The notes beneath the pieces are model-generated. The model saw nothing but the letters and a program-made list of their open reading frames with translations. It made no database searches and was not told where the DNA came from. The position numbers were made by a program, and so were the translations under genes. Positions 1-64,000 of a stretch of DNA of 64,000 bases are shown piece by piece (within the stretch, counting starts at the first letter, position 1; each line of letters starts with the position of its first letter). The stretch spans positions 44,062,475-44,126,474 of the forward strand of contig NC_057719.1 of the NCBI RefSeq assembly GCF_004010195.1, read 5' to 3'. This DNA is from Chiloscyllium plagiosum. Lineage: Eukaryota.

Positions 1-261
1 TCTCCGCCCCCCACCCCAGTCTGACCTATCACCCTCACCTTGACCTCTTTCCACCTATCACATTTCCAACGCCCCTCCCCCAAGTCCCTCCTCCCTACCT
101 TTTATCTTAGCCTGCTGGACAAACTTTCCTCATTCCTGAAGAAGGGCTTATGCCCGAAACGTCGATTCTCCTGTTCCCTGGATGCTGCCTGATGTGCTGC
201 GCTTTTCCAGCAACACATTTTCAGTTCTGATCTCCAGCATCTGCAGTCCTCACTTTCTCCT
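1..261 (+). mobile_element. Penelope-like element 3' end (pLTR) with hammerhead core
   Basis: CTGAAGA-A-GGGC-ttat-GCCC-GAAAC-GTC at 136-163, followed by gatgctgcctga...ccagcatctgcagtcctcactttctcc. The same end recurs at 41671-41783 and 61461-61582. Confidence 0.75.
136..163 (+). ncRNA. Minimal type-I hammerhead ribozyme core (PLE-associated)
   Basis: CUGAAGA, an extra A, stem II GGGC/GCCC, GAAA, palindromic ACGU helix III and a GUC triplet. Confidence 0.6.
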
Positions 262-1122
262 CTGGATAAATCTTGCCAATTGTGGCCTTAATAAATGATT
301 CACATTTCTTTAACAGATTACTGAATTAATCCTGTCCGTTTAATGGTTTTCATTAGATGATCCCTACTGCCTGCAGTTGAAATAAATGCTTCCTGCCTTT
401 ACCACAATTTGGTAGTGAACCTCTTTTTTTCTACAGCTTCAACAATCTTCCAGCTTGTTTCTTCCATTAGACCTTACCTACTTCAACTTCTGAAATACCC
501 CATTATTGCTTAAGTTTTGGATTCATGGCATTCCTGCTCTGCGACCTCATTTTAAATTAGTTTTGTAGCCCTTGATTTCTGATACTGTAGCCATGCCTTA
601 TGGTGCCTACTTATTATGTTAGAGATGTTCCTCATCAACTGAGTACTTTTGTTACTTTGCACTGACCCAACCTGTGCCATTTTTTATAACTTTCCCTTAT
701 CTACCAGGGATTTTACCTTGACTCAACAGAACTTCTGATGTCCATTCATTGTCCAACTAAGTCCAACTCAAGATCACTCCTACAGATAACCATTGTTTGC
801 TCTAATCTGTAACTACTTTGGAGCAATTAAAACGCCAATTTCAAGGAAATCCTAAATCTCTTGCAGCAGCATGTCCATTAGCGCAGATTCTCCCTTGTTC
901 AATCTTGCCACGAGCTTCTCTTCAGTCAGATTGTGAATGTTCAGTCCTTTCAGACAATCTGCATGAGTAATGTCCTTAAAGCTAAGTCTGAAGAAACCTT
1001 CAGACCTCCACTACTGCCAGTGTTGCATGAGATAGCTAAATGGGATCTAAATTGCTTTCCACCACATTGAATGGGCAATCCATGTCACTGCTCATTGTGT
1101 TGGACAAGCTCTCCACATTTGT

Positions 1123-1438
1123 GGGCGGCACGGTGGCACAGTGGTTAGCACTGCTGCCTCACAGCGCCAGAGACCCAGGTTCAATTCCCGCCTCAGGCGA
1201 CTGACTGTGTGGAGTTTGCATGTTCTCCCTGTGTCTGCGTGGGTTTCCTCCGGGTGATCCGGTTTCCTCCCACAAGTCATAAAGATGTGCAGGTCAGGTG
1301 AATCGGCCATGCTAAATTGCCCGTAGTTTTATGTAAGGGGTAAATGTAGGGATATGGGTGGGTTGCGCTTTGGCGGGGCGGTGTGGACTTGTTGGGCCGA
1401 AGGGCCTGTTTCCACACTGTAATGTAATCTAATCTAAT
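1123..1438 (+). mobile_element. HE1-like tRNA-derived V-SINE, full length
   Basis: tRNA head with A box (tggcacagtgg) and B box (ggttcaattcc), V-SINE core (gtgggtttcctccggg...tcccaca) and a CR1-like tail ending in (taatc)n. Near-identical to 39549-39869 and 59154-59500. Confidence 0.9.
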
Positions 1439-1620
1439 TACTGCTCCCTATAAGATAGATTTGCTGCTACTATCCTCTTTCAGATCAGGAATCTTCAGGG
1501 CCTGCTTATTCTTGTATTGTACAGGGAAATCACTTGGTCGTTTAACAAGAAGAGGTTGTTGTTTCACATAAGATGTGATTTATTGCATGATAATAACTAT
1601 ATCCAAGTTATACTGATGCA

Positions 1621-1950
1621 CAGGTAGTTCTCCTATAACACCATAATAAAAAAATCACTTAATAGAAATAATGAGGCCTATGGGAAAGGTGGGGTTTGGG
1701 GCAGACCAGCAACAAATATCACTCACAATCACTCAAAAATCACCTAAAACTCCACCACAAAATATAGCATAGCCTGAATGGAGGTATAAATCATATTTAT
1801 CAACAAAAGTTTCAGTTATGAAAATAGGTTGGATAGACTGGGACTTTTTTCATTGGAGCGTAGGATGTCGCGTGATTGTGAACAGAGGTAAGCGTTCTCA
1901 AAAATACCATTCCTTAATTAACTCTGCGACATTATAAGCAAATCGCGCTG
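1621..1950. mobile_element. Probable Tc1/mariner (Tigger/pogo-like) non-autonomous fragment
   Basis: Starts caggtagttctcctataac, resembling Tigger-type TIRs. The right end is not resolved, and a short CR1 fragment lies inside (~1810-1870). Confidence 0.35.
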
Positions 1951-1959
1951 CTGGAATGT

Positions 1960-4882
1960 CCTTCTTACTAACATCTGGAGGCTAGTGCCAAAATTGGGAG
2001 AGCTGTCTCACAGACTAGTCAAGCAACAGACTGACATAGTCATAATCACAGAATTATACTTTACTGACAATGTCCCAGACACCACCGTCACTATCCCTGG
2101 ATCTATCCTGTTCCACTGGCAGGACAGTTCCAGCAGAGGTGGCATCACAGTGGTATACAGTCTGAAAGGAGTTGCTCTGGGAGTTCTCAACATTGATTCC
2201 GGATCTCATGAAGTTAAACATGGGAAAGCAAAGCTCTTGTTGTTTACCACATTCTGTCCTTCCTTGGCTGAAGGATCTGTACTCCTCCATGTTGAGCACC
2301 ACTCAGAGCACCACTGCGCAAAATGTACTCTGCATGGGGGATTTCAATGTCCATCACCAAGAGTGGCAAGCAGCAGCACTACTGATCAAGCTAATCGAGC
2401 CCTAAAGGACATAACTGCTAGACTGAGTCCGCAGCTGGTTGTGAGGAAACCAACAAGAGGGAAAAACATATGTCAGCTCTTCCTTATCAATCTGTTGGCT
2501 GCAGATGCGTCTGTCCATGACAGTATTAGTAACAGTGACCATCACACAGTCGTTGTGGAGACAGAGTCCCATCTTCATATTAGGAATACCCTCCATCATG
2601 TTGTCTGATAATATATGCCAGACTTTGAACAGATCCAGCACAGTTGCCTCACAGGGACCCGGGTTCAATTCCCACCTCGGGTGACTGAATGTGTGGAGTT
2701 TGCATATTCTCCCCATGTCTGTGTGGGTTTCCTCCGGGTGCTCCAGTTTCCTCCCACAGTCCAAAGATGTGCAGGTCAGGTTAAATGGCCATGCTAAATT
2801 GCCCATAGTGTTAGGTGCATTAGTCAGAGGGAAATGGGTCTGGGTGGGTTACTCTTCTGAGGGTTTGTGTGGACCTGTGAGCCAAAATGGTCTGTTTCTA
2901 TACTGTAGGGAACCTAGTCTAACCAGATCCAGCAACTGAAGATGGGAATCCATGAGGAGCTGTGGGCCATCAACAGCAGTAGAACTCCAGCACAATCTGC
3001 AAACTCATGGCCCACATATCCCCACTTAACCATTACCATCAAGCCAGGGGATCAAACCTGGTTCATTGGACAGTGCAGGAGGGCATGCCAGGAGCAGCAC
3101 TGGCATACCTAAAAATGATGTGTCAATCTGGTGAAGCCACCAAACTGGGCTATTTGCATGCCAAAAGTAGGAAGTGATTAAGTGATAGATAGAGCTAAGT
3201 GAGTGCACAACCAATGGATCAGAACTAAGCTGTGCAGTCCTGCCATATCCAGTCATGAATGGTGGCGGACAATCAAACTACTCACTGCAGAAGAAGGCTC
3301 CACAAATATTCCCATCCCCAATGACTGATCAGTCCAAAAGATAAGGCTGAAACATTTGCAGCAATCTTCAGCCTGAAGTGCGACTGGATCATCCATCTCA
3401 GCTTCCTCCAGTGGTCCCTAGCATCACGGATACCAGCTTTCTGCCAATTCAGTTCAATCCATGTGATACGAAGAAATGGTTGGGGACACTAGATACCACA
3501 AAAGCTATGGGCCCTGACACAACGTCTGGCAATAATATTAAGACTGCTCCAGATTTTGCCACTCCTTTAGCCAAGCTGTTCCAGTACAGTTACAACACTG
3601 GCATTCACCTCACAATGTGGAAAACTGCCCATTTAGGTACTGTACACAAAAAGCAGGACAATTCCAACTGAGCCAATCACAGTCCCAATCGGTTTACTCT
3701 TCATTGACCATAAAGTAATGGAAGATATCACCAACAGTGCTATTAAGCAGCACCTGCTCAGTGACTCCCAGTTTGGTTTCTGCCAGGGCCACTCAGATCC
3801 TGAACTCATTGCAGCCTTGGTTCAAACATGGACAAAAGAACTGAATTCCAGAGGTGAGGTGTGAGTGACTGACCTTGACATCAAGATTGCATTCAACCGA
3901 GTGTGGCAATAAGAAGCCATAACAAAACTGGAATCAGTTCGTATCAAGGGGCAAACTCTTCACTTGTTGGAGTCATTACTGGCATTTAGGAACATGGTTG
4001 TGGTTGTTGGAGGTCAGTCATCTCAGCTCCAGGACATGTCTACAGGAGTTCCTCAGGACATTGTCCTAGGCCCAATCATTTCCAGCTGCTGGATCAATGA
4101 CCCTTCCCATTATCATAAGGTCAGAAATTGGAAGGTTTGCCGATGATTAAACTATGTTCAGCACCATTCATAACTCCTCAAATATTGAAGCAGTCCATGT
4201 TTAAATGCAACAAGAAAATATTCAGGCTTGGCTGACAAGTGGCAAGTAACATTTGCACCTCACAAATGCCAGGTAGTTACCATATCTAGTAAGTGACGAT
4301 CTAACCATCATTCCTTGACAATCAATGGTGTTACCATCACTGAATCCCTATTATCAATATCCTTAGGGTGATCATTGACCAGAAATTCAACTCGACTCAC
4401 CACATAAACACAGTGGCTACAAGAGCACGTCAGAGGCTAGAAACACAGCAGCATGTAATTCACCTCCTGACTCCCCACAATTGCCTGTCCACCATCTACA
4501 GCCAGTAATGTGATGGAATACTTCCCAGTTGCCTGGATGACTGCAGCTCCAACAACACTCAAGAAGCTTGACATCATCCAGGCCAAAGCCTCCAGCTTGA
4601 TTGGCACTACATCCATAAACAACCGCTTCCTCTACTACTGATGCTCAGTAGCAGCAGTGTGTACTATCTACAGGATGCACTGACCTCCTGATTTGAAAAT
4701 ATTTCACTGTTCCTTCACTGTTGCTGGGTCAGAATCCTCAAATTCCCTCCCTGAGTGTATTGTAGCTCAACGATGTAGATTGCAGCGGTTCAAGAAGGCA
4801 GCTCACCACCATGGGCAACTAGGGACAGCCAACGAATGCTGGTCAGCCAGTTACATCCACATTCCATGAGTGATTAAAAAAC
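1960..4882 (+). mobile_element. Degraded CR1/L2-group LINE (APE endonuclease + RT), ORF2 pseudogene with 3' tail
   Basis: Frameshifted motifs: endonuclease DIVIITE...RGG, MGDFNVHH and SDH; RT LDTTKAMGPD, LAKLFQYSY and GVPQ..LGP. The 3' tail ends ccatgagtgattaaaaa. Confidence 0.85.
2641..2923 (+). mobile_element. 5'-truncated HE1-like SINE nested in the LINE, 11-bp TSD
   Basis: HE1 body; direct repeat cagatccagca at 2630-2640 and 2924-2934. Confidence 0.85.
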
Positions 4883-5452
4883 AAATGATGCCACAGAGTA
4901 CAAAGGACCTGTTTAATATGACTGAACATCTCTTGAAAGTGTACTTGGTTCTGAGTTTCTGTTGTGAGCTGTACAGAAACAACCTGTCATTAACCAATGG
5001 ATCTACTAGCTACAGCAGGAATTTAATATGGTAGTTAACAACTCTGGATACGGGAATGTCTTTTCATTTTTAATCAGGTGCTTCTCAACAGCTGCTGTAC
5101 CAAGCCTCAGGGTTTCTTGACCCAGTATTATACCGGGAATGTACTTTCCATGTTATGGAAGTTCTCCTTTTAAAGTTGGTTTTGTACTAGCCCCCTTGAG
5201 GTGCTTGACATTCTTGTCCAGTGCCACAAATCAGGTTTACCCTTCACACTATTTCAAATAATCCAGATTCTCATGTCATGGATTTCAGCTAACAGGGTGT
5301 TCATTATCAGAATGACTTCCTCTTTAGCATACATGGTGACAGGTTAAAGGCCAGAGCTCTCCTTCCTTCAAGCTCCTTTTCCTTTTTGCCATAAACTCAC
5401 TTCATAGCTTGTTCATGGAGACTGTATGTTGGATAGAGCAATTCTTCAATTA

Positions 5453-5592
5453 CTGGATGGGTACATGAATAGGAAAGGTTTAGAGGGATATAGGCAAAGT
5501 GCTGGCAAATGGGACTAGATTAATTTAGGATATCTGGTCGGCATGGATGATTTGGACCGAAGGGTCAGTTTCTGTGCTGCACAACTCTAATG
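5453..5592 (+). mobile_element. CR1 3' end fragment
   Basis: ctggatgggtacatgaataggaaagg...ggaccgaagggtc tail shared with the other CR1 copies. Confidence 0.8.
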
Positions 5593-6544
5593 ACTTTGTA
5601 ACGTGTCTCGGAATTCTGAACAACAAACAATGACTATTTGGAAATACTGTATTTCACAACGGACCTATGTTATAATTCTGCATTTATTGAAGATGAACCA
5701 AAGTGTCTTGCTCCTTTTTCACACAATTCTAGGGGACTGTACTCAAGCTGAAATTAGCATTAACCTAGATTTCAATGACTGAAATTAATTCGTAACCAGT
5801 CAATACTCTTGAGCCATACAAACTTATAATATGATACTTTGGGACACTGACCATCATTTCCCATTATTCAAGATGTTGCTAGAGAGTATTAGCTACCTGG
5901 TTAATTATCCCAGCAACACAAATCAACAAAAGGAGTACTGCAATATTTTCAGAATGGTCCCCAAGGCTACAGGGCCAGTTATGGATGAACACAGTAAATA
6001 AAAATCTTTAACCTCTCCCTTTCTGCTTCTAGTGACAATGCAAAATTTATTCCCCTTTGGCAGTGAATATTTATATCATGATTCCAAATCCCTTTTTAAA
6101 TTTAAAATACTTTCATTTGATGTTCCACTCAATTCCTCTGTTCTGGTGACTGTAAGTGTGTAGGAAACAAAAAACACATTCTATATGATACATTATCCAC
6201 ATTGCCAATCAAGTTTCCATATCCTTAAAAATTCTTTATAATATGTTAATTAGGCATCTATTAATAAAGTGGATTCTGGATAAACCTGTGATCAAAGAAT
6301 TTGCTCCAAGCTGCAATTTTCACTCTCTCCTTTCACCTGCATACCCAGACACAACTAATTGAGCAAGATATTTTAGAAGGATTCAGCTTTATCTGTGGTG
6401 AAACACCCTCCCTTGGGGCTATTGTTATGGTCTGAAGCAGGATCAAGCCGCACGATTGAAGTACTCCATTGATTGCCCTAGATATGGTTCAGAAAGGAAC
6501 CACAATACTGACCTCTTCACATCAAAATATTGCATTTTGAGCAG

Positions 6545-7045
6545 TTGAGAAATGTATTTTTATAGTCTTGAAAGAAAGTGAAAGAGGTGTAACTTTACAG
6601 AGACATGAAGTGTACAAATGGTAAAATGCAAGTGTAATATATTTATGACAGCATACCAGAGGGTACAGATTCAAACTAGCTAGAGACAAATGTAAGAAAA
6701 AATGAAGCAGACCTTCTCTTACTGAAAGAGCGATCGACACATGGAACAGATTTCTGTGTAGATTAACAAGAGCAAAACTATGGAATCATTTAACGTGAGA
6801 GTGAAAGATTTATAAGGGATTTAAGGGGGCAACATTTTCACGCAGAGGATGGTGCGGGATTGGAATGAACTGCCAGAGGAGGTGGTGGTACAATTCCAGC
6901 ATTTAAAAAGCATCTGGATAGGAAGGGTTTAGAGGGATATGGGCCAGGTACTGGCAAGTGGGACTAGATTAGGTAAGGATATCTGATCGACATAGACAAG
7001 TTGGACTGAAGAGTCTGTTTCCGTGCTGTACATCTCTATGACTCC
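6545..7045 (+). mobile_element. CR1 3' fragments (older piece plus a younger 3' end at ~6795-7045)
   Basis: Matches the CR1 3' end at 11860-12131. Confidence 0.75.
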
Positions 7046-7859
7046 ATTTATAAAATAGTTAGGTTTGAGTCAAGGGGATCTAAAAGATCTTTCTGGATGA
7101 CACAAGATTGTCAAATGTCTTTTTCTTCTCTCTATGAAAATTGTGATCTAAAAGAATACTATTTAAGTTCATTCGTTATAAATTCAGATATTAACTGCCT
7201 GGCGACCTCAAAAACAAAATAAAAATTTTGGTTTTATTTATGTGAATCTTACTTTCGATCATTTGGCTTTGAATTCAGGAGAACTAGACAATTCAATGTT
7301 TGTTTTTAGAACTAAGATAGCTAGGCAGGAAAGGATGGAACGCAGTATGTGCATAACCAGTTGTATGTTGAGAAAATTTTATTTATAGAGGCACACATTG
7401 CATATCAAACCCCACCTCCCACCACCAAATCCTGTGTACTCCTTTGAAGCAAATTAATCAAATCAAATAAAATTTTAAAAAGTTATAGGTGACAGTCGCT
7501 TAAAGGTATAGGTAATAAAAAAATCACATGAAATATAAAAGTTGAATTAAAATATTGCTGTCTGGAGAGATAATGTAATTCAGCATCTGAGTCCAGACAG
7601 CATGGATCCTCTCCAGGGTTACCCAAGCATGGGCAGAACGGTAGAAGTAAAGCAGACAGTTGAGTTTAACAAGACCTCAAAGGCCTGCTCCCACGGAGAT
7701 ATCCACGGCCATCTTTATCCAGGAGGTAATCCAGCGTTTTGCGTGTCCCTACATTCCCCCTCCCCCCATAGTTGCACGAGGTGACCAAAGCTTAAAAGGA
7801 TGGGGCTGAACTGCTGCAAAAAATTAAGTAGCAGCCCCCTCAAAAAATAGAAGAGGTGT

Positions 7860-8100
7860 AAATGTGCACAACCTGTGTACACATGAAATACAAACCCTTC
7901 AGGCCTCAAAATAACACAGGTGGTGCTCTTTATCATCCATTGCACCATACTGCTGTGTTGAGTGCTACCCACTTATGGTGTAAGTGGGAGTGGGGTGGGG
8001 TTCTATCTCGTACGGACAGCAGTTTGACCATGGACATGTCCAGACAGCTGATGAGGATGAGGAAGTAGAGGGTATGCAGTAGCAGCTCATACAGCAATCC
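7860..8100 (+). pseudogene. Possible PIF/Harbinger transposase C-terminal remnant
   Basis: MKYKPFRPQNNTGGALYHP resembles the Harbinger RFRCLDxSGGALQY motif and is followed by an acidic tract. Very degraded. Confidence 0.3.
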
Positions 8101-9614
8101 CCACACAACCAATGAATTGGCACAGAGGGAATTTCCTCAAAAATACTCAGGTCTGGTAAATGGGTTTGCAAGGGAGAGTTTGAGGCCCCAGCCAATGCAC
8201 AGTTTGGTCCAAATGAGAATCTTTTCAGCATGGAATCTGCTCCAATATACACGTTGAAAAACCAAATTTAAATTAAACCAAATTAAATGTTTACAATCCC
8301 TTAAGGGAATATTGTAAAAGCAAAATTAATTTAATTTAAAATTGTCATTCTGGGTGGAGGTAATGCACACATGCCCTCTCGCAGTCCATCAGCTGTGAAA
8401 GGCCTTAACTATGCCAGTTGACACCATGAGCTACCTCTCCAAAGACACCTGGGTGTGGATCTGCTGCTATATATGTATATAACGGCACACATATGAATTT
8501 CCAATTAATACTCACTATCTGAATAGAGATAACACTAAATTTATAGATAATTGACATCTCGTATCTCATGAGAAGTCAAAATAATTTAACCAGCATCTAC
8601 AGATTATGACAAACATCAGACACAGATGGAACTGAAATCCAGACCTTTTGGCTCAGAGGAAACATTGCTATTTCCATATGTGTACCTGAGAAGTCAAATT
8701 TCCAGAGCAAAGTTTTGGCAACTTACATTCACTTTCATGTACAGTTAATCTAAATAAGTGGAATTCTTATTTTTCTCTGATTAAATTGTTTGTAATATCT
8801 TAAAACTTTCAACTCCATCCCACAATTCAAAATCAGTGATGACTTCGAATACACTTATAAGTGTGTAGTTTCATGTTTTAAGTTTCCTGGCAAAAGTACA
8901 AGTGTGAAAGATAAAGATTCCTGAGCATGGTTCCAAGGGTTAATCTAAAGTAGCCTGGTTATCTTAGAGATGAGAAAAAAGCGGATTTGGGTAACAAGGG
9001 CTGATCAATTGGATTTTAATGGAATCAGGGAGATTCTGCAGTCCTTCAGACATGGCATCAAAGGCCCAATTCTGGGATTCCCAGAACTGCAATTTTCATC
9101 AGTGAGGGATAAGGGAGAAGGCTGGGTCAGTCTGTGACCTCACTTCCTGCTCTTCCAATGTGTCCAGCTCCATTTGCAGAGAGAGACATTTCCTCGTGTA
9201 TTATAATCAGAAGCCTTTTGAATGATATATTTGGAAGGACTTACCCATGCCCCACTGCCAACCTAGTCACTTCTACCCATCTTCAGTAGCCTTCTGATAC
9301 TCTCCATGTTACCTGTGGCGCGTCCATGACCATTTACCCTGTGTACTCTCTACACAGAGGCAATGAACCCAATAGTAACAAAGGCATGAACTGGAAAACC
9401 TTATAAGAACATCAGTCATGTATAATTTTCTAGGAAAACTAAACTGCTTTAACTTTAGCCCTCTAAAATGTTAAAAATCGACTAACCTTTGAAGTAATAA
9501 TAGCAGAAAATACTTGATAGCCATTTATCTGGTGTAAATAGGCTGAACAATTAACAAAATAGAGCTGAGAGAAAGAGCTATCAATCAAGCACAGCTTCCC
9601 CTTTGTCACAGATT

Positions 9615-11200
9615 CATAGAGTATTACAACACAGAAACATGCTCTTCAGCCCAGCATGCCTTTGCTGACCAACAAACACCAAACTACTCTAATCCCATTT
9701 ACCTGCACTTAGTTCATTGCCTACAATGTGTTGGCATTTTAAGTATTCATCCAGATGCTTCTCAAATGTTGTGAGAGTATCTTCCTGCACCACTCTCCCA
9801 ATTATTTCAACAGATTAATTGATGTCTTGGCTCTCAACCATGAATATATAATGTGGCATGGTGTCACACTCGGCAGCTCCTGTGGCTGTGTCCAAACTGT
9901 TTCAGAGGGTGGAGGCCAGACTCCTGCTAGCTCCTGACCCCAAAATTAAATCTCCACCTTTGCAAGCGCAGAAGAATAAACTGGTCCTTTTCTGAGTGGC
10001 AGCCAGTGAATAGCGGGACACCACAGTGCTTGGATTGATACATTATACATATATTAATGATTTACGTGAGGAAACTAAGTATAATGTCTCCGAGTTTGCA
10101 GATGACAAAACCAGGTAGGGGATGAACCATGAGGGGCATGTAGCAATGCTTCCCTTTGAAATAAAGGCTAACATTGCATTTGCTTTCCCAATTACCCATT
10201 AAACTCAGATGCTAGCTTTTTGTGATTCATGGACAAAAACTCCCAAATCCCTCTGTTCTGTAGTTTTCTGCAGTCTTCATTTAAATATTATTCAGCTTAT
10301 CTATTCTTCCTGGCAAAGTACAAAACTTCACATTTCCCACATTATACTCCATCTGCCAAGTTCTGCCCACTCGCTTCACCTGTTCTATAGCCCTTTGCAG
10401 ATTCTTTGTGTCATCCCAACCACTGCCTTCCCACGCATGTTTGTCATCTACTAACTTGGCTGCAATATATTCACTGTCGTCATCCAGAGCATCAATATAT
10501 CTGTGGGGCACACCACTAGTTAGAGGTTGCCATCCTGTAAATGCCCCTCTTATCCCAACTCTGTGTCATCTATTAGTTAGCCAATCCTCTTTCTGTGCTA
10601 ATATACTACCTCCAACACCATAGGCTTTTATCTTATTAAATAGTCTAATGTCTGATAGCTTATCAAACATGTTCTGAAATTCCAATGATGTTACACCCAC
10701 GCTTTTCCTTTATCTATCCTCCTCGAAGAATTCTAGTAAAATTTGCATACATAATTTCCCCTTTATGAAGCCATGCTGACACTGCTTAACCATCTTATGT
10801 ATTTCTAAATACTCTGCGATTACATTCTTTATAATCAACTCTTAACATTTTCCCAATAGCAGACATTAAGCTGACTGGCCTACAGTTACTTGTCTTTTCA
10901 TCTCCTTTCCTTTTTAAGTAAAGACATTACACCGGCAGGTTTCTAATTCTCTGTGACTTTTCCTGAATCTAAGGACTTGTGGAAGATTACTCCTAGTGTA
11001 TTTATACCTCTGTGGCTACTTTGTTTAATGTCTTAGAGCATCCCATCTGATCCAGGGAACTTATCCATTTTCTTTTCCCATTAATTTCCCTATATTTATT
11101 TTTCTAGTAATAGTTATTGTAGTTAATTTTCTCTATTCCTTTTGCCCATTGAATATTTAGTAATTTTGGAATGTCATTAGAATCCTCAAACGTCTGTGTT
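9615..11200 (-). mobile_element. Cluster of old CR1 fragments (mainly minus; short plus piece ~9975-10150)
   Basis: Minus-strand translation IDALDDDSEYIAAKLVDDK...WQMEYNV is the CR1 RT FADDTK region. Confidence 0.7.
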
Positions 11201-11214
11201 TTCTTCACAGATCT

Positions 11215-12330
11215 TTAATCTTTCATGATATGTGGGCATCACACAGGCAAGGCCAGTATTAAATTGCCCAACCTTAACTGCCTTTGAACTTGCTGCTTGC
11301 TAGACTATTAAGAGGTCTGTTTCCATGCTGTGTAGCTCAATGACTCTATGACATTTAACAGTTAACTACATTGCTATATGTACGACACTTAATGGTAAGG
11401 TCCGAGGAAGTGTTGCTGAACAAAGAGACCTCGGAGTGCAGGTTCATAGCTCCTTGGAAATGCCAAGTCGCAGGTAGATAGGATAGTGAAGAAGACGTTT
11501 GATATGCTTTCCTTTATTGGTCAGAGTATTGAGAAAAGGAGTTGGGAGGTCATGCTGCGGCTGTACAGGACATTGGTTAGGCCACTGTTGGAATATTGCG
11601 TGCAATTCTGGTCTCCTTCCTATTGGAAAGATGTGAAACTTGAAAGTGTTCAGAAAAGATTTACAAGGATGTTGCCAGGGTTGGAGGATTTGAGCTATAG
11701 GGAGAGGCTGAACAGTCTGGGGCTGTTTTCCCTGGAGCGTCAGAGGCTGAGGGGTGACCTTATAGAGGTTTACAAAATTATGAGGGGCATGGTTAGGGTA
11801 AATAGGCAAAGTATTTTCCCTGGGGTGGGGAGTCCAGAACTAGAGGGCATAGGTTTAGGGTGAGAGGGGAAAGATATAAAAGAGACTAAGGGGCAACATT
11901 TTCACACAGAGGGTGGTACGGATATGGAATGAGCCGCCAGAGGAAGTGGTGGAGGCTGGTACAATTGCAACATTTAAGAGGCATTTGGATGGGTATATGA
12001 ATAGGAAGGGTTTGGAGTGATATGGGCCGGGTGCTGGCAGGTGGGACTAGATTGGGTTGATATATCTGGTCAGAATGGACAGGTTGGACCGAAAGGTCTG
12101 TTTCCATGCTGTACATCTCTATGACTCTATGACACTCCCAAGTATGCATGGCAGATTTTCTTCCCTACAGAATATTAGTAAATGTGATTAGTTTTGTGAT
12201 GATTGCTGATTGTGATGATAATATAATCACTATTAATATTTTGAAAAGATTTTAAAATTGAAATAAAATTGCATCAGATGCCAAGCACTATTTGAACACA
12301 CTGGCTTTCTGGAAAACTAGAATTATATTG
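11215..12330 (-). mobile_element. tRNA-derived SINE (tail shared with the 1960-4882 LINE family), interrupted by CR1
   Basis: The segments flanking the CR1 resemble the 22515-25002 SINE (ggcagatttccttcc-like core; LINE-like tail at 11215-11290). Confidence 0.5.
11384..12131 (+). mobile_element. CR1 (HER1-like) LINE, 5'-truncated
   Basis: ORF 11486-11863 RLYRTLVRPLLEYCVQFWSP...QKRFTRMLPG is the CR1 ORF2 C-terminus; tail (gactctat)n. Confidence 0.92.
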
Positions 12331-13174
12331 CCTCTTGCCTATTGTCTCTCACATGGCTTTGGTTATTATCAAGATTTAGTTTACTTACAAATACTAACCT
12401 GCTTCAGTGCAATGATTGTTCCATTCCTATGTGAATGGATGACAGTTTCAATAACTTGCAATAACAGATTGTCCTTTTATTATACTTTCAAATTTGTTGG
12501 AACAAACGAATAGAATTACAGGTTTCCGCATCAGATAACATTATTTTCTCAGTATCGATGAATGGCAGTGTTTTTTTTAGTTTATTTCCACCCCATCTGA
12601 AGGAATGCAAAGTATTTTCTAACAATATTGCATAGAATTGGAGGCCTGTGCATAGTGTAGGCTGGGTGAATGGCTATGTAATATTCAAAGGGTCTGTAGA
12701 TCAAGCATGAATAATGTGAGGGACATGAATGATACATGGACATAATGGTGGCATGGGTTGTTGACATGGTGATCTGAGAGGGCATGGGTAAGATTAATGG
12801 TGGTTTTAAACAATACTGGGAGCTGAGATCCTGATTGCGAGAATGGAGGCTATCCTTTATATGGCCCCTCTCCGCACTCACACACACACATCATGGACTC
12901 AAGTGTGGTGTGGAAACTGCTCTGTGTGAAAAGACAAAAATGGCACATAGAGTCACATGTATGTCAGGTGTGCAGTTTGGGAGCTGTGAAGATGCACAGG
13001 TTGGGTTTTCCCAGTCCCAGAGGAAAATTTGGTCCCATCCCACATGTTCCATATATGAAAAATGATGTGTGGAATTTCAGAACATACATAGTTTCAACAA
13101 TATGGCACACTCTGAAAAGAGAAAGAAGGCAGGAGCTGAAGAAAATTGCAATCACCAGGGAAATTGGGCTCAGG

Positions 13175-13740
13175 AACATAGTCCTATAAAAGTGGAGGCA
13201 CAGATAGACAGGCTGGTTAAGAAGCATGCTTGCCTTCATTGCTCAGTCCATTGAATTTCGGAGTTGGGGTGTCATTTTTTGTGGTTGTACTGCTCTGTAG
13301 AGTTCTGGTTACCCTGCTATAGGAAGGACATTATTAAATTGGAGAGGGCTCAGAAAGATTCACAAGGCTGTTGCTGGGATTGAAGGGTTTGAGTTATAAG
13401 GAGAGACTGGATATACTTGGACCTTTCTTTACTGGAGTGTAGGAGGTTGAGGGGTGACTTATAAAGGTTTATAAAATCATGAGGGGCATAGATAAGGTGA
13501 ATAGTAATGATCTTTTCCCTAGAGCAGGGGAATTCAAACTAGAGGGCATATTTTTAAGGTGACAGGAGAAAGATTTGAAAGGGAGTACAGTTACAGCATT
13601 TAAAAAGACATTTGGACAGGTACATGAATAGGGAAGGTTTACAGGGGCATGGATCAAATGCATGCAAGTAGGACTAATTTAGTTTGGGAAACTTGGTCAG
13701 CATAACAAGTTGGACCGAAGGGTCTGATTATGTGCTATAT
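13175..13740 (+). mobile_element. Older CR1 3' fragment
   Basis: Homologous to the CR1 ORF2 end and 3'UTR. Confidence 0.8.
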
Positions 13741-13814
13741 AATTTTAATTTTACAAAAATCCCTTGGTTCAAGAAGATTTTATTAGATTGGAAAATAGCA
13801 ATTTAACTCAACGC

Positions 13815-14695
13815 GAAGAACATTACTGTGCAGGAACAGACCCTTCGGCCCTCCAAGCCTGTGTCGATCCATATCCTCTAAATCTGCCATCTATTTTCTA
13901 AGGATCTGTATCTCTTTGCTCCCTGCCCATTCATGTATCTGTCTAGCTACATCTTAAATAACGCTATCATCCCCATTCTTGCCACCTCCGCTGGCAACGC
14001 ATTCCTGGCACCCACCACTTTCCACGTATATCTCCCCTAAACTTTTCCCCTCTCACATTTAACTCATGACACCTATTAGTTGAGTCCTCCACTCTGGGAA
14101 AAAGTTTCTTGCTGTCCACCCTGTCTACACCTCCTATGATTTTGTAGGCCTCATTCAGGTCCCCTCTCAACCACCTTCTTTGCAATGAAAATAATCCTAA
14201 TCTACTCAACCTCTCCTCATAGCTAGCACCCCCCATATCAGGCAACATCCTGGTGAACCTCTTCTGCACCCTCTCCAAAACATCCACATCCTTTTGGTAA
14301 TGTGGTTACCAGAACTGTACGCAGTATTCCAAATGTCCTACTTTTTAACTTGGTTCCTAACTCCCTAAATTGTTCATGTAGGACCCCATCCTGTTTTTTA
14401 CCTATACCATTGGGCTGATATGCACCACGACAACTGGCTGTTCACCCTCCCCCTTGAGAATTTTCTGCAGTTATCCAAGACACACCTGACCCGTGCACCT
14501 GAGAGGCAACATACCGTTCAGGAGTTTCATTTTCAACCACAGAAACATCTATCTACTCCCCCTGCAATGTAATCCCCTATGACTATAGCCCTTCCACTTT
14601 TTTTCCTGCCCTTCTGTACAGCAGAGCCAGCCATGGTGCCATGAACCTGGCTACTGGTGCCTTCCCCTGGTGAGCCATCTCCCCCAACAGTATGC
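13815..14695 (-). mobile_element. CR1 fragment (ORF2 C-terminus/3' end plus an ORF1-region piece)
   Basis: ORF 13967-14287 LERVQKRFTRMLP...LFSLQRRWLRGDL. The ORF1 assignment of 14340-14695 is weaker. Confidence 0.75.
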
Positions 14696-14919
14696 TGTAT
14701 TCAAAAAGTGAGGGAGGAAGATGCTAGAAAGCAGTATTAAAAACATTATTCAGGGCATTTAAGAAAAGTTCAAGGTAATTATGGATGGAAAATAGTAAAT
14801 GATTAATCAATAAATGTTGGTCTTGGCACCAATATATATTGCAGTTCATGTTTAAAAGAGATTGGTGAAATAATTTTGTGACATTGTTATTCAACAATTA
14901 CATTACTTATTGGTTATTG

Positions 14920-16250
14920 CCATTTTTGAAAAATTATTTTCTACTGCAGAAAGTACATCTGTATTCTGATGGAGTGACCAAAAAGGAATAATTTCAAACA
15001 AGGGAGGAAAATATTCTTAAATATAAATTGTGTTTGCAGTGCTGAGCTATGTAAACAGCACTGGCACAATGATGAGCCATTTAAAGTTTAAATATCCTTT
15101 TGTTTTTTGAAATACAAAAGGCAAAAATGATATGGAACTGGCAGCATTTGTTTCTGTTAGCTCAAGAGAATGCAACATTCAATGTACTGAAAAATTAATG
15201 GAGCTGATAAGCCTTATGATCACTATGAACATATGAACCATAAGTGTCACTGAGGGCACAGGTTTTCATGCATTGATGAGTTTTGTAGAATTAGAACATG
15301 GTGCACATATGAGCTAGATAATAATGTCACATCTTGAGGCACACTATGAGTACTATATGAAGTCTTTGTGTAGAAACCAGAATATAAAATTTCAGTAGCT
15401 TTCACTACTAACAGCTGGACAGTATTAACAACAGAAAGCTTCATGACTGTAATTTGCCATTATACTGAGATTTGGAGGTTTTGACCTGTAGTTTTAGAAA
15501 CCAAAAGTATAATACAATGACAGAGCAGAAAACCTGGCTGAAAAGTGAAATAACAGAAAGACAGGGCCTTGCAGGCTCTGTCTTGGTTTATGTACATGAT
15601 AATGCAAGCAATATTATCCTTGCTAATCACCACAATATGTTACATGAGAATTTGGCAATTATTTTTCCTCATACTTCACAGATAACCATAAACAATGACT
15701 TTTCTTCAGGTAGGGTGGAGTGTACTATTCAGGCTGCAGACAGACGAATTACACAATACCATCACAGCACCATGGCAATAAAAACACTTAAAACGAAACA
15801 AATAATTCCAGGTTGAATGACACCAGCTGATACGGTCTTGTAAAACACTTTGGAATTTGTTATATGACATGTTCACAATGAGCAAGGGTGGGCCGTAATA
15901 GCTGCACTTTCATTTAGCTCAACAATAAGACAACCTTAAGCCCAAATATTTCAACTTCAAGATGAGTAGTAACAACTAACTGAGGACATCTTACTATTGC
16001 TTTCCACTTTAAACAGATGGATCTGCTGAGGGCAGATTTAATTTCAAATATTTATTCAATTGCAACTGTTCTCCAAACACACCTCTGCATTGCAACTCCT
16101 GATGGAAATGGACAAATCACTAATTTCAAGGCTGCTGTTTAAAAGTCTCTGAAACCTCACATGAAATCAAACGTTCCTGCCATAATTGCCATACCCCTGT
16201 TTACTACCTCTTTATTAAACCCATCCGTAAACACATGATTTATTTCACCT
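14920..16250 (+). pseudogene. Fossil hAT (Ac/ZBED1-like) transposase
   Basis: Motifs in the expected order across frameshifts: BED-finger-like LSYVNSTGTMMSHLKFKYP (~15040-15100), WTVLTTESFMTVICHY (~15415-15465), VHDNASNI, YHHSTMA and LIRSCKTLWNLLYDMF (the TRWNS motif, ~15830-15875). Confidence 0.8.
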
Positions 16251-16289
16251 ACTGTCCAGATCACTGCAAAATCAAAGCTTCTGCAATTT

Positions 16290-17275
16290 ACATTGATGGT
16301 TACAGTTGACCAGAAACTCAACTGTGCTAGTTATATAAGTACTGTGACTACCACAGCAGGCCAGAGTCTAAGACCTTGCAATAAAGTGACTCACCTTTTG
16401 ACTCCCAAAGTCTGTGCTCCATCCACAAGTCAGGAATGTGATGGAGTACTCCCCAGTTGCCTGGATAAGTGCAGCCCCAATAACACTTGAGAAGCCTGAC
16501 CTTATTCAGGACAAAGTAGCCACTTGGTTGGCACCACATCCACAACATCCCTTCCTTCACAACTGATACTCAATAGCAGCAGTGTGCACTATCTACAAAA
16601 CATACTACACAAGAAATTCACCGACATACCTCAGATAGCACCTTCCAAACTATGACCAGCATCGTAGAATCCCTACAGTGCGAAAATAGGCCATTCAGCC
16701 CATTAAGTCTGCAGTGACCCTCTGTACAGCACCCCACCAGACCCACACCCCCACCCAATGCATGTAAATCCACATATACCATGGCAAATCCACCTAGCCT
16801 GCACATCCCTGGACGTTACAGGGCAATTTACCATGACCAATCTACCTCACCTGCACATCTTTGACTGTGGGAGGAAACCGGAGCACATGGTGGGACCCTA
16901 TGCAAACATGGGGAGAACGTACAAACTACCGACTACAATCATCTAAGGCTGGAATCGAACCTGGGTCCTTCATGCTGTGAGGCAGCAGTGCTAAACACTG
17001 AGCCATTGTGCTACCCCTACCATATCATCAAGAAGGGAAATGGCAACAGATACATAGGAATATCACCACTTGCAAATTCCCCTTCAAACCACTTGTCATC
17101 CTGACTTGGAAATACATCAGCGTTCCTACAGTGTTGCTGGATTAAAATCTTTGAATTCCCTCCCTAATGGACTGTAGCAGTAGAAGAAGGCAGCTCATCA
17201 GCACCTACTCAAAGGAATAGGAAATAAATGCTGGCCCAGCCACTGGCACCCACATTCCATGAATGAATACAAAAA
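16290..17275 (+). mobile_element. 3' end of the CR1/L2-group LINE (same family as 1960-4882), interrupted by a SINE
   Basis: Homologous to 4370-4882. Confidence 0.8.
16661..17016 (-). mobile_element. HE1-like V-SINE
   Basis: Reverse complement of the HE1 head, core and tail; diverged. Confidence 0.85.
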
Positions 17276-17559
17276 AATGTGCAAAGTTAGAAAAAATGCC
17301 ACAGAACAGTAATTTTTTTTTGCAAAGGCATTAATAACAATGTTTGAAGATTTTAAATAAGACCCTGTTGCAATTGTTTTGATAGAACTATCCATTGCTT
17401 TTTATCATTTTTGGTGAGTATAACAAAAATTAGAGAGCTTAAAGAAATATATCAATAATTTATTTTTAGTAATCACACTAATGATATTTAAACAGTTAAC
17501 CAATATAGTAGTACCGGCTTAAATGCATACCTTTTAAACAATACTTACATCCTATATAT

Positions 17560-19630
17560 AATCAGGCAGAAGCTTTATGAAAGGCAAATCATGTTGATAC
17601 AATTCTTTGGAGTTCTTTTGAAGCAGAATGCATTGTGGATAAAGGGGAACCTGTGAATGTACTTTGCTTAGAGAGGTAGAAGGCATTTGATAGAGTTGTG
17701 GTATAGGAGTAGCATGTGGGAAAGAATAGAAAACAGGCTTGTTAACAGCAAGTGGAGAATAGGGAATAAATGGGGCTTCTTCTGGTTGGCAAGGTACAAT
17801 GAATGGTGTGCCAAAGGGATTAGGATTAGATCTGGCATCAGCTTTTTATAAATAAATAAATTTGATGAAGGGACTGAAAGTACAGTTACTAAATTTTCTG
17901 ATGACACAAAGATAGTTAGGAAAATAACTTATGAAGAGTATATAAGAAGGTTGAATGGGTGTCTTGTAGATGATTTCCTCCTCAACCTGTTGTGAGATGA
18001 TATTATATACCTTTGGAATAGGTGGACTTGAACCCAAATCTCCTGGCACAGAGATAGTGACTCTACTACTCTGCAAATTGCATCCTAATGCAAATAGAAT
18101 GTAACGTGGGAAACTGAATCTGTCCATTTTGGCATCAAGAATAAAAAGGAAGTATATTATCTAAATGGTAAAAGATTGCAGAGTTCTGAGATGCAGATAG
18201 GTAGAATATAGAACATTACAGCGCAGTACAAGCCCTTTGGCTGTGCCACCCTGTGGAACCAATCTGATGCCCATCTAACCTACACTATTCCATTCTCATC
18301 CATATGCCTATCCAATGACCATTTAAATGCCTGTAAAGTTGGCGAGTCTACAACAGTTGCAGGCAGTGCATTCCACACCCCTTCTACTCTCTGAGTAAAG
18401 AAACTACCTCAGGCATCTGACCTATATCTATCACCCCTCAATTTGAAGCTATGCTCCCTCATGCTAGCCATCACCATACAACGAAAAAGGCTCTCATTGT
18501 CCACTCAATCTAACCCTTTGGTTATTTTATATGTCTCAATTAAGTCACTTCTCAACCTTCTCTTTAATGAAAACAGCCTCAAATCTTTCAATCTTTTCTT
18601 GTACGACCTTCTCTCCATACCAGGCAACATCCTAGTAAATCTCCTCTGATCCCTCACTCCCATGCCTCCGTAGTTTGTGCAGTCATCTACAGTGGGGACC
18701 TTATCAAATGTCTTACTGAAATCCATATACACCACATCAATGGCTTTACCCTCATCCACCTGTTTGGTCAACTTCTCAAATAACTCAATAAAGTTTGTGA
18801 GGCACAACCTACCCTTCACAAAACTGTTTTGACTATCCTCAATCAACTTATTCCTTTCTAGATGATTATAAATCCTATCTCTTGCAACCTTTTCCAACAC
18901 TTTATCCACAACTGAAGTAAGGCTCACTGGTCGATAATTACCAGGGTTGTCTCTACTCCCCTTCTTGAACAAGGGAACAACACTTGCTATAATCCAGTCT
19001 TCTGATACTATTCCTGTAGACAATGACAACATAAAGATCAAAGCCAAAGGTTTGACAATCTCCTCCCTGCCTTTCCAGAGAATCTGAGGTTAAATCCCAT
19101 CTGACCCAAAGGATTTATCTATTTTCATGCTTTCCAAAAGTTCTAACACCTCCTCCTTGTGAACCTCAATCCTACCTTGTCTAGTATGTTGTTTATCAGT
19201 ATGTTCCTTGACAACATTGTCTTTTTCCAATATGAATACTGACGAAAAATATTCATTTAGCGCTTTCCCTATCTCCTCTGGCTCCATGCACAACTTGCCA
19301 TGGCTGTTCTTGATAAGCCCTAATCTTACTGTAGTCATTCTTTTATGCCTTATTTACCTATAGATCTGATATTCCTGCATGAACTGCAAAAATTAGAATG
19401 CTGGTACATTAAACAATGAAACAATATTATTGTATATTGTGAGGGGAATTGAAGATTATTCTTCAGTTACACAGGGCATTGATGAGACAGATTCTTGATA
19501 ATTTTCAGCCCTTTTTTTATCAGGGTGGACAGAAATGTGGAATAATCCAATCAGCCATGATCTTACTGAAAGGTGGAGGAGGCTTGAGGGGCCAAGTAGC
19601 TTACTCCTGCTCCTAATTTGTATGCTCACA
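17560..19630. mobile_element. Old plus-strand CR1 interrupted by a younger minus-strand CR1 (~18204-19362, internally deleted)
   Basis: ORF 18505-19047: VPLFKKGSRDNPGNYRPVSLTS...YMDFSKTFDKVP joined to RFTRMLPG. Confidence 0.85.
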
Positions 19631-20385
19631 TGTGAATATTGCCTGTGTAGTATTATTCAGTGGATTAATTGCATTTAGTTTAACCAACACATTAGCTACA
19701 ACGAAGTCAATTATCCATTTGTCATTTGTAATGTTTCAATATACATGAAAGGCCAAAAAAAGCTAGAACTTCTTAAAACGAATGGAACTGAAAGCAGAAA
19801 GGTCACCAAGCCCTGTGATTGAATATGAATTAAAGAAGGAAGTCAAGAAGGAGATAATGAAGCCATGCGACATAATCTTCCAGAAGCTTTGAAAACAAGA
19901 ATTTTGCCAAAGTACTGGAGACCAGAAAGGATTATATTCATGATAAAGAAAAGGAAAAGGAATTAGCCAAATAATAGAGGCCAACAAATTTTACTTTAGT
20001 TCTGGGTAAATGTCCAGAGTCTATAAAATATGCTAATCAGGGACAAGGATCATGATTTTGAAAGGGTACTTTTAATTACTTGAATTGAATATCTTGAAGT
20101 AGTTAGAGTGTAAATGTTAAAAAAAATTGTTGCTATGGAGGTTGTACACATAGACTTCAAGAAAATATGATATCACATTAAAGAGCCAAAACACACTAAC
20201 TCGTTGTTCTTGGAACAGATGAGGCCAAGGTGGGACATATTAGAATTAACAAAACTTGGAAAAGTAAACAAAGAAGTTGCTTGCATTGGTTGAACAATTG
20301 ATAACAAAGAGATGTATTATCATAAGTAATGGGTGTTAAAATATTTTCATTCAACAGGGCATTAGAACATGGAATGCTTTACCAT

Positions 20386-20918
20386 CAATTCTGGTCTCCT
20401 TCCTATTGGAAGGATGTTGTGAAACTTGAAAGAGTTCAGAAATGATTTACAAGGATGTTCCAGGGTTGGAGGATTTGAGCTATAGGGAAAGGTTGAATAG
20501 GCTAAGGCTTTTTTCCCTGGAGCGTCAGAGGCTGAGGGGTGACCTTATCAAGGTTTATAAAATCGTGAGGGGCATGGATAGGATAAATAGACAAAGTCTT
20601 TTCCCTGGGGTGGGGGAGTCCAGAACTAGAGGGCATAGGTTTAGGGTGAGAGGGGAAAGATATAAAAGAGACCTAGAGGGCAACTTGTTCACAGAGAGGT
20701 TGGTGCGAAATGGAATGAGCTGCCAGAGGAAGTGGTGGAGGTTGGTACAGTTGTAACTTTTAAAAGGCATCTGGATGGGTATATGAATAGGAAGGATTTG
20801 GAGGGATATAGGTCAAGTTCTGGCAGGTGGGACTAGATTGGGTTGGGATATCTGGTCAGCATGAATGAGTTGGACTGAAGGGTCTGTTTCCATGCTGTAC
20901 ATCTCTATGACTCTATGA
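20386..20918 (+). mobile_element. CR1 (HER1-like) 3' end
   Basis: Near-identical to 11600-12131; tail ctctatgactctatga. Confidence 0.92.
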
Positions 20919-21625
20919 TCTTGGCTACTCAAGAAGGGACAATAATAATTTTTTTAAAAACTGGATAAATACTGGAAATGGATATACAAAAGCAAAAGGG
21001 TGGTCGGTTCTTCTAGTTGAAGAACTACCATTTGCACAAACCGCAAATTAAATGATTCTGTAATTCTACTTTATTTGCAAGCGTGGCAGAATTTACATTT
21101 TCAATTAGAAAAAGGATCAAAATATATAAATGCAACATGAAATCACAGCTGTCCACTCAAGCTAACACAAAAGCATCACTGCTTAGCTCATTTTTCTCTA
21201 CAGTTGTCTGGCTATAGTGAAGGGATATCTTTACGATAAGGAGGTCTACTTTCAATCAGAATGTGACCATAAATTATACAAGCATTACAATCCAGGCTGA
21301 GCATTCCTTCATACAACCTAAGTGCAGGCCCTGTAACAGCCATTTCATTAAAAAAAACTGCCACAATTTTTACAATTATGCCTTCAGGGTAAAAAAACAC
21401 TTGCCAAGAGAGAACATTAAAACATCTAATAGTCATACTGTGCAACTGAAAAATATATTTTGTTCATAATATCTGACATTTTGAAGGCAATGTAGTTACA
21501 AATTGCACTTAAATCATTCATATGAAAGATTACAACCCATGATTTCACTGCACATGAAAATTTGTATGCATCATACTAAGATGTATTGTATATCTCTAAA
21601 GTTACAGACTCTTTCTTCCACTTAC

Positions 21626-21719
21626 CTAGTGTTTGATAACCATCATCTCCTGAGAAATTCCCTTCAATAGTAGTCGACAAGGTAAAAATTAATGCTTCTT
21701 TAAACTGTTCAAAATGTAC
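21626..21719 (-). CDS. NIN: Ninein, second coding exon (94 nt, phase 0 to 1)
   Basis: Acceptor tttttgcag|GTA at 21720/21719 and donor G|gtaagt at 21626/21625. Translation VHFEQFKEALIFTLSTTIEGNFSGDDGYQTL continues the previous exon in frame and matches ninein VHFDQFKEALILILS. Confidence 0.93.
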
Positions 21720-22514
21720 CTGCAAAAAATATAGCAAAGTGTCAAATTGATAAATTAAAAGCAAAACCCAACTACAAATATTTGTAAAGTATAGATCTGA
21801 GAATGTTACAAAGTGGTGATATGCAAAACTGACACATTCAAACTCTTGCCCACTTCTCTGATATCTAAATTGACTATAAAATTGTCTTTGAAGTTAAATA
21901 TTCTACAAGATTTAATTTTGGCAATAAGGATGTGTGTGTGCATTTGCTCATGCGCGCACACAGAAAGGTGAGTAAATATGGCAACATTTCTATTTTGCAA
22001 AGGTCCTCAAAACATTTGTTTTACTTTTCATCTTACCACCATGCATTTAATATCTCTACATTTCCACTACTTATTAATCTTACATTTCAAAACAACACCA
22101 CAGTACCCAAAACACTTGTGAGAAAAATGAGATGTATCCAGTCAGCAGAGTTGCTTTAGAAACTTTATTGTCTTTTGTTACAGTGAAAAAAATAAATTGA
22201 TCAGAATTAAATTGATGCTTTACATTATATATTCATAGTGGCTAAAATACAGACCAAACTTAGCAGGTTGGATGGCCCATAACTTAATGTTGAATGATGC
22301 CTAGCAGATATCTAGAAATTAGTAACCAGAAAGAAAGGCTCAAAGTACCATTAAATCGAGATCAAGTCTTTATAAAAGAGTATAGCATTACTGTTAAAAA
22401 GACAATACTTTGGTCTCAAATTATGCCAATGTCCTAAAGCTTGTGTAGAAGTATTTGAGGACTGGGAAATAACCCAATGATTGCAAGAATCCCTTGTACT
22501 GAAATAAATTAATC

Positions 22515-25002
22515 TTTATTAAAAATTTGTTCATGAGTTGAGGGTGTTGCTGTCTAGGCAAGCATTTGTTAACCATCCCTAATTGCACAGATGGCAGTTA
22601 GAAGTCAAATATATTAGAGTCATAGAGATGTACAGCATGGAAACAGCTGTACCAATTCGGCCATACCAACCAGATATCCTAACCCAATCTAGTCCCACCT
22701 GCCAGCACCTGGCCCAGATCACTCCAAACCTTCCTATTCATATACCCATCCAGATGTCTTTTAAATGTTGCAATTGTACCAGCCTCCACCACTTCCTCTG
22801 GCAGCTCATTCCATATACGTACTACCCTCTGATTGAAAAAGTTGCCTCTTAGGTTTCTTTTATATCTTTCCCCTCTCACCCTAAACCTATGACCTCTAGT
22901 TCAGGACTCCCCCATTCCGGGGAAAAGACTTTGTCTATTTATCCTATCCATGCCCCTCATGATTTTATAAACCTCGATAAGGTCACCCATCAGCCTCTGA
23001 CGCTCCAGGGAAAACAGCCCTACCCTATTCAACTTCTCCCTGTAGCTCAAATCCTCCAACCCTGGAAACATTCTTGCAAATCTTTTCTGAATCCTTTCAA
23101 GTTTCACAACATCTTTCTGATAGGAAGGAGACCAGAAATGCATAAAATATTCCAAAAGTGGCCTAACCAATGTCCTGTACAGCCACAACATGAGCTCCCA
23201 ACTCCTGTACTCAATACTCTGACCAATAAAGGAAAGCATACCAAATGCCTTCTTCACTATCCTTTCTAATGGCAATTCCACTTTCAAGGAGCTATGAACC
23301 TGCACACCAAGGTCTCTTTGTTCAGCAAAACTCCCCAGGACCTTACCATTAAGTGTATAAGTCCTGCTATGATTTGCTTTCCCAAAATGCAGCACTTCGC
23401 ATTTATCTAAATTAAACTCCATCTGCCACTTCTCAGCCCATTGGCCCATCTGATCAAGATCTCGTTGTAATCTGTGGTAATCTTCTTCACTGTCCACTAC
23501 ACCTCCAATTTTGGTGTCAGCAACAAATTTATTAACTATACCTTGTATGCTCACATCTAAATCATTTATATAAATGATGAAAAGTAATGGTCACAGGCCT
23601 CCAGTCTGAAGAATAACCTTCCACCACCACCCTCTATCTTCTACTTTTGAGCGAGTTCTGTGTCCAAATGGCAGGTTCTCCCTGTATTCAGTGAAATCTA
23701 ACCTTGCTCACCAGTCTCCCATGCAGCTCCACACAAAGGCTGCCTTGCTGATTTTTGAGGAGCCCTATTCTCTCCCTACTTACCCTTTTGTCCTTAATGT
23801 ATTTGTAAAAACACTTTGGATTCTCCTTAATTCTATTTGCCAAAGCTATCTCATGTCCCCTTTTTGCCCTCCTGATTTCTCTCTTAAGCATACTCTTACC
23901 GCCTTTATACTCTTCTAAGGATTCACTCATTCTATCCTGTCTACACCTGACATATGCTTCCTTCTTTTTCTTAACCAAACCCTCAATTTCTTTCGTCTTC
24001 CAGCATTCCCTATATCTACCAGCCTTTCCTTTCACCCTAACAGGAATATACTTTCTCTGGATTCTCATTATCTCATTTCTGAAGGCTTCCCATTTTCCAG
24101 CCATCCCTTTACCTGCGAACATCTGCGCCCAGTCAGCTTTTTAAAGTTCTTGCCTAATACCGTCAAAATTGGCCTTTCTCCAATTTAGAACTTCAACTTT
24201 TAGATCTGGTCTGTCCTTTCCATTTTATCCTATTTTAAAACTAATAGAATTATGGCCGTTGGCCCCAAAGTACTTCCCCACTGACACCTCTGTCATCTGC
24301 TATGCCTTATTTCCCAAGAGTAGGTCACCTTCTCTATTAGATGCATCCACATATGAATCAGAAAACTATATTGTACACACTTAACAAAATCCTCTTCATC
24401 TGAACCCTTAACACAATGGCAGTCCCAGTCTACGTTTGGAAAGTTAAAATCCCCGACCATAACCACCCTATTATTCTTACAGATAACTGAGATCTCCTTG
24501 TTTCTCAATTTCCCTCTGACTATTAGGGGGTCTATAATACAATCCCAATAAAGTGATCATCCCTTTCTTATTTCTCTGTTCTCTCCAAATAACTTCTTTG
24601 GATTATTTCTGGGAATATCCTCCCTATGTACAACTGTAATGCTATCCCTTATCAAAAACGTCATTCTCCCTCCTCTCTTGCCTCCCTCTCTGTCCTTCCT
24701 GTAGCATTTGTATCCTGGAACATTAAGCCGCCAATCCTGTCCATCCCTGAGCCACATTTCTGTAATTGCTATGATATTCCAGTCCCATGTTCCTAACCAT
24801 GCCCTGAGTTTTGGGGTCTGGAGTCATATGAGGCCAGGCAAGGTAGGGACAGCAGATTTCCTTCCTAAAGGACATCCCTGAAACAGATGGGTTATCACCA
24901 AAATTGACAGTGGTTATATGGTCACAATTAAGCTACTTTTACCCCATAACAATAACCCGATCTCTGGATTAAAAGCTAAGTAACATTACCATTATGCCAC
25001 CA
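22515..25002 (-). mobile_element. tRNA-derived SINE with LINE-derived tail, split by the CR1 at 22615-24810
   Basis: Head ggtggcataatggtaatg at ~24985-25002 (minus). The tail at 22515-22585 matches the LINE end at 4810-4880. Confidence 0.6.
22615..24810 (-). mobile_element. CR1 (HER1-like) LINE, ORF2 endonuclease and RT, with internal deletions
   Basis: ORFs 22901-23554 (KFVADTKIGG...LVRPLLEY), 23688-24122 and 24293-24508 (VGDFNFP). Same subfamily as 52663-55655. Confidence 0.93.
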
Positions 25003-25044
25003 TTAATTAATTAATTAGTTACTTAATTGTTGATCTATATTAAA

Positions 25045-26225
25045 AGCAAATGGCTCTGGAAATAGTGGATGCATTAGTGGTCATCCTTAAAGATTCTACA
25101 GAATCTGGAACATTCCTATGAATCAAAGGTGTCTAACATAGCCTCACTATTTAAAAAGTGAGCTAGAGAGAAAACAGAATTATAAACTGGCTAGCCTGAC
25201 CTCAATATTGGGGAAAATGCTAGAGACTATTATAAAATATTTAACAGCAGACTACTTGGAAAACCATGACAGGATTGGACAGAGTCAGTATAGATTTACA
25301 AAAGTGAAATCGTGCTAGACAAATCTACGGAATTGTTCAAAGGTGCAAATAAAAGAGTTAATTGGGGGGAGCCAGTGGATTAGGCTTATTGGACTTCTTG
25401 AAGACTTTCAATAAGGTTTCTGATAACGGATTAACATACAAAATTAAAGTGCATGGGACCAGGGGTTGCTTATTGTGATGAATAGTGAACTGGCTGGCAG
25501 ACAGGAAACAAAGAGTAGGAATAAATGGTCTTTTTCTAAAAAGCAGGATGTGACTTGTTGGGTCTAAGCATCAGTGCTTAGACCAGCTATTTCAAGAGAT
25601 ATTGATGACCTAGATGACAGAACTAATTGTAATATCTCCACATTTGCATACAACACAAAATTGGGTGGAACAATGCACTGTGAGAAGATGCAGAAAAGCT
25701 TCAGTGTAATTTGGACACTTTGGCCGAGTAGGCAAATGGATGGCAGATAAAGTACAATGTAGAAAAAATGTGTAATTATCCACCTTGTAGTGAAAAAAAC
25801 AGGAAGGCAGTTTATTATCTGAATAGTGATAAATTGAGAAAGGTGGAGATACAGCCTGAGATAGATTGGGAAAGATGGCGGTATTATATGACATGCAGTC
25901 CTTGTATACCAGTTGCTGAAAGTCAGCATGCAGGTGCAACAGGCAGTAAAGAAGCCAAATGGTGAGGTCAGGCTAACTTTCCTGTAATTCTTTGTTTTCT
26001 CTCTAGCTCCTTTTTAAAAGTAATGATGGGATTCAAGTAACAGGAGCAGGGATGTTTTGCTGCAATTGTACAGGGACTTCGTAAGACCATACCTAGAATA
26101 CTGTATGCAGTGTTGGTTCCTTACCCAAGGAAACATGGTCCGGCTATTAAGGGATTGCAACACAGGTTTATTAGACTGATTCCTGGGAATGGAACGACTC
26201 CTGCGCTTATTTTCTATGTTTCTAA
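25045..26225 (+). mobile_element. Older CR1 RT fragment
   Basis: Degenerate CR1 RT motifs and a 3' tail tttctatgtttcta. Confidence 0.75.
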
Positions 26226-26589
26226 ACTAAGCTAATGATCTAGAAGGCAGTTCCATGAAATACATGTTTTATTTGAACATTGCTGCAATGTGGATCAAAT
26301 TACTATTCCGTTCTCAGTGGATCAAGACGGCAATGACATGCGTTTGATTTTCTGAATTCAATTTGCAACTCTATGTCCTAAAAAAGCATAGGACACAGTA
26401 AAGGCTAGGTGCAATGCAGCTACCACTTGCAAATGACCTGTTTAGAAATTCACCTTTCATTTTTCTCAGAGCAAAAACCCTCCACCACATACTGGAGGTG
26501 AAACTGCTGAAGAATCATCAGAGAAATCATTGCTGATTACTGTGCAAAAGGATTTTACAAAAATACTGCTCAACTTCAATAATACAAAG

Positions 26590-26705
26590 TTTTGAAGAAG
26601 TCACTGGACCTGAAACTTTAACTATGCTTTCTTTCCATAGATGCTGCCAGACCTATTGAGCTTTTCCAGCAATTTCAGTTTTTTCATTTCCACAGTTCTT
26701 TCATT
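26590..26705 (+). mobile_element. Old PLE pLTR remnant
   Basis: tgaagaagtcactggacctgaaac...gatgctgccagacc...tccagca resembles the PLE ends elsewhere in the window. Confidence 0.55.
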
Positions 26706-29700
26706 TTTAACAAATAAAAATTACATTGTGTTTGTGAGGAGGAATTTACATTAGATAGGTATGCATGGATATAGTTTCCAAATTTTGACTCAGAGGATAG
26801 TAATATTTTGGTCACTTGCTTTTAAACATTGGGTACAACAGTCTATTTTGCACAAGAATAGAAACAGTCTGACACGAATAATGACCAGACACAGCAAAAC
26901 TGTCCTGAATACTATGGAGGGCCGTTCACTATCATTTCAGCTTCTTTAAAACATAACATGTGCAGCTGCTTTGTCGCGATAACAGGAACCTGACAAATTA
27001 ATGAAAAAACTGGAGTTTGATCAGAATCGTGTCAGTTGTGTGCCGTGTAAGATACTAAACACAGACTGAACCAAAAGGTTTACATCTTCATATGATGTTT
27101 AAAGGAACTGAAATACAGTAATCACCTGCATATTTTGATTACTGAGTAATTATCTGCTTAAAGTTGTGAGCAGTATTTGAAGCGAAAGAACATCACTGGA
27201 TCCCTCTGTCATTTGACAAGACTTGGTTATTTTTAGACTGCAAACTGCCTTTCATTGGAGACCCAATATTTTGCACCACCTCCTCAGAATGCAATGAATA
27301 CAACATTTTATTATCAAGCATTAGGACTTCCTTAAACCATTTAACAGTTCAGTAAAGCAAAGCCTCAGCTTTTAATCTAGGTTACAGACCACTAACAAGG
27401 TCAACCAACAGGGCACAGCCTATGACATCAAATCACTGATCCAATCTTCTTCAGAGACGACAACAGATGTTGCATGACCAGGGAAAAGAAAATACTTCAG
27501 CCATATGCCCTGCCTTCAAAACAAGGGGAAACACTCCCACTGTGTATTTCTATTTATTGAAAAGGAATACCTATTGTTGGACAAAATCAGACCATCTCCT
27601 GGGCTTTCCAGTGTGTAATTCTGTGTATTCACTGTGTAATATATTCACTGAGTGGCCGTATCACCAAAACGTGAGTCTGAAGCAGGCAGCTGCACAGTGA
27701 CAGATGGCTTCTTTCTCAACTATGAGCAATTTCATGAGCAACATTTCTAAATAAACTCAAGTACATTACCTCATAGATCTGAATGGAACTGGCTGAGTAG
27801 AGGTGAACAGAAATTTAAATTAGGAATTTTTTTGGTTCTACTTTGAGAACACTTATATGAGTTTGAGCAACCAAAATTTACAGAATAAATTTTATAGTTG
27901 GTAAAAGGCAACAAAGTTTGAAATTAACACAAATAAACATATCATAATGGCTCATTGGAACTAAAAGAGCTATGGGGTTTTATTTTGCACTCAGGAAAAG
28001 GGAGTGGAATGACATCACAGGCTCCTGACTGCTGGGTAGACTGCAAAATGCATCAACACTAGATAAGTACCAAATGTGATGCACAATCCTATTATCAAAC
28101 AGCTCCAATTTAGGCTCACATTTAGAAGAATTGACATTTTTGTTTTGAACGTGTGAGAATACCTGTATGATTGTATCCTAGGGAAAGAATAATAGAAAAG
28201 GGGAGAAATTTAGAATTGTACATCAAGGAGTCCATGCTGAAATTAAAGAGAAAACATTTAAGTTAAGCTAAGTGAATTTACTATGGAATAGGTTTTGGCC
28301 TTATTAGTGCCAGGAATTTTAATCATGAAGTGTAAACTTTATAAGGGTTCTTTAAACGTAAAATGCAGAATACTATTGCTATATTTTGCTCTGCTACCTT
28401 GAAGAATAGTGTAAGAAGACACTTTCATCAGGGATACAGTTTGATCTGTATGAATAAAGGAACAGGTTTAAGGAACAATGAAGCCTCTTTCGAATAATAC
28501 AATTTTCACCAGGCTTCTGATTCCTTTTATGTTATTCTCTTTTCCAGCAGGCCAGCTGTTAATGGGGGTTGGGATAGTATTTTCTCTGTCTGTGGCAGCA
28601 GCTGTCCCCTCTGATTTATCACAACTCTGCCAATGATAGTTGAGCACCTTGTAATCTACAAAAAGAATTCAAACAGAATCTGTCAGCCTCCAACTAAAAT
28701 CCAGTCCTCTAAAACACTGCAGTGATCAGCATGATTCCAACCAACTGAGGAAAATTTGTTCCGCATTTATTTTACATATTTCTCTTTTTTACAATAAAAA
28801 AGACTTTTGTTCTGAATTTGTTGGAACAAACATTCCTCAAATGAAATAACTCAGTGAACTTAGATCTTCTGATTAATGTTAGAAACCTCAGATTGACTAA
28901 CAATCAAGAGGTCCGTATTTGCTGTGTACAGATATATCTCACAAATAAAATTTACATGGAAATGGACAATATCAGAAGTAAGTAAAATTGGGAACAACAG
29001 ATTTCTAAAGTTTGTAACTTTAGAAATTAAATTAATAAAAAACAGCGTTCTCCAGATATAGGATTGTATGACCTGTTATAGGGTTCATATAATTCTAAAT
29101 CATACACAGAAAATAAATACAATCAATTCAAAACAGCCATATGGAATATGTGACTTACCAGAAAATTCATATTTTAAACTTTGCTTTCCACCCCCTCCCA
29201 TGCACAAAACCATTTGTAGATATAACATATATTAATCTGTCTCTCTCATCTCCTGTTTGTTTATCTACATATGGAATGCAAATAAGCATATAGATAGGAG
29301 ATGGAAGAGACAAAAAATATACAGAGAGGTTTTTTTTTAAGAATATTAACTTGATAAACAACGCTAATTTCCACTAAGCATTTACTGCAATTCTAGTTTA
29401 TGACTGCCCTCAATTTGTATACATTAGTGAAATGTCAGTGACATTTATCACAACCAATATCCAACTCCATTCACACCAACATTTTGCAATTACAGAAAGG
29501 ACAGCGCAATCAATCTTGTGCATCACTTAAAACAAGTGGATTTATACACATACTTTAATAGAAGCATCTTGCTTGGCAAAGATTAATATGTTTACAAAGT
29601 CTCTATATACCATATTAAATTCTAATTGTACATTAAATTAATTCTCCAGGACACAAGTAAGAGATGTAAAGTGACAGAAAAGGATACGAAAGATGCCACT

Positions 29701-30164
29701 ATAATCAGTGTAACTGTAATAAAAGTTAAAAGTTTAATTTATGCAGTGATACAACCCTATTAAGAGTTTTACTGTTCAGCAAGTATACGTAAAATTAAAG
29801 GAGTAAGGTTTACTTCAAGGATTTCAACAATTTGTACTCCGTCATATTTGAGATGTGTTATCATTTATCATGAACTCCTGGGGGAAGTGATGATCACAGT
29901 GAAATTGATAATTATGTGTTCCATTCTTTCCTATTTCTGCTGCATTTGAAACATGAACTAACTTTGTCATTGCTGAAAGTAAGAAAATATGTTTTCACTC
30001 TTTTGCTTCTTGACAGTCAATCAAGTGCAATTCCCAAAGCCCAAGAAAATATTTATATTGCAGCCGATAGCAGGTAAACTTCAATATTTGCCTGCAGTTA
30101 GACTTCCATGATTAGGAACCTAGAAGTGCCTTTAGATGTCAGTGTAAGATGAGCATCTTGGGAA

Positions 30165-30440
30165 TCTTCTGGCACAGTGGTAGTGTCCCTACCTTTGAGC
30201 CAGGACCCTGGGTTCATTTCCGACCTGCTTCAGAGGTGTGTAATAACATCTCTGAACAGGTTAATCCAAAGATGTGCAGGTTAGGTGAATTGGCCATGCT
30301 AAATTGCCCATAATGTTAGGTGCATTGTCAGAGGGAAATGGGTCTGGGTGGGTTACTCTTCAGACGGTCAGTGTGGACTAAGTTGGGCCGAAGGGCTTGT
30401 TTCCACATTGTAGGGAATCTAATCTAATCAGAAAATATTG
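30165..30440 (+). mobile_element. Short tRNA-derived SINE with a 5'-truncated HE1 inserted (~30265-30430)
   Basis: Head ggcacagtggtagtgtccctacc...gggttc. Related copies at ~30500-30580 and, on minus, ~40745-40825 and ~50405-50505. Confidence 0.65.
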
Positions 30441-31014
30441 ATATGATTTCCTGGGAGCTTAGCCAGTGTGTTATTATATTTGAGGGCTTTTATGATGCAT
30501 AATGTCCCTACCTCAGGTGTGCTCAAGTCCCACCTGTTCCAGAGTTGTGTCATAATATATCTGAACAGGCTGATTAAAAATATTTAAAATGTGTATCTTG
30601 GGACAAATTAACTGAGATTCATTCCTTGGTTAATGGTTAGTCATATTCCAGATTTTCTTCCATGTAAGAATACAACCAATCCCTCTCCACGAATGGTACA
30701 AAATAATATAAGCAAGGTTTTAGATTCTTTTGTAGTGAAATCATAAGCTGTGCAAATCATTTAGCTAGCTGCAATCTAGTAGTAAACTTACAGATTCAGT
30801 CAGACTAACTGTTCAGAGGACTAAGTGAACTCAGTAGGTCTTTCTGCCCACTAGCCTTAGCAATGCTAGGATTTCCTGCTTGCTGAGAAAAATAGATGGA
30901 GAGTGTTGTGAGGCTGAGAAATTAATTTTCATAGTTACTAGCTAAGGCAGAAGCTATATCAACATTCACAATTAGATTGCAAAAGTAGATGCAGGAAAAG
31001 GTGTTGATGCAAAA

Positions 31015-31894
31015 CGGAAACATAGAACATTACAGTGCAGTACAGGCCCTTCGGCCCTCGATGTCATACTAATCTGAAGCCCATCCCACCTACACTATTC
31101 CATGTCGAAACATCAATTTCGAAGCTCCTTGGATGCTGCCTGAACTGCTGTGCTCTTCCAGCACCACTAATCCAGAATCTGGTTTCCAGCATCTGCAGTC
31201 ATTGTTTTTACCATGGACGTCCATTGGCCTGTCCAATGATGACTTAAATGCACTTAAACTTGGCGAATCTACTACTGATGCAGGCAAAGCATTCCATACC
31301 CTTACTACTCTCTGAGTAAAGAAACTACCTCTGACATCTGTCTTATACCTATCTCCCCTCACTTTAAAGTTGTGTCTCCTCTTGTTTGCCGTCCCCATAC
31401 TTGAAAAAAGGCTCTCCCTGTCCACCCTATCTAACTCTCTGATTATCTTGTATGTCTCTATTAAGTCACCTCTCAACTTTCTTCTCTCTAACGAGAACAG
31501 CCTCAAGGCCCTCAGCCTTTCCTCGTAAGACATTCCTTCCATACCAGGCAACATCCTAGTAAATCTCCTCTGCACCCTTTCCAAAGCTTCCACATCCTTC
31601 TTATAATGCGGTGACCAGAACTGTACACAATACTCCAAGTGTGACCGTACTAGAGCTTTGTACAGCTGCATCATAACCTCCTGGTTCCGGAACTCAATCC
31701 CTCTATTAATAAAGGCCAAATCACTGTATGCCTTCTTAACAACCCTGTCAATCTGGGTGGCAACTTTCAGGGAGCTGTGTACATGGACACCGGGATCTCT
31801 CTGCTCATCTGCACTCCCAAGAATCCTACCATTAGCCCAGTACTTTGCATTCCGATTACTCCAGCGAAAGTGTATCACCTCACACTTGTCCACA
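31015..31894 (-). mobile_element. CR1 3' portion with nested PLE end
   Basis: ORF 31090-31893 DKCEVIHF...LVRSHLEYCVQFWSP...FTQRVVRVWNALP. Confidence 0.92.
31105..31210 (+). mobile_element. 5'-truncated PLE end inserted in the CR1 3' end
   Basis: Matches 38365-38470; flanked by ccatg at 31100-31104 and 31211-31215. Confidence 0.8.
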
Positions 31895-33036
31895 TGTTGA
31901 GTTCATGTGATTAAAATCATTTATGTGCCTGAAAAGTAAATGCTAGCATGATTCCTGGTTGGACTGAATGCCAAGTTTGTGTTGTGACCTCTTATGTGTT
32001 TCTATCAGCCAATGCTACCAAAACAGATCCTGGTACCATATAAAAACAACTATAAAAATGAATGGCACAGTTTAAGGGACAGGTATTTTGAATTTTGGTG
32101 TATGCAAACAAAACCAAAGAAAAAGGTCTCAATTCAAAAACTTCTGAGCACAATGGTACCGTATGAAAAGTATTAGGCAATCTTGCATTTCTCGTGAATT
32201 ACCTGTGGGCATCAGCCCTACAGCTCAAAACATTTTAATTTGGCATAATACCTGTGAATAACTATTATTTTGCTTAAAGTATATAAGATGGCTAATGTGG
32301 GTAAGTAAAAATGTCACAGTAGTGACATAGACTACGTCTTCAAGCTTGCTGAACCCTATTCAATCTGATCAAAGCTGACCATAGGCTTTAATGAACCTGT
32401 CTGCCCACTTCCCATATGCCTTGATTCCCATTCATAACTGTCTATTTTAGTGAATTCTGAGGGAATAAATTTATTCTCATCATCAACCTAAATGAACTGA
32501 TTCTTTATCGAAAGACTGTGCCCCATGTTCCAGATTCAACAGCAAGGGGAAACAACTTTGCACTGTCTACACTGTCAAGATCCTTCAGAATTTTACAATG
32601 AGGTTACCTGTCATTCTTCTAAAAAAGTATCGATCCAAGTTATTCAACCTCTCATCATCAGACAACCCTTTCATCACAAGAACCAATGCAGTGAACCTCA
32701 GCTACAATTCCTCCAATGTGAGTATCTCATTCGTTAAATATCAATACTCCACACCAAACTCTCACACAAATGTAGCAATACATCGACGTACTCCAATCTC
32801 ATTACAATAAAGGCCAATACACTATTTGCTATCCTAATTGCTTGCAATGCCTGCATGCTAACCTTTTCTGTTCCTCGTATGATAACACACAAGTCCCTCT
32901 GAACATCAAGACACAAAAGTTTCACACCTTTAAAAAATATTCTGTTTTGCTATTCTTACTAACACAGTGAATAACCTCACACTTCCCTATATCATATTCC
33001 ATCTGCTATATCAATGCTATGCACTGAACCTATTTA

Positions 33037-33255
33037 AGTAGTCCCCAGTAGCCGTGGGGGATACATTCCATGATGTACCGCTGAAGCCCAAAACCGTGAA
33101 TAGGAGCTAACCCATTCATTTAAATGGGAAATTTACCTTCCTGGTAACCCCCGGTCCCTCGTTCCGGAAGGTTCTCGATAATACGTTCGGGCTGCGGTAA
33201 ACCGCGGGTAATTGGAACCATGGAAAATGATTCCGCACATATCGAGATCTCCCTG
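33037..33255. mobile_element. Tigger/pogo-like MITE with TA flanks
   Basis: Starts ta|agtagtcccc..ccgtgggggatacattcca and ends ...ccgcacatatcgagatctccctg|ta, an imperfect Tigger-type TIR pair. Confidence 0.6.
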
Positions 33256-34008
33256 TATATCTCCTTACAGCCTCTGTCTGTCTTGCTTACAGATTGCATT
33301 CACATCTAGCTCTGTATCATGCGCTAATTTATATATATTACTCTTGGTATCTTCAACTATGTCATGAACATTGATTTTAAATAACTCAGGTCCTAGCAAT
33401 AAGAGCAAAATACTTTGGATGCTGGAAATCTCAGCAGGTCAGACAGCATCTATGGAGAGAGAAACAGAGTTAACACTTCAGCTCCACTATGACTCCTCAG
33501 ACTTCTCCAATTCTAATCCATAATCCTTACAGTACCTCATTACCAATTGCCCATGAAGTTAAAATCTTCCATTTGTCCTTCCCATCTGCTTCCTGTCCAT
33601 TAATCAACCCCCTAGCATGCTATTACATTACTCCTGACTCCAGGATTTTGAAAGGATATCATTAAGATTTCCTTAATTTCAGCATTTTCTCAATTAATAT
33701 CAGACTAATTTCTCTGTAGTTTTGGTTTTCTCTTTTCATACTTTCCTGAGTGGCAGAATTGCTTTGCCAACTTCCCTCTGCTGAAATGATTCTAGATTTC
33801 TTTTAAACCAGCACATCCATTACCTCTGCAGCTGCCTCTTTCAGACCCCTAAAATATAAACAATCAGTTCCTGATGATTTGTGAAATTTTCGCCCCTTAA
33901 CTCTCCCCAATATTATTACCTCCATTGATATTAATTACCTTAAGTTCCCCATTGTTAAGAATAAGCTGGTTACCATATTTTGATATGTAATTTGCCTTCT
34001 ACTGTAAA

Positions 34009-34225
34009 GTTAAAAATCACACAATACCAGGTTATAGTCCAGTGAGTTTATTTGGAAGTACTAGCGCTGCTCCTTCGTCAAGTAGCTGGGTGACGAGCTA
34101 CCTGATGAAGCAGCAGCACTCTGAAAGCTAGTATTTCCAAATAAACGTGTTGGACTATAACCTGGTGTAGTGTGAGTTTTAACTTTGCCCACTCTAGTCC
34201 AACACTGGCCACCTCCTCATCATGG
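34009..34225. mobile_element. Inverted (hairpin) PLE-derived mini-element, second family
   Basis: Arms ~34006-34086 and ~34095-34186 are imperfect reverse complements, with a 39-nt tail. Flanking repeat cttctactgtaaa (33996-34008) / cttctaatgtaaa (34226-34238). CTGATGA...GAAAGCTA core at 34102-34130. Confidence 0.75.
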
Positions 34226-35409
34226 CTTCTAATGTAAATACAGGCAAAAATATTTGTTAAATGCCTCTGACATTCTGCATCAAAATCTCTCCTCTCTCTG
34301 CTTCTAAGAGATGAATACTTACTTTAGTTATTCTCCCTTTTATATATTTTATATATTTTACAAAGGTTCTTACATTCTCATTCTATTTGTTCACTTTTTA
34401 TCTTTTTTTCTGGAGGCTGTTTGCTGGTTTCTAAAACAAACCCAGTTCTCAGGGTTACAACCTTTAACATATTATTAGCCTCTTCTTTTAATCTAATTCA
34501 ATCATTTAAATCCTCAGTAAGCCATGGATCAATTTTCTTGATGAATGTTTACATTTTTTAAATGGAATGCATTTTGAATTGCTTCTTTAAAAAAGTTTCG
34601 CAATGCTTATTTACCACTATATCACATAGTCAATTTGCCCAATTAACTGTAGCCAGTTTGCCTTCACACATACATAATTTAAGATTATATTTTTGGTTGG
34701 GAGTATGTTGGTTTCAAACTTCAGTTATATTATGACCACTTTTTTTTCTAACAAGTCTTTTAATCTGAGATTGCCAACTGACTGCCGAATGTTTCTCTTT
34801 TTCATTAGTTCATATTTCTCACTGTGAATGCTTTCGTACTCAGATAAGGAGCCCCTAACTTTATTTCTTTACTACTATTCATTACATGGACTTTAGTCAG
34901 TGAAAAGCTATTATTAAGTGAGTAGATGTATTTGAATAGAGAAAGACTGCAGGAAGCTACAGAACAGACGGATTTAGGAGTCCTTGTCCATGAATCACAA
35001 AAGCTAGCATTAATAAGGGAATCAAGCATTACAGGGAAAAGACAAGAAAATGGAGTTGAGGTTTATCAGAGCAGCCATGATTTGGTTGAAAGGTGTAGCA
35101 GACATGCTGGGCTGAAGGCCTACCTCTGCTCCCACTCTTCTTGCTTTTGCTCAAGTTGCTACACTACTGTGCTGCTTCAGTATGTTCTTTTCGATTTTTA
35201 AATTTCCTTTCACTGAGATGGTGTAATAATGGAACTTAGTTCTGATTTTGGCAATGCTATATTTGATCGAGAGATATTAACGTGGAAGCAATCTACTCCC
35301 AGCATGAAAATCCTCCTTTTTATGTGAGACAACCCCTGTTGTAAGTTCACAAAAGATGGGAGTCTAGTTTTGTTCTAAATATAGATTGGTTGATTTAATT
35401 ATTGTAAAG

Positions 35410-35646
35410 GGGGGGATGGGTGTGGATAAAGGTTGAGCTGAAAAAAAGCACAGCAGGTCAAGCAGCATCAGAGGAGAAGGAGAGTCGATGTTTCAGGTCA
35501 GAATCTTTTATCTGTCCTGATGAAAGGTTCCGACCTGAAACATCGACTCGCCTTCTCCTCTGATGCTGCTTGAGCTGCTGTGCTTTTTCCAGTTCATGTT
35601 TTATCCCCACTCGGACTCTCCAGCATCTGCAGTTGTCACTATCTCC
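35410..35646. mobile_element. Inverted PLE-derived mini-element, third variant
   Basis: Arms ~35420-35510 and ~35513-35610 are inverted. Core gtc-CTGATGA-A-AGGT-tccg-ACCT-GAAAC-ATC-gac at 35514-35547. Confidence 0.75.
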
Positions 35647-35729
35647 TTAATTATATTAAATACAGAGCTAACAAACAAATATCACTTTCCACAACTTAAA
35701 CAACAGAGCTGTCAAACATAAAATAATTT

Positions 35730-36040
35730 TTAAAGAAATGCTGAAAAAAAACAAACAGTGGAACTCAACAGGTCTGGGCAACATCAGTTAAGAGAGAAAC
35801 ATAATTAACATTTCAAGTCCAATGACTTCTTTGCAACTGCAGCCTCAGGAAACTGGCAAACCCATCTGGAACGTGAGTTTGTAGAATGCTTTTCCTTGAA
35901 TAAAGTTACAAAGAAGAGTCACCAGACTAGAAACATTAACTTGTTTCTCTCTTCACAGATGCTGCCAGACCTACTGAGTTTCTTCAGCATTTTCTATTTT
36001 TATTTTGGTTTGACAGCATCCACAGTAGTTCCCTTTTGTT
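35730..36040. mobile_element. Old inverted PLE remnant pair
   Basis: actcaacaggtctgggcaacatc...gagagaaac is inverted relative to gtttctctc...gatgctgccagacctactgagt. Confidence 0.55.
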
Positions 36041-37135
36041 TATCGTAATGCTACTGTCTCCAAATTCAAGAATGCCAGCAGTTTATTTAAAGTATGTTAT
36101 CAACTATTACAAGTGGAAATTGATTATGATTTTACTTGCTTTGGTAGAGTGTTGGAATGAATAATGGGTGGTAATGTAAACATACACAACATTTTATTTG
36201 GAAAGGACATCTGCATGGCTGCAAAAGGTGCAGCACTGCCAAATAAGGGACCTTAAATCTACAAAGGAAAAATAAAATGATTAGTTGTTAACAAGTACCA
36301 GCATTGTTCTAGGAAAGCATCAATTCATGAAATGAAAATGTATATTTTCCTTCAAAAATTAGCATGTTTTCATTTTTAATAGAGGTTACCCTAAAGTATA
36401 ATTATTGCACAGCAAACATGCTACTTTACTACAGGCAGAAAGATAACAAACATAAACAGGATATATTAATATCTCAGAAACACAATAGAATAATCTTGAC
36501 AATAATGACATGATAGAACTGGGTTTTGTGCCATACCATTGCACTTTCTCATGCAAAAGTAAAGCAAATGTGATTATTAATTGTTCAGATTAACACATCA
36601 AGTGTTTGCAATACAAACAGCTAAAAAATTTATTCCAACTACAAGTAAGTTTCAGACAGAAGGGGGCAGGTAAGTGCTAAATATAAGATATTGTGCATTT
36701 CATCTTTTTGGACTCAATTTTTTGGGTTCACATACTAGCCAGTACAATGGTCAGAGAAGCTGCTAACATGGAAAAAGATATGATAGTCATAGACTCATAG
36801 AGGCAGAGATGTACAACATGGATACAAATGCTTCAGTTCTTGACTGCCCACAGTTTGTAGTTTTGTGGTTGAGAGGGAGCTGTGGGAAGTTCTCATAAAA
36901 TCAAAAGGAATGTGGTGCAAGGAACGAATGACTTTTCTTGGGAGTTTTAGAGCATGAATCTTGCTTCAAACCTAAGCTTGGGAAGGAAGGTTTCTTCATC
37001 CTTCGCAGTATTTGCTGTCATACATCAAAATCCAAAAGATGTCTGCCTTGCTCCATTCCAATTTTAAGCAACTGAAGTCTTTTTGTGTCTCTGAAGTGCA
37101 TAAATTCATGATATTCCAGGTTGATTTCGGCAGGC

Positions 37136-38474
37136 TCTGGATTAGTGGTGCTGGAAGAGCACAGCAATTCAGGCAGCATCCGAGGACAGGCAAAATCGAC
37201 GTTTCGGGCAAAAGCCCTTCATCAGGAATAAAGGCAGAGAGCCTGAAGCATGGAGAGATAAGCTAGAGGAGGGTGGGGGGGGGGAGAGAGTAGCATAGAG
37301 TACAATAGGTGAGTTGCTCGCTGCAGTATTCCCAGTCTCTGACCTGCACTTGTAGCCACAGTATTTGGTCATTTAGATATTGTGGGGAATTCAACAATGG
37401 CAATGCTTTTGGATGGTAATGATTAGATCTCATGAATAAAGGCTGTGGATGATTGTGTGAGGAATGATGGTTCACCTAAAGTACAGTTTTCATTTTAATT
37501 GCAAATACAGCATGCTGAACATGGGATCTTGCAATTATACATTTATAGTTTCTCTTGACTAATTATAGGTTCCTGAAACTACAGTTACCCTGAAACAACC
37601 AACGAATGCTGGAGGAACTTAGCAGTTCGGCAGTTTCAGTGGAAAGAGAGACAGTTAACATTTAGAGTCCAGTATAACTTTTGTTCAGAACTGTGAATTC
37701 TGTGTTTGTTTAGGTTGATTCTATCTTTTGTTGGGGGTGATCTTTGCCTGAACTTGTATGCTTCAAGTAAGAATGTTGTCTAGGCCTTGCTGCATATGGA
37801 GATGAAATGCTTCTGTATTTCATGAGTTGTAAATGGTACTGAACACAGCAGTCACTAGCAAACATTTCACTCTGACATAAAGAAGGGGAGGTCATTGTTT
37901 AAACGATTCAAGATGGTCAGGTGTGGAGCATGACATTGATCAACTCCTGCAGCAATGTCTTGGAAATGAGCTGATTGATCTCCAACAGCTATAATCTTCC
38001 TTTGTGCTAGGTATGTTTCCACCCTGATTTGCTGTTAATTCAATTTTTCTCATGCTCTTTGATGTTGAACTTTATTAAATATAGTCTCGATGTCAAGGAT
38101 AGTCAGTCTCACTTCATCTCTAGTTTTTAGTTCTTTTATCCATATTCAAACTAAGTCAGTAATAAGATCCAGAGCTGAGTGGGGCCGGACTGAATTTGAG
38201 CTGAACTGACTAAGTGCTGTCAACATTCCTTCCACTGCTTTGATCAGACAAATTTGTTTTTTTTTGCCTTTTTTGTGGGTTTGACATCCATTTCCTCAGC
38301 CTTGAATAGCTTATCTCTCCATGCTTCAGGCTCTCTGCCTTTATTCCTGATGAAGGGCTTTTGCCCGAAACGTCGATTTTGCCTGTCCGCGGATGCTGCC
38401 TGAATTGCTGTGCTCTTCCAGCACCACTAATCCAGAATCTGGTTTCCAGCATCTGCAGTCATTGTTTTTACCTC
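37136..38474. mobile_element. Young PLE insertion: inverted arms enclosing ~1 kb of unrelated DNA, 16-bp direct repeat
   Basis: 37136-37265 is the reverse complement of 38307-38436 (130 bp, one mismatch read). The tail is 38437-38474. gttgatttcggcaggc occurs at both 37120-37135 and 38475-38490. Confidence 0.8.
38347..38374 (+). ncRNA. Minimal hammerhead ribozyme core (the mirror copy is at 37198-37225, minus)
   Basis: CUGAUGA-A-GGGC-UUUU-GCCC-GAAAC-GUC. Confidence 0.65.
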
Positions 38475-38914
38475 GTTGATTTCGGCAGGCATCTTATCTA
38501 CCTACAGAATCCCTCAAGTTCAAATTGGAAGGGCTGAGTACTGATTGGTAACTAACCTGATCATTTTTTAATTACTCAACTGATCCATTTCTATCAGGTG
38601 GATTGGAGAAAACTTGATCCTAGATACTCCACTGCTGAGGATAGCATCACACAACTGATGGGGAGCATTACCTTTAGTCGCTTTCACTTACGTGCATTAT
38701 GGCTTTGACTCAGTGCCTTTGGGATAACATTAATCTATATTTAGGTTTGCATTGTATTATTTTTTTCTTACAACATCAATAATGAACACAGATACAAAGT
38801 ATATTTAAGTAGAATGTCACATTTGGCATTTTTTTTCAGTTTAATTGCAAATTAATCATATTGGAAGTGGAGCAAGCTGAGGCAGTAATTGGAACACACT
38901 GCGTTGTCAAGGTG

Positions 38915-39100
38915 CTGCTTTGATGAGGTGGTGACACATGAATCTCTGAGCCAGAAGGTTCAAACATGTTGCATTCAAGCCTCACTCCAGCCTTTATCAG
39001 ATGACCTAGGTTGAAATTTTGGTGCCAATAATAAGGAAATGTTATATTGTTGAATGTGCTGTTTTTCAGAAGAAATGTTAAACTAAGATTTCTGCTTTAA
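38915..39100 (+). mobile_element. Degenerate Deu-domain SINE (SacSINE1/AmnSINE1-like)
   Basis: tRNA-like head (ctctgagccagaaggtt...ttcaagcc), then ctaggttga...gtgctgtttttcagaagaaatgttaaactaag, resembling the DeuSINE core as I recall it. Confidence 0.5.
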
Positions 39101-39548
39101 TCTTGTTCACCATCTACCATCTTGGTACTCACATGACATGACAATAATGTCATGGAAATCAATCCCTATCAGTTAATCCATAAAATACTCAGGACTGAAG
39201 TAGGGAAACATCCACCACTCAAGTGTGGAAGATTTAGCAACAACAAGGGTCCCAGCTATCCATTCCTTCCTAGCTTCCTAAATTCTCAAGCTCATTTATG
39301 AAGGATAGTTGCTTGGATGAATTATCGGAGCGCTGATAGAACCTATACAATGCACACCAACTTGAAAGTCAGCACAGCCCGCCAGGATGGAGAAATCCAC
39401 AAGTTCTTCAAGAAAGAGTTAGATAAGATAAATAAGTTAAGAAAAAAACTTAAGAAAGAGTTAGATACATTTTTAGATTTTAAAGACAATCAAGCATTGT
39501 GGGAGAAAATTGGAATATGGCATTGAGATACAGGATTAGCCAAGATTT

Positions 39549-39869
39549 GGGCAGCACGGTGGCACAGTGGTTAGCACTGCTGCCTCACAGCGCCAGAGAC
39601 CCGGGTTCAATTCCCGCCTCAGGCGACTGACTGTGTGGAGTTTGCACATTCTCCCCGTGTCTGCGTGGGTTTCCTCCGGGTGCTCCGGTTTCTTCCCACA
39701 ATCCAAAAATGTGCAGGTTAGGTGAATTGGCCATGCTAAATTGCCCGTAGTGTTAGATGAAGGGGTAAACGTAGGGGAATGGGTCTGGGTGGGTTACGCT
39801 TCGGCGGGTCGGTGTGGACTTGTTGGGCCGAAGGGCCTGTTTCCACACTGTAAGTAATCTAATCTAATC
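39549..39869 (+). mobile_element. HE1-like V-SINE, full length, nested in an old CR1 3' end
   Basis: A and B boxes, V core, (taatc)n tail. Confidence 0.92.
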
Positions 39870-41579
39870 ATATTGAACAGCAACACAGGCTTGAAGGGCC
39901 AAATGACCGACTGATGCTTCTAGTTTCTATGTTTCTTAACTTTATCAAAAACAAAGTAAATCAATAACAAACTCTGTCATGTATTAAAAAAATACAAATT
40001 CTGAACAAAATGTTTTCTGGTACTTATAGTGTTAACTCTGGACTGAATCCCTGTGTTGGTGGCATTCCAGCATCTGCAGCTGTGCATAACCGAGTCAATA
40101 CATTATATATAACTTAGCAATAATGTAAGATTACTATCTAATATCAGTTAGTAAACACAAAGAGTTTTTGTTTTATGGAAAAGGTTGAACAATTCTAGTT
40201 CTTTGCCACTCAGACTAGGTATCGCTTCAACAAATAATATACTGACAATCAAACAAGTGCTTGAGGTGCTACAACTGAAATCAACCTTTATGCCAAAGTT
40301 ACATCTGGTGAAGGTAACCGTTTGTTTACTATGGTTTCTAAAGTCTCCATAGTGACGAGTGGCTTGAAAGATTTGACCCTTGCATTGAACCAAGGATTGA
40401 TGCGACATGAACATTTGAAGTGTTCACTGTTTATTTAACGTAGATGATCAGAACCTTTATGATGTCATTTTACATTTGATTATTTCCCTAATTAATGATT
40501 TTATTTCAAATTTACATTGTTGTACTGAAACAACTTAATCATGAAAGGCAGACAGAAGTGAAAACGAGTACAATATAACTTTTCTATCTTCTGTAGTGTT
40601 GGATTTGTTCAGAAAGAGAGCAGTATCTTTCAAAAAAATATATTTGCAACAAACATATTAAGTAGTAAGTATTGATATGAATTAAATACACATTACAAGA
40701 AAATGTTCTACCCTGTCAAGAAACTTATTTTCTAACCTATCCATTAGGAGATGTAATTACACACTTCTGGAGCAGGTATAACTTGAACCCAGACCTCCTG
40801 GCTCAGAGGTAGGGATACTACCAAAAGTGACACAATTCTGCTTCAATTCTCTAAAACTTTGTTACTAGCAACTTGATGGCTGCTTTGGTAAAGCCAGAAT
40901 AAAGATCAGAAGGTTGTTAACTTGATTTTTCATCTTCCTGAATTTCTGATCTTGAATAAGATGGCAACTTATAAACATTGGGAAAGAATAAAATTATTTA
41001 CAAGACTTCTCAAAAATCAAACTCTGGGTGCATCTCAAGTGATGACAGGAACACATTGGTTCAAATCTCCCAACTTTTAACTGGGGCAATTTTAGGATCC
41101 AATGTCTATTGGTCCAGATTTGAGGCAATGGAAGGGCCTATTGGAAGTTCAAAGTTCACGTGCAACTACTGAACATGTGCAACTACTGCCAGGAATTCCT
41201 TTTGATCTCAACATAAATTAGTGGCAAACTTCTGCAATTCAAATCAGAAGATGTGGGCCATTGATTTCTAAACTACACTGCTTCTGAACTTTCTCAGCTC
41301 TGATTCCTGCTAGCAACAATCAATGTCCTTCTCACTCAATTTTCGAAGAAACCCAAACAACCATGTCTTGTTCGTCATCTCAGTTTCTTCTGTGTGATCC
41401 TAAGTAAAGTCAAAAGTTCGCATCCACCCAATTCTGGCCTTTTGTGTATCTCCCACTTCCTACTCCTCACCACTGGTAGTCACTCTGTAGTTGAGATCAG
41501 TCTCAATATTGAAATTTCACCCCCTCTCCTCCTTTATTATTACCCTTTAATTATACCTCTTTGACAAAGATTTCTATGT

Positions 41580-41783
41580 TGAAACTTTATTGCTGGAACA
41601 GCACAGCACGTCAGGCAGCATCCAGGGAACAGGAGATTCGATGTTTCGGGCACAGGCCCTTCTTCAGGAATGTGCCCGAAACGTCGAATCTCCTGTTCCC
41701 TGGATGCTGCCTGACCTGCTGTGCTGTTCCAGCAATAAAGTTTCAACTTTGATCTCCAGCATCTGCAGACCTCACTTTCTCCT
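41580..41783. mobile_element. Inverted (hairpin) PLE mini-insertion with 15-bp TSD
   Basis: Arms 41578-41654 and 41671-41747 with a 36-nt tail. Flanking repeat caaagatttctatgt (41565-41579) / caaagttttctatgt (41784-41798). Hammerhead core on minus at 41636-41671. Confidence 0.85.
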
Positions 41784-44016
41784 CAAAGTTTTCTATGTCA
41801 CCATCCCAAAGCTTCCTCTTTTAGTCCAGTGTTAAACTTTGTCTGATTATGAACTTTGGTTTAAGGTTGGGAATATCCCAGTGGTTGAGATTTCCTACTC
41901 AGGGTAACTATTAATCAAAGTTATTGACTTTGCTCCAGGGACATCTGTTCATGGAACTCTAACAAGAGTTAGTACTGCCAGGGATAAGGAAGCAGAATAA
42001 AACATGTAACCTTAAAAGGTTAGTTGCCTGATCATTCATTCCTTCTACAGGTTACATACAAGCCACTCCAACAGGAACAGCACATAAAATACTTTAACCT
42101 CCAGGGAAAGATTCTGTTTTCATCCTAAACATACATGAAACAAACCTCCCGTTTGCCTCACTAAGTCTGTCTGTTTATACTGTATTATCTAAACAAAAAT
42201 GAATTTTTTGAAAAATCAATCATAAGTTTTATCAAACATGGTATGAAATTTCAAGAAGTCACAAAAATGCTGATTTTTTAAAAACCCTGTCACATCAAGT
42301 GGAAATATTATGTTAGCCAAGTCTGGCAAATGGAATATTTCCTTTGTTCAATACATTGTGTTAAAATGTAATTATTGGGTACATCGAGTTAAAATGTATT
42401 CAAGTTCCTCTGAGAAATCTGTTATCATGCACAAATAAGACAGCCATAAACTGTTCAATAGAAGTGAATCAAATCATTCTAAACATACACTGGAAGAACA
42501 CGTTCTGCCTTGACTATTCTGCTTTGATTGTTCAAAAAATTGTTACTAGCAACCTTTTGGCTACTTTGGTAAAACCAGTATGACACCGAAATCAGATGAC
42601 TGCAATCTTGATTGCTATTCTTATCTGTTTGAGATAGCAAACTTGGAAAGGTATCAAAACATGAGTGAGCACTCATCTAAATACACCAGAACAGGTCTCA
42701 ATATCTTTATGACAATTGAAACAAAGAAAAAGATAAATACAGCAAGAAAGGAAAAGCATCAATTAATTTGTCATTAAATAAAAACAAATATTGTCAAAGA
42801 CAAATGTTAACCGCAGGAGTGAAGTTTTTAGTACAAATTAAGGTCAAAGCAAATTTCCCAACCCAGTATTTTTGTTGCCATCTGATGTGGTGATTTCGCT
42901 ATAGTGTTTATGTGGTATATGAATAAATGCAGAACCTGAAAGTCAATATAATTGTAAATCTGTCAAATCCTAAATTAAGCTAGGAGAAAACTTTATAATG
43001 AATTACTTTTAATGGAGGGGGGGGGGATGGGTGCAGATGTGAAGAACATGCTAGACTGGAACAAAATGGCAAGCTAGACCTTCAAAGAGAAGAGCACTGC
43101 TTCAGATTATACATTTTAATTTCATACATGTTTCACACAATAAAATCATCATATAGCAATCAAATGTGCAGTTTACATTTATAATTATTTGTATTATGCC
43201 TGATACATTTTGATGAGCCGTAAAGCTCTCCCTGTTAAACAGATCTTTAAAGTTGTTGATGACATTTTCACCCAGTCAAGTTGCTACTGGTTCTGAGATT
43301 CCACCTCCCAATGGTTCAATTGTTAATCGGTCAATGGATCTTGCTATTTCTCAATTAAGTAACCAAGAACTGAGCCTTACATCTGATGGCAGCCATCCAC
43401 TTACTTTCTGCTGTGACAAAAACTTTATTGCATTTTTTTTCCTGTATGTTTTGAACAACAATACATTCTACTCAATAGTCACTGAGAAGTACACATACCA
43501 AACGTAAGAAGGTACAATAAATTCCCGTGGTTGAGCATCAAGTACAGCATGCTAAAGATTCTATATTTATCAAATATTTATCAAGCTCTTATAAAGAAAC
43601 AGTTTAGTTATAAAAGATCCTCAGAAATTAGTTTAGAATTAGAGTTTAGAAATCCAGAGATATCAATGGATAGTGTAACAAATGGCTGTTACTTTTAATT
43701 ATTTCTGGTAAAATCAACTTTTTATTTAAAGTACAGAAAATCCTCTTTCTGATCAAGGCCTTACTCTACTGCTTGCTATTACTACTACTTTATCATGAAA
43801 ATGCAACATATACACAGAACACAACTATATCCAAATATCCTGTCCAAATTCAATTGACATTACCAACTAACTGACCAGTTGCATTCTGCAACTGGATGAA
43901 TCAATCATCCTCTCTGCACTGAACTACAGAATCGGATAAACAATGAGCTAATGTATATACTTGACACCTCATTTATATTGATAAAATCAATGTCATTGTT
44001 AAGCCAACATCTCAAT

Positions 44017-45700
44017 TACAAAAGCAAAATGCTATGGATGCTGAAAATTGAAAAGAAAATCAGAAAATGCTGGAAATACCCAGCAAGTCAGGCAGCATCT
44101 GTGGAGACAGTAATAGAGTTAACATTTCAAGTTGATGTCCTTTTAGAAAAGCTGGTAAAAGTTACAGATGTGACAGGTTTAAAGCAATGATATTCAGCAG
44201 GGCAAGGTGATGGGAGGAAAGAACAACAAGGTAGATATGCAGTAATTTGGAAGGCAGGAGAATTCAAATGTTGTTGGCGTAATGGTGCATGATGGGAAAA
44301 GGACGTAGTAATAGGGTAAGTAAAGAAACAACAAAAAAAATTTAGAAGGGATTTGAGAAAGAACAGCAGAATCATCGTCAACAGCTGTCAAAAAATTTGG
44401 AGGTTAAGGTTATGATTTAAAATGTTGAACTCAGTGTTGAGGTTGGAAGTCTGTATATGCCTAACTGAAAGCTGAAGTGCGTTTGGGGTTCATTAGCATT
44501 GTAAAGTAAGTAAAGTCACCACAGTCAGAGGACCACAGTGCTGTTCTATCATTGGAGACAACTGGTGGTGTTTTAAGCTGAGGTTCACCATGTCTCAGGT
44601 GAGAGGCAAGGTTGAGGAGGTAGGACCTTCATGGTAACCTCAGTTGGTGTCACTCTACATCGGAAACCAGTCATCCAATGCGCTAACATACTCTGAGGAT
44701 GCTAAAGACAGAGAGGTCAGAGTGGGAGTATAGTGTCAATTAATCAGACAGAAACCTAAGGTCAAATGTGCTGATTTAACGGAGGTGTTCTGTAAAACAG
44801 TTGTTCAACCTGTGTTGGTCTCCCCAGTGTAGAATGAACTTCATTGTGAGTAAGTATAATTTATTTGAATGGTGAGAAGGTGAAAGACAGGTGTTGCATC
44901 TCCTGTGCTTGCCTGGAAAGTGAGGGAAGTTGGGAGTAATAAAGCAATGGACCAGAGTCCACACAAGGAATGATCCCTTTGGAATGCTGAAAGGGAAGAG
45001 GACAGGAAGGTGTCATTGTGCTGCCATCATGCTTATGATGTTGGGAATGGCAGAGGATGATCTGTTGAATGTGAAGGCTGGTGGGGTGGAAAGTGAGAAC
45101 AAGGTAAACTCTATTGTGGTCCTTGGATGGATAGGAAGAGGCAAAAGCAGAAAAGCAAGAAATTGAATACAATTAAGGCTCTGTCAGCCACACTAATTGG
45201 GAATCCTCAGTTAAGATTAATGGCAGATTTCTGAAGCACTGTAATATAAGATGGTATTGTCAGATCAAATGCAATGGTGATGAATTCATATAGGAAACGG
45301 GGCGGAGTACAAGTAGTCAAATTAGTTGTGGAAGTCAGTGGGTTTATAGTTAATCATTTATCTTCAGCCAATCAGCAGAAATGGAGCTAGAAAAACTGAG
45401 AAAGGAAATGGAAATATCAGAGTTAGATAATGTAAAATGAGGTAAGGGTAAAAGTTGAAAGCAAAGTTAGTGAATATTTCACGTTCAGAATCAGAGAGAC
45501 TAATGGCACTGGTTGTGATCAGGAAATAGGATGAGGACGGGGAGTCAAATAGTTCTAGCACAGAAAATGTAGCACATTGCCTCAGCTAAGCAAAGCAGCT
45601 AGGACAGTCAGTACCTCTACTGCAATTTTTATTGGGAAAAAGTGAGCAGAGTGAAAGCCAAAAAGAAAACCATACCTGCTGCGCCTTGCCCTCATGCAGT
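44017..45700 (-). mobile_element. Degraded Penelope-like retroelement (RT-linker and GIY-YIG endonuclease remnants plus pLTR)
   Basis: Minus-strand NRVYLVLTFHPTSLHIQQIIL (PLE linker), RCNTC and RLNNCFTEHLR (GIY-YIG RLxxRFxEH motif); PLE-type end at 44017-44150. Confidence 0.7.
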
Positions 45701-46134
45701 GCTGCCATTTCCATGAAGCAGTTTTCCCTTTCATGTCTGATCATGTTTACATTTTGAAGGTGAGGTGCATAATCTCATTTTGTTTGAAAGGTCAGGCTAC
45801 ATCCTGGAAGTGGGTTGCCTGCCCAGGCTCCATTCTGTCTCCATCAAAACTGGTTAACAGCGCATCTTGGGGTCAAGTTGGAAGTTTTAAAAAATTTGTC
45901 ATCCCATCCTGACATCAACCTAATTTTTATTGTTGTTACTATTTCTCCCATTGTTCCTCCTTCTAGTATTTCAGATGTTATTAACAATTAAGAAATGGTA
46001 ATAATGTAAATTCTGACATATATAAATGGATTAAGGTCACAGTTTAATCAGCACAAATAAATTAAGTTCTTAATTTAGACATAATTTTCTTAATTAAGAC
46101 ATAAAATGATGTCGAAAAGCAAAGATAGCCTTAC

Positions 46135-46317
46135 CCTGCCTGAGAGGTTTCCCTGAAGAACAGACTGCAGCAATACTGGAGCCACTTCTTGTAACTGTAG
46201 CATATGACAGAGATCAGTCAGCTCCTCTCGGCCCAGTGACCCAGTGCCTATGGTATCAAAGCTATCAAACACCTCTTTCAACCGTGCCTCATATTTATCT
46301 TGCTCTGCTTCGTCCAT
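46135..46317 (-). CDS. NIN: Ninein, first coding exon (N-terminal EF-hand region), 183 nt / 61 codons; the exon extends to 46341 as 5'UTR
   Basis: Translation MDEAEQDKYEARLKEVFDSFDTIGTGSLGREELTDLCHMLQLQEVAPVLLQSVLQGNLSGR closely matches the vertebrate ninein N-terminus as I recall it (MDEVEQDQHEARLKELFDSFDTTGTGSLGQEELTDLCHML...). Acceptor catcaacag|G at 46342/46341, ATG at 46317, phase-0 donor AGG|gtaagg at 46135/46134. Confidence 0.95.
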
Positions 46318-46469
46318 CCCATAGCACAGCACGACAACAACCTGTTGATGAATGAAACAATAACTTCAACAAATGTTCTGCATGTTTTCCTTGTCCCTCC
46401 ACAAAAATGAACATTTGGTATTCCTGTAGATACCTTTACAAACTTTTGATAGATCACTGCATAGTAGAC

Positions 46470-47870
46470 TTGAGACTAAGATCAGAATAAGTAGTAGAAA
46501 AGTAACAAAATGAACAGTGAGCTGTCTACAAAATATACAATAGGCATTAAAAGACTGTCATTTTACATGGCAGGACTGCTGTGTAAAGGATTTGGGATTC
46601 TGGAGCAACCTTGCGATCATACGGCAATGATGCTGCTCCTTAATGGGCATAAATAGCACAGTATGGGGAGAGTAAACAAAGTCGAGAGAAACCCGTGGGG
46701 AGCAAGGTAGATGGTGGATGTCTAGCCAAGTGAATGCTAGAAACACATGCAGAAAAGTGGGAGGGTTAGACAAATAACCTTAGGTGGTTGACTCCATGGA
46801 ATAGACTTTCAAATTTTAACAGTAGGATTAGAGTATGGTATACCTCTGAACACCACGTATTATAGTACTTAATCTCAATATGTGCACAGAAGGACAAGCC
46901 TAAAGACAGTTCTTGACCATGCCTTATCTTTAACAACTCTGTCTTGAACCTAAAGCCATGGGTGTAAGCATAAAACCACACAACAAAAGAGGAACTATTA
47001 GAGTTCACGATTTACATAAACAATCTGAATTTCAGATTCAGAAATAAAATTTGCAGCAACACCAATTGGGATGGAGTTAATAGGCAACAGAACATCTATT
47101 AATTATAATAAAACATAAATATACTTTCAGAATGGACAAGATCATTGACAAATTAACTTCAATATATACGAGCAGTACAAGATCAATTTTGGTAAGCAAG
47201 AATAAAGAGGTTAAATACTCTTAAGAAAATAAATGTTTCAATGGGGAAATGAATTCTGAGGTTATAGAAAAGCAAATCACATGAGGAAGTCACCCAGTTT
47301 AATAAGGTCTAAAGAAAATCAAACATAATACTGGATTTATTTTTAAAAGGATACAGCAGATTATGTAAAACCTCAGTTGTATTGCATGTGTGAACAGTTC
47401 TGCTCTCCACATTATTAAAAGGATATGGCACTGGAGTAGACGCAAAATGAAAACATTCACAAGGATGACATCCAAACTAATTGGACAGACTGGGTCACCT
47501 TGCTCTAGAACAGAGAGGACTGAGGGATAGCCTGATAAATGATGAATGCATAGCAGCAGTGAAGATCTTTTCACCTAATGGAAACCATAACTATGGCCAT
47601 AAACAGAAGGTAAACACTGATAAATCCAATTGAAGAAAGATGTCTTTAGCCAGAGTGGGTTTGGAATGCGTAAATCACTACTACCGTGAGTAGTTGAGAC
47701 AAATAAAATAGATAAAGTTATAGGGAATCTTGATTAAAAAATGAGAAAGGAAGGATCTAAATGATATATTGATGGAGTTAGATGAACTAAGCTAAGAGAA
47801 GGTTCATTTGGAGCATAAACATTAACATGAACTTGTTGAAACAATGGCTTGTTTCTGCATTCTAATTACT
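46470..47870 (+). mobile_element. Very old CR1 remnant
   Basis: Degenerate similarity to the CR1 RT and 3' end. Confidence 0.5.
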
Positions 47871-48899
47871 GCACAGGGTCACATCAATTGCATTCTACAT
47901 TAGGAAGGTTGAAGAACGGCAATATTCTACATCTTCTGATACAAATGAAGCCATTAGTGAGGTAAGTGCTGGCCCAGCCTGATGCCCAACTCTCATGAGT
48001 GAATTAAAAACAAGACCAGATGCTCAGAGGTTAGGAATCCTGTGCTGCTGAACTCACTAGCTGGTGAAAGTTCTCCAAAGTGAAACTTATGGAATACCTT
48101 CAACCAGCAAAAGAATGTGCTGCACTTCAATTGCTACAATTCGATTCCTCTCTTATCAATCAGAGAAGTGGATGATTGGAGATAGCTGCATTTATTAGAG
48201 AACTCCATACATATAGGTTGGAGATTGCATTCAAAGCTCGAGATAAATCTCGGGGTCTAGGAGAGGAGCTAGGACCTGAAATGTCTATTTGGAAAGCCTC
48301 GCACTTGTATCTTATGGAAGCACTGATAGAATCTGACTTGTATCTATTAGGTTTTTAGAGGGAGAGCTCTGTAAGATGTCGTGGGTTCTTAAAGTCACCT
48401 GAAAAAGTTATGGTATGAAGTGGGAAATGGGTAACTCAGATGTGAATTTACTATCATTATGGAGCACAGATTCACACTTTGCAGCTCATTGTTATGCAAC
48501 TGTTATCAGTGAGGATGCACAGACATGGCACAAATACAACAAAGCACGACAGGGATAGTGAGGTCGAAGACACATAAGGAGTCCTCTCAGGATGTGGGAA
48601 AACTCAGCAGTATTCAAAAGGAAGTGGACTCCCTGATGTGACTCACATGCCTGTTGCACAAGGATTGTTTTAGTCCAAATATCCAAGAATGCGAGGTAAG
48701 GTATGTTCACTGTATCACACCTGCTTTAATGTTAACATTGGTGCAGGGCAAAGCTTCTTTTTGCACTTTTATCTTTTGCAGAGGTGAGGAATCAGAGTCA
48801 AAATCAAAATGAAAAGTTAATATTTAAATGCATGTAAAAATCAAATAGCACAACATGTCAATCCTTGAAGGGGTATAGAGCAAACAGAGGGCTGGTAGC

Positions 48900-50150
48900 T
48901 AACCGTGCAAACAAAAATAGCAAGGACAGAAAAAGTCTCAACACAGCTCAGTCTTCCTGGATGCAGGTCGGTAAAAAATTTCCTCTAGTTTCTTAACCTT
49001 GGTGGTATATTGCCCTATCTTTCTGTCTTTGATATTCCTCTTGGGCTATCGCAACATCCTTATCCTCATCTTCCTTCCCAGGTTTCCTCTCACTCCTGCA
49101 ATCTCCTCATCTGCCAACACATTCCTCCATTGGTGACTGAGATTATGGAGGGTGCAGCGCACCTGCATGCCTCTACCAGACAGGTACAGACAATGAAATC
49201 TCAGACACAGAAGACCAATTGTTTGTTCTTCATGACCTTGGTAAACGTATGGACAACACTGTATCTCTCATTGGTTGCAGTCTGGAATTTCTAAGATGTG
49301 TCATCAGTTAGGTGTCAAGGGGTTATTTCTCATCTTTCAGTGATCATCCTTGTGTGGGCCAAGGGCCTCTGGAAAAGGCTGGCACCTGTGGGTGGTCCTA
49401 GATATATGAGTCATGGTAGGATCTTGGATATATATAGTGCAGATCTGCAGTATTTTGTGTTGCCACAAATGAGTTATGCACAAAGGGAGTGTAAACCTCT
49501 TTTGTTGAAGAAGACAGCTGGTTCAAGATAGGGTGTAGGTGATTGCTTTCTGAACCTGAAGGACAGCAGCTGCCTGTCTGCCCCGACATTGAGGGGGAAT
49601 GCGATGGTTCTTGTGAGGATGACCTCTGGATTCAGTTATATGTTGAGAATTGTGAAAGACCATAAAGATCCCCAATAGCTCTTTGAAATGATCCACTGAC
49701 AAAGAAACTAAAAGGCAGCACTAACTCTGAGGGCTACTCAGTCCTTGTGAGCACCAGTCCTTCTCCAGCAGCTGGCATTGATATGACACAATGACTCAAG
49801 ACATTCTTAGTCATCTTCTGCACCAGCTGTTACTGATTTGCAGATAGCTCCTCCTAAGCCTGAGATCCTGTTCTGTGAATGAGCGCCTCTTTTCTGTGGT
49901 GGCTCTTGTCTTGCAGCTCCTTCCTACGGAGATGTGTGGGAGTCACTGGCTGCTGCTGCTGTTCATACAGATGAGGTTCTTTCTGCTGTCTTCTGTGGGA
50001 TTCTTTTGCAGACCACAAGAAGAACTGCTGAGTTGACCTCTGCCATACACTTCAAATTACAGCAGATGTGTGAGATCAGTAATGTCATAGGCAACTGAGG
50101 TGTGCAGCTGCCATTTGAAGGTCCTGCACAAGCTGGTTGGCATCCAACAT
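48900..50150 (-). pseudogene. Fossil PIF/Harbinger element: HARBI1-like transposase, with a possible Myb/SANT remnant upstream
   Basis: Minus-strand motifs in order: RRSYLQISNSWCRR, FFVSGSFQRAIGDLYGLSQ (~49640-49710), FFNKRGLHS, YPRSYHDSYI and LMTHLRN. These parallel the Harbinger motifs FYxSGSFQ, NRKGFHS, PGSxHD and LMTP. Confidence 0.75.
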
Positions 50151-52662
50151 ATTGAGGTCCATGCGCAGAATCCACTATCACGTACAGAAATCAGCCGTCC
50201 TTGCACCAAAATAACTAAATTAGGGGAAAATAGGTCATAGGATTCCAATTCAAGAAACTGTCTACCTTAGCCACTGAGTAAGATGAGGTATTGAGTGAGT
50301 GTACCTCACTCCATTCTGTCTGGTTAGTCTCAGAGATCATAAGATGCCAAGTAAAGCACAATGTCCACTCAATCACTCCTTCATGAGACATCAGAATGAG
50401 GATGTTTGTTACAACATTCCTCCATGATCATGATATCCAGAGGTGGACTTGAACTCAGACCCTCTTGCTCAGTGGCAGGGACACTGCCACTGCATCACAA
50501 GACCCCCCTTTGTATACTGCTTAATGTGAAGATAGGTACATTGTGTAATCACTGGACTCATGCTTACTGAAGTTGAGGGTTTCACATTCCAGCCTTGAAC
50601 TTTTACTCACTTTCAAAAAAAAGATGCTGCTTTGTCGAACCCAAAGTTTACTGGATAGAGAAGTTTAGACTTTGCATTTACTGCAGTGATTTTCAGACTC
50701 CACTTGCAATCCATGAAATACCGCTCATTCTTGATGTCTCCTGTTGTGATGTGATCCCTGTGCTCCTGATGACCCTTCACCCAACTTAGATTGAGTTATG
50801 TGGCCATTAATTTCCATGTTGTAGCCCCAGAGCTGCTGACGATTGAGCGCTGATATCTTGCACTCTCCCTGGAGGCCAGAGTTACCACAGCTTACTTTGA
50901 CCCCACACTTTGAGACCATGCAGTCCTCTCCCAAATCCTACCAGATCCTAACTTACTATCTACCATTGCCCCCTATAACTGTGACCACTCAATGCAATCC
51001 CAGATTTGAGCTGCCTGTGGCCTTGATAATGCCACAGATTGGTTATAAATCCCAATCCAGACTTTAATCACCAAAGCTGAATGACATGGCCTATTCCTAT
51101 GGATGCAACCTGCAAGACTTCCCTGACTGAATGACTACCATGTTGCAGATTTATTTTGCTTAACTACGAGGACTGACTGTGCCCAATCCCTGGATGGTAA
51201 CTATGTGGAACCCTGGACTTACATTGACCAAAGCTTACTAACTGGGCAACTGAAGTAAAACCCCAGGCTAGAAATGGCCCAGCCCTGGAATACTGATCAG
51301 GGTCCAACCTTGAACCATGTATTAAGCCTTCCTTTTCCCTTTCACATACTGAGATGCCCTTTCTGCACATGAAGTGTGATTGCAGCAAAAACTGCTGATA
51401 CAAGCATTGGCTTCAATGTTGTGTCGCAACATGTACCCCTACTTTTACACTGACTCTTCAGCATTTCCTACAGCTGCACGCTGCTTGCATTTCCTTCTGC
51501 GCAAAAGTGCCACCTGAGAAGCTGCATGGTGCATTGTCATTCTTCAATTACATACAGCAATATCCAGGAACACATCACGTCTAAGTCAACATGGAGGAAC
51601 CTACAGCAGTTGTTAGTCATTCCTACGAAATTGAAGAAATGGAGCATTCAGAGATATCAGTCGTGGAAATGAAACCTGTGTACTCACCTGGAGAAGAGGG
51701 AGAGGACCAACGTTACTGAGTGTATGCTTGGTTTATACAGTTGAGCTTCTGAAGCATAGTTTCTCAATTGGGCAGAAGTTAATTGGGAAAACAAAGTTAA
51801 TTCCAGCGAGCAGGATAATTAATCAGATGCAAATACGTCAGTCATACTATGCCTGGAGTTTTCAACTGATTTATTGAAACGTATAGCAAATTCAATTTTA
51901 CAACATGTAGTGTATATAACTTTACAGCTACTAAACTTGCAATTTCTTAATAATGACCTTCGTTCTGTCGACAGCATGTAGCTGCTGAATGAAAGGCACT
52001 GCCTTTCTGAAAACATTTCTACTTTGAATCTCAGCATGACACTTGCTCAGCTGCAGGTAACTGTGTCATTAATCACAATACAAAAAGCTTGTTGGCATCA
52101 GCTGGATGCAAATGCACTCCCACTAGCTGTGATGATTGGAGAACACACTTAACAGTAAATGACTGCATTTATTAATGTCAGGAAGGTTTGTTGAGGTTTC
52201 CAAATAACACCAGCTGAAACATAATGTGGAACTGGAGACAACACAAAAGGGTCTGAACACTCTGATGATTACTTCAGGAGGTGATGTGATTGAAAGTAAG
52301 CTGCTTTCCTTTCAACATATAAGGGTGACTAGATTCCATGTACAATATCACCTCTGTTACTAATTCCCAAGTACAGACATGTGAAATCTAATCAGCCAAT
52401 TAAATACAGCATGACCAGATATTTACAAACACATACAATAAAGAGCAATAAAAGGAACTTTTAGGAAAACATTTGCCACATATTTAAATTGATAAAGAAA
52501 TCAAACTGTCAAAAATACAAAGTCACTGTCTCACATCATCATGTTTGACTCTTAACTGTATTCTGGAATTGCCAAGCTCAGTTTCTTCAAACGATGACAA
52601 CATTTCATGGATCTGTCCCTCCAATCACCATGCCTCAAGGCAACGAGGGCAATAAATGCAAT

Positions 52663-55655
52663 CATAGAATCGTAGAGATGTACAGCACGGAAACAGACTC
52701 TTTGGTCTAACTCGTCCATGCTAATCAGATATCCCAACCCAATCTAGTCCCACCTGCCAGCACCAGGCCCATATCCCTCCAAACCCTTCCTATTCATATA
52801 CCCATCCAGATGCCTTTTAAATGTTACAATTGTATTGGCCTCCACCTTCGAGCAATATATTTGTAAATCTTTTCTGAAAGCTTTCTAGTTTCATAACACC
52901 CTTCGGATAGGAAGGAAACCAGAATTGCACGCAATATTCCAAAACTGGCCTAACCAATGTCCTGTACAGCCGCAACATGATCTCCCAACTCCTGTACTCA
53001 ATACTCCGACCAATAAAAGAAAGCATACCCAACGCCTTCTTCACTATCCTGCGCCTCTACTTACAAGGAGCTATGAGACTGCACTCCAAGGTCTCTTTGT
53101 TCAGCAACATTCCCTAGGTCCTTACCATTAAGTGTATAAGTCCTGCTAAGATTTGCTTTTCCAAAATGCAGCACCTCGCATTTATCTAAATTAAAATCTA
53201 TCTGCCATGCCTCAGCCCATTGGCCCATCTGATCAGAATCCAATTGTAATCTGACGTAACCTTCTTTGCTGCCCATTACACCTCCAATTTTGGTGTTATC
53301 GGAAAACTTAGTAACTATACCCCTTATGGTCACATCCAAATCATTTACATAAATGATGAAAAGTAGTGGACCCAGCACTGATTCTTGTGGCACACCACTG
53401 GTCATAGGCCTCCAGTCTGAAAAACAATCCTCCACCAACATCTTCTGTCTTCTACCTTTGAGCCAGTTCTGTATCCAAATGGCTAGTTCTCACTGTATTC
53501 CATCAGATCTAACCTTGCTAACCAGTCTCCCATGTCAAACGTCTTATTGAAGTCATATAGATCACGACTATTGCTCTGCCCTCATCAATCCTTTTGTTAC
53601 TTCTTCAAAAAACTCCGTCAAGTTTATGAGACATGATTTCCCAAGCACAAGGCCGTGTTGACTATCCATAATCAGTCCTTGCCTTTCCAAATACATGTAC
53701 ATCTTTCCCCTCAGGATTCCCTCCAACAACTTGACCACCCCGACGTCAGGCTCACTGGTCTATTGTTCCCTGGTTTGTCCTTACCACCTTTCTTAAACAG
53801 TGGCACCACGTTTGCCAACCTCCAGCCTTCCGCCAGCTCACCCGTGACTATCAATGATACAAATATCTCAGCAAGGGGCCCAGCAATCACTTCCCCAGCT
53901 TCCCAAAAGGTTTCAGTGTACACCTTATCAGATCCTGGGAATTTATCCACTTTTCTGCTTTTCAAGCCATCCAGCACTTCCTCCTCAGTAATAGGGACAT
54001 TTTTCACCATCTATTTTCCTACATTCTATATCTCCCATGTCCTTTTTCACTTTAAACGCTGATGCAAAATACCCATTTAGTATCTCCCCCATCTCCTGTG
54101 GCTCCACATAAAGGCCACCTTGCTGATTTTTGAGGAGCCCTATTCTCTCCTTAGTTACCCTTTTGTCCTTAATATATTTGTAAAAACACTTTGGATTCTT
54201 CTTAATTCTATTTGCCAAAGCTATCTCATGTCCCCTTTTTGTCTTCCGGATTTCCCTCTTAAATATACTCCTATTGTCTTTATACTCTTCTGAGGATTCA
54301 CTCAATCTATCCTGTCTATACCTGATATATTCTTCCTTCTTTTTCTGAACCAAACCCTCAATTTCTTTAGTCATCCAGCATTCCCTACACCTACCAGCCT
54401 TTCCTTTCACCCTAACAGGAATATACATTTCTGAAGGCTTCCCAATTTTCAGCTGTTCCTTTTACCTGCGAATATCTGCCCTCAATCAGCTTTTGAAAGT
54501 TCTTGCCTAATACCGTCAAAATGAGCCTTTCTCCAATTTAGAACTTCAATTTTTTGATCTGGTCTATCTATTTCCATTTATTTTAAATCTAATAGAATTA
54601 TGGTCACTGGCCCCAAAGTGCTCCCCCACTGACATGTCAGTCACCTGCCTTGCCTTATTTCCCAAGAATAGGTCAAATTTTGCACCTTCTCTAGTAGGTA
54701 CATCCACAAACTGAATCAGAAAATTTTCTTGTACACACTTAACAAATTCCTCTTCACCTAAACCCTTAACACTATGGCAGTCCCAGTCTATGTTTGGAAA
54801 GTTAAAATTCCCTACCATAACCACCCTATTATTCTTACAAATAACTGAGATCTCCTAACAAATTTGTTCCTCAATTTCCCTCTGAGTATTCGGAGTCTAT
54901 AATATAATCCCAATCAGGTGATCATGCCTTTCTTATTTCTCAGTTTCACCCAACTAACTTCCCTGGATTATTTCCGGGAATATCCTCCCTCAGTACAGCT
55001 AATCTGCTATCCCTTATCAAAAATGCCATTCCCCCTCCTCTCTTGCCTCCCTTTCTGTCCTTCCTGTAGCATTTATATCCTGGAACATTAAGGTGTCAGT
55101 TCTGTCCATCCCTGAGCCATGTTTCTGTAATTGCTATGATCTCCCAGTCCCATGTTCCTAACCATGCCCTGCGTTCACCTGCCTTCCCTGTTAGGCCCCT
55201 TTCATTGAAATAAATGCAGTTTAATTTATCAGTCCCACCCTGTTCTGTGCTTTGTCCCTGCCTGCCCTGACTATTTGACTCGCTTCTTTTCTCAACTGTA
55301 GCAGTCTCAGATTGGTCTCTTTCCTCTCTATCTCCCTGGGTTAGCCCCCACCTCGCCACTAGTTTAAATCCTGCTGAGCAGCTCAAGCAAATCTCCCTGC
55401 CAGTATATTAGTCCCCTTCCAATTCAGGTGCAATCCGTCCATCTTGTACAGTTCATTTCTACCATGGAAGAGATTCCACTGATCCAAAAATGCGAATATT
55501 TCTCCCACACACCAGCTCCTCAGCCATACATTCATCTGCTCTATCCTCCTATTCCTCCCCTCACTAGCTTGCAGCACCGGGAGTAATCCAGATATTACTA
55601 CTCTTGTGAACCTCCTTTTTAAATTCCTGCCTAACTCTCTAAATTCTCCTTTCAG
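52663..55655 (-). mobile_element. CR1 (HER1-like) LINE including the ORF1 esterase end and ORF2
   Basis: ORF1 LYKMDGLHLNWKGTNILA (SGNH esterase); ORF2 AITETWL, GNFNFP, SDHN, GVPQESVLGPLLF and KFSDNTK; internal deletions. Confidence 0.94.
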
Positions 55656-56491
55656 TCTTGCCAGAGAACCCCATAGCCCAAGAGGAACAGAAGTTCCTAA
55701 TTTGTAAATACCATACTTTTACTTTTTCTGTATTGAAAAAATGATTGTGTATATTAGAAAATGACAACTTGAGCATGCTCCCCTAATGTATCGATGAATC
55801 TATGTTGGGACAGTGAAGGTAAGGAACCTGAAAACATTCAGATTTGATTCTTATTTTATGCCCCCCACGACCCCTAGTTGGGGTGCAGTTTGTGTTTATC
55901 CTTCAAGACAAAGATGCCTGTATCCATCATCTGAGGTGTTTGGTAGGTAACTAAACTGCCTATGGGTTCCATTGCTAATAGAACAAATATTACTGATTTT
56001 TCAGTTTGGATGGGATTCTGTTTCAGGTTTTCCTTTCCTTGCATTTTCTCTCTGCCTCTGAAATATATTTGCTTTCAAATGAGATTGCATTGTGTTTATT
56101 TTGTTGTGCAAGATGCCCCAAACCTGGGTGAGTTTCTCCAAGACCCCATGTCAATGTCAAATTTCTAAATGAAGCCTTTAGGAATGTCCTCCTATGTGCC
56201 TTTTGATATTATAACAATGCACCCCAGGCTCACTGAATCTAAGAAATACAAGACCAGCCCAACGCAGTTGTCACTCTCTCAACATGGGGTGTAGACATTT
56301 GACATGCCAGCTTGGCGAGCAGATCCCATGACTGGTACTTTACCCTGTTGTCTGATCTTCATAGGTTTCCAAAGGCAGCTCAAGTGAAAATAGTTGAGCT
56401 TGTTTGGCAAAGCATAAATGCACAGTCCAATTTTCACAAGCATAGAGCAGAGTGGGAATGATTATTACTGTACAGACTTTCAGATTTGTAA

Positions 56492-57126
56492 TGTTATGGA
56501 CCAGGCCAGACCCCCTCAAAACATTTCAAGAAAGTAGCCCTGACCCTAACTTTGCTAGTTGCTTTAAGCAAGTGTAGAGTGGATATTCCGGTGTGATGCA
56601 GCTGACCCACCCAGTTCGTTTTAAACAAAACTGAATTTATTTGCAAGATTACTGCATGAAACACAAGTAAAAGAGAACAGAATATAGAATAACTTGACCT
56701 ATCCAAAAACCCAGCAGATTATCCCAACCTTCATGATACTATTCCAAATACTTGCAACAATCCCCATAAACACCCTTGTAACAAAGGTAAAATCAAACAA
56801 AGGGTTTTACAGGAGAGAGAGAAAGAGAGAGAGACAGCAGAAAGATTCAGCATGGAACACCTTCTTCCATGTAAACCAATTTCAAAACTGACTGCTTGCC
56901 TTCAGTAAACCATGCCAGAAAAAAGCTGAGCTGGCCACTCCCCTTTCAATATGCAAGCGTTTTTTAAAACTTGAAAGCGTTTTGTCTGAGGCAGTATCTG
57001 TGATCTATAGTCAAACTGGCCTTAAAACCCTTGAAACCTTGAATTTTCGGAATCGCCGCTTTTACAACCTTGCTGAATAAACAGCCAAGGACAGCATAAC
57101 CTTGTTAAAGGAGCAGCATAATCACA
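56492..57126. mobile_element. Probable solo LTR (Gypsy-like) inserted in the RTE
   Basis: 635-bp block TGTTATG...ATCACA (TG..CA) interrupting otherwise contiguous RTE sequence. The 4-bp flanks gtaa/atag do not match cleanly. Confidence 0.55.
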
Positions 57127-59153
57127 ATAGGCAGATTTATTACTCTGTATTCACAGACTGATGATCAGAGTCTGTTTAAGGCTGCCCTTGCTTTGGCAAC
57201 CTTTGCATGTGACTAACTTAAATGTGCTACCAAGGTAAGTGAACACATCACTTGCTGAGCGTTCCTGGTCATGGATGAAACCTTGGACTTGTGTTTTGGC
57301 TGTCCTGAAGCAGGCTGGTACATGACTTCAGTTTTATTTTTGTTGATTGTAAGGCTGGAGTTTTTGCAAGCTTTGGAAAACAAACCCTCATTACATTGCG
57401 TGTCTATCTCTGAACTACAGGTGGTACAAAGTCATTAGGCAAACAAAAAAAAAATCGGTTAAGTATGTCATTGGAGACTATAGTCTTTGCCTGGAGTCAT
57501 CTCAGGTTGAGTTGATATCCATTATGCAATATCTATTTTCAATGCTAGAATCATGATTATGAAAAGCTTTAGAAATCATAGTGGAGAAAACCATACTGAG
57601 GACAGCACACAGTTGCTAACACACCATCCAGTCTAAACTCAAAACTGACTGGGAATGAATCAGAAGACTCACCATCATTCAGGATATGCATGACCATTGA
57701 ATCACTATGATAGATTTCGCAGGGTAACTAACCTTCTCCACTGCTGTCCAAAAACCCTCATGTCTGACTGTGTCAAAGGTTTTGGTCAGGTCAATAAATG
57801 TGGCATAGGGTGTCCTATGCATGAAAATCACCTAAATCTGTCTGATTGTAAACACCAAATCAGGTATCACCTTACCCTTTCCTGAAACTAGGATCTGGCA
57901 GCAGATTCTGGTTGAGACATTATAGCATTGCAACTAAGTTTATTGTCTCGTGTCCTCAAGTACAGGGATACAGGAATACAGTGAAAAGTGTACAAAGTCA
58001 CCATTCCCAGCAACATCTTAGGTACAAAGACACCTAGGTACAAAATCTTAGGTAGAAAAGAAGTAAGTTAAAAGTTAAACATTACAATCTCTTTTCCAAT
58101 AAAGTTGAAAAAAAATAAGGAATTACAGTGTGTTTTTAGCCATGGGCCTGCAGGTGCTCCATGCTGGGCTTCCTTATGAGGGCTTGCACTCCCAATGAGG
58201 GCTCATTCTCCACTGTGCAATGCCCAATCTCCCCCGTGCTGGACACACACCACTCTGTGACATCATCTCACCACTGACCGCTAGGGTCTAGCCCGGCTCA
58301 TGAGACACCTTACCATCTGCTGCCGTCTGAACTCACAGACCACCCTGTTGTTGATCACTAGAATCCCAATCTGAATAATCCAGAAATATTCTGGCAAAGA
58401 TTGTGTTGGCGATGAAGAGTGAGATCCTCCATAACTGACACAAGATTTGTGAGTTCCATTCCCCATGTATTGGTGGGACATGGAGACATTCTTATATTCT
58501 TGCAGGATAATTGTTTTCCCCACATGGACTGAAACAGCTTCTTGTGAGTTGAATGAGCTTGTTGACCAGGTATTGATATCCAGCCTCGTAGACTTTAACT
58601 GTGATTACATCAGTTCCTGGAGCTTTGATGCTAGACAGAAGTTTAATTGCATTAGCTATTTCTAAAGGCCTTGGAGGATTACCAACACAGCAGTTAATGG
58701 CAACCTGAGGCAGCCTGTCGACTGCTTATTCATTGATGAATGAAAGTTGATGAAGATGTGGTTAAAATGTTCTGTCCACCTTGCTAGAATTTGAGCTTTA
58801 GCTGTGAGCAGTGCTGACTATTTTGCACTGAAGTGTTGAATTAGTATTTTGGGGTCCATAGACAGAATTCAGAGCATCTTAGAATTTGAAGAAGTCTTTC
58901 TGGCTGCATATGATTAAAATTAATTTGCCTTCTGTTTAGGCAAGTGTCTTAGATCTCTGACTTTGCATTAGGCAGTCTTATGGATGTTTCAATAGTCAGC
59001 TTGAATAGTGATGACTTGCGTTGAGTTAATCCCAATAAGAGGTGATGCTTCTCCTCCAGTAATTACTACAATATCTCAGTGATTTCATGAAACCAAACAA
59101 AATGTTATGAGATTAATCCAGAATCTAATAGACAGTAGACATCCTATAACTGT

Positions 59154-59500
59154 GGGCGGCACGGTGGCACAGTGGTTAGCACTGCTGCCTCACAACGCCT
59201 GAGACCCGGGTTCAATTCCCGCCTCAGGCGACTGACTGTGTGGAGTTTGCACGTTCTCCCCGTGTCTGCGTGGGTTTCCTCCGGGTGCTCCGGTTTCCTC
59301 CCACAGTCCAAAGATGTGCAGGGTCAGGTGAATTGGCCATGCTAAATTGCCCGTAGTGTTAGGTAAGGGGTAAATGTAGGGGTATGGGTGGGTTCGCTTC
59401 GGCGGGTCGGTGTGGACTTGTTGGGCCGAAGGGCCTGTTTCCACACTGTAATCTAATGTAATGTAATCTAATGTAATCTAATGTAATGTAATCTAATGTA
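59154..59500 (+). mobile_element. HE1-like V-SINE with an expanded (taatc/taatg)n tail
   Basis: Near-identical to 1123-1438. Confidence 0.92.
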
Positions 59501-61049
59501 AAAAACTGGGTTAACACTCAGACAAGGAGATAACTATCTGAAGTTGCTGCTCTGGTCTCTTTCCACTGACTTTCCTGTTGGAAATGTGAATGTGGGGCAA
59601 TAATGGTTTCAAACATTTCAGAACTGTATCCCAAACTGAAAGGTTCCAAGAGACATGAGATGGGTTGGGGGTGCAGGATTTTCTAATGGGATTGGGTCCA
59701 AAATCCAAGCTCAACTTAAATCAGCTGTGATCGAGAAAAACACATTCCTTTGTTCATGGGTCTCTCTTTCTGTACATTGTTGAGTCCTTGTTATCCAAAG
59801 GTTCATAATCATGGCTTATCCCGGGGCAATGTGAGGCAAAATACTCCAGTTGGTTAGAGAATTGAAACCAATGATGGGTGGTATTCTGCACCACACCCTA
59901 GCCAATTGTACTAACTAACTGTCCAGTCATATGGCTATTAAACAAAATAAAAATGTCATATAGATAATGACAATAATTTGCTGACAAATTGGAGACATTC
60001 CAATTCTATTTGAACATAAACAGGGTATGTTTAAATGGGCTAGAAGATGGGCAAAAATCAGTATGGCTTCCTTTCTGTGAATCATTCTTTCTCACCAAAC
60101 AAGTTCTAAAACATACTGTTTGAAAGGCTACACAGCATTTAAGCATCATTATCCTGAAAGTTAACAGATAACGCTAAGTTTTTATTGCTGAAAGCCAAGT
60201 GTAAGACTTCCTTTTGTGAACTTCATCAATTAAGGTGACATTTAATTGAATATGATGTTACATTGGGTAAAGAACAAATTTTAGAACCATATAACAAGTT
60301 CAGACAAAGCAGACATACCTCCTACTAGGAATCTGCATGTCTCCCCCAGCATGTACGAATTATTCATAGAGATTAATATGAAATGGAGCATGTCACCTTC
60401 TATTAGATTTTCATGAGAAGTATACTAATGAGAATGATTCTAATGCTGAATCCAGGCGACTGTAGCATGTGATAACCCAGTGACCAATTATACATGAAAG
60501 TCTCTGGAAGCAGCATATTCCAGACAGACAATGATTTTTAATTTTTATTTCTGAGTCTATTTGTTGCTTTAATAAAGGTATTAGCTCTTGTAAGAAGTTT
60601 ACTAGGAAATGAGATGCAAGGCTGAAGTGTATTTACTCAGAATTTCTATTTTATAAGCTATTTTACCAATTATCAAACATCTGTTAGTTGTAAAAGTAAA
60701 ATTTTCTTTCATCTCAATTAATAACTTCCTCTGAAGATTCTAAATTCCTTCAAAGTACATCAAATGGTTCCTTAAAGGATGCCACAATTTTTGCTGCAAC
60801 GCTCTATATAGGAGTCTATTTCACGTTATGGTCACAGTCTGTATTAAAGATATTGTCCCAATACCAGGTCTAAATTTGCCTTTGACAAATGAACCTGAGT
60901 TCATTTACTACACTCACAATTCAGTCAGAGGTGACCATCTGAATGTATCTTTTACATGAATCCTATATACTTCTGTAAGATCATTTCTCAAACACTTCTA
61001 TTATCATTCATATAGCCAATACCCTTTGCAGAACAGCTGCAGTGCCAGT

Positions 61050-62370
61050 GAAAAGTCAGTATCTAATGCCAGCTTTCTCCCCATATCATTTGATCCCTTT
61101 AGTCCTCAGAACTATATCCAACTCTTCCTTGAAATCATTCAATATTTTTGCCTTAGCCACTTCATATGGGAGAAAATACCAAAGGCTTACCACTCTATGC
61201 ATGTCATTACTCTAACCCCAATCCTATGCACTTTAATTTTACACAGTAATCTCTTAATTGGAATCTTACCAAAAGCCTTCCAAAAGTCCAAGTAAACCAC
61301 ATCCACTGACTCCTCTTATCAACTGTACTAGTTACATCCTGAAAGCTTTCCAGTGGATTTTGTCAAGCATTATTTACCCTAAGTAAATCCATGCTCACTC
61401 TGTCCGATCCTGTAATTGTAGTCTATGTTCTCTGCTATTAAATCTTTTATAAAGGACTCTAGAAGGGCTAATGCCCGAAACATCGATTCTCCTGTTCCCT
61501 AGATGCTGCCTGACCTGCTGCGCTTTTCCAGCAACACATTTCCATCTCTGATCTCCAGCATCTGCAGACCTCACTTTCTCCTGTCACTAATCAATCCCAG
61601 GCTAACTGGTCTATAGTCCCTTTTTTCTCTCTACCTCCTTTTTTAAATAGTGGGGTTACATTAGTAACCCTCCAATCTATCGGAACCATTCTATTTTCTA
61701 TACAGTCTTGAACTACCAAAGCAACCACTATTTCTAGGGCCACTTCCTTAAGAACTCTGGGATGCAGCTTATCATGACTTGGGTGTTTATCAGCCTTGAA
61801 TCCCATTAATTTCCCCATTAATACTACCGTTTTCCTTTAGTTTCTCTCTCTCCCACTGTACCCTGTGTTCCCCAACATTTTTCAGACATTATTCGTGTCC
61901 TCTTTTGTGAAGACAGAATCAATGTATGTATTTAATTGGTCTGCCATCTCTTCATTCCCCAGTACAACTTCTCGCTTCTAATTGTAAGGAATCCAAATTT
62001 GTCTTCACTAACCCTTTTCTCTTCACATACAGATAGAAGCTTTTGCAATCAGTTTGTGTATTTCCCACACTTTCATACTTTAATTGCCCCCTTTTAATCA
62101 ATGCCATTGTCCTCCTCTGATGAAATTCAAACTGCTCGAATTCTCAGGTCTGCTGTTTTTGGACCAATTTGTATGCCCCTTCCTTGAATCTAATTCATTT
62201 CCTATTTCCAATGTTACATTTTTTTTTCTTTTTGACTAAATTCACAACTTGAGGACTCTAGTCTTACAATCAACTACATTTCTCCGCACCTTTACGAAGA
62301 ATTCTATCATATTATGGTCACTATTCCCCAAAAAGCCTTGTGCAGCTAGATTGCCAATTATTCCTTCAAT
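61050..62370 (-). mobile_element. Older CR1 RT/endonuclease fragment, with a PLE end nested at 61461-61582 (+)
   Basis: ORF 61591-61818 LHPRVLKEVALEI...DWRVTNVTPLFKKG. The PLE piece matches 140-261. Confidence 0.8.
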
Positions 62371-63289
62371 TATTCTTGCAGTAATTGCAAAATTACTTTA
62401 TTAAATTTAAATAATATTAAAAATCGAGCAAACACAAAAATAGAAAATGCCTTCTTATAAAAAAGTTGTTGTTATAGTACCCACGTGCAAACTTGAAAAA
62501 TATCAAGGTGAGGACCCACAGTTGGAACTTATCATTGACCACTGACACCAGTAGTACACTCTGTTAATTGAGCAACTCTTTCCAAAAACTAGTACTGATA
62601 AAATGAAGTGAATGGCTTCCTCTGTATTTTATCATCCTTTATCTATAAATGGGTCTAAATCAGTAAAATAGGATCACATATTAAAAGCAATTTGTCGACC
62701 AAATGTTCATTTGCTATGATTCACAAGAGATTTTATTTACAATTAGAAACAGTTTGTGTGTACAATATTAAATTGCATGGCAAATATAATTGTCTTACTT
62801 TATTTATGGATATAAGTATTACTAATTCACAAGTCAACAAGGCACTTCTGCACTTCAGAAATTAAAACAAGCTGTCACATACCATTCCCACAGAGAATTA
62901 AGTTTAACAAAATTTTACGTTAAATAACCACAACCATTTCAAAACATTCACTGCATCTTGAGTCATTAATAATACTTTCATTAATCACTATGCAATTGTT
63001 GCAGATTACAATTTGGTTGCAACAAGGTAAGACTTCAAAGTTAGGATAACACCATGAAATGCAGCATCTACAGCTGAAAATATGTTCACTATCACTATTT
63101 AATAGAATGTCAATTACTTACACATGAAATGTCAGTTGCTTTTTACAGGTTGTTGTTATGACTAGAAAGGTTTGGTAATTTCCACAGTTGTTTGAAATTG
63201 CCAGAGTTTACACTGAGTGCTGTAGCAAATAATGTGGGATTTGGTCCTGATGTCAAGCATGCTGTGCAAACCATTCACTCCCTAATGTG

Positions 63290-64000
63290 AGTGCAGTAGC
63301 TTGTATACCTTTTGGATAAGAGAGAATAAGCAGCCATGATGCAGATCAAGACATGCTGGTGAGAAAGGAAAGAGGAAGGGCTGATGAGTTTTAGCAAAGA
63401 GATATTTCCACTAGAGTGTTCAGGAAGCAGTCCTCCTTCCTGAACCTTAGCAACGCATCAAATGTGTCTGGTGTCTCTGATTCAAATGAGGTCAGCACAC
63501 TATAATCTTCCATCTCCTGCAGCTATAACCGCAGCTCAGAGCAGGGTGAGGATGACACTGCCAGTGATGTGAAGGAGACATTGGCTGTGAATGGTTATTT
63601 GGGTCCCTGTCCCAACATGACCAAGTGATACTTGCAACATCTCCCAGTTTGCGATAGGAGGTGTGGGGAATCTGTACATTCTAAGGGAATATGTTTCATT
63701 CTCTTTTGCCAGAGAGAAACAGGCAGAGCAAGCATGAAATTTTGTGAGGGTTGTAGGCTCCATATAGTGCAGGGTACCACTCACAATGGAGTCTTTGTTT
63801 TGCTGGTGCTGCAAACCAACTCTGAGATGTCCCCCCAATTGAAAAGGATTCCAATCTCGATATCCTACTGATGTGTTACCATACACAGAGTATTGTGAAT
63901 GTCAAGGTCCATTATCGTCCCAGTGTGATCCTTCTTGCCATCAGTACATTGAGCAGTGTACAAAGCTAATGGTACAAGTGATAGGATATATTATTTTTGG
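63290..64000 (-). mobile_element. Degraded RTE-like LINE RT fragment
   Basis: Minus-strand RTE-like C-terminal RT motifs (GLQ..., FPxLG-like, SVILTLL). It runs off the window end. Confidence 0.5.

Follow-up and report, generated by a model that had tools for sequence, protein, structure and literature searches.

A Penelope-like insertion that probably encloses older LINE-derived DNA between inverted arms in Chiloscyllium plagiosum

A Penelope-like element (PLE) unit with cargo between inverted arms lies at positions 37120-38490 of the window, the whole stretch of 64,000 nt that was analysed. The unit is probably a capture, of a mechanism class that is already known and with junk as cargo. A single PLE insertion very likely encloses DNA from elsewhere, acquired by copying at closure, by transduction or by later repair. 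We lean slightly towards a young insertion whose two cDNA ends, primed in opposite directions, were joined through about 1 kb of sequence copied in from a different locus.

Architecture of the unit

The features of the unit are listed in Table 1. Its outer boundary is the perfect 16-bp direct repeat reported in the preliminary description; a search of all 64,000 nt found two copies of this 16-mer on the plus strand and 0 on the minus strand. An exact TSD match is expected by chance at about 9e-11 per position pair, or about 2e-7 over 50x50 offsets. Two independent insertions are incompatible with a 16/16 outer repeat (p about 2e-7), and this origin was rejected.

The arms had been described as 130 bp with one mismatch, and the alignment of 37136-37265 with the reverse complement of 38307-38436 reproduced this (129/130; Poisson 95% range of the divergence 0.02-4.3%). 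The left arm, placed earlier at 37136 to about 37312, was retained with its boundary amended to 37311, which gives a core of 995 nt at 37312-38306. This arm exceeds the paired part by 46 nt and adjoins the core directly. It is 76% identical to a related PLE end at 72-216 of the window, and its last bases stay in register with that copy up to 37311. The 38-nt tail ascribed to the forward arm was found there and on that arm only.

Table 1. Features of the Penelope-like unit and its cargo (positions in the window)
Feature	Position	Strand	Basis
Left TSD copy, 16 bp	37120..37135	+	16/16 with 38475-38490
Inverted tail-less PLE terminal arm, 176 nt	37136..37311	-	129/130 to right arm
Minimal hammerhead motif, left arm	37198..37225 (core 37202-37225; predicted cut after 37198)	-	Motif scan
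Inferred 5-nt microhomology, arm/core junction	37307..37311	.	Related PLE copy and LINE paralogs
Core part A, decayed LINE RT region, broken off within the element at the junction	37312..37472	-	117/160 to paralog 4473-4303
Old nested insert in LINE, about 220 nt net	37473..37726	.	LINE coordinates skip merely 36 nt
Degraded PLE end inside nested insert	about 37564-37701	-	Match to old PLE ends
Core part B, decayed LINE RT region, continuing part A collinearly	37727..38219	-	338/481 to paralog 4266-3748
Terminal 87 nt of core without assignment	38220..38306	.	LINE alignment within the range of shuffles
Forward PLE terminal arm, 130 nt; minimal hammerhead 38347-38374	38307..38436	+	Arm alignment, motif scan
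PLE tail, 38 nt	38437..38474	+	Missing from left arm; common to copy at 31177-31212
Right TSD copy	38475..38490	+	16/16 with left copy

The unit contains features of EN+ PLE insertions: an inverted 5'-truncated terminal copy, a one-sided 38-nt tail, a TSD and a minimal hammerhead. As judged against PMC4209133, both arms have the hammerhead core boxes, the bulge before helix II, the G10.1-C11.1 pair and the palindromic 15.2-16.2 positions, with a helix II of 4 bp. The arms had been called ribozyme-bearing, and the motif scan bears this out as a minimal hammerhead motif in each arm (a predicted ribozyme); Rfam at gathering score gave 0 matches in the entire 64-kb window. In single-strand folds helix II forms and the complete hammerhead does not. 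An ORF with a PLE-type RT and a GIY-YIG endonuclease is absent from the unit, and one frame in the left arm matched 0 Pfam families; PLE membership is therefore assigned from terminal features alone. A metagenome scan with a 29-nt motif of the arm and tail returned 0 matches. Measured from the hammerhead core, the left and right junctions are 86 and 40 nt upstream, away from the predicted cut. The ribozyme cut was thus ruled out as the origin of a junction, and no role of the ribozyme in the capture is visible.

Nineteen inverted pairs were found within 5 kb, and five of them were counted as self-contained PLE-like fold-backs (34006, 35318, 35762, 37131, and 41573). Only the 37131 unit has a long foreign middle. 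Two hairpin PLEs, given as 41580 and 34009 (34006 here), had been said to share its architecture with almost no spacer, in agreement with spacers of 16 and 61 nt, respectively. The 41580 unit has a TSD of 14/15, arms of 73/75 and a tail of 38 nt; the 34006 unit has a TSD of 11/13, arms of 52/60 and a tail of 36 nt.

The core, its junctions and the flanks

In the alignments, the core is best read as one aged antisense LINE copy that holds a nested insert. An old mosaic of LINE and PLE fragments had been proposed; the age holds, and the mosaic gives way to a single LINE copy whose nested insert carries a degraded PLE end. The LINE may be CR1/L2-like. Parts A and B (37312-37472 and 37727-38219) are collinear with the paralog at 4465-3748 at about 70% identity. 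The alignment of part A scored 82 against a shuffle maximum of 35 (0/500 shuffles attained 82). Part B, read through stops, matched RVT_1 with E=0.0027 and 17.9 bits, under the curated cut-off; the LINE paralog matched it with E=3.5e-14, above the cut-off. The PLE end in the nested insert shares 68/92 to 73/95 identity with old PLE ends at 33.4, 35.8, 35.9, and 44.0 kb. A collinear LINE of about 70% identity with a nested, decayed PLE end indicates that the core had already grown old as one locus well before the arms were inserted. The CpG o/e is 0.4-0.5 in the arms versus 0.16 in the core. For the final 87 nt of the core (38220-38306), the LINE alignment score was attained by 76/200 shuffles, and within about 1 kb of the flanks and arms there was no match over 9 nt. 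The preliminary description had named NIN introns for this site; the ORF list and exon scans gave no convincing host exon.

A close copy of the core is absent from the 64-kb window, where the best BLAST match was 65% over 468 nt and the longest exact match was 14 nt, versus 13-16 nt in 10 shuffles. A local donor was thus rejected, with none found within 37 kb upstream or 25 kb downstream.

At the left junction (37311/37312), the LINE is cut mid-element. The 5 nt at 37307-37311 are in register both in the related PLE copy and in 2/2 LINE paralogs of the window (4465 and 16396). This overlap suggests a 5-nt microhomology, which would arise by chance in roughly 0.5% of cases; the suggestion is drawn from the paralogs rather than from the donor.

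The flanks were searched for a continuation of the LINE in six tests, five of which were null and one positive. The LINE part upstream of the core is missing from the left flank, where the scores were attained by 107/500 and 96/500 shuffles, and from the reversed right flank (143/500 and 20/500 shuffles). The reversed left flank did not match the downstream LINE (345/500 shuffles attained the score). The right flank at 38585-38645 aligned to the downstream LINE, roughly on the diagonal of the core, with a score of 36. This score was attained by 0/500 base shuffles, 5/1000 dinucleotide shuffles and 6/562 real 200-mers. The anchored extension from the core into the right flank lost score, from 43 to 33 over 300 nt, against a gain of about 150 for the true LINE part; it was slightly above the null, with 3-4 of 78 null tails doing as well. 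The overall p of the right-flank trace is about 0.01-0.05, before correction for 6 tests. The trace is probably due to chance or to a separate older remnant. Faint LINE-like traces, just above shuffles, are present at 38585-38645 and 38872-39046, and they are possibly a very old remnant.

The best TSD-like match inside the core was 10/16, at 38286. It is the best of about 980 positions and is equalled by the best match on the opposite strand, so it was taken as chance. An inversion between two sites was also rejected: it would leave unlike outer duplications, whereas the outer 16-mers are identical and the best copy in the core is 10/16.

How the core may have been enclosed

The perfect outer TSD, the asymmetry of the tail, the old core, and the LINE that is cut at the left without continuation in the left flank together give good support to a reading as one event. 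The preliminary description had held that the PLE RT switched template or transduced 1 kb. What stands of this claim is one insertion event enclosing foreign older DNA, based on the outer TSD, the tail asymmetry, the age of the core and the cut LINE.

The preferred sequence of events, two cDNA ends bridged by a copy from elsewhere, would proceed as follows. A purified lizard PLE protein was reported to nick and extend both target strands in vitro (Frangieh et al. 2024, PMC11167929), and the same source describes reverse transcription from two internal sites, with the spacing equal to the tail length. On these grounds the arms can be read as two first-strand cDNAs from nicks 16 nt apart. The nicks, staggered by 16 nt, would each prime reverse transcription at one of two internal start sites, which would give one arm without a tail and one with a tail. 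Since both cDNAs have the same sense, pairing of their tips would require self-complementary sequence, for instance the hammerhead stem at which the sister hairpins pivot; the cDNAs of the 37120-38490 unit would have overrun this stem by 40 and 86 nt. At the left junction, one tip may then have used the 5-nt match to engage an outside template. Copying of 995 nt would have followed, through a template jump of the element RT or through a host repair polymerase; the sequence does not distinguish between the two. The ends would finally be ligated. Against this reading, the donor of the core was not found within the 64-kb window, and one of the six flank tests (38585-38645 in the right flank) was positive.

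The enclosed DNA may instead have been part of the RNA from the start. In a 5-prime transduction, a source PLE fused to the core would yield a read-through RNA that carries both core and arm; by internal priming, one cDNA would extend beyond the arm and take in 1 kb of upstream flank, and the other would halt at 130 nt. One template would then explain both arms and the core. A single template would yield near-identical arms, the longer left arm joins the core directly, and a local donor is absent from the window, all of which fit. Internal initiation was seen in PMC11167929, and read-through transcripts and trans-mobilisation were proposed in PMC3846280. However, the source copy must have kept what lies downstream of the start sites, of which the lizard element needed about 55-60 nt in vitro (PMC11167929), and overall we regard transduction as rather unlikely. 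Later repair is considered improbable. Here an ordinary hairpin PLE would have inserted first, and a copied fragment would have mended a break at its palindromic centre. Inverted repeats that are long and perfect are indeed prone to breakage, resection could account for the unequal arm lengths, and the microhomology is equally compatible with such a patch. However, two events would be needed in a short time, given one difference in 130 between the arms; no cargo has entered the sister hairpins (34006 and 41580), which persist with spacers of 16-61 nt; and both arms overrun the usual pivot.

The core could also be native, lying just left of the target and being copied or displaced at insertion, with the native copy and the adjoining DNA lost. 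In favour of this is the weak LINE trace of the right flank, which is collinear with the core (p about 0.01-0.05, uncorrected for the 6 tests). The right flank, however, has no LINE continuation at the divergence of the core, and the upstream LINE is missing from the left flank in either orientation, so an extra deletion larger than the core would be needed. Two independent insertions cannot produce the 16/16 outer repeat. A native core seems slightly more improbable still. An assembly artefact, in which unrelated DNA was joined through the repeated arms, is very improbable. Tandem and inverted PLE structures are reported to trouble assemblies (PMC8557442), but two mis-joins would have to recreate a perfect TSD and a one-sided tail. 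The sequence of the core is moreover present in the species. The run listing for 36200-39400 contained 24 runs, 18 of them with part of the stretch, and four runs (two samples from one study, one perhaps the source) contained 0.85-0.93 of its words; as the core makes up 31% of the stretch, its sequence must be included, its position in the genome not being implied. In 4 runs of study P6 the word shares were 0.65-0.76, and a retained donor would give the same words. Among relatives, the shares were 0.29-0.42 in five runs and 0.10 in one run of organism B, and 0.25-0.28 in 4 runs of organism C. These shares imply 96-99% identity and are compatible with either the presence or the absence of the core.

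Comparison with known systems and neighbouring repeats

A PLE-driven capture mechanism had been put forward; such capture is already described and is not new. In the rotifer Adineta vaga, Penelope pLTRs flank a host NRPS gene, an 8-bp TSD accompanies them, and the empty allele was shown (Arkhipova et al. 2013, PMC3846280). The authors further note that solo pLTRs enclose captured non-coding DNA in 'a few other cases'. The A. vaga capture is cited as PLE transduction in PMC6431247. As in A. vaga, unrelated DNA is here framed by PLE terminal repeats and a TSD, with an inverted pLTR and a one-sided tail. The differences lie in the arrangement and the cargo: the NRPS gene sits between two direct pLTRs, whereas the present cargo sits at the pivot of two inverted arms; and the A. 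vaga case has a gene as cargo and an empty allele, whereas the present cargo is dead LINE DNA.

The usual EN+ PLE insertion consists of an inverted 5'-truncated copy and a tail of 30-40 bp at one end (Craig et al. 2021, PMC8557442; PMC11167929). The present unit resembles it in the inverted tail-less arm, the forward arm with a 38-nt tail, the TSD and the hammerhead motif. It differs from it in that no ORF lies between the arms and 995 nt of non-element DNA replace the direct join. A further parallel is L1 twin priming, for which template switches and templated genomic inserts were described in a preprint (PMC11702581). As would hold for the present unit, in L1 two cDNAs are primed from both target strands, a discrete TSD (of 12-18 bp) is kept, the joins show microhomology, and DNA from other RNAs or genomic sites is found inside the insertion. 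However, L1 primes at poly(A) and then internally, which gives non-overlapping pieces of the RNA, whereas the two PLE start sites are separated by about 38 nt, and the arms therefore cover one and the same stretch. In addition, the templated genomic inserts in PMC11702581 came from near the insertion site, whereas the core has no donor in the window. Cargo at the pivot of an inverted PLE in sharks was not found in the open-access literature, which is weak evidence of absence.

The single copy at 37120-38490, with dead repeats as its only cargo, settles nothing without a donor. The pivot cargo may be a fossil of the closing step of PLE insertion, the later steps of which were left unvalidated in the account of PMC11167929. 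A genome-wide tally of units with cargo and of their donors could separate repair-type copying from transduction, and could also measure how much host DNA is moved by PLEs in vertebrates. It is a speculative and rather doubtful idea that PLEs, by priming internally and twice, routinely bring kilobases of host DNA, from upstream or from distant sites, to the pivot of their arms. If it were true, kilobase-scale duplication in this vertebrate genome would commonly be driven by PLEs. The 37120-38490 unit would then illustrate this over a long range, and sibling insertions could be traced to a single source locus.

Several other repeats were noted in the window. Five fold-backs are clustered within 34-42 kb. 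Those at 41565-41798 and 33993-34235 belong to two other PLE families; they are fold-back ends without cargo, and they pivot at the hammerhead motif. Two adjacent older fold-backs, at 35318-35723 and 35762-35980, are about 70% self-inverted, and the first of these contains a hammerhead motif at 35517-35540. Old inverted PLE ends at 33419-33473 and 35936-35990, which are 2.46 kb apart and 84% identical, might be independent copies or an older cargo-bearing unit. A single-armed PLE end of the same family as the unit, at 31104-31212, is 91% identical to the right arm and tail and lies inside the 3' end of a LINE; the paralog at 18190-18669 is without this PLE end and serves as the empty site for that copy. 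The long inverted pair at 20370-20922 and 22608-23154 (87%) is made up of an abundant LINE-like 3' end in two copies, not of PLE arms.
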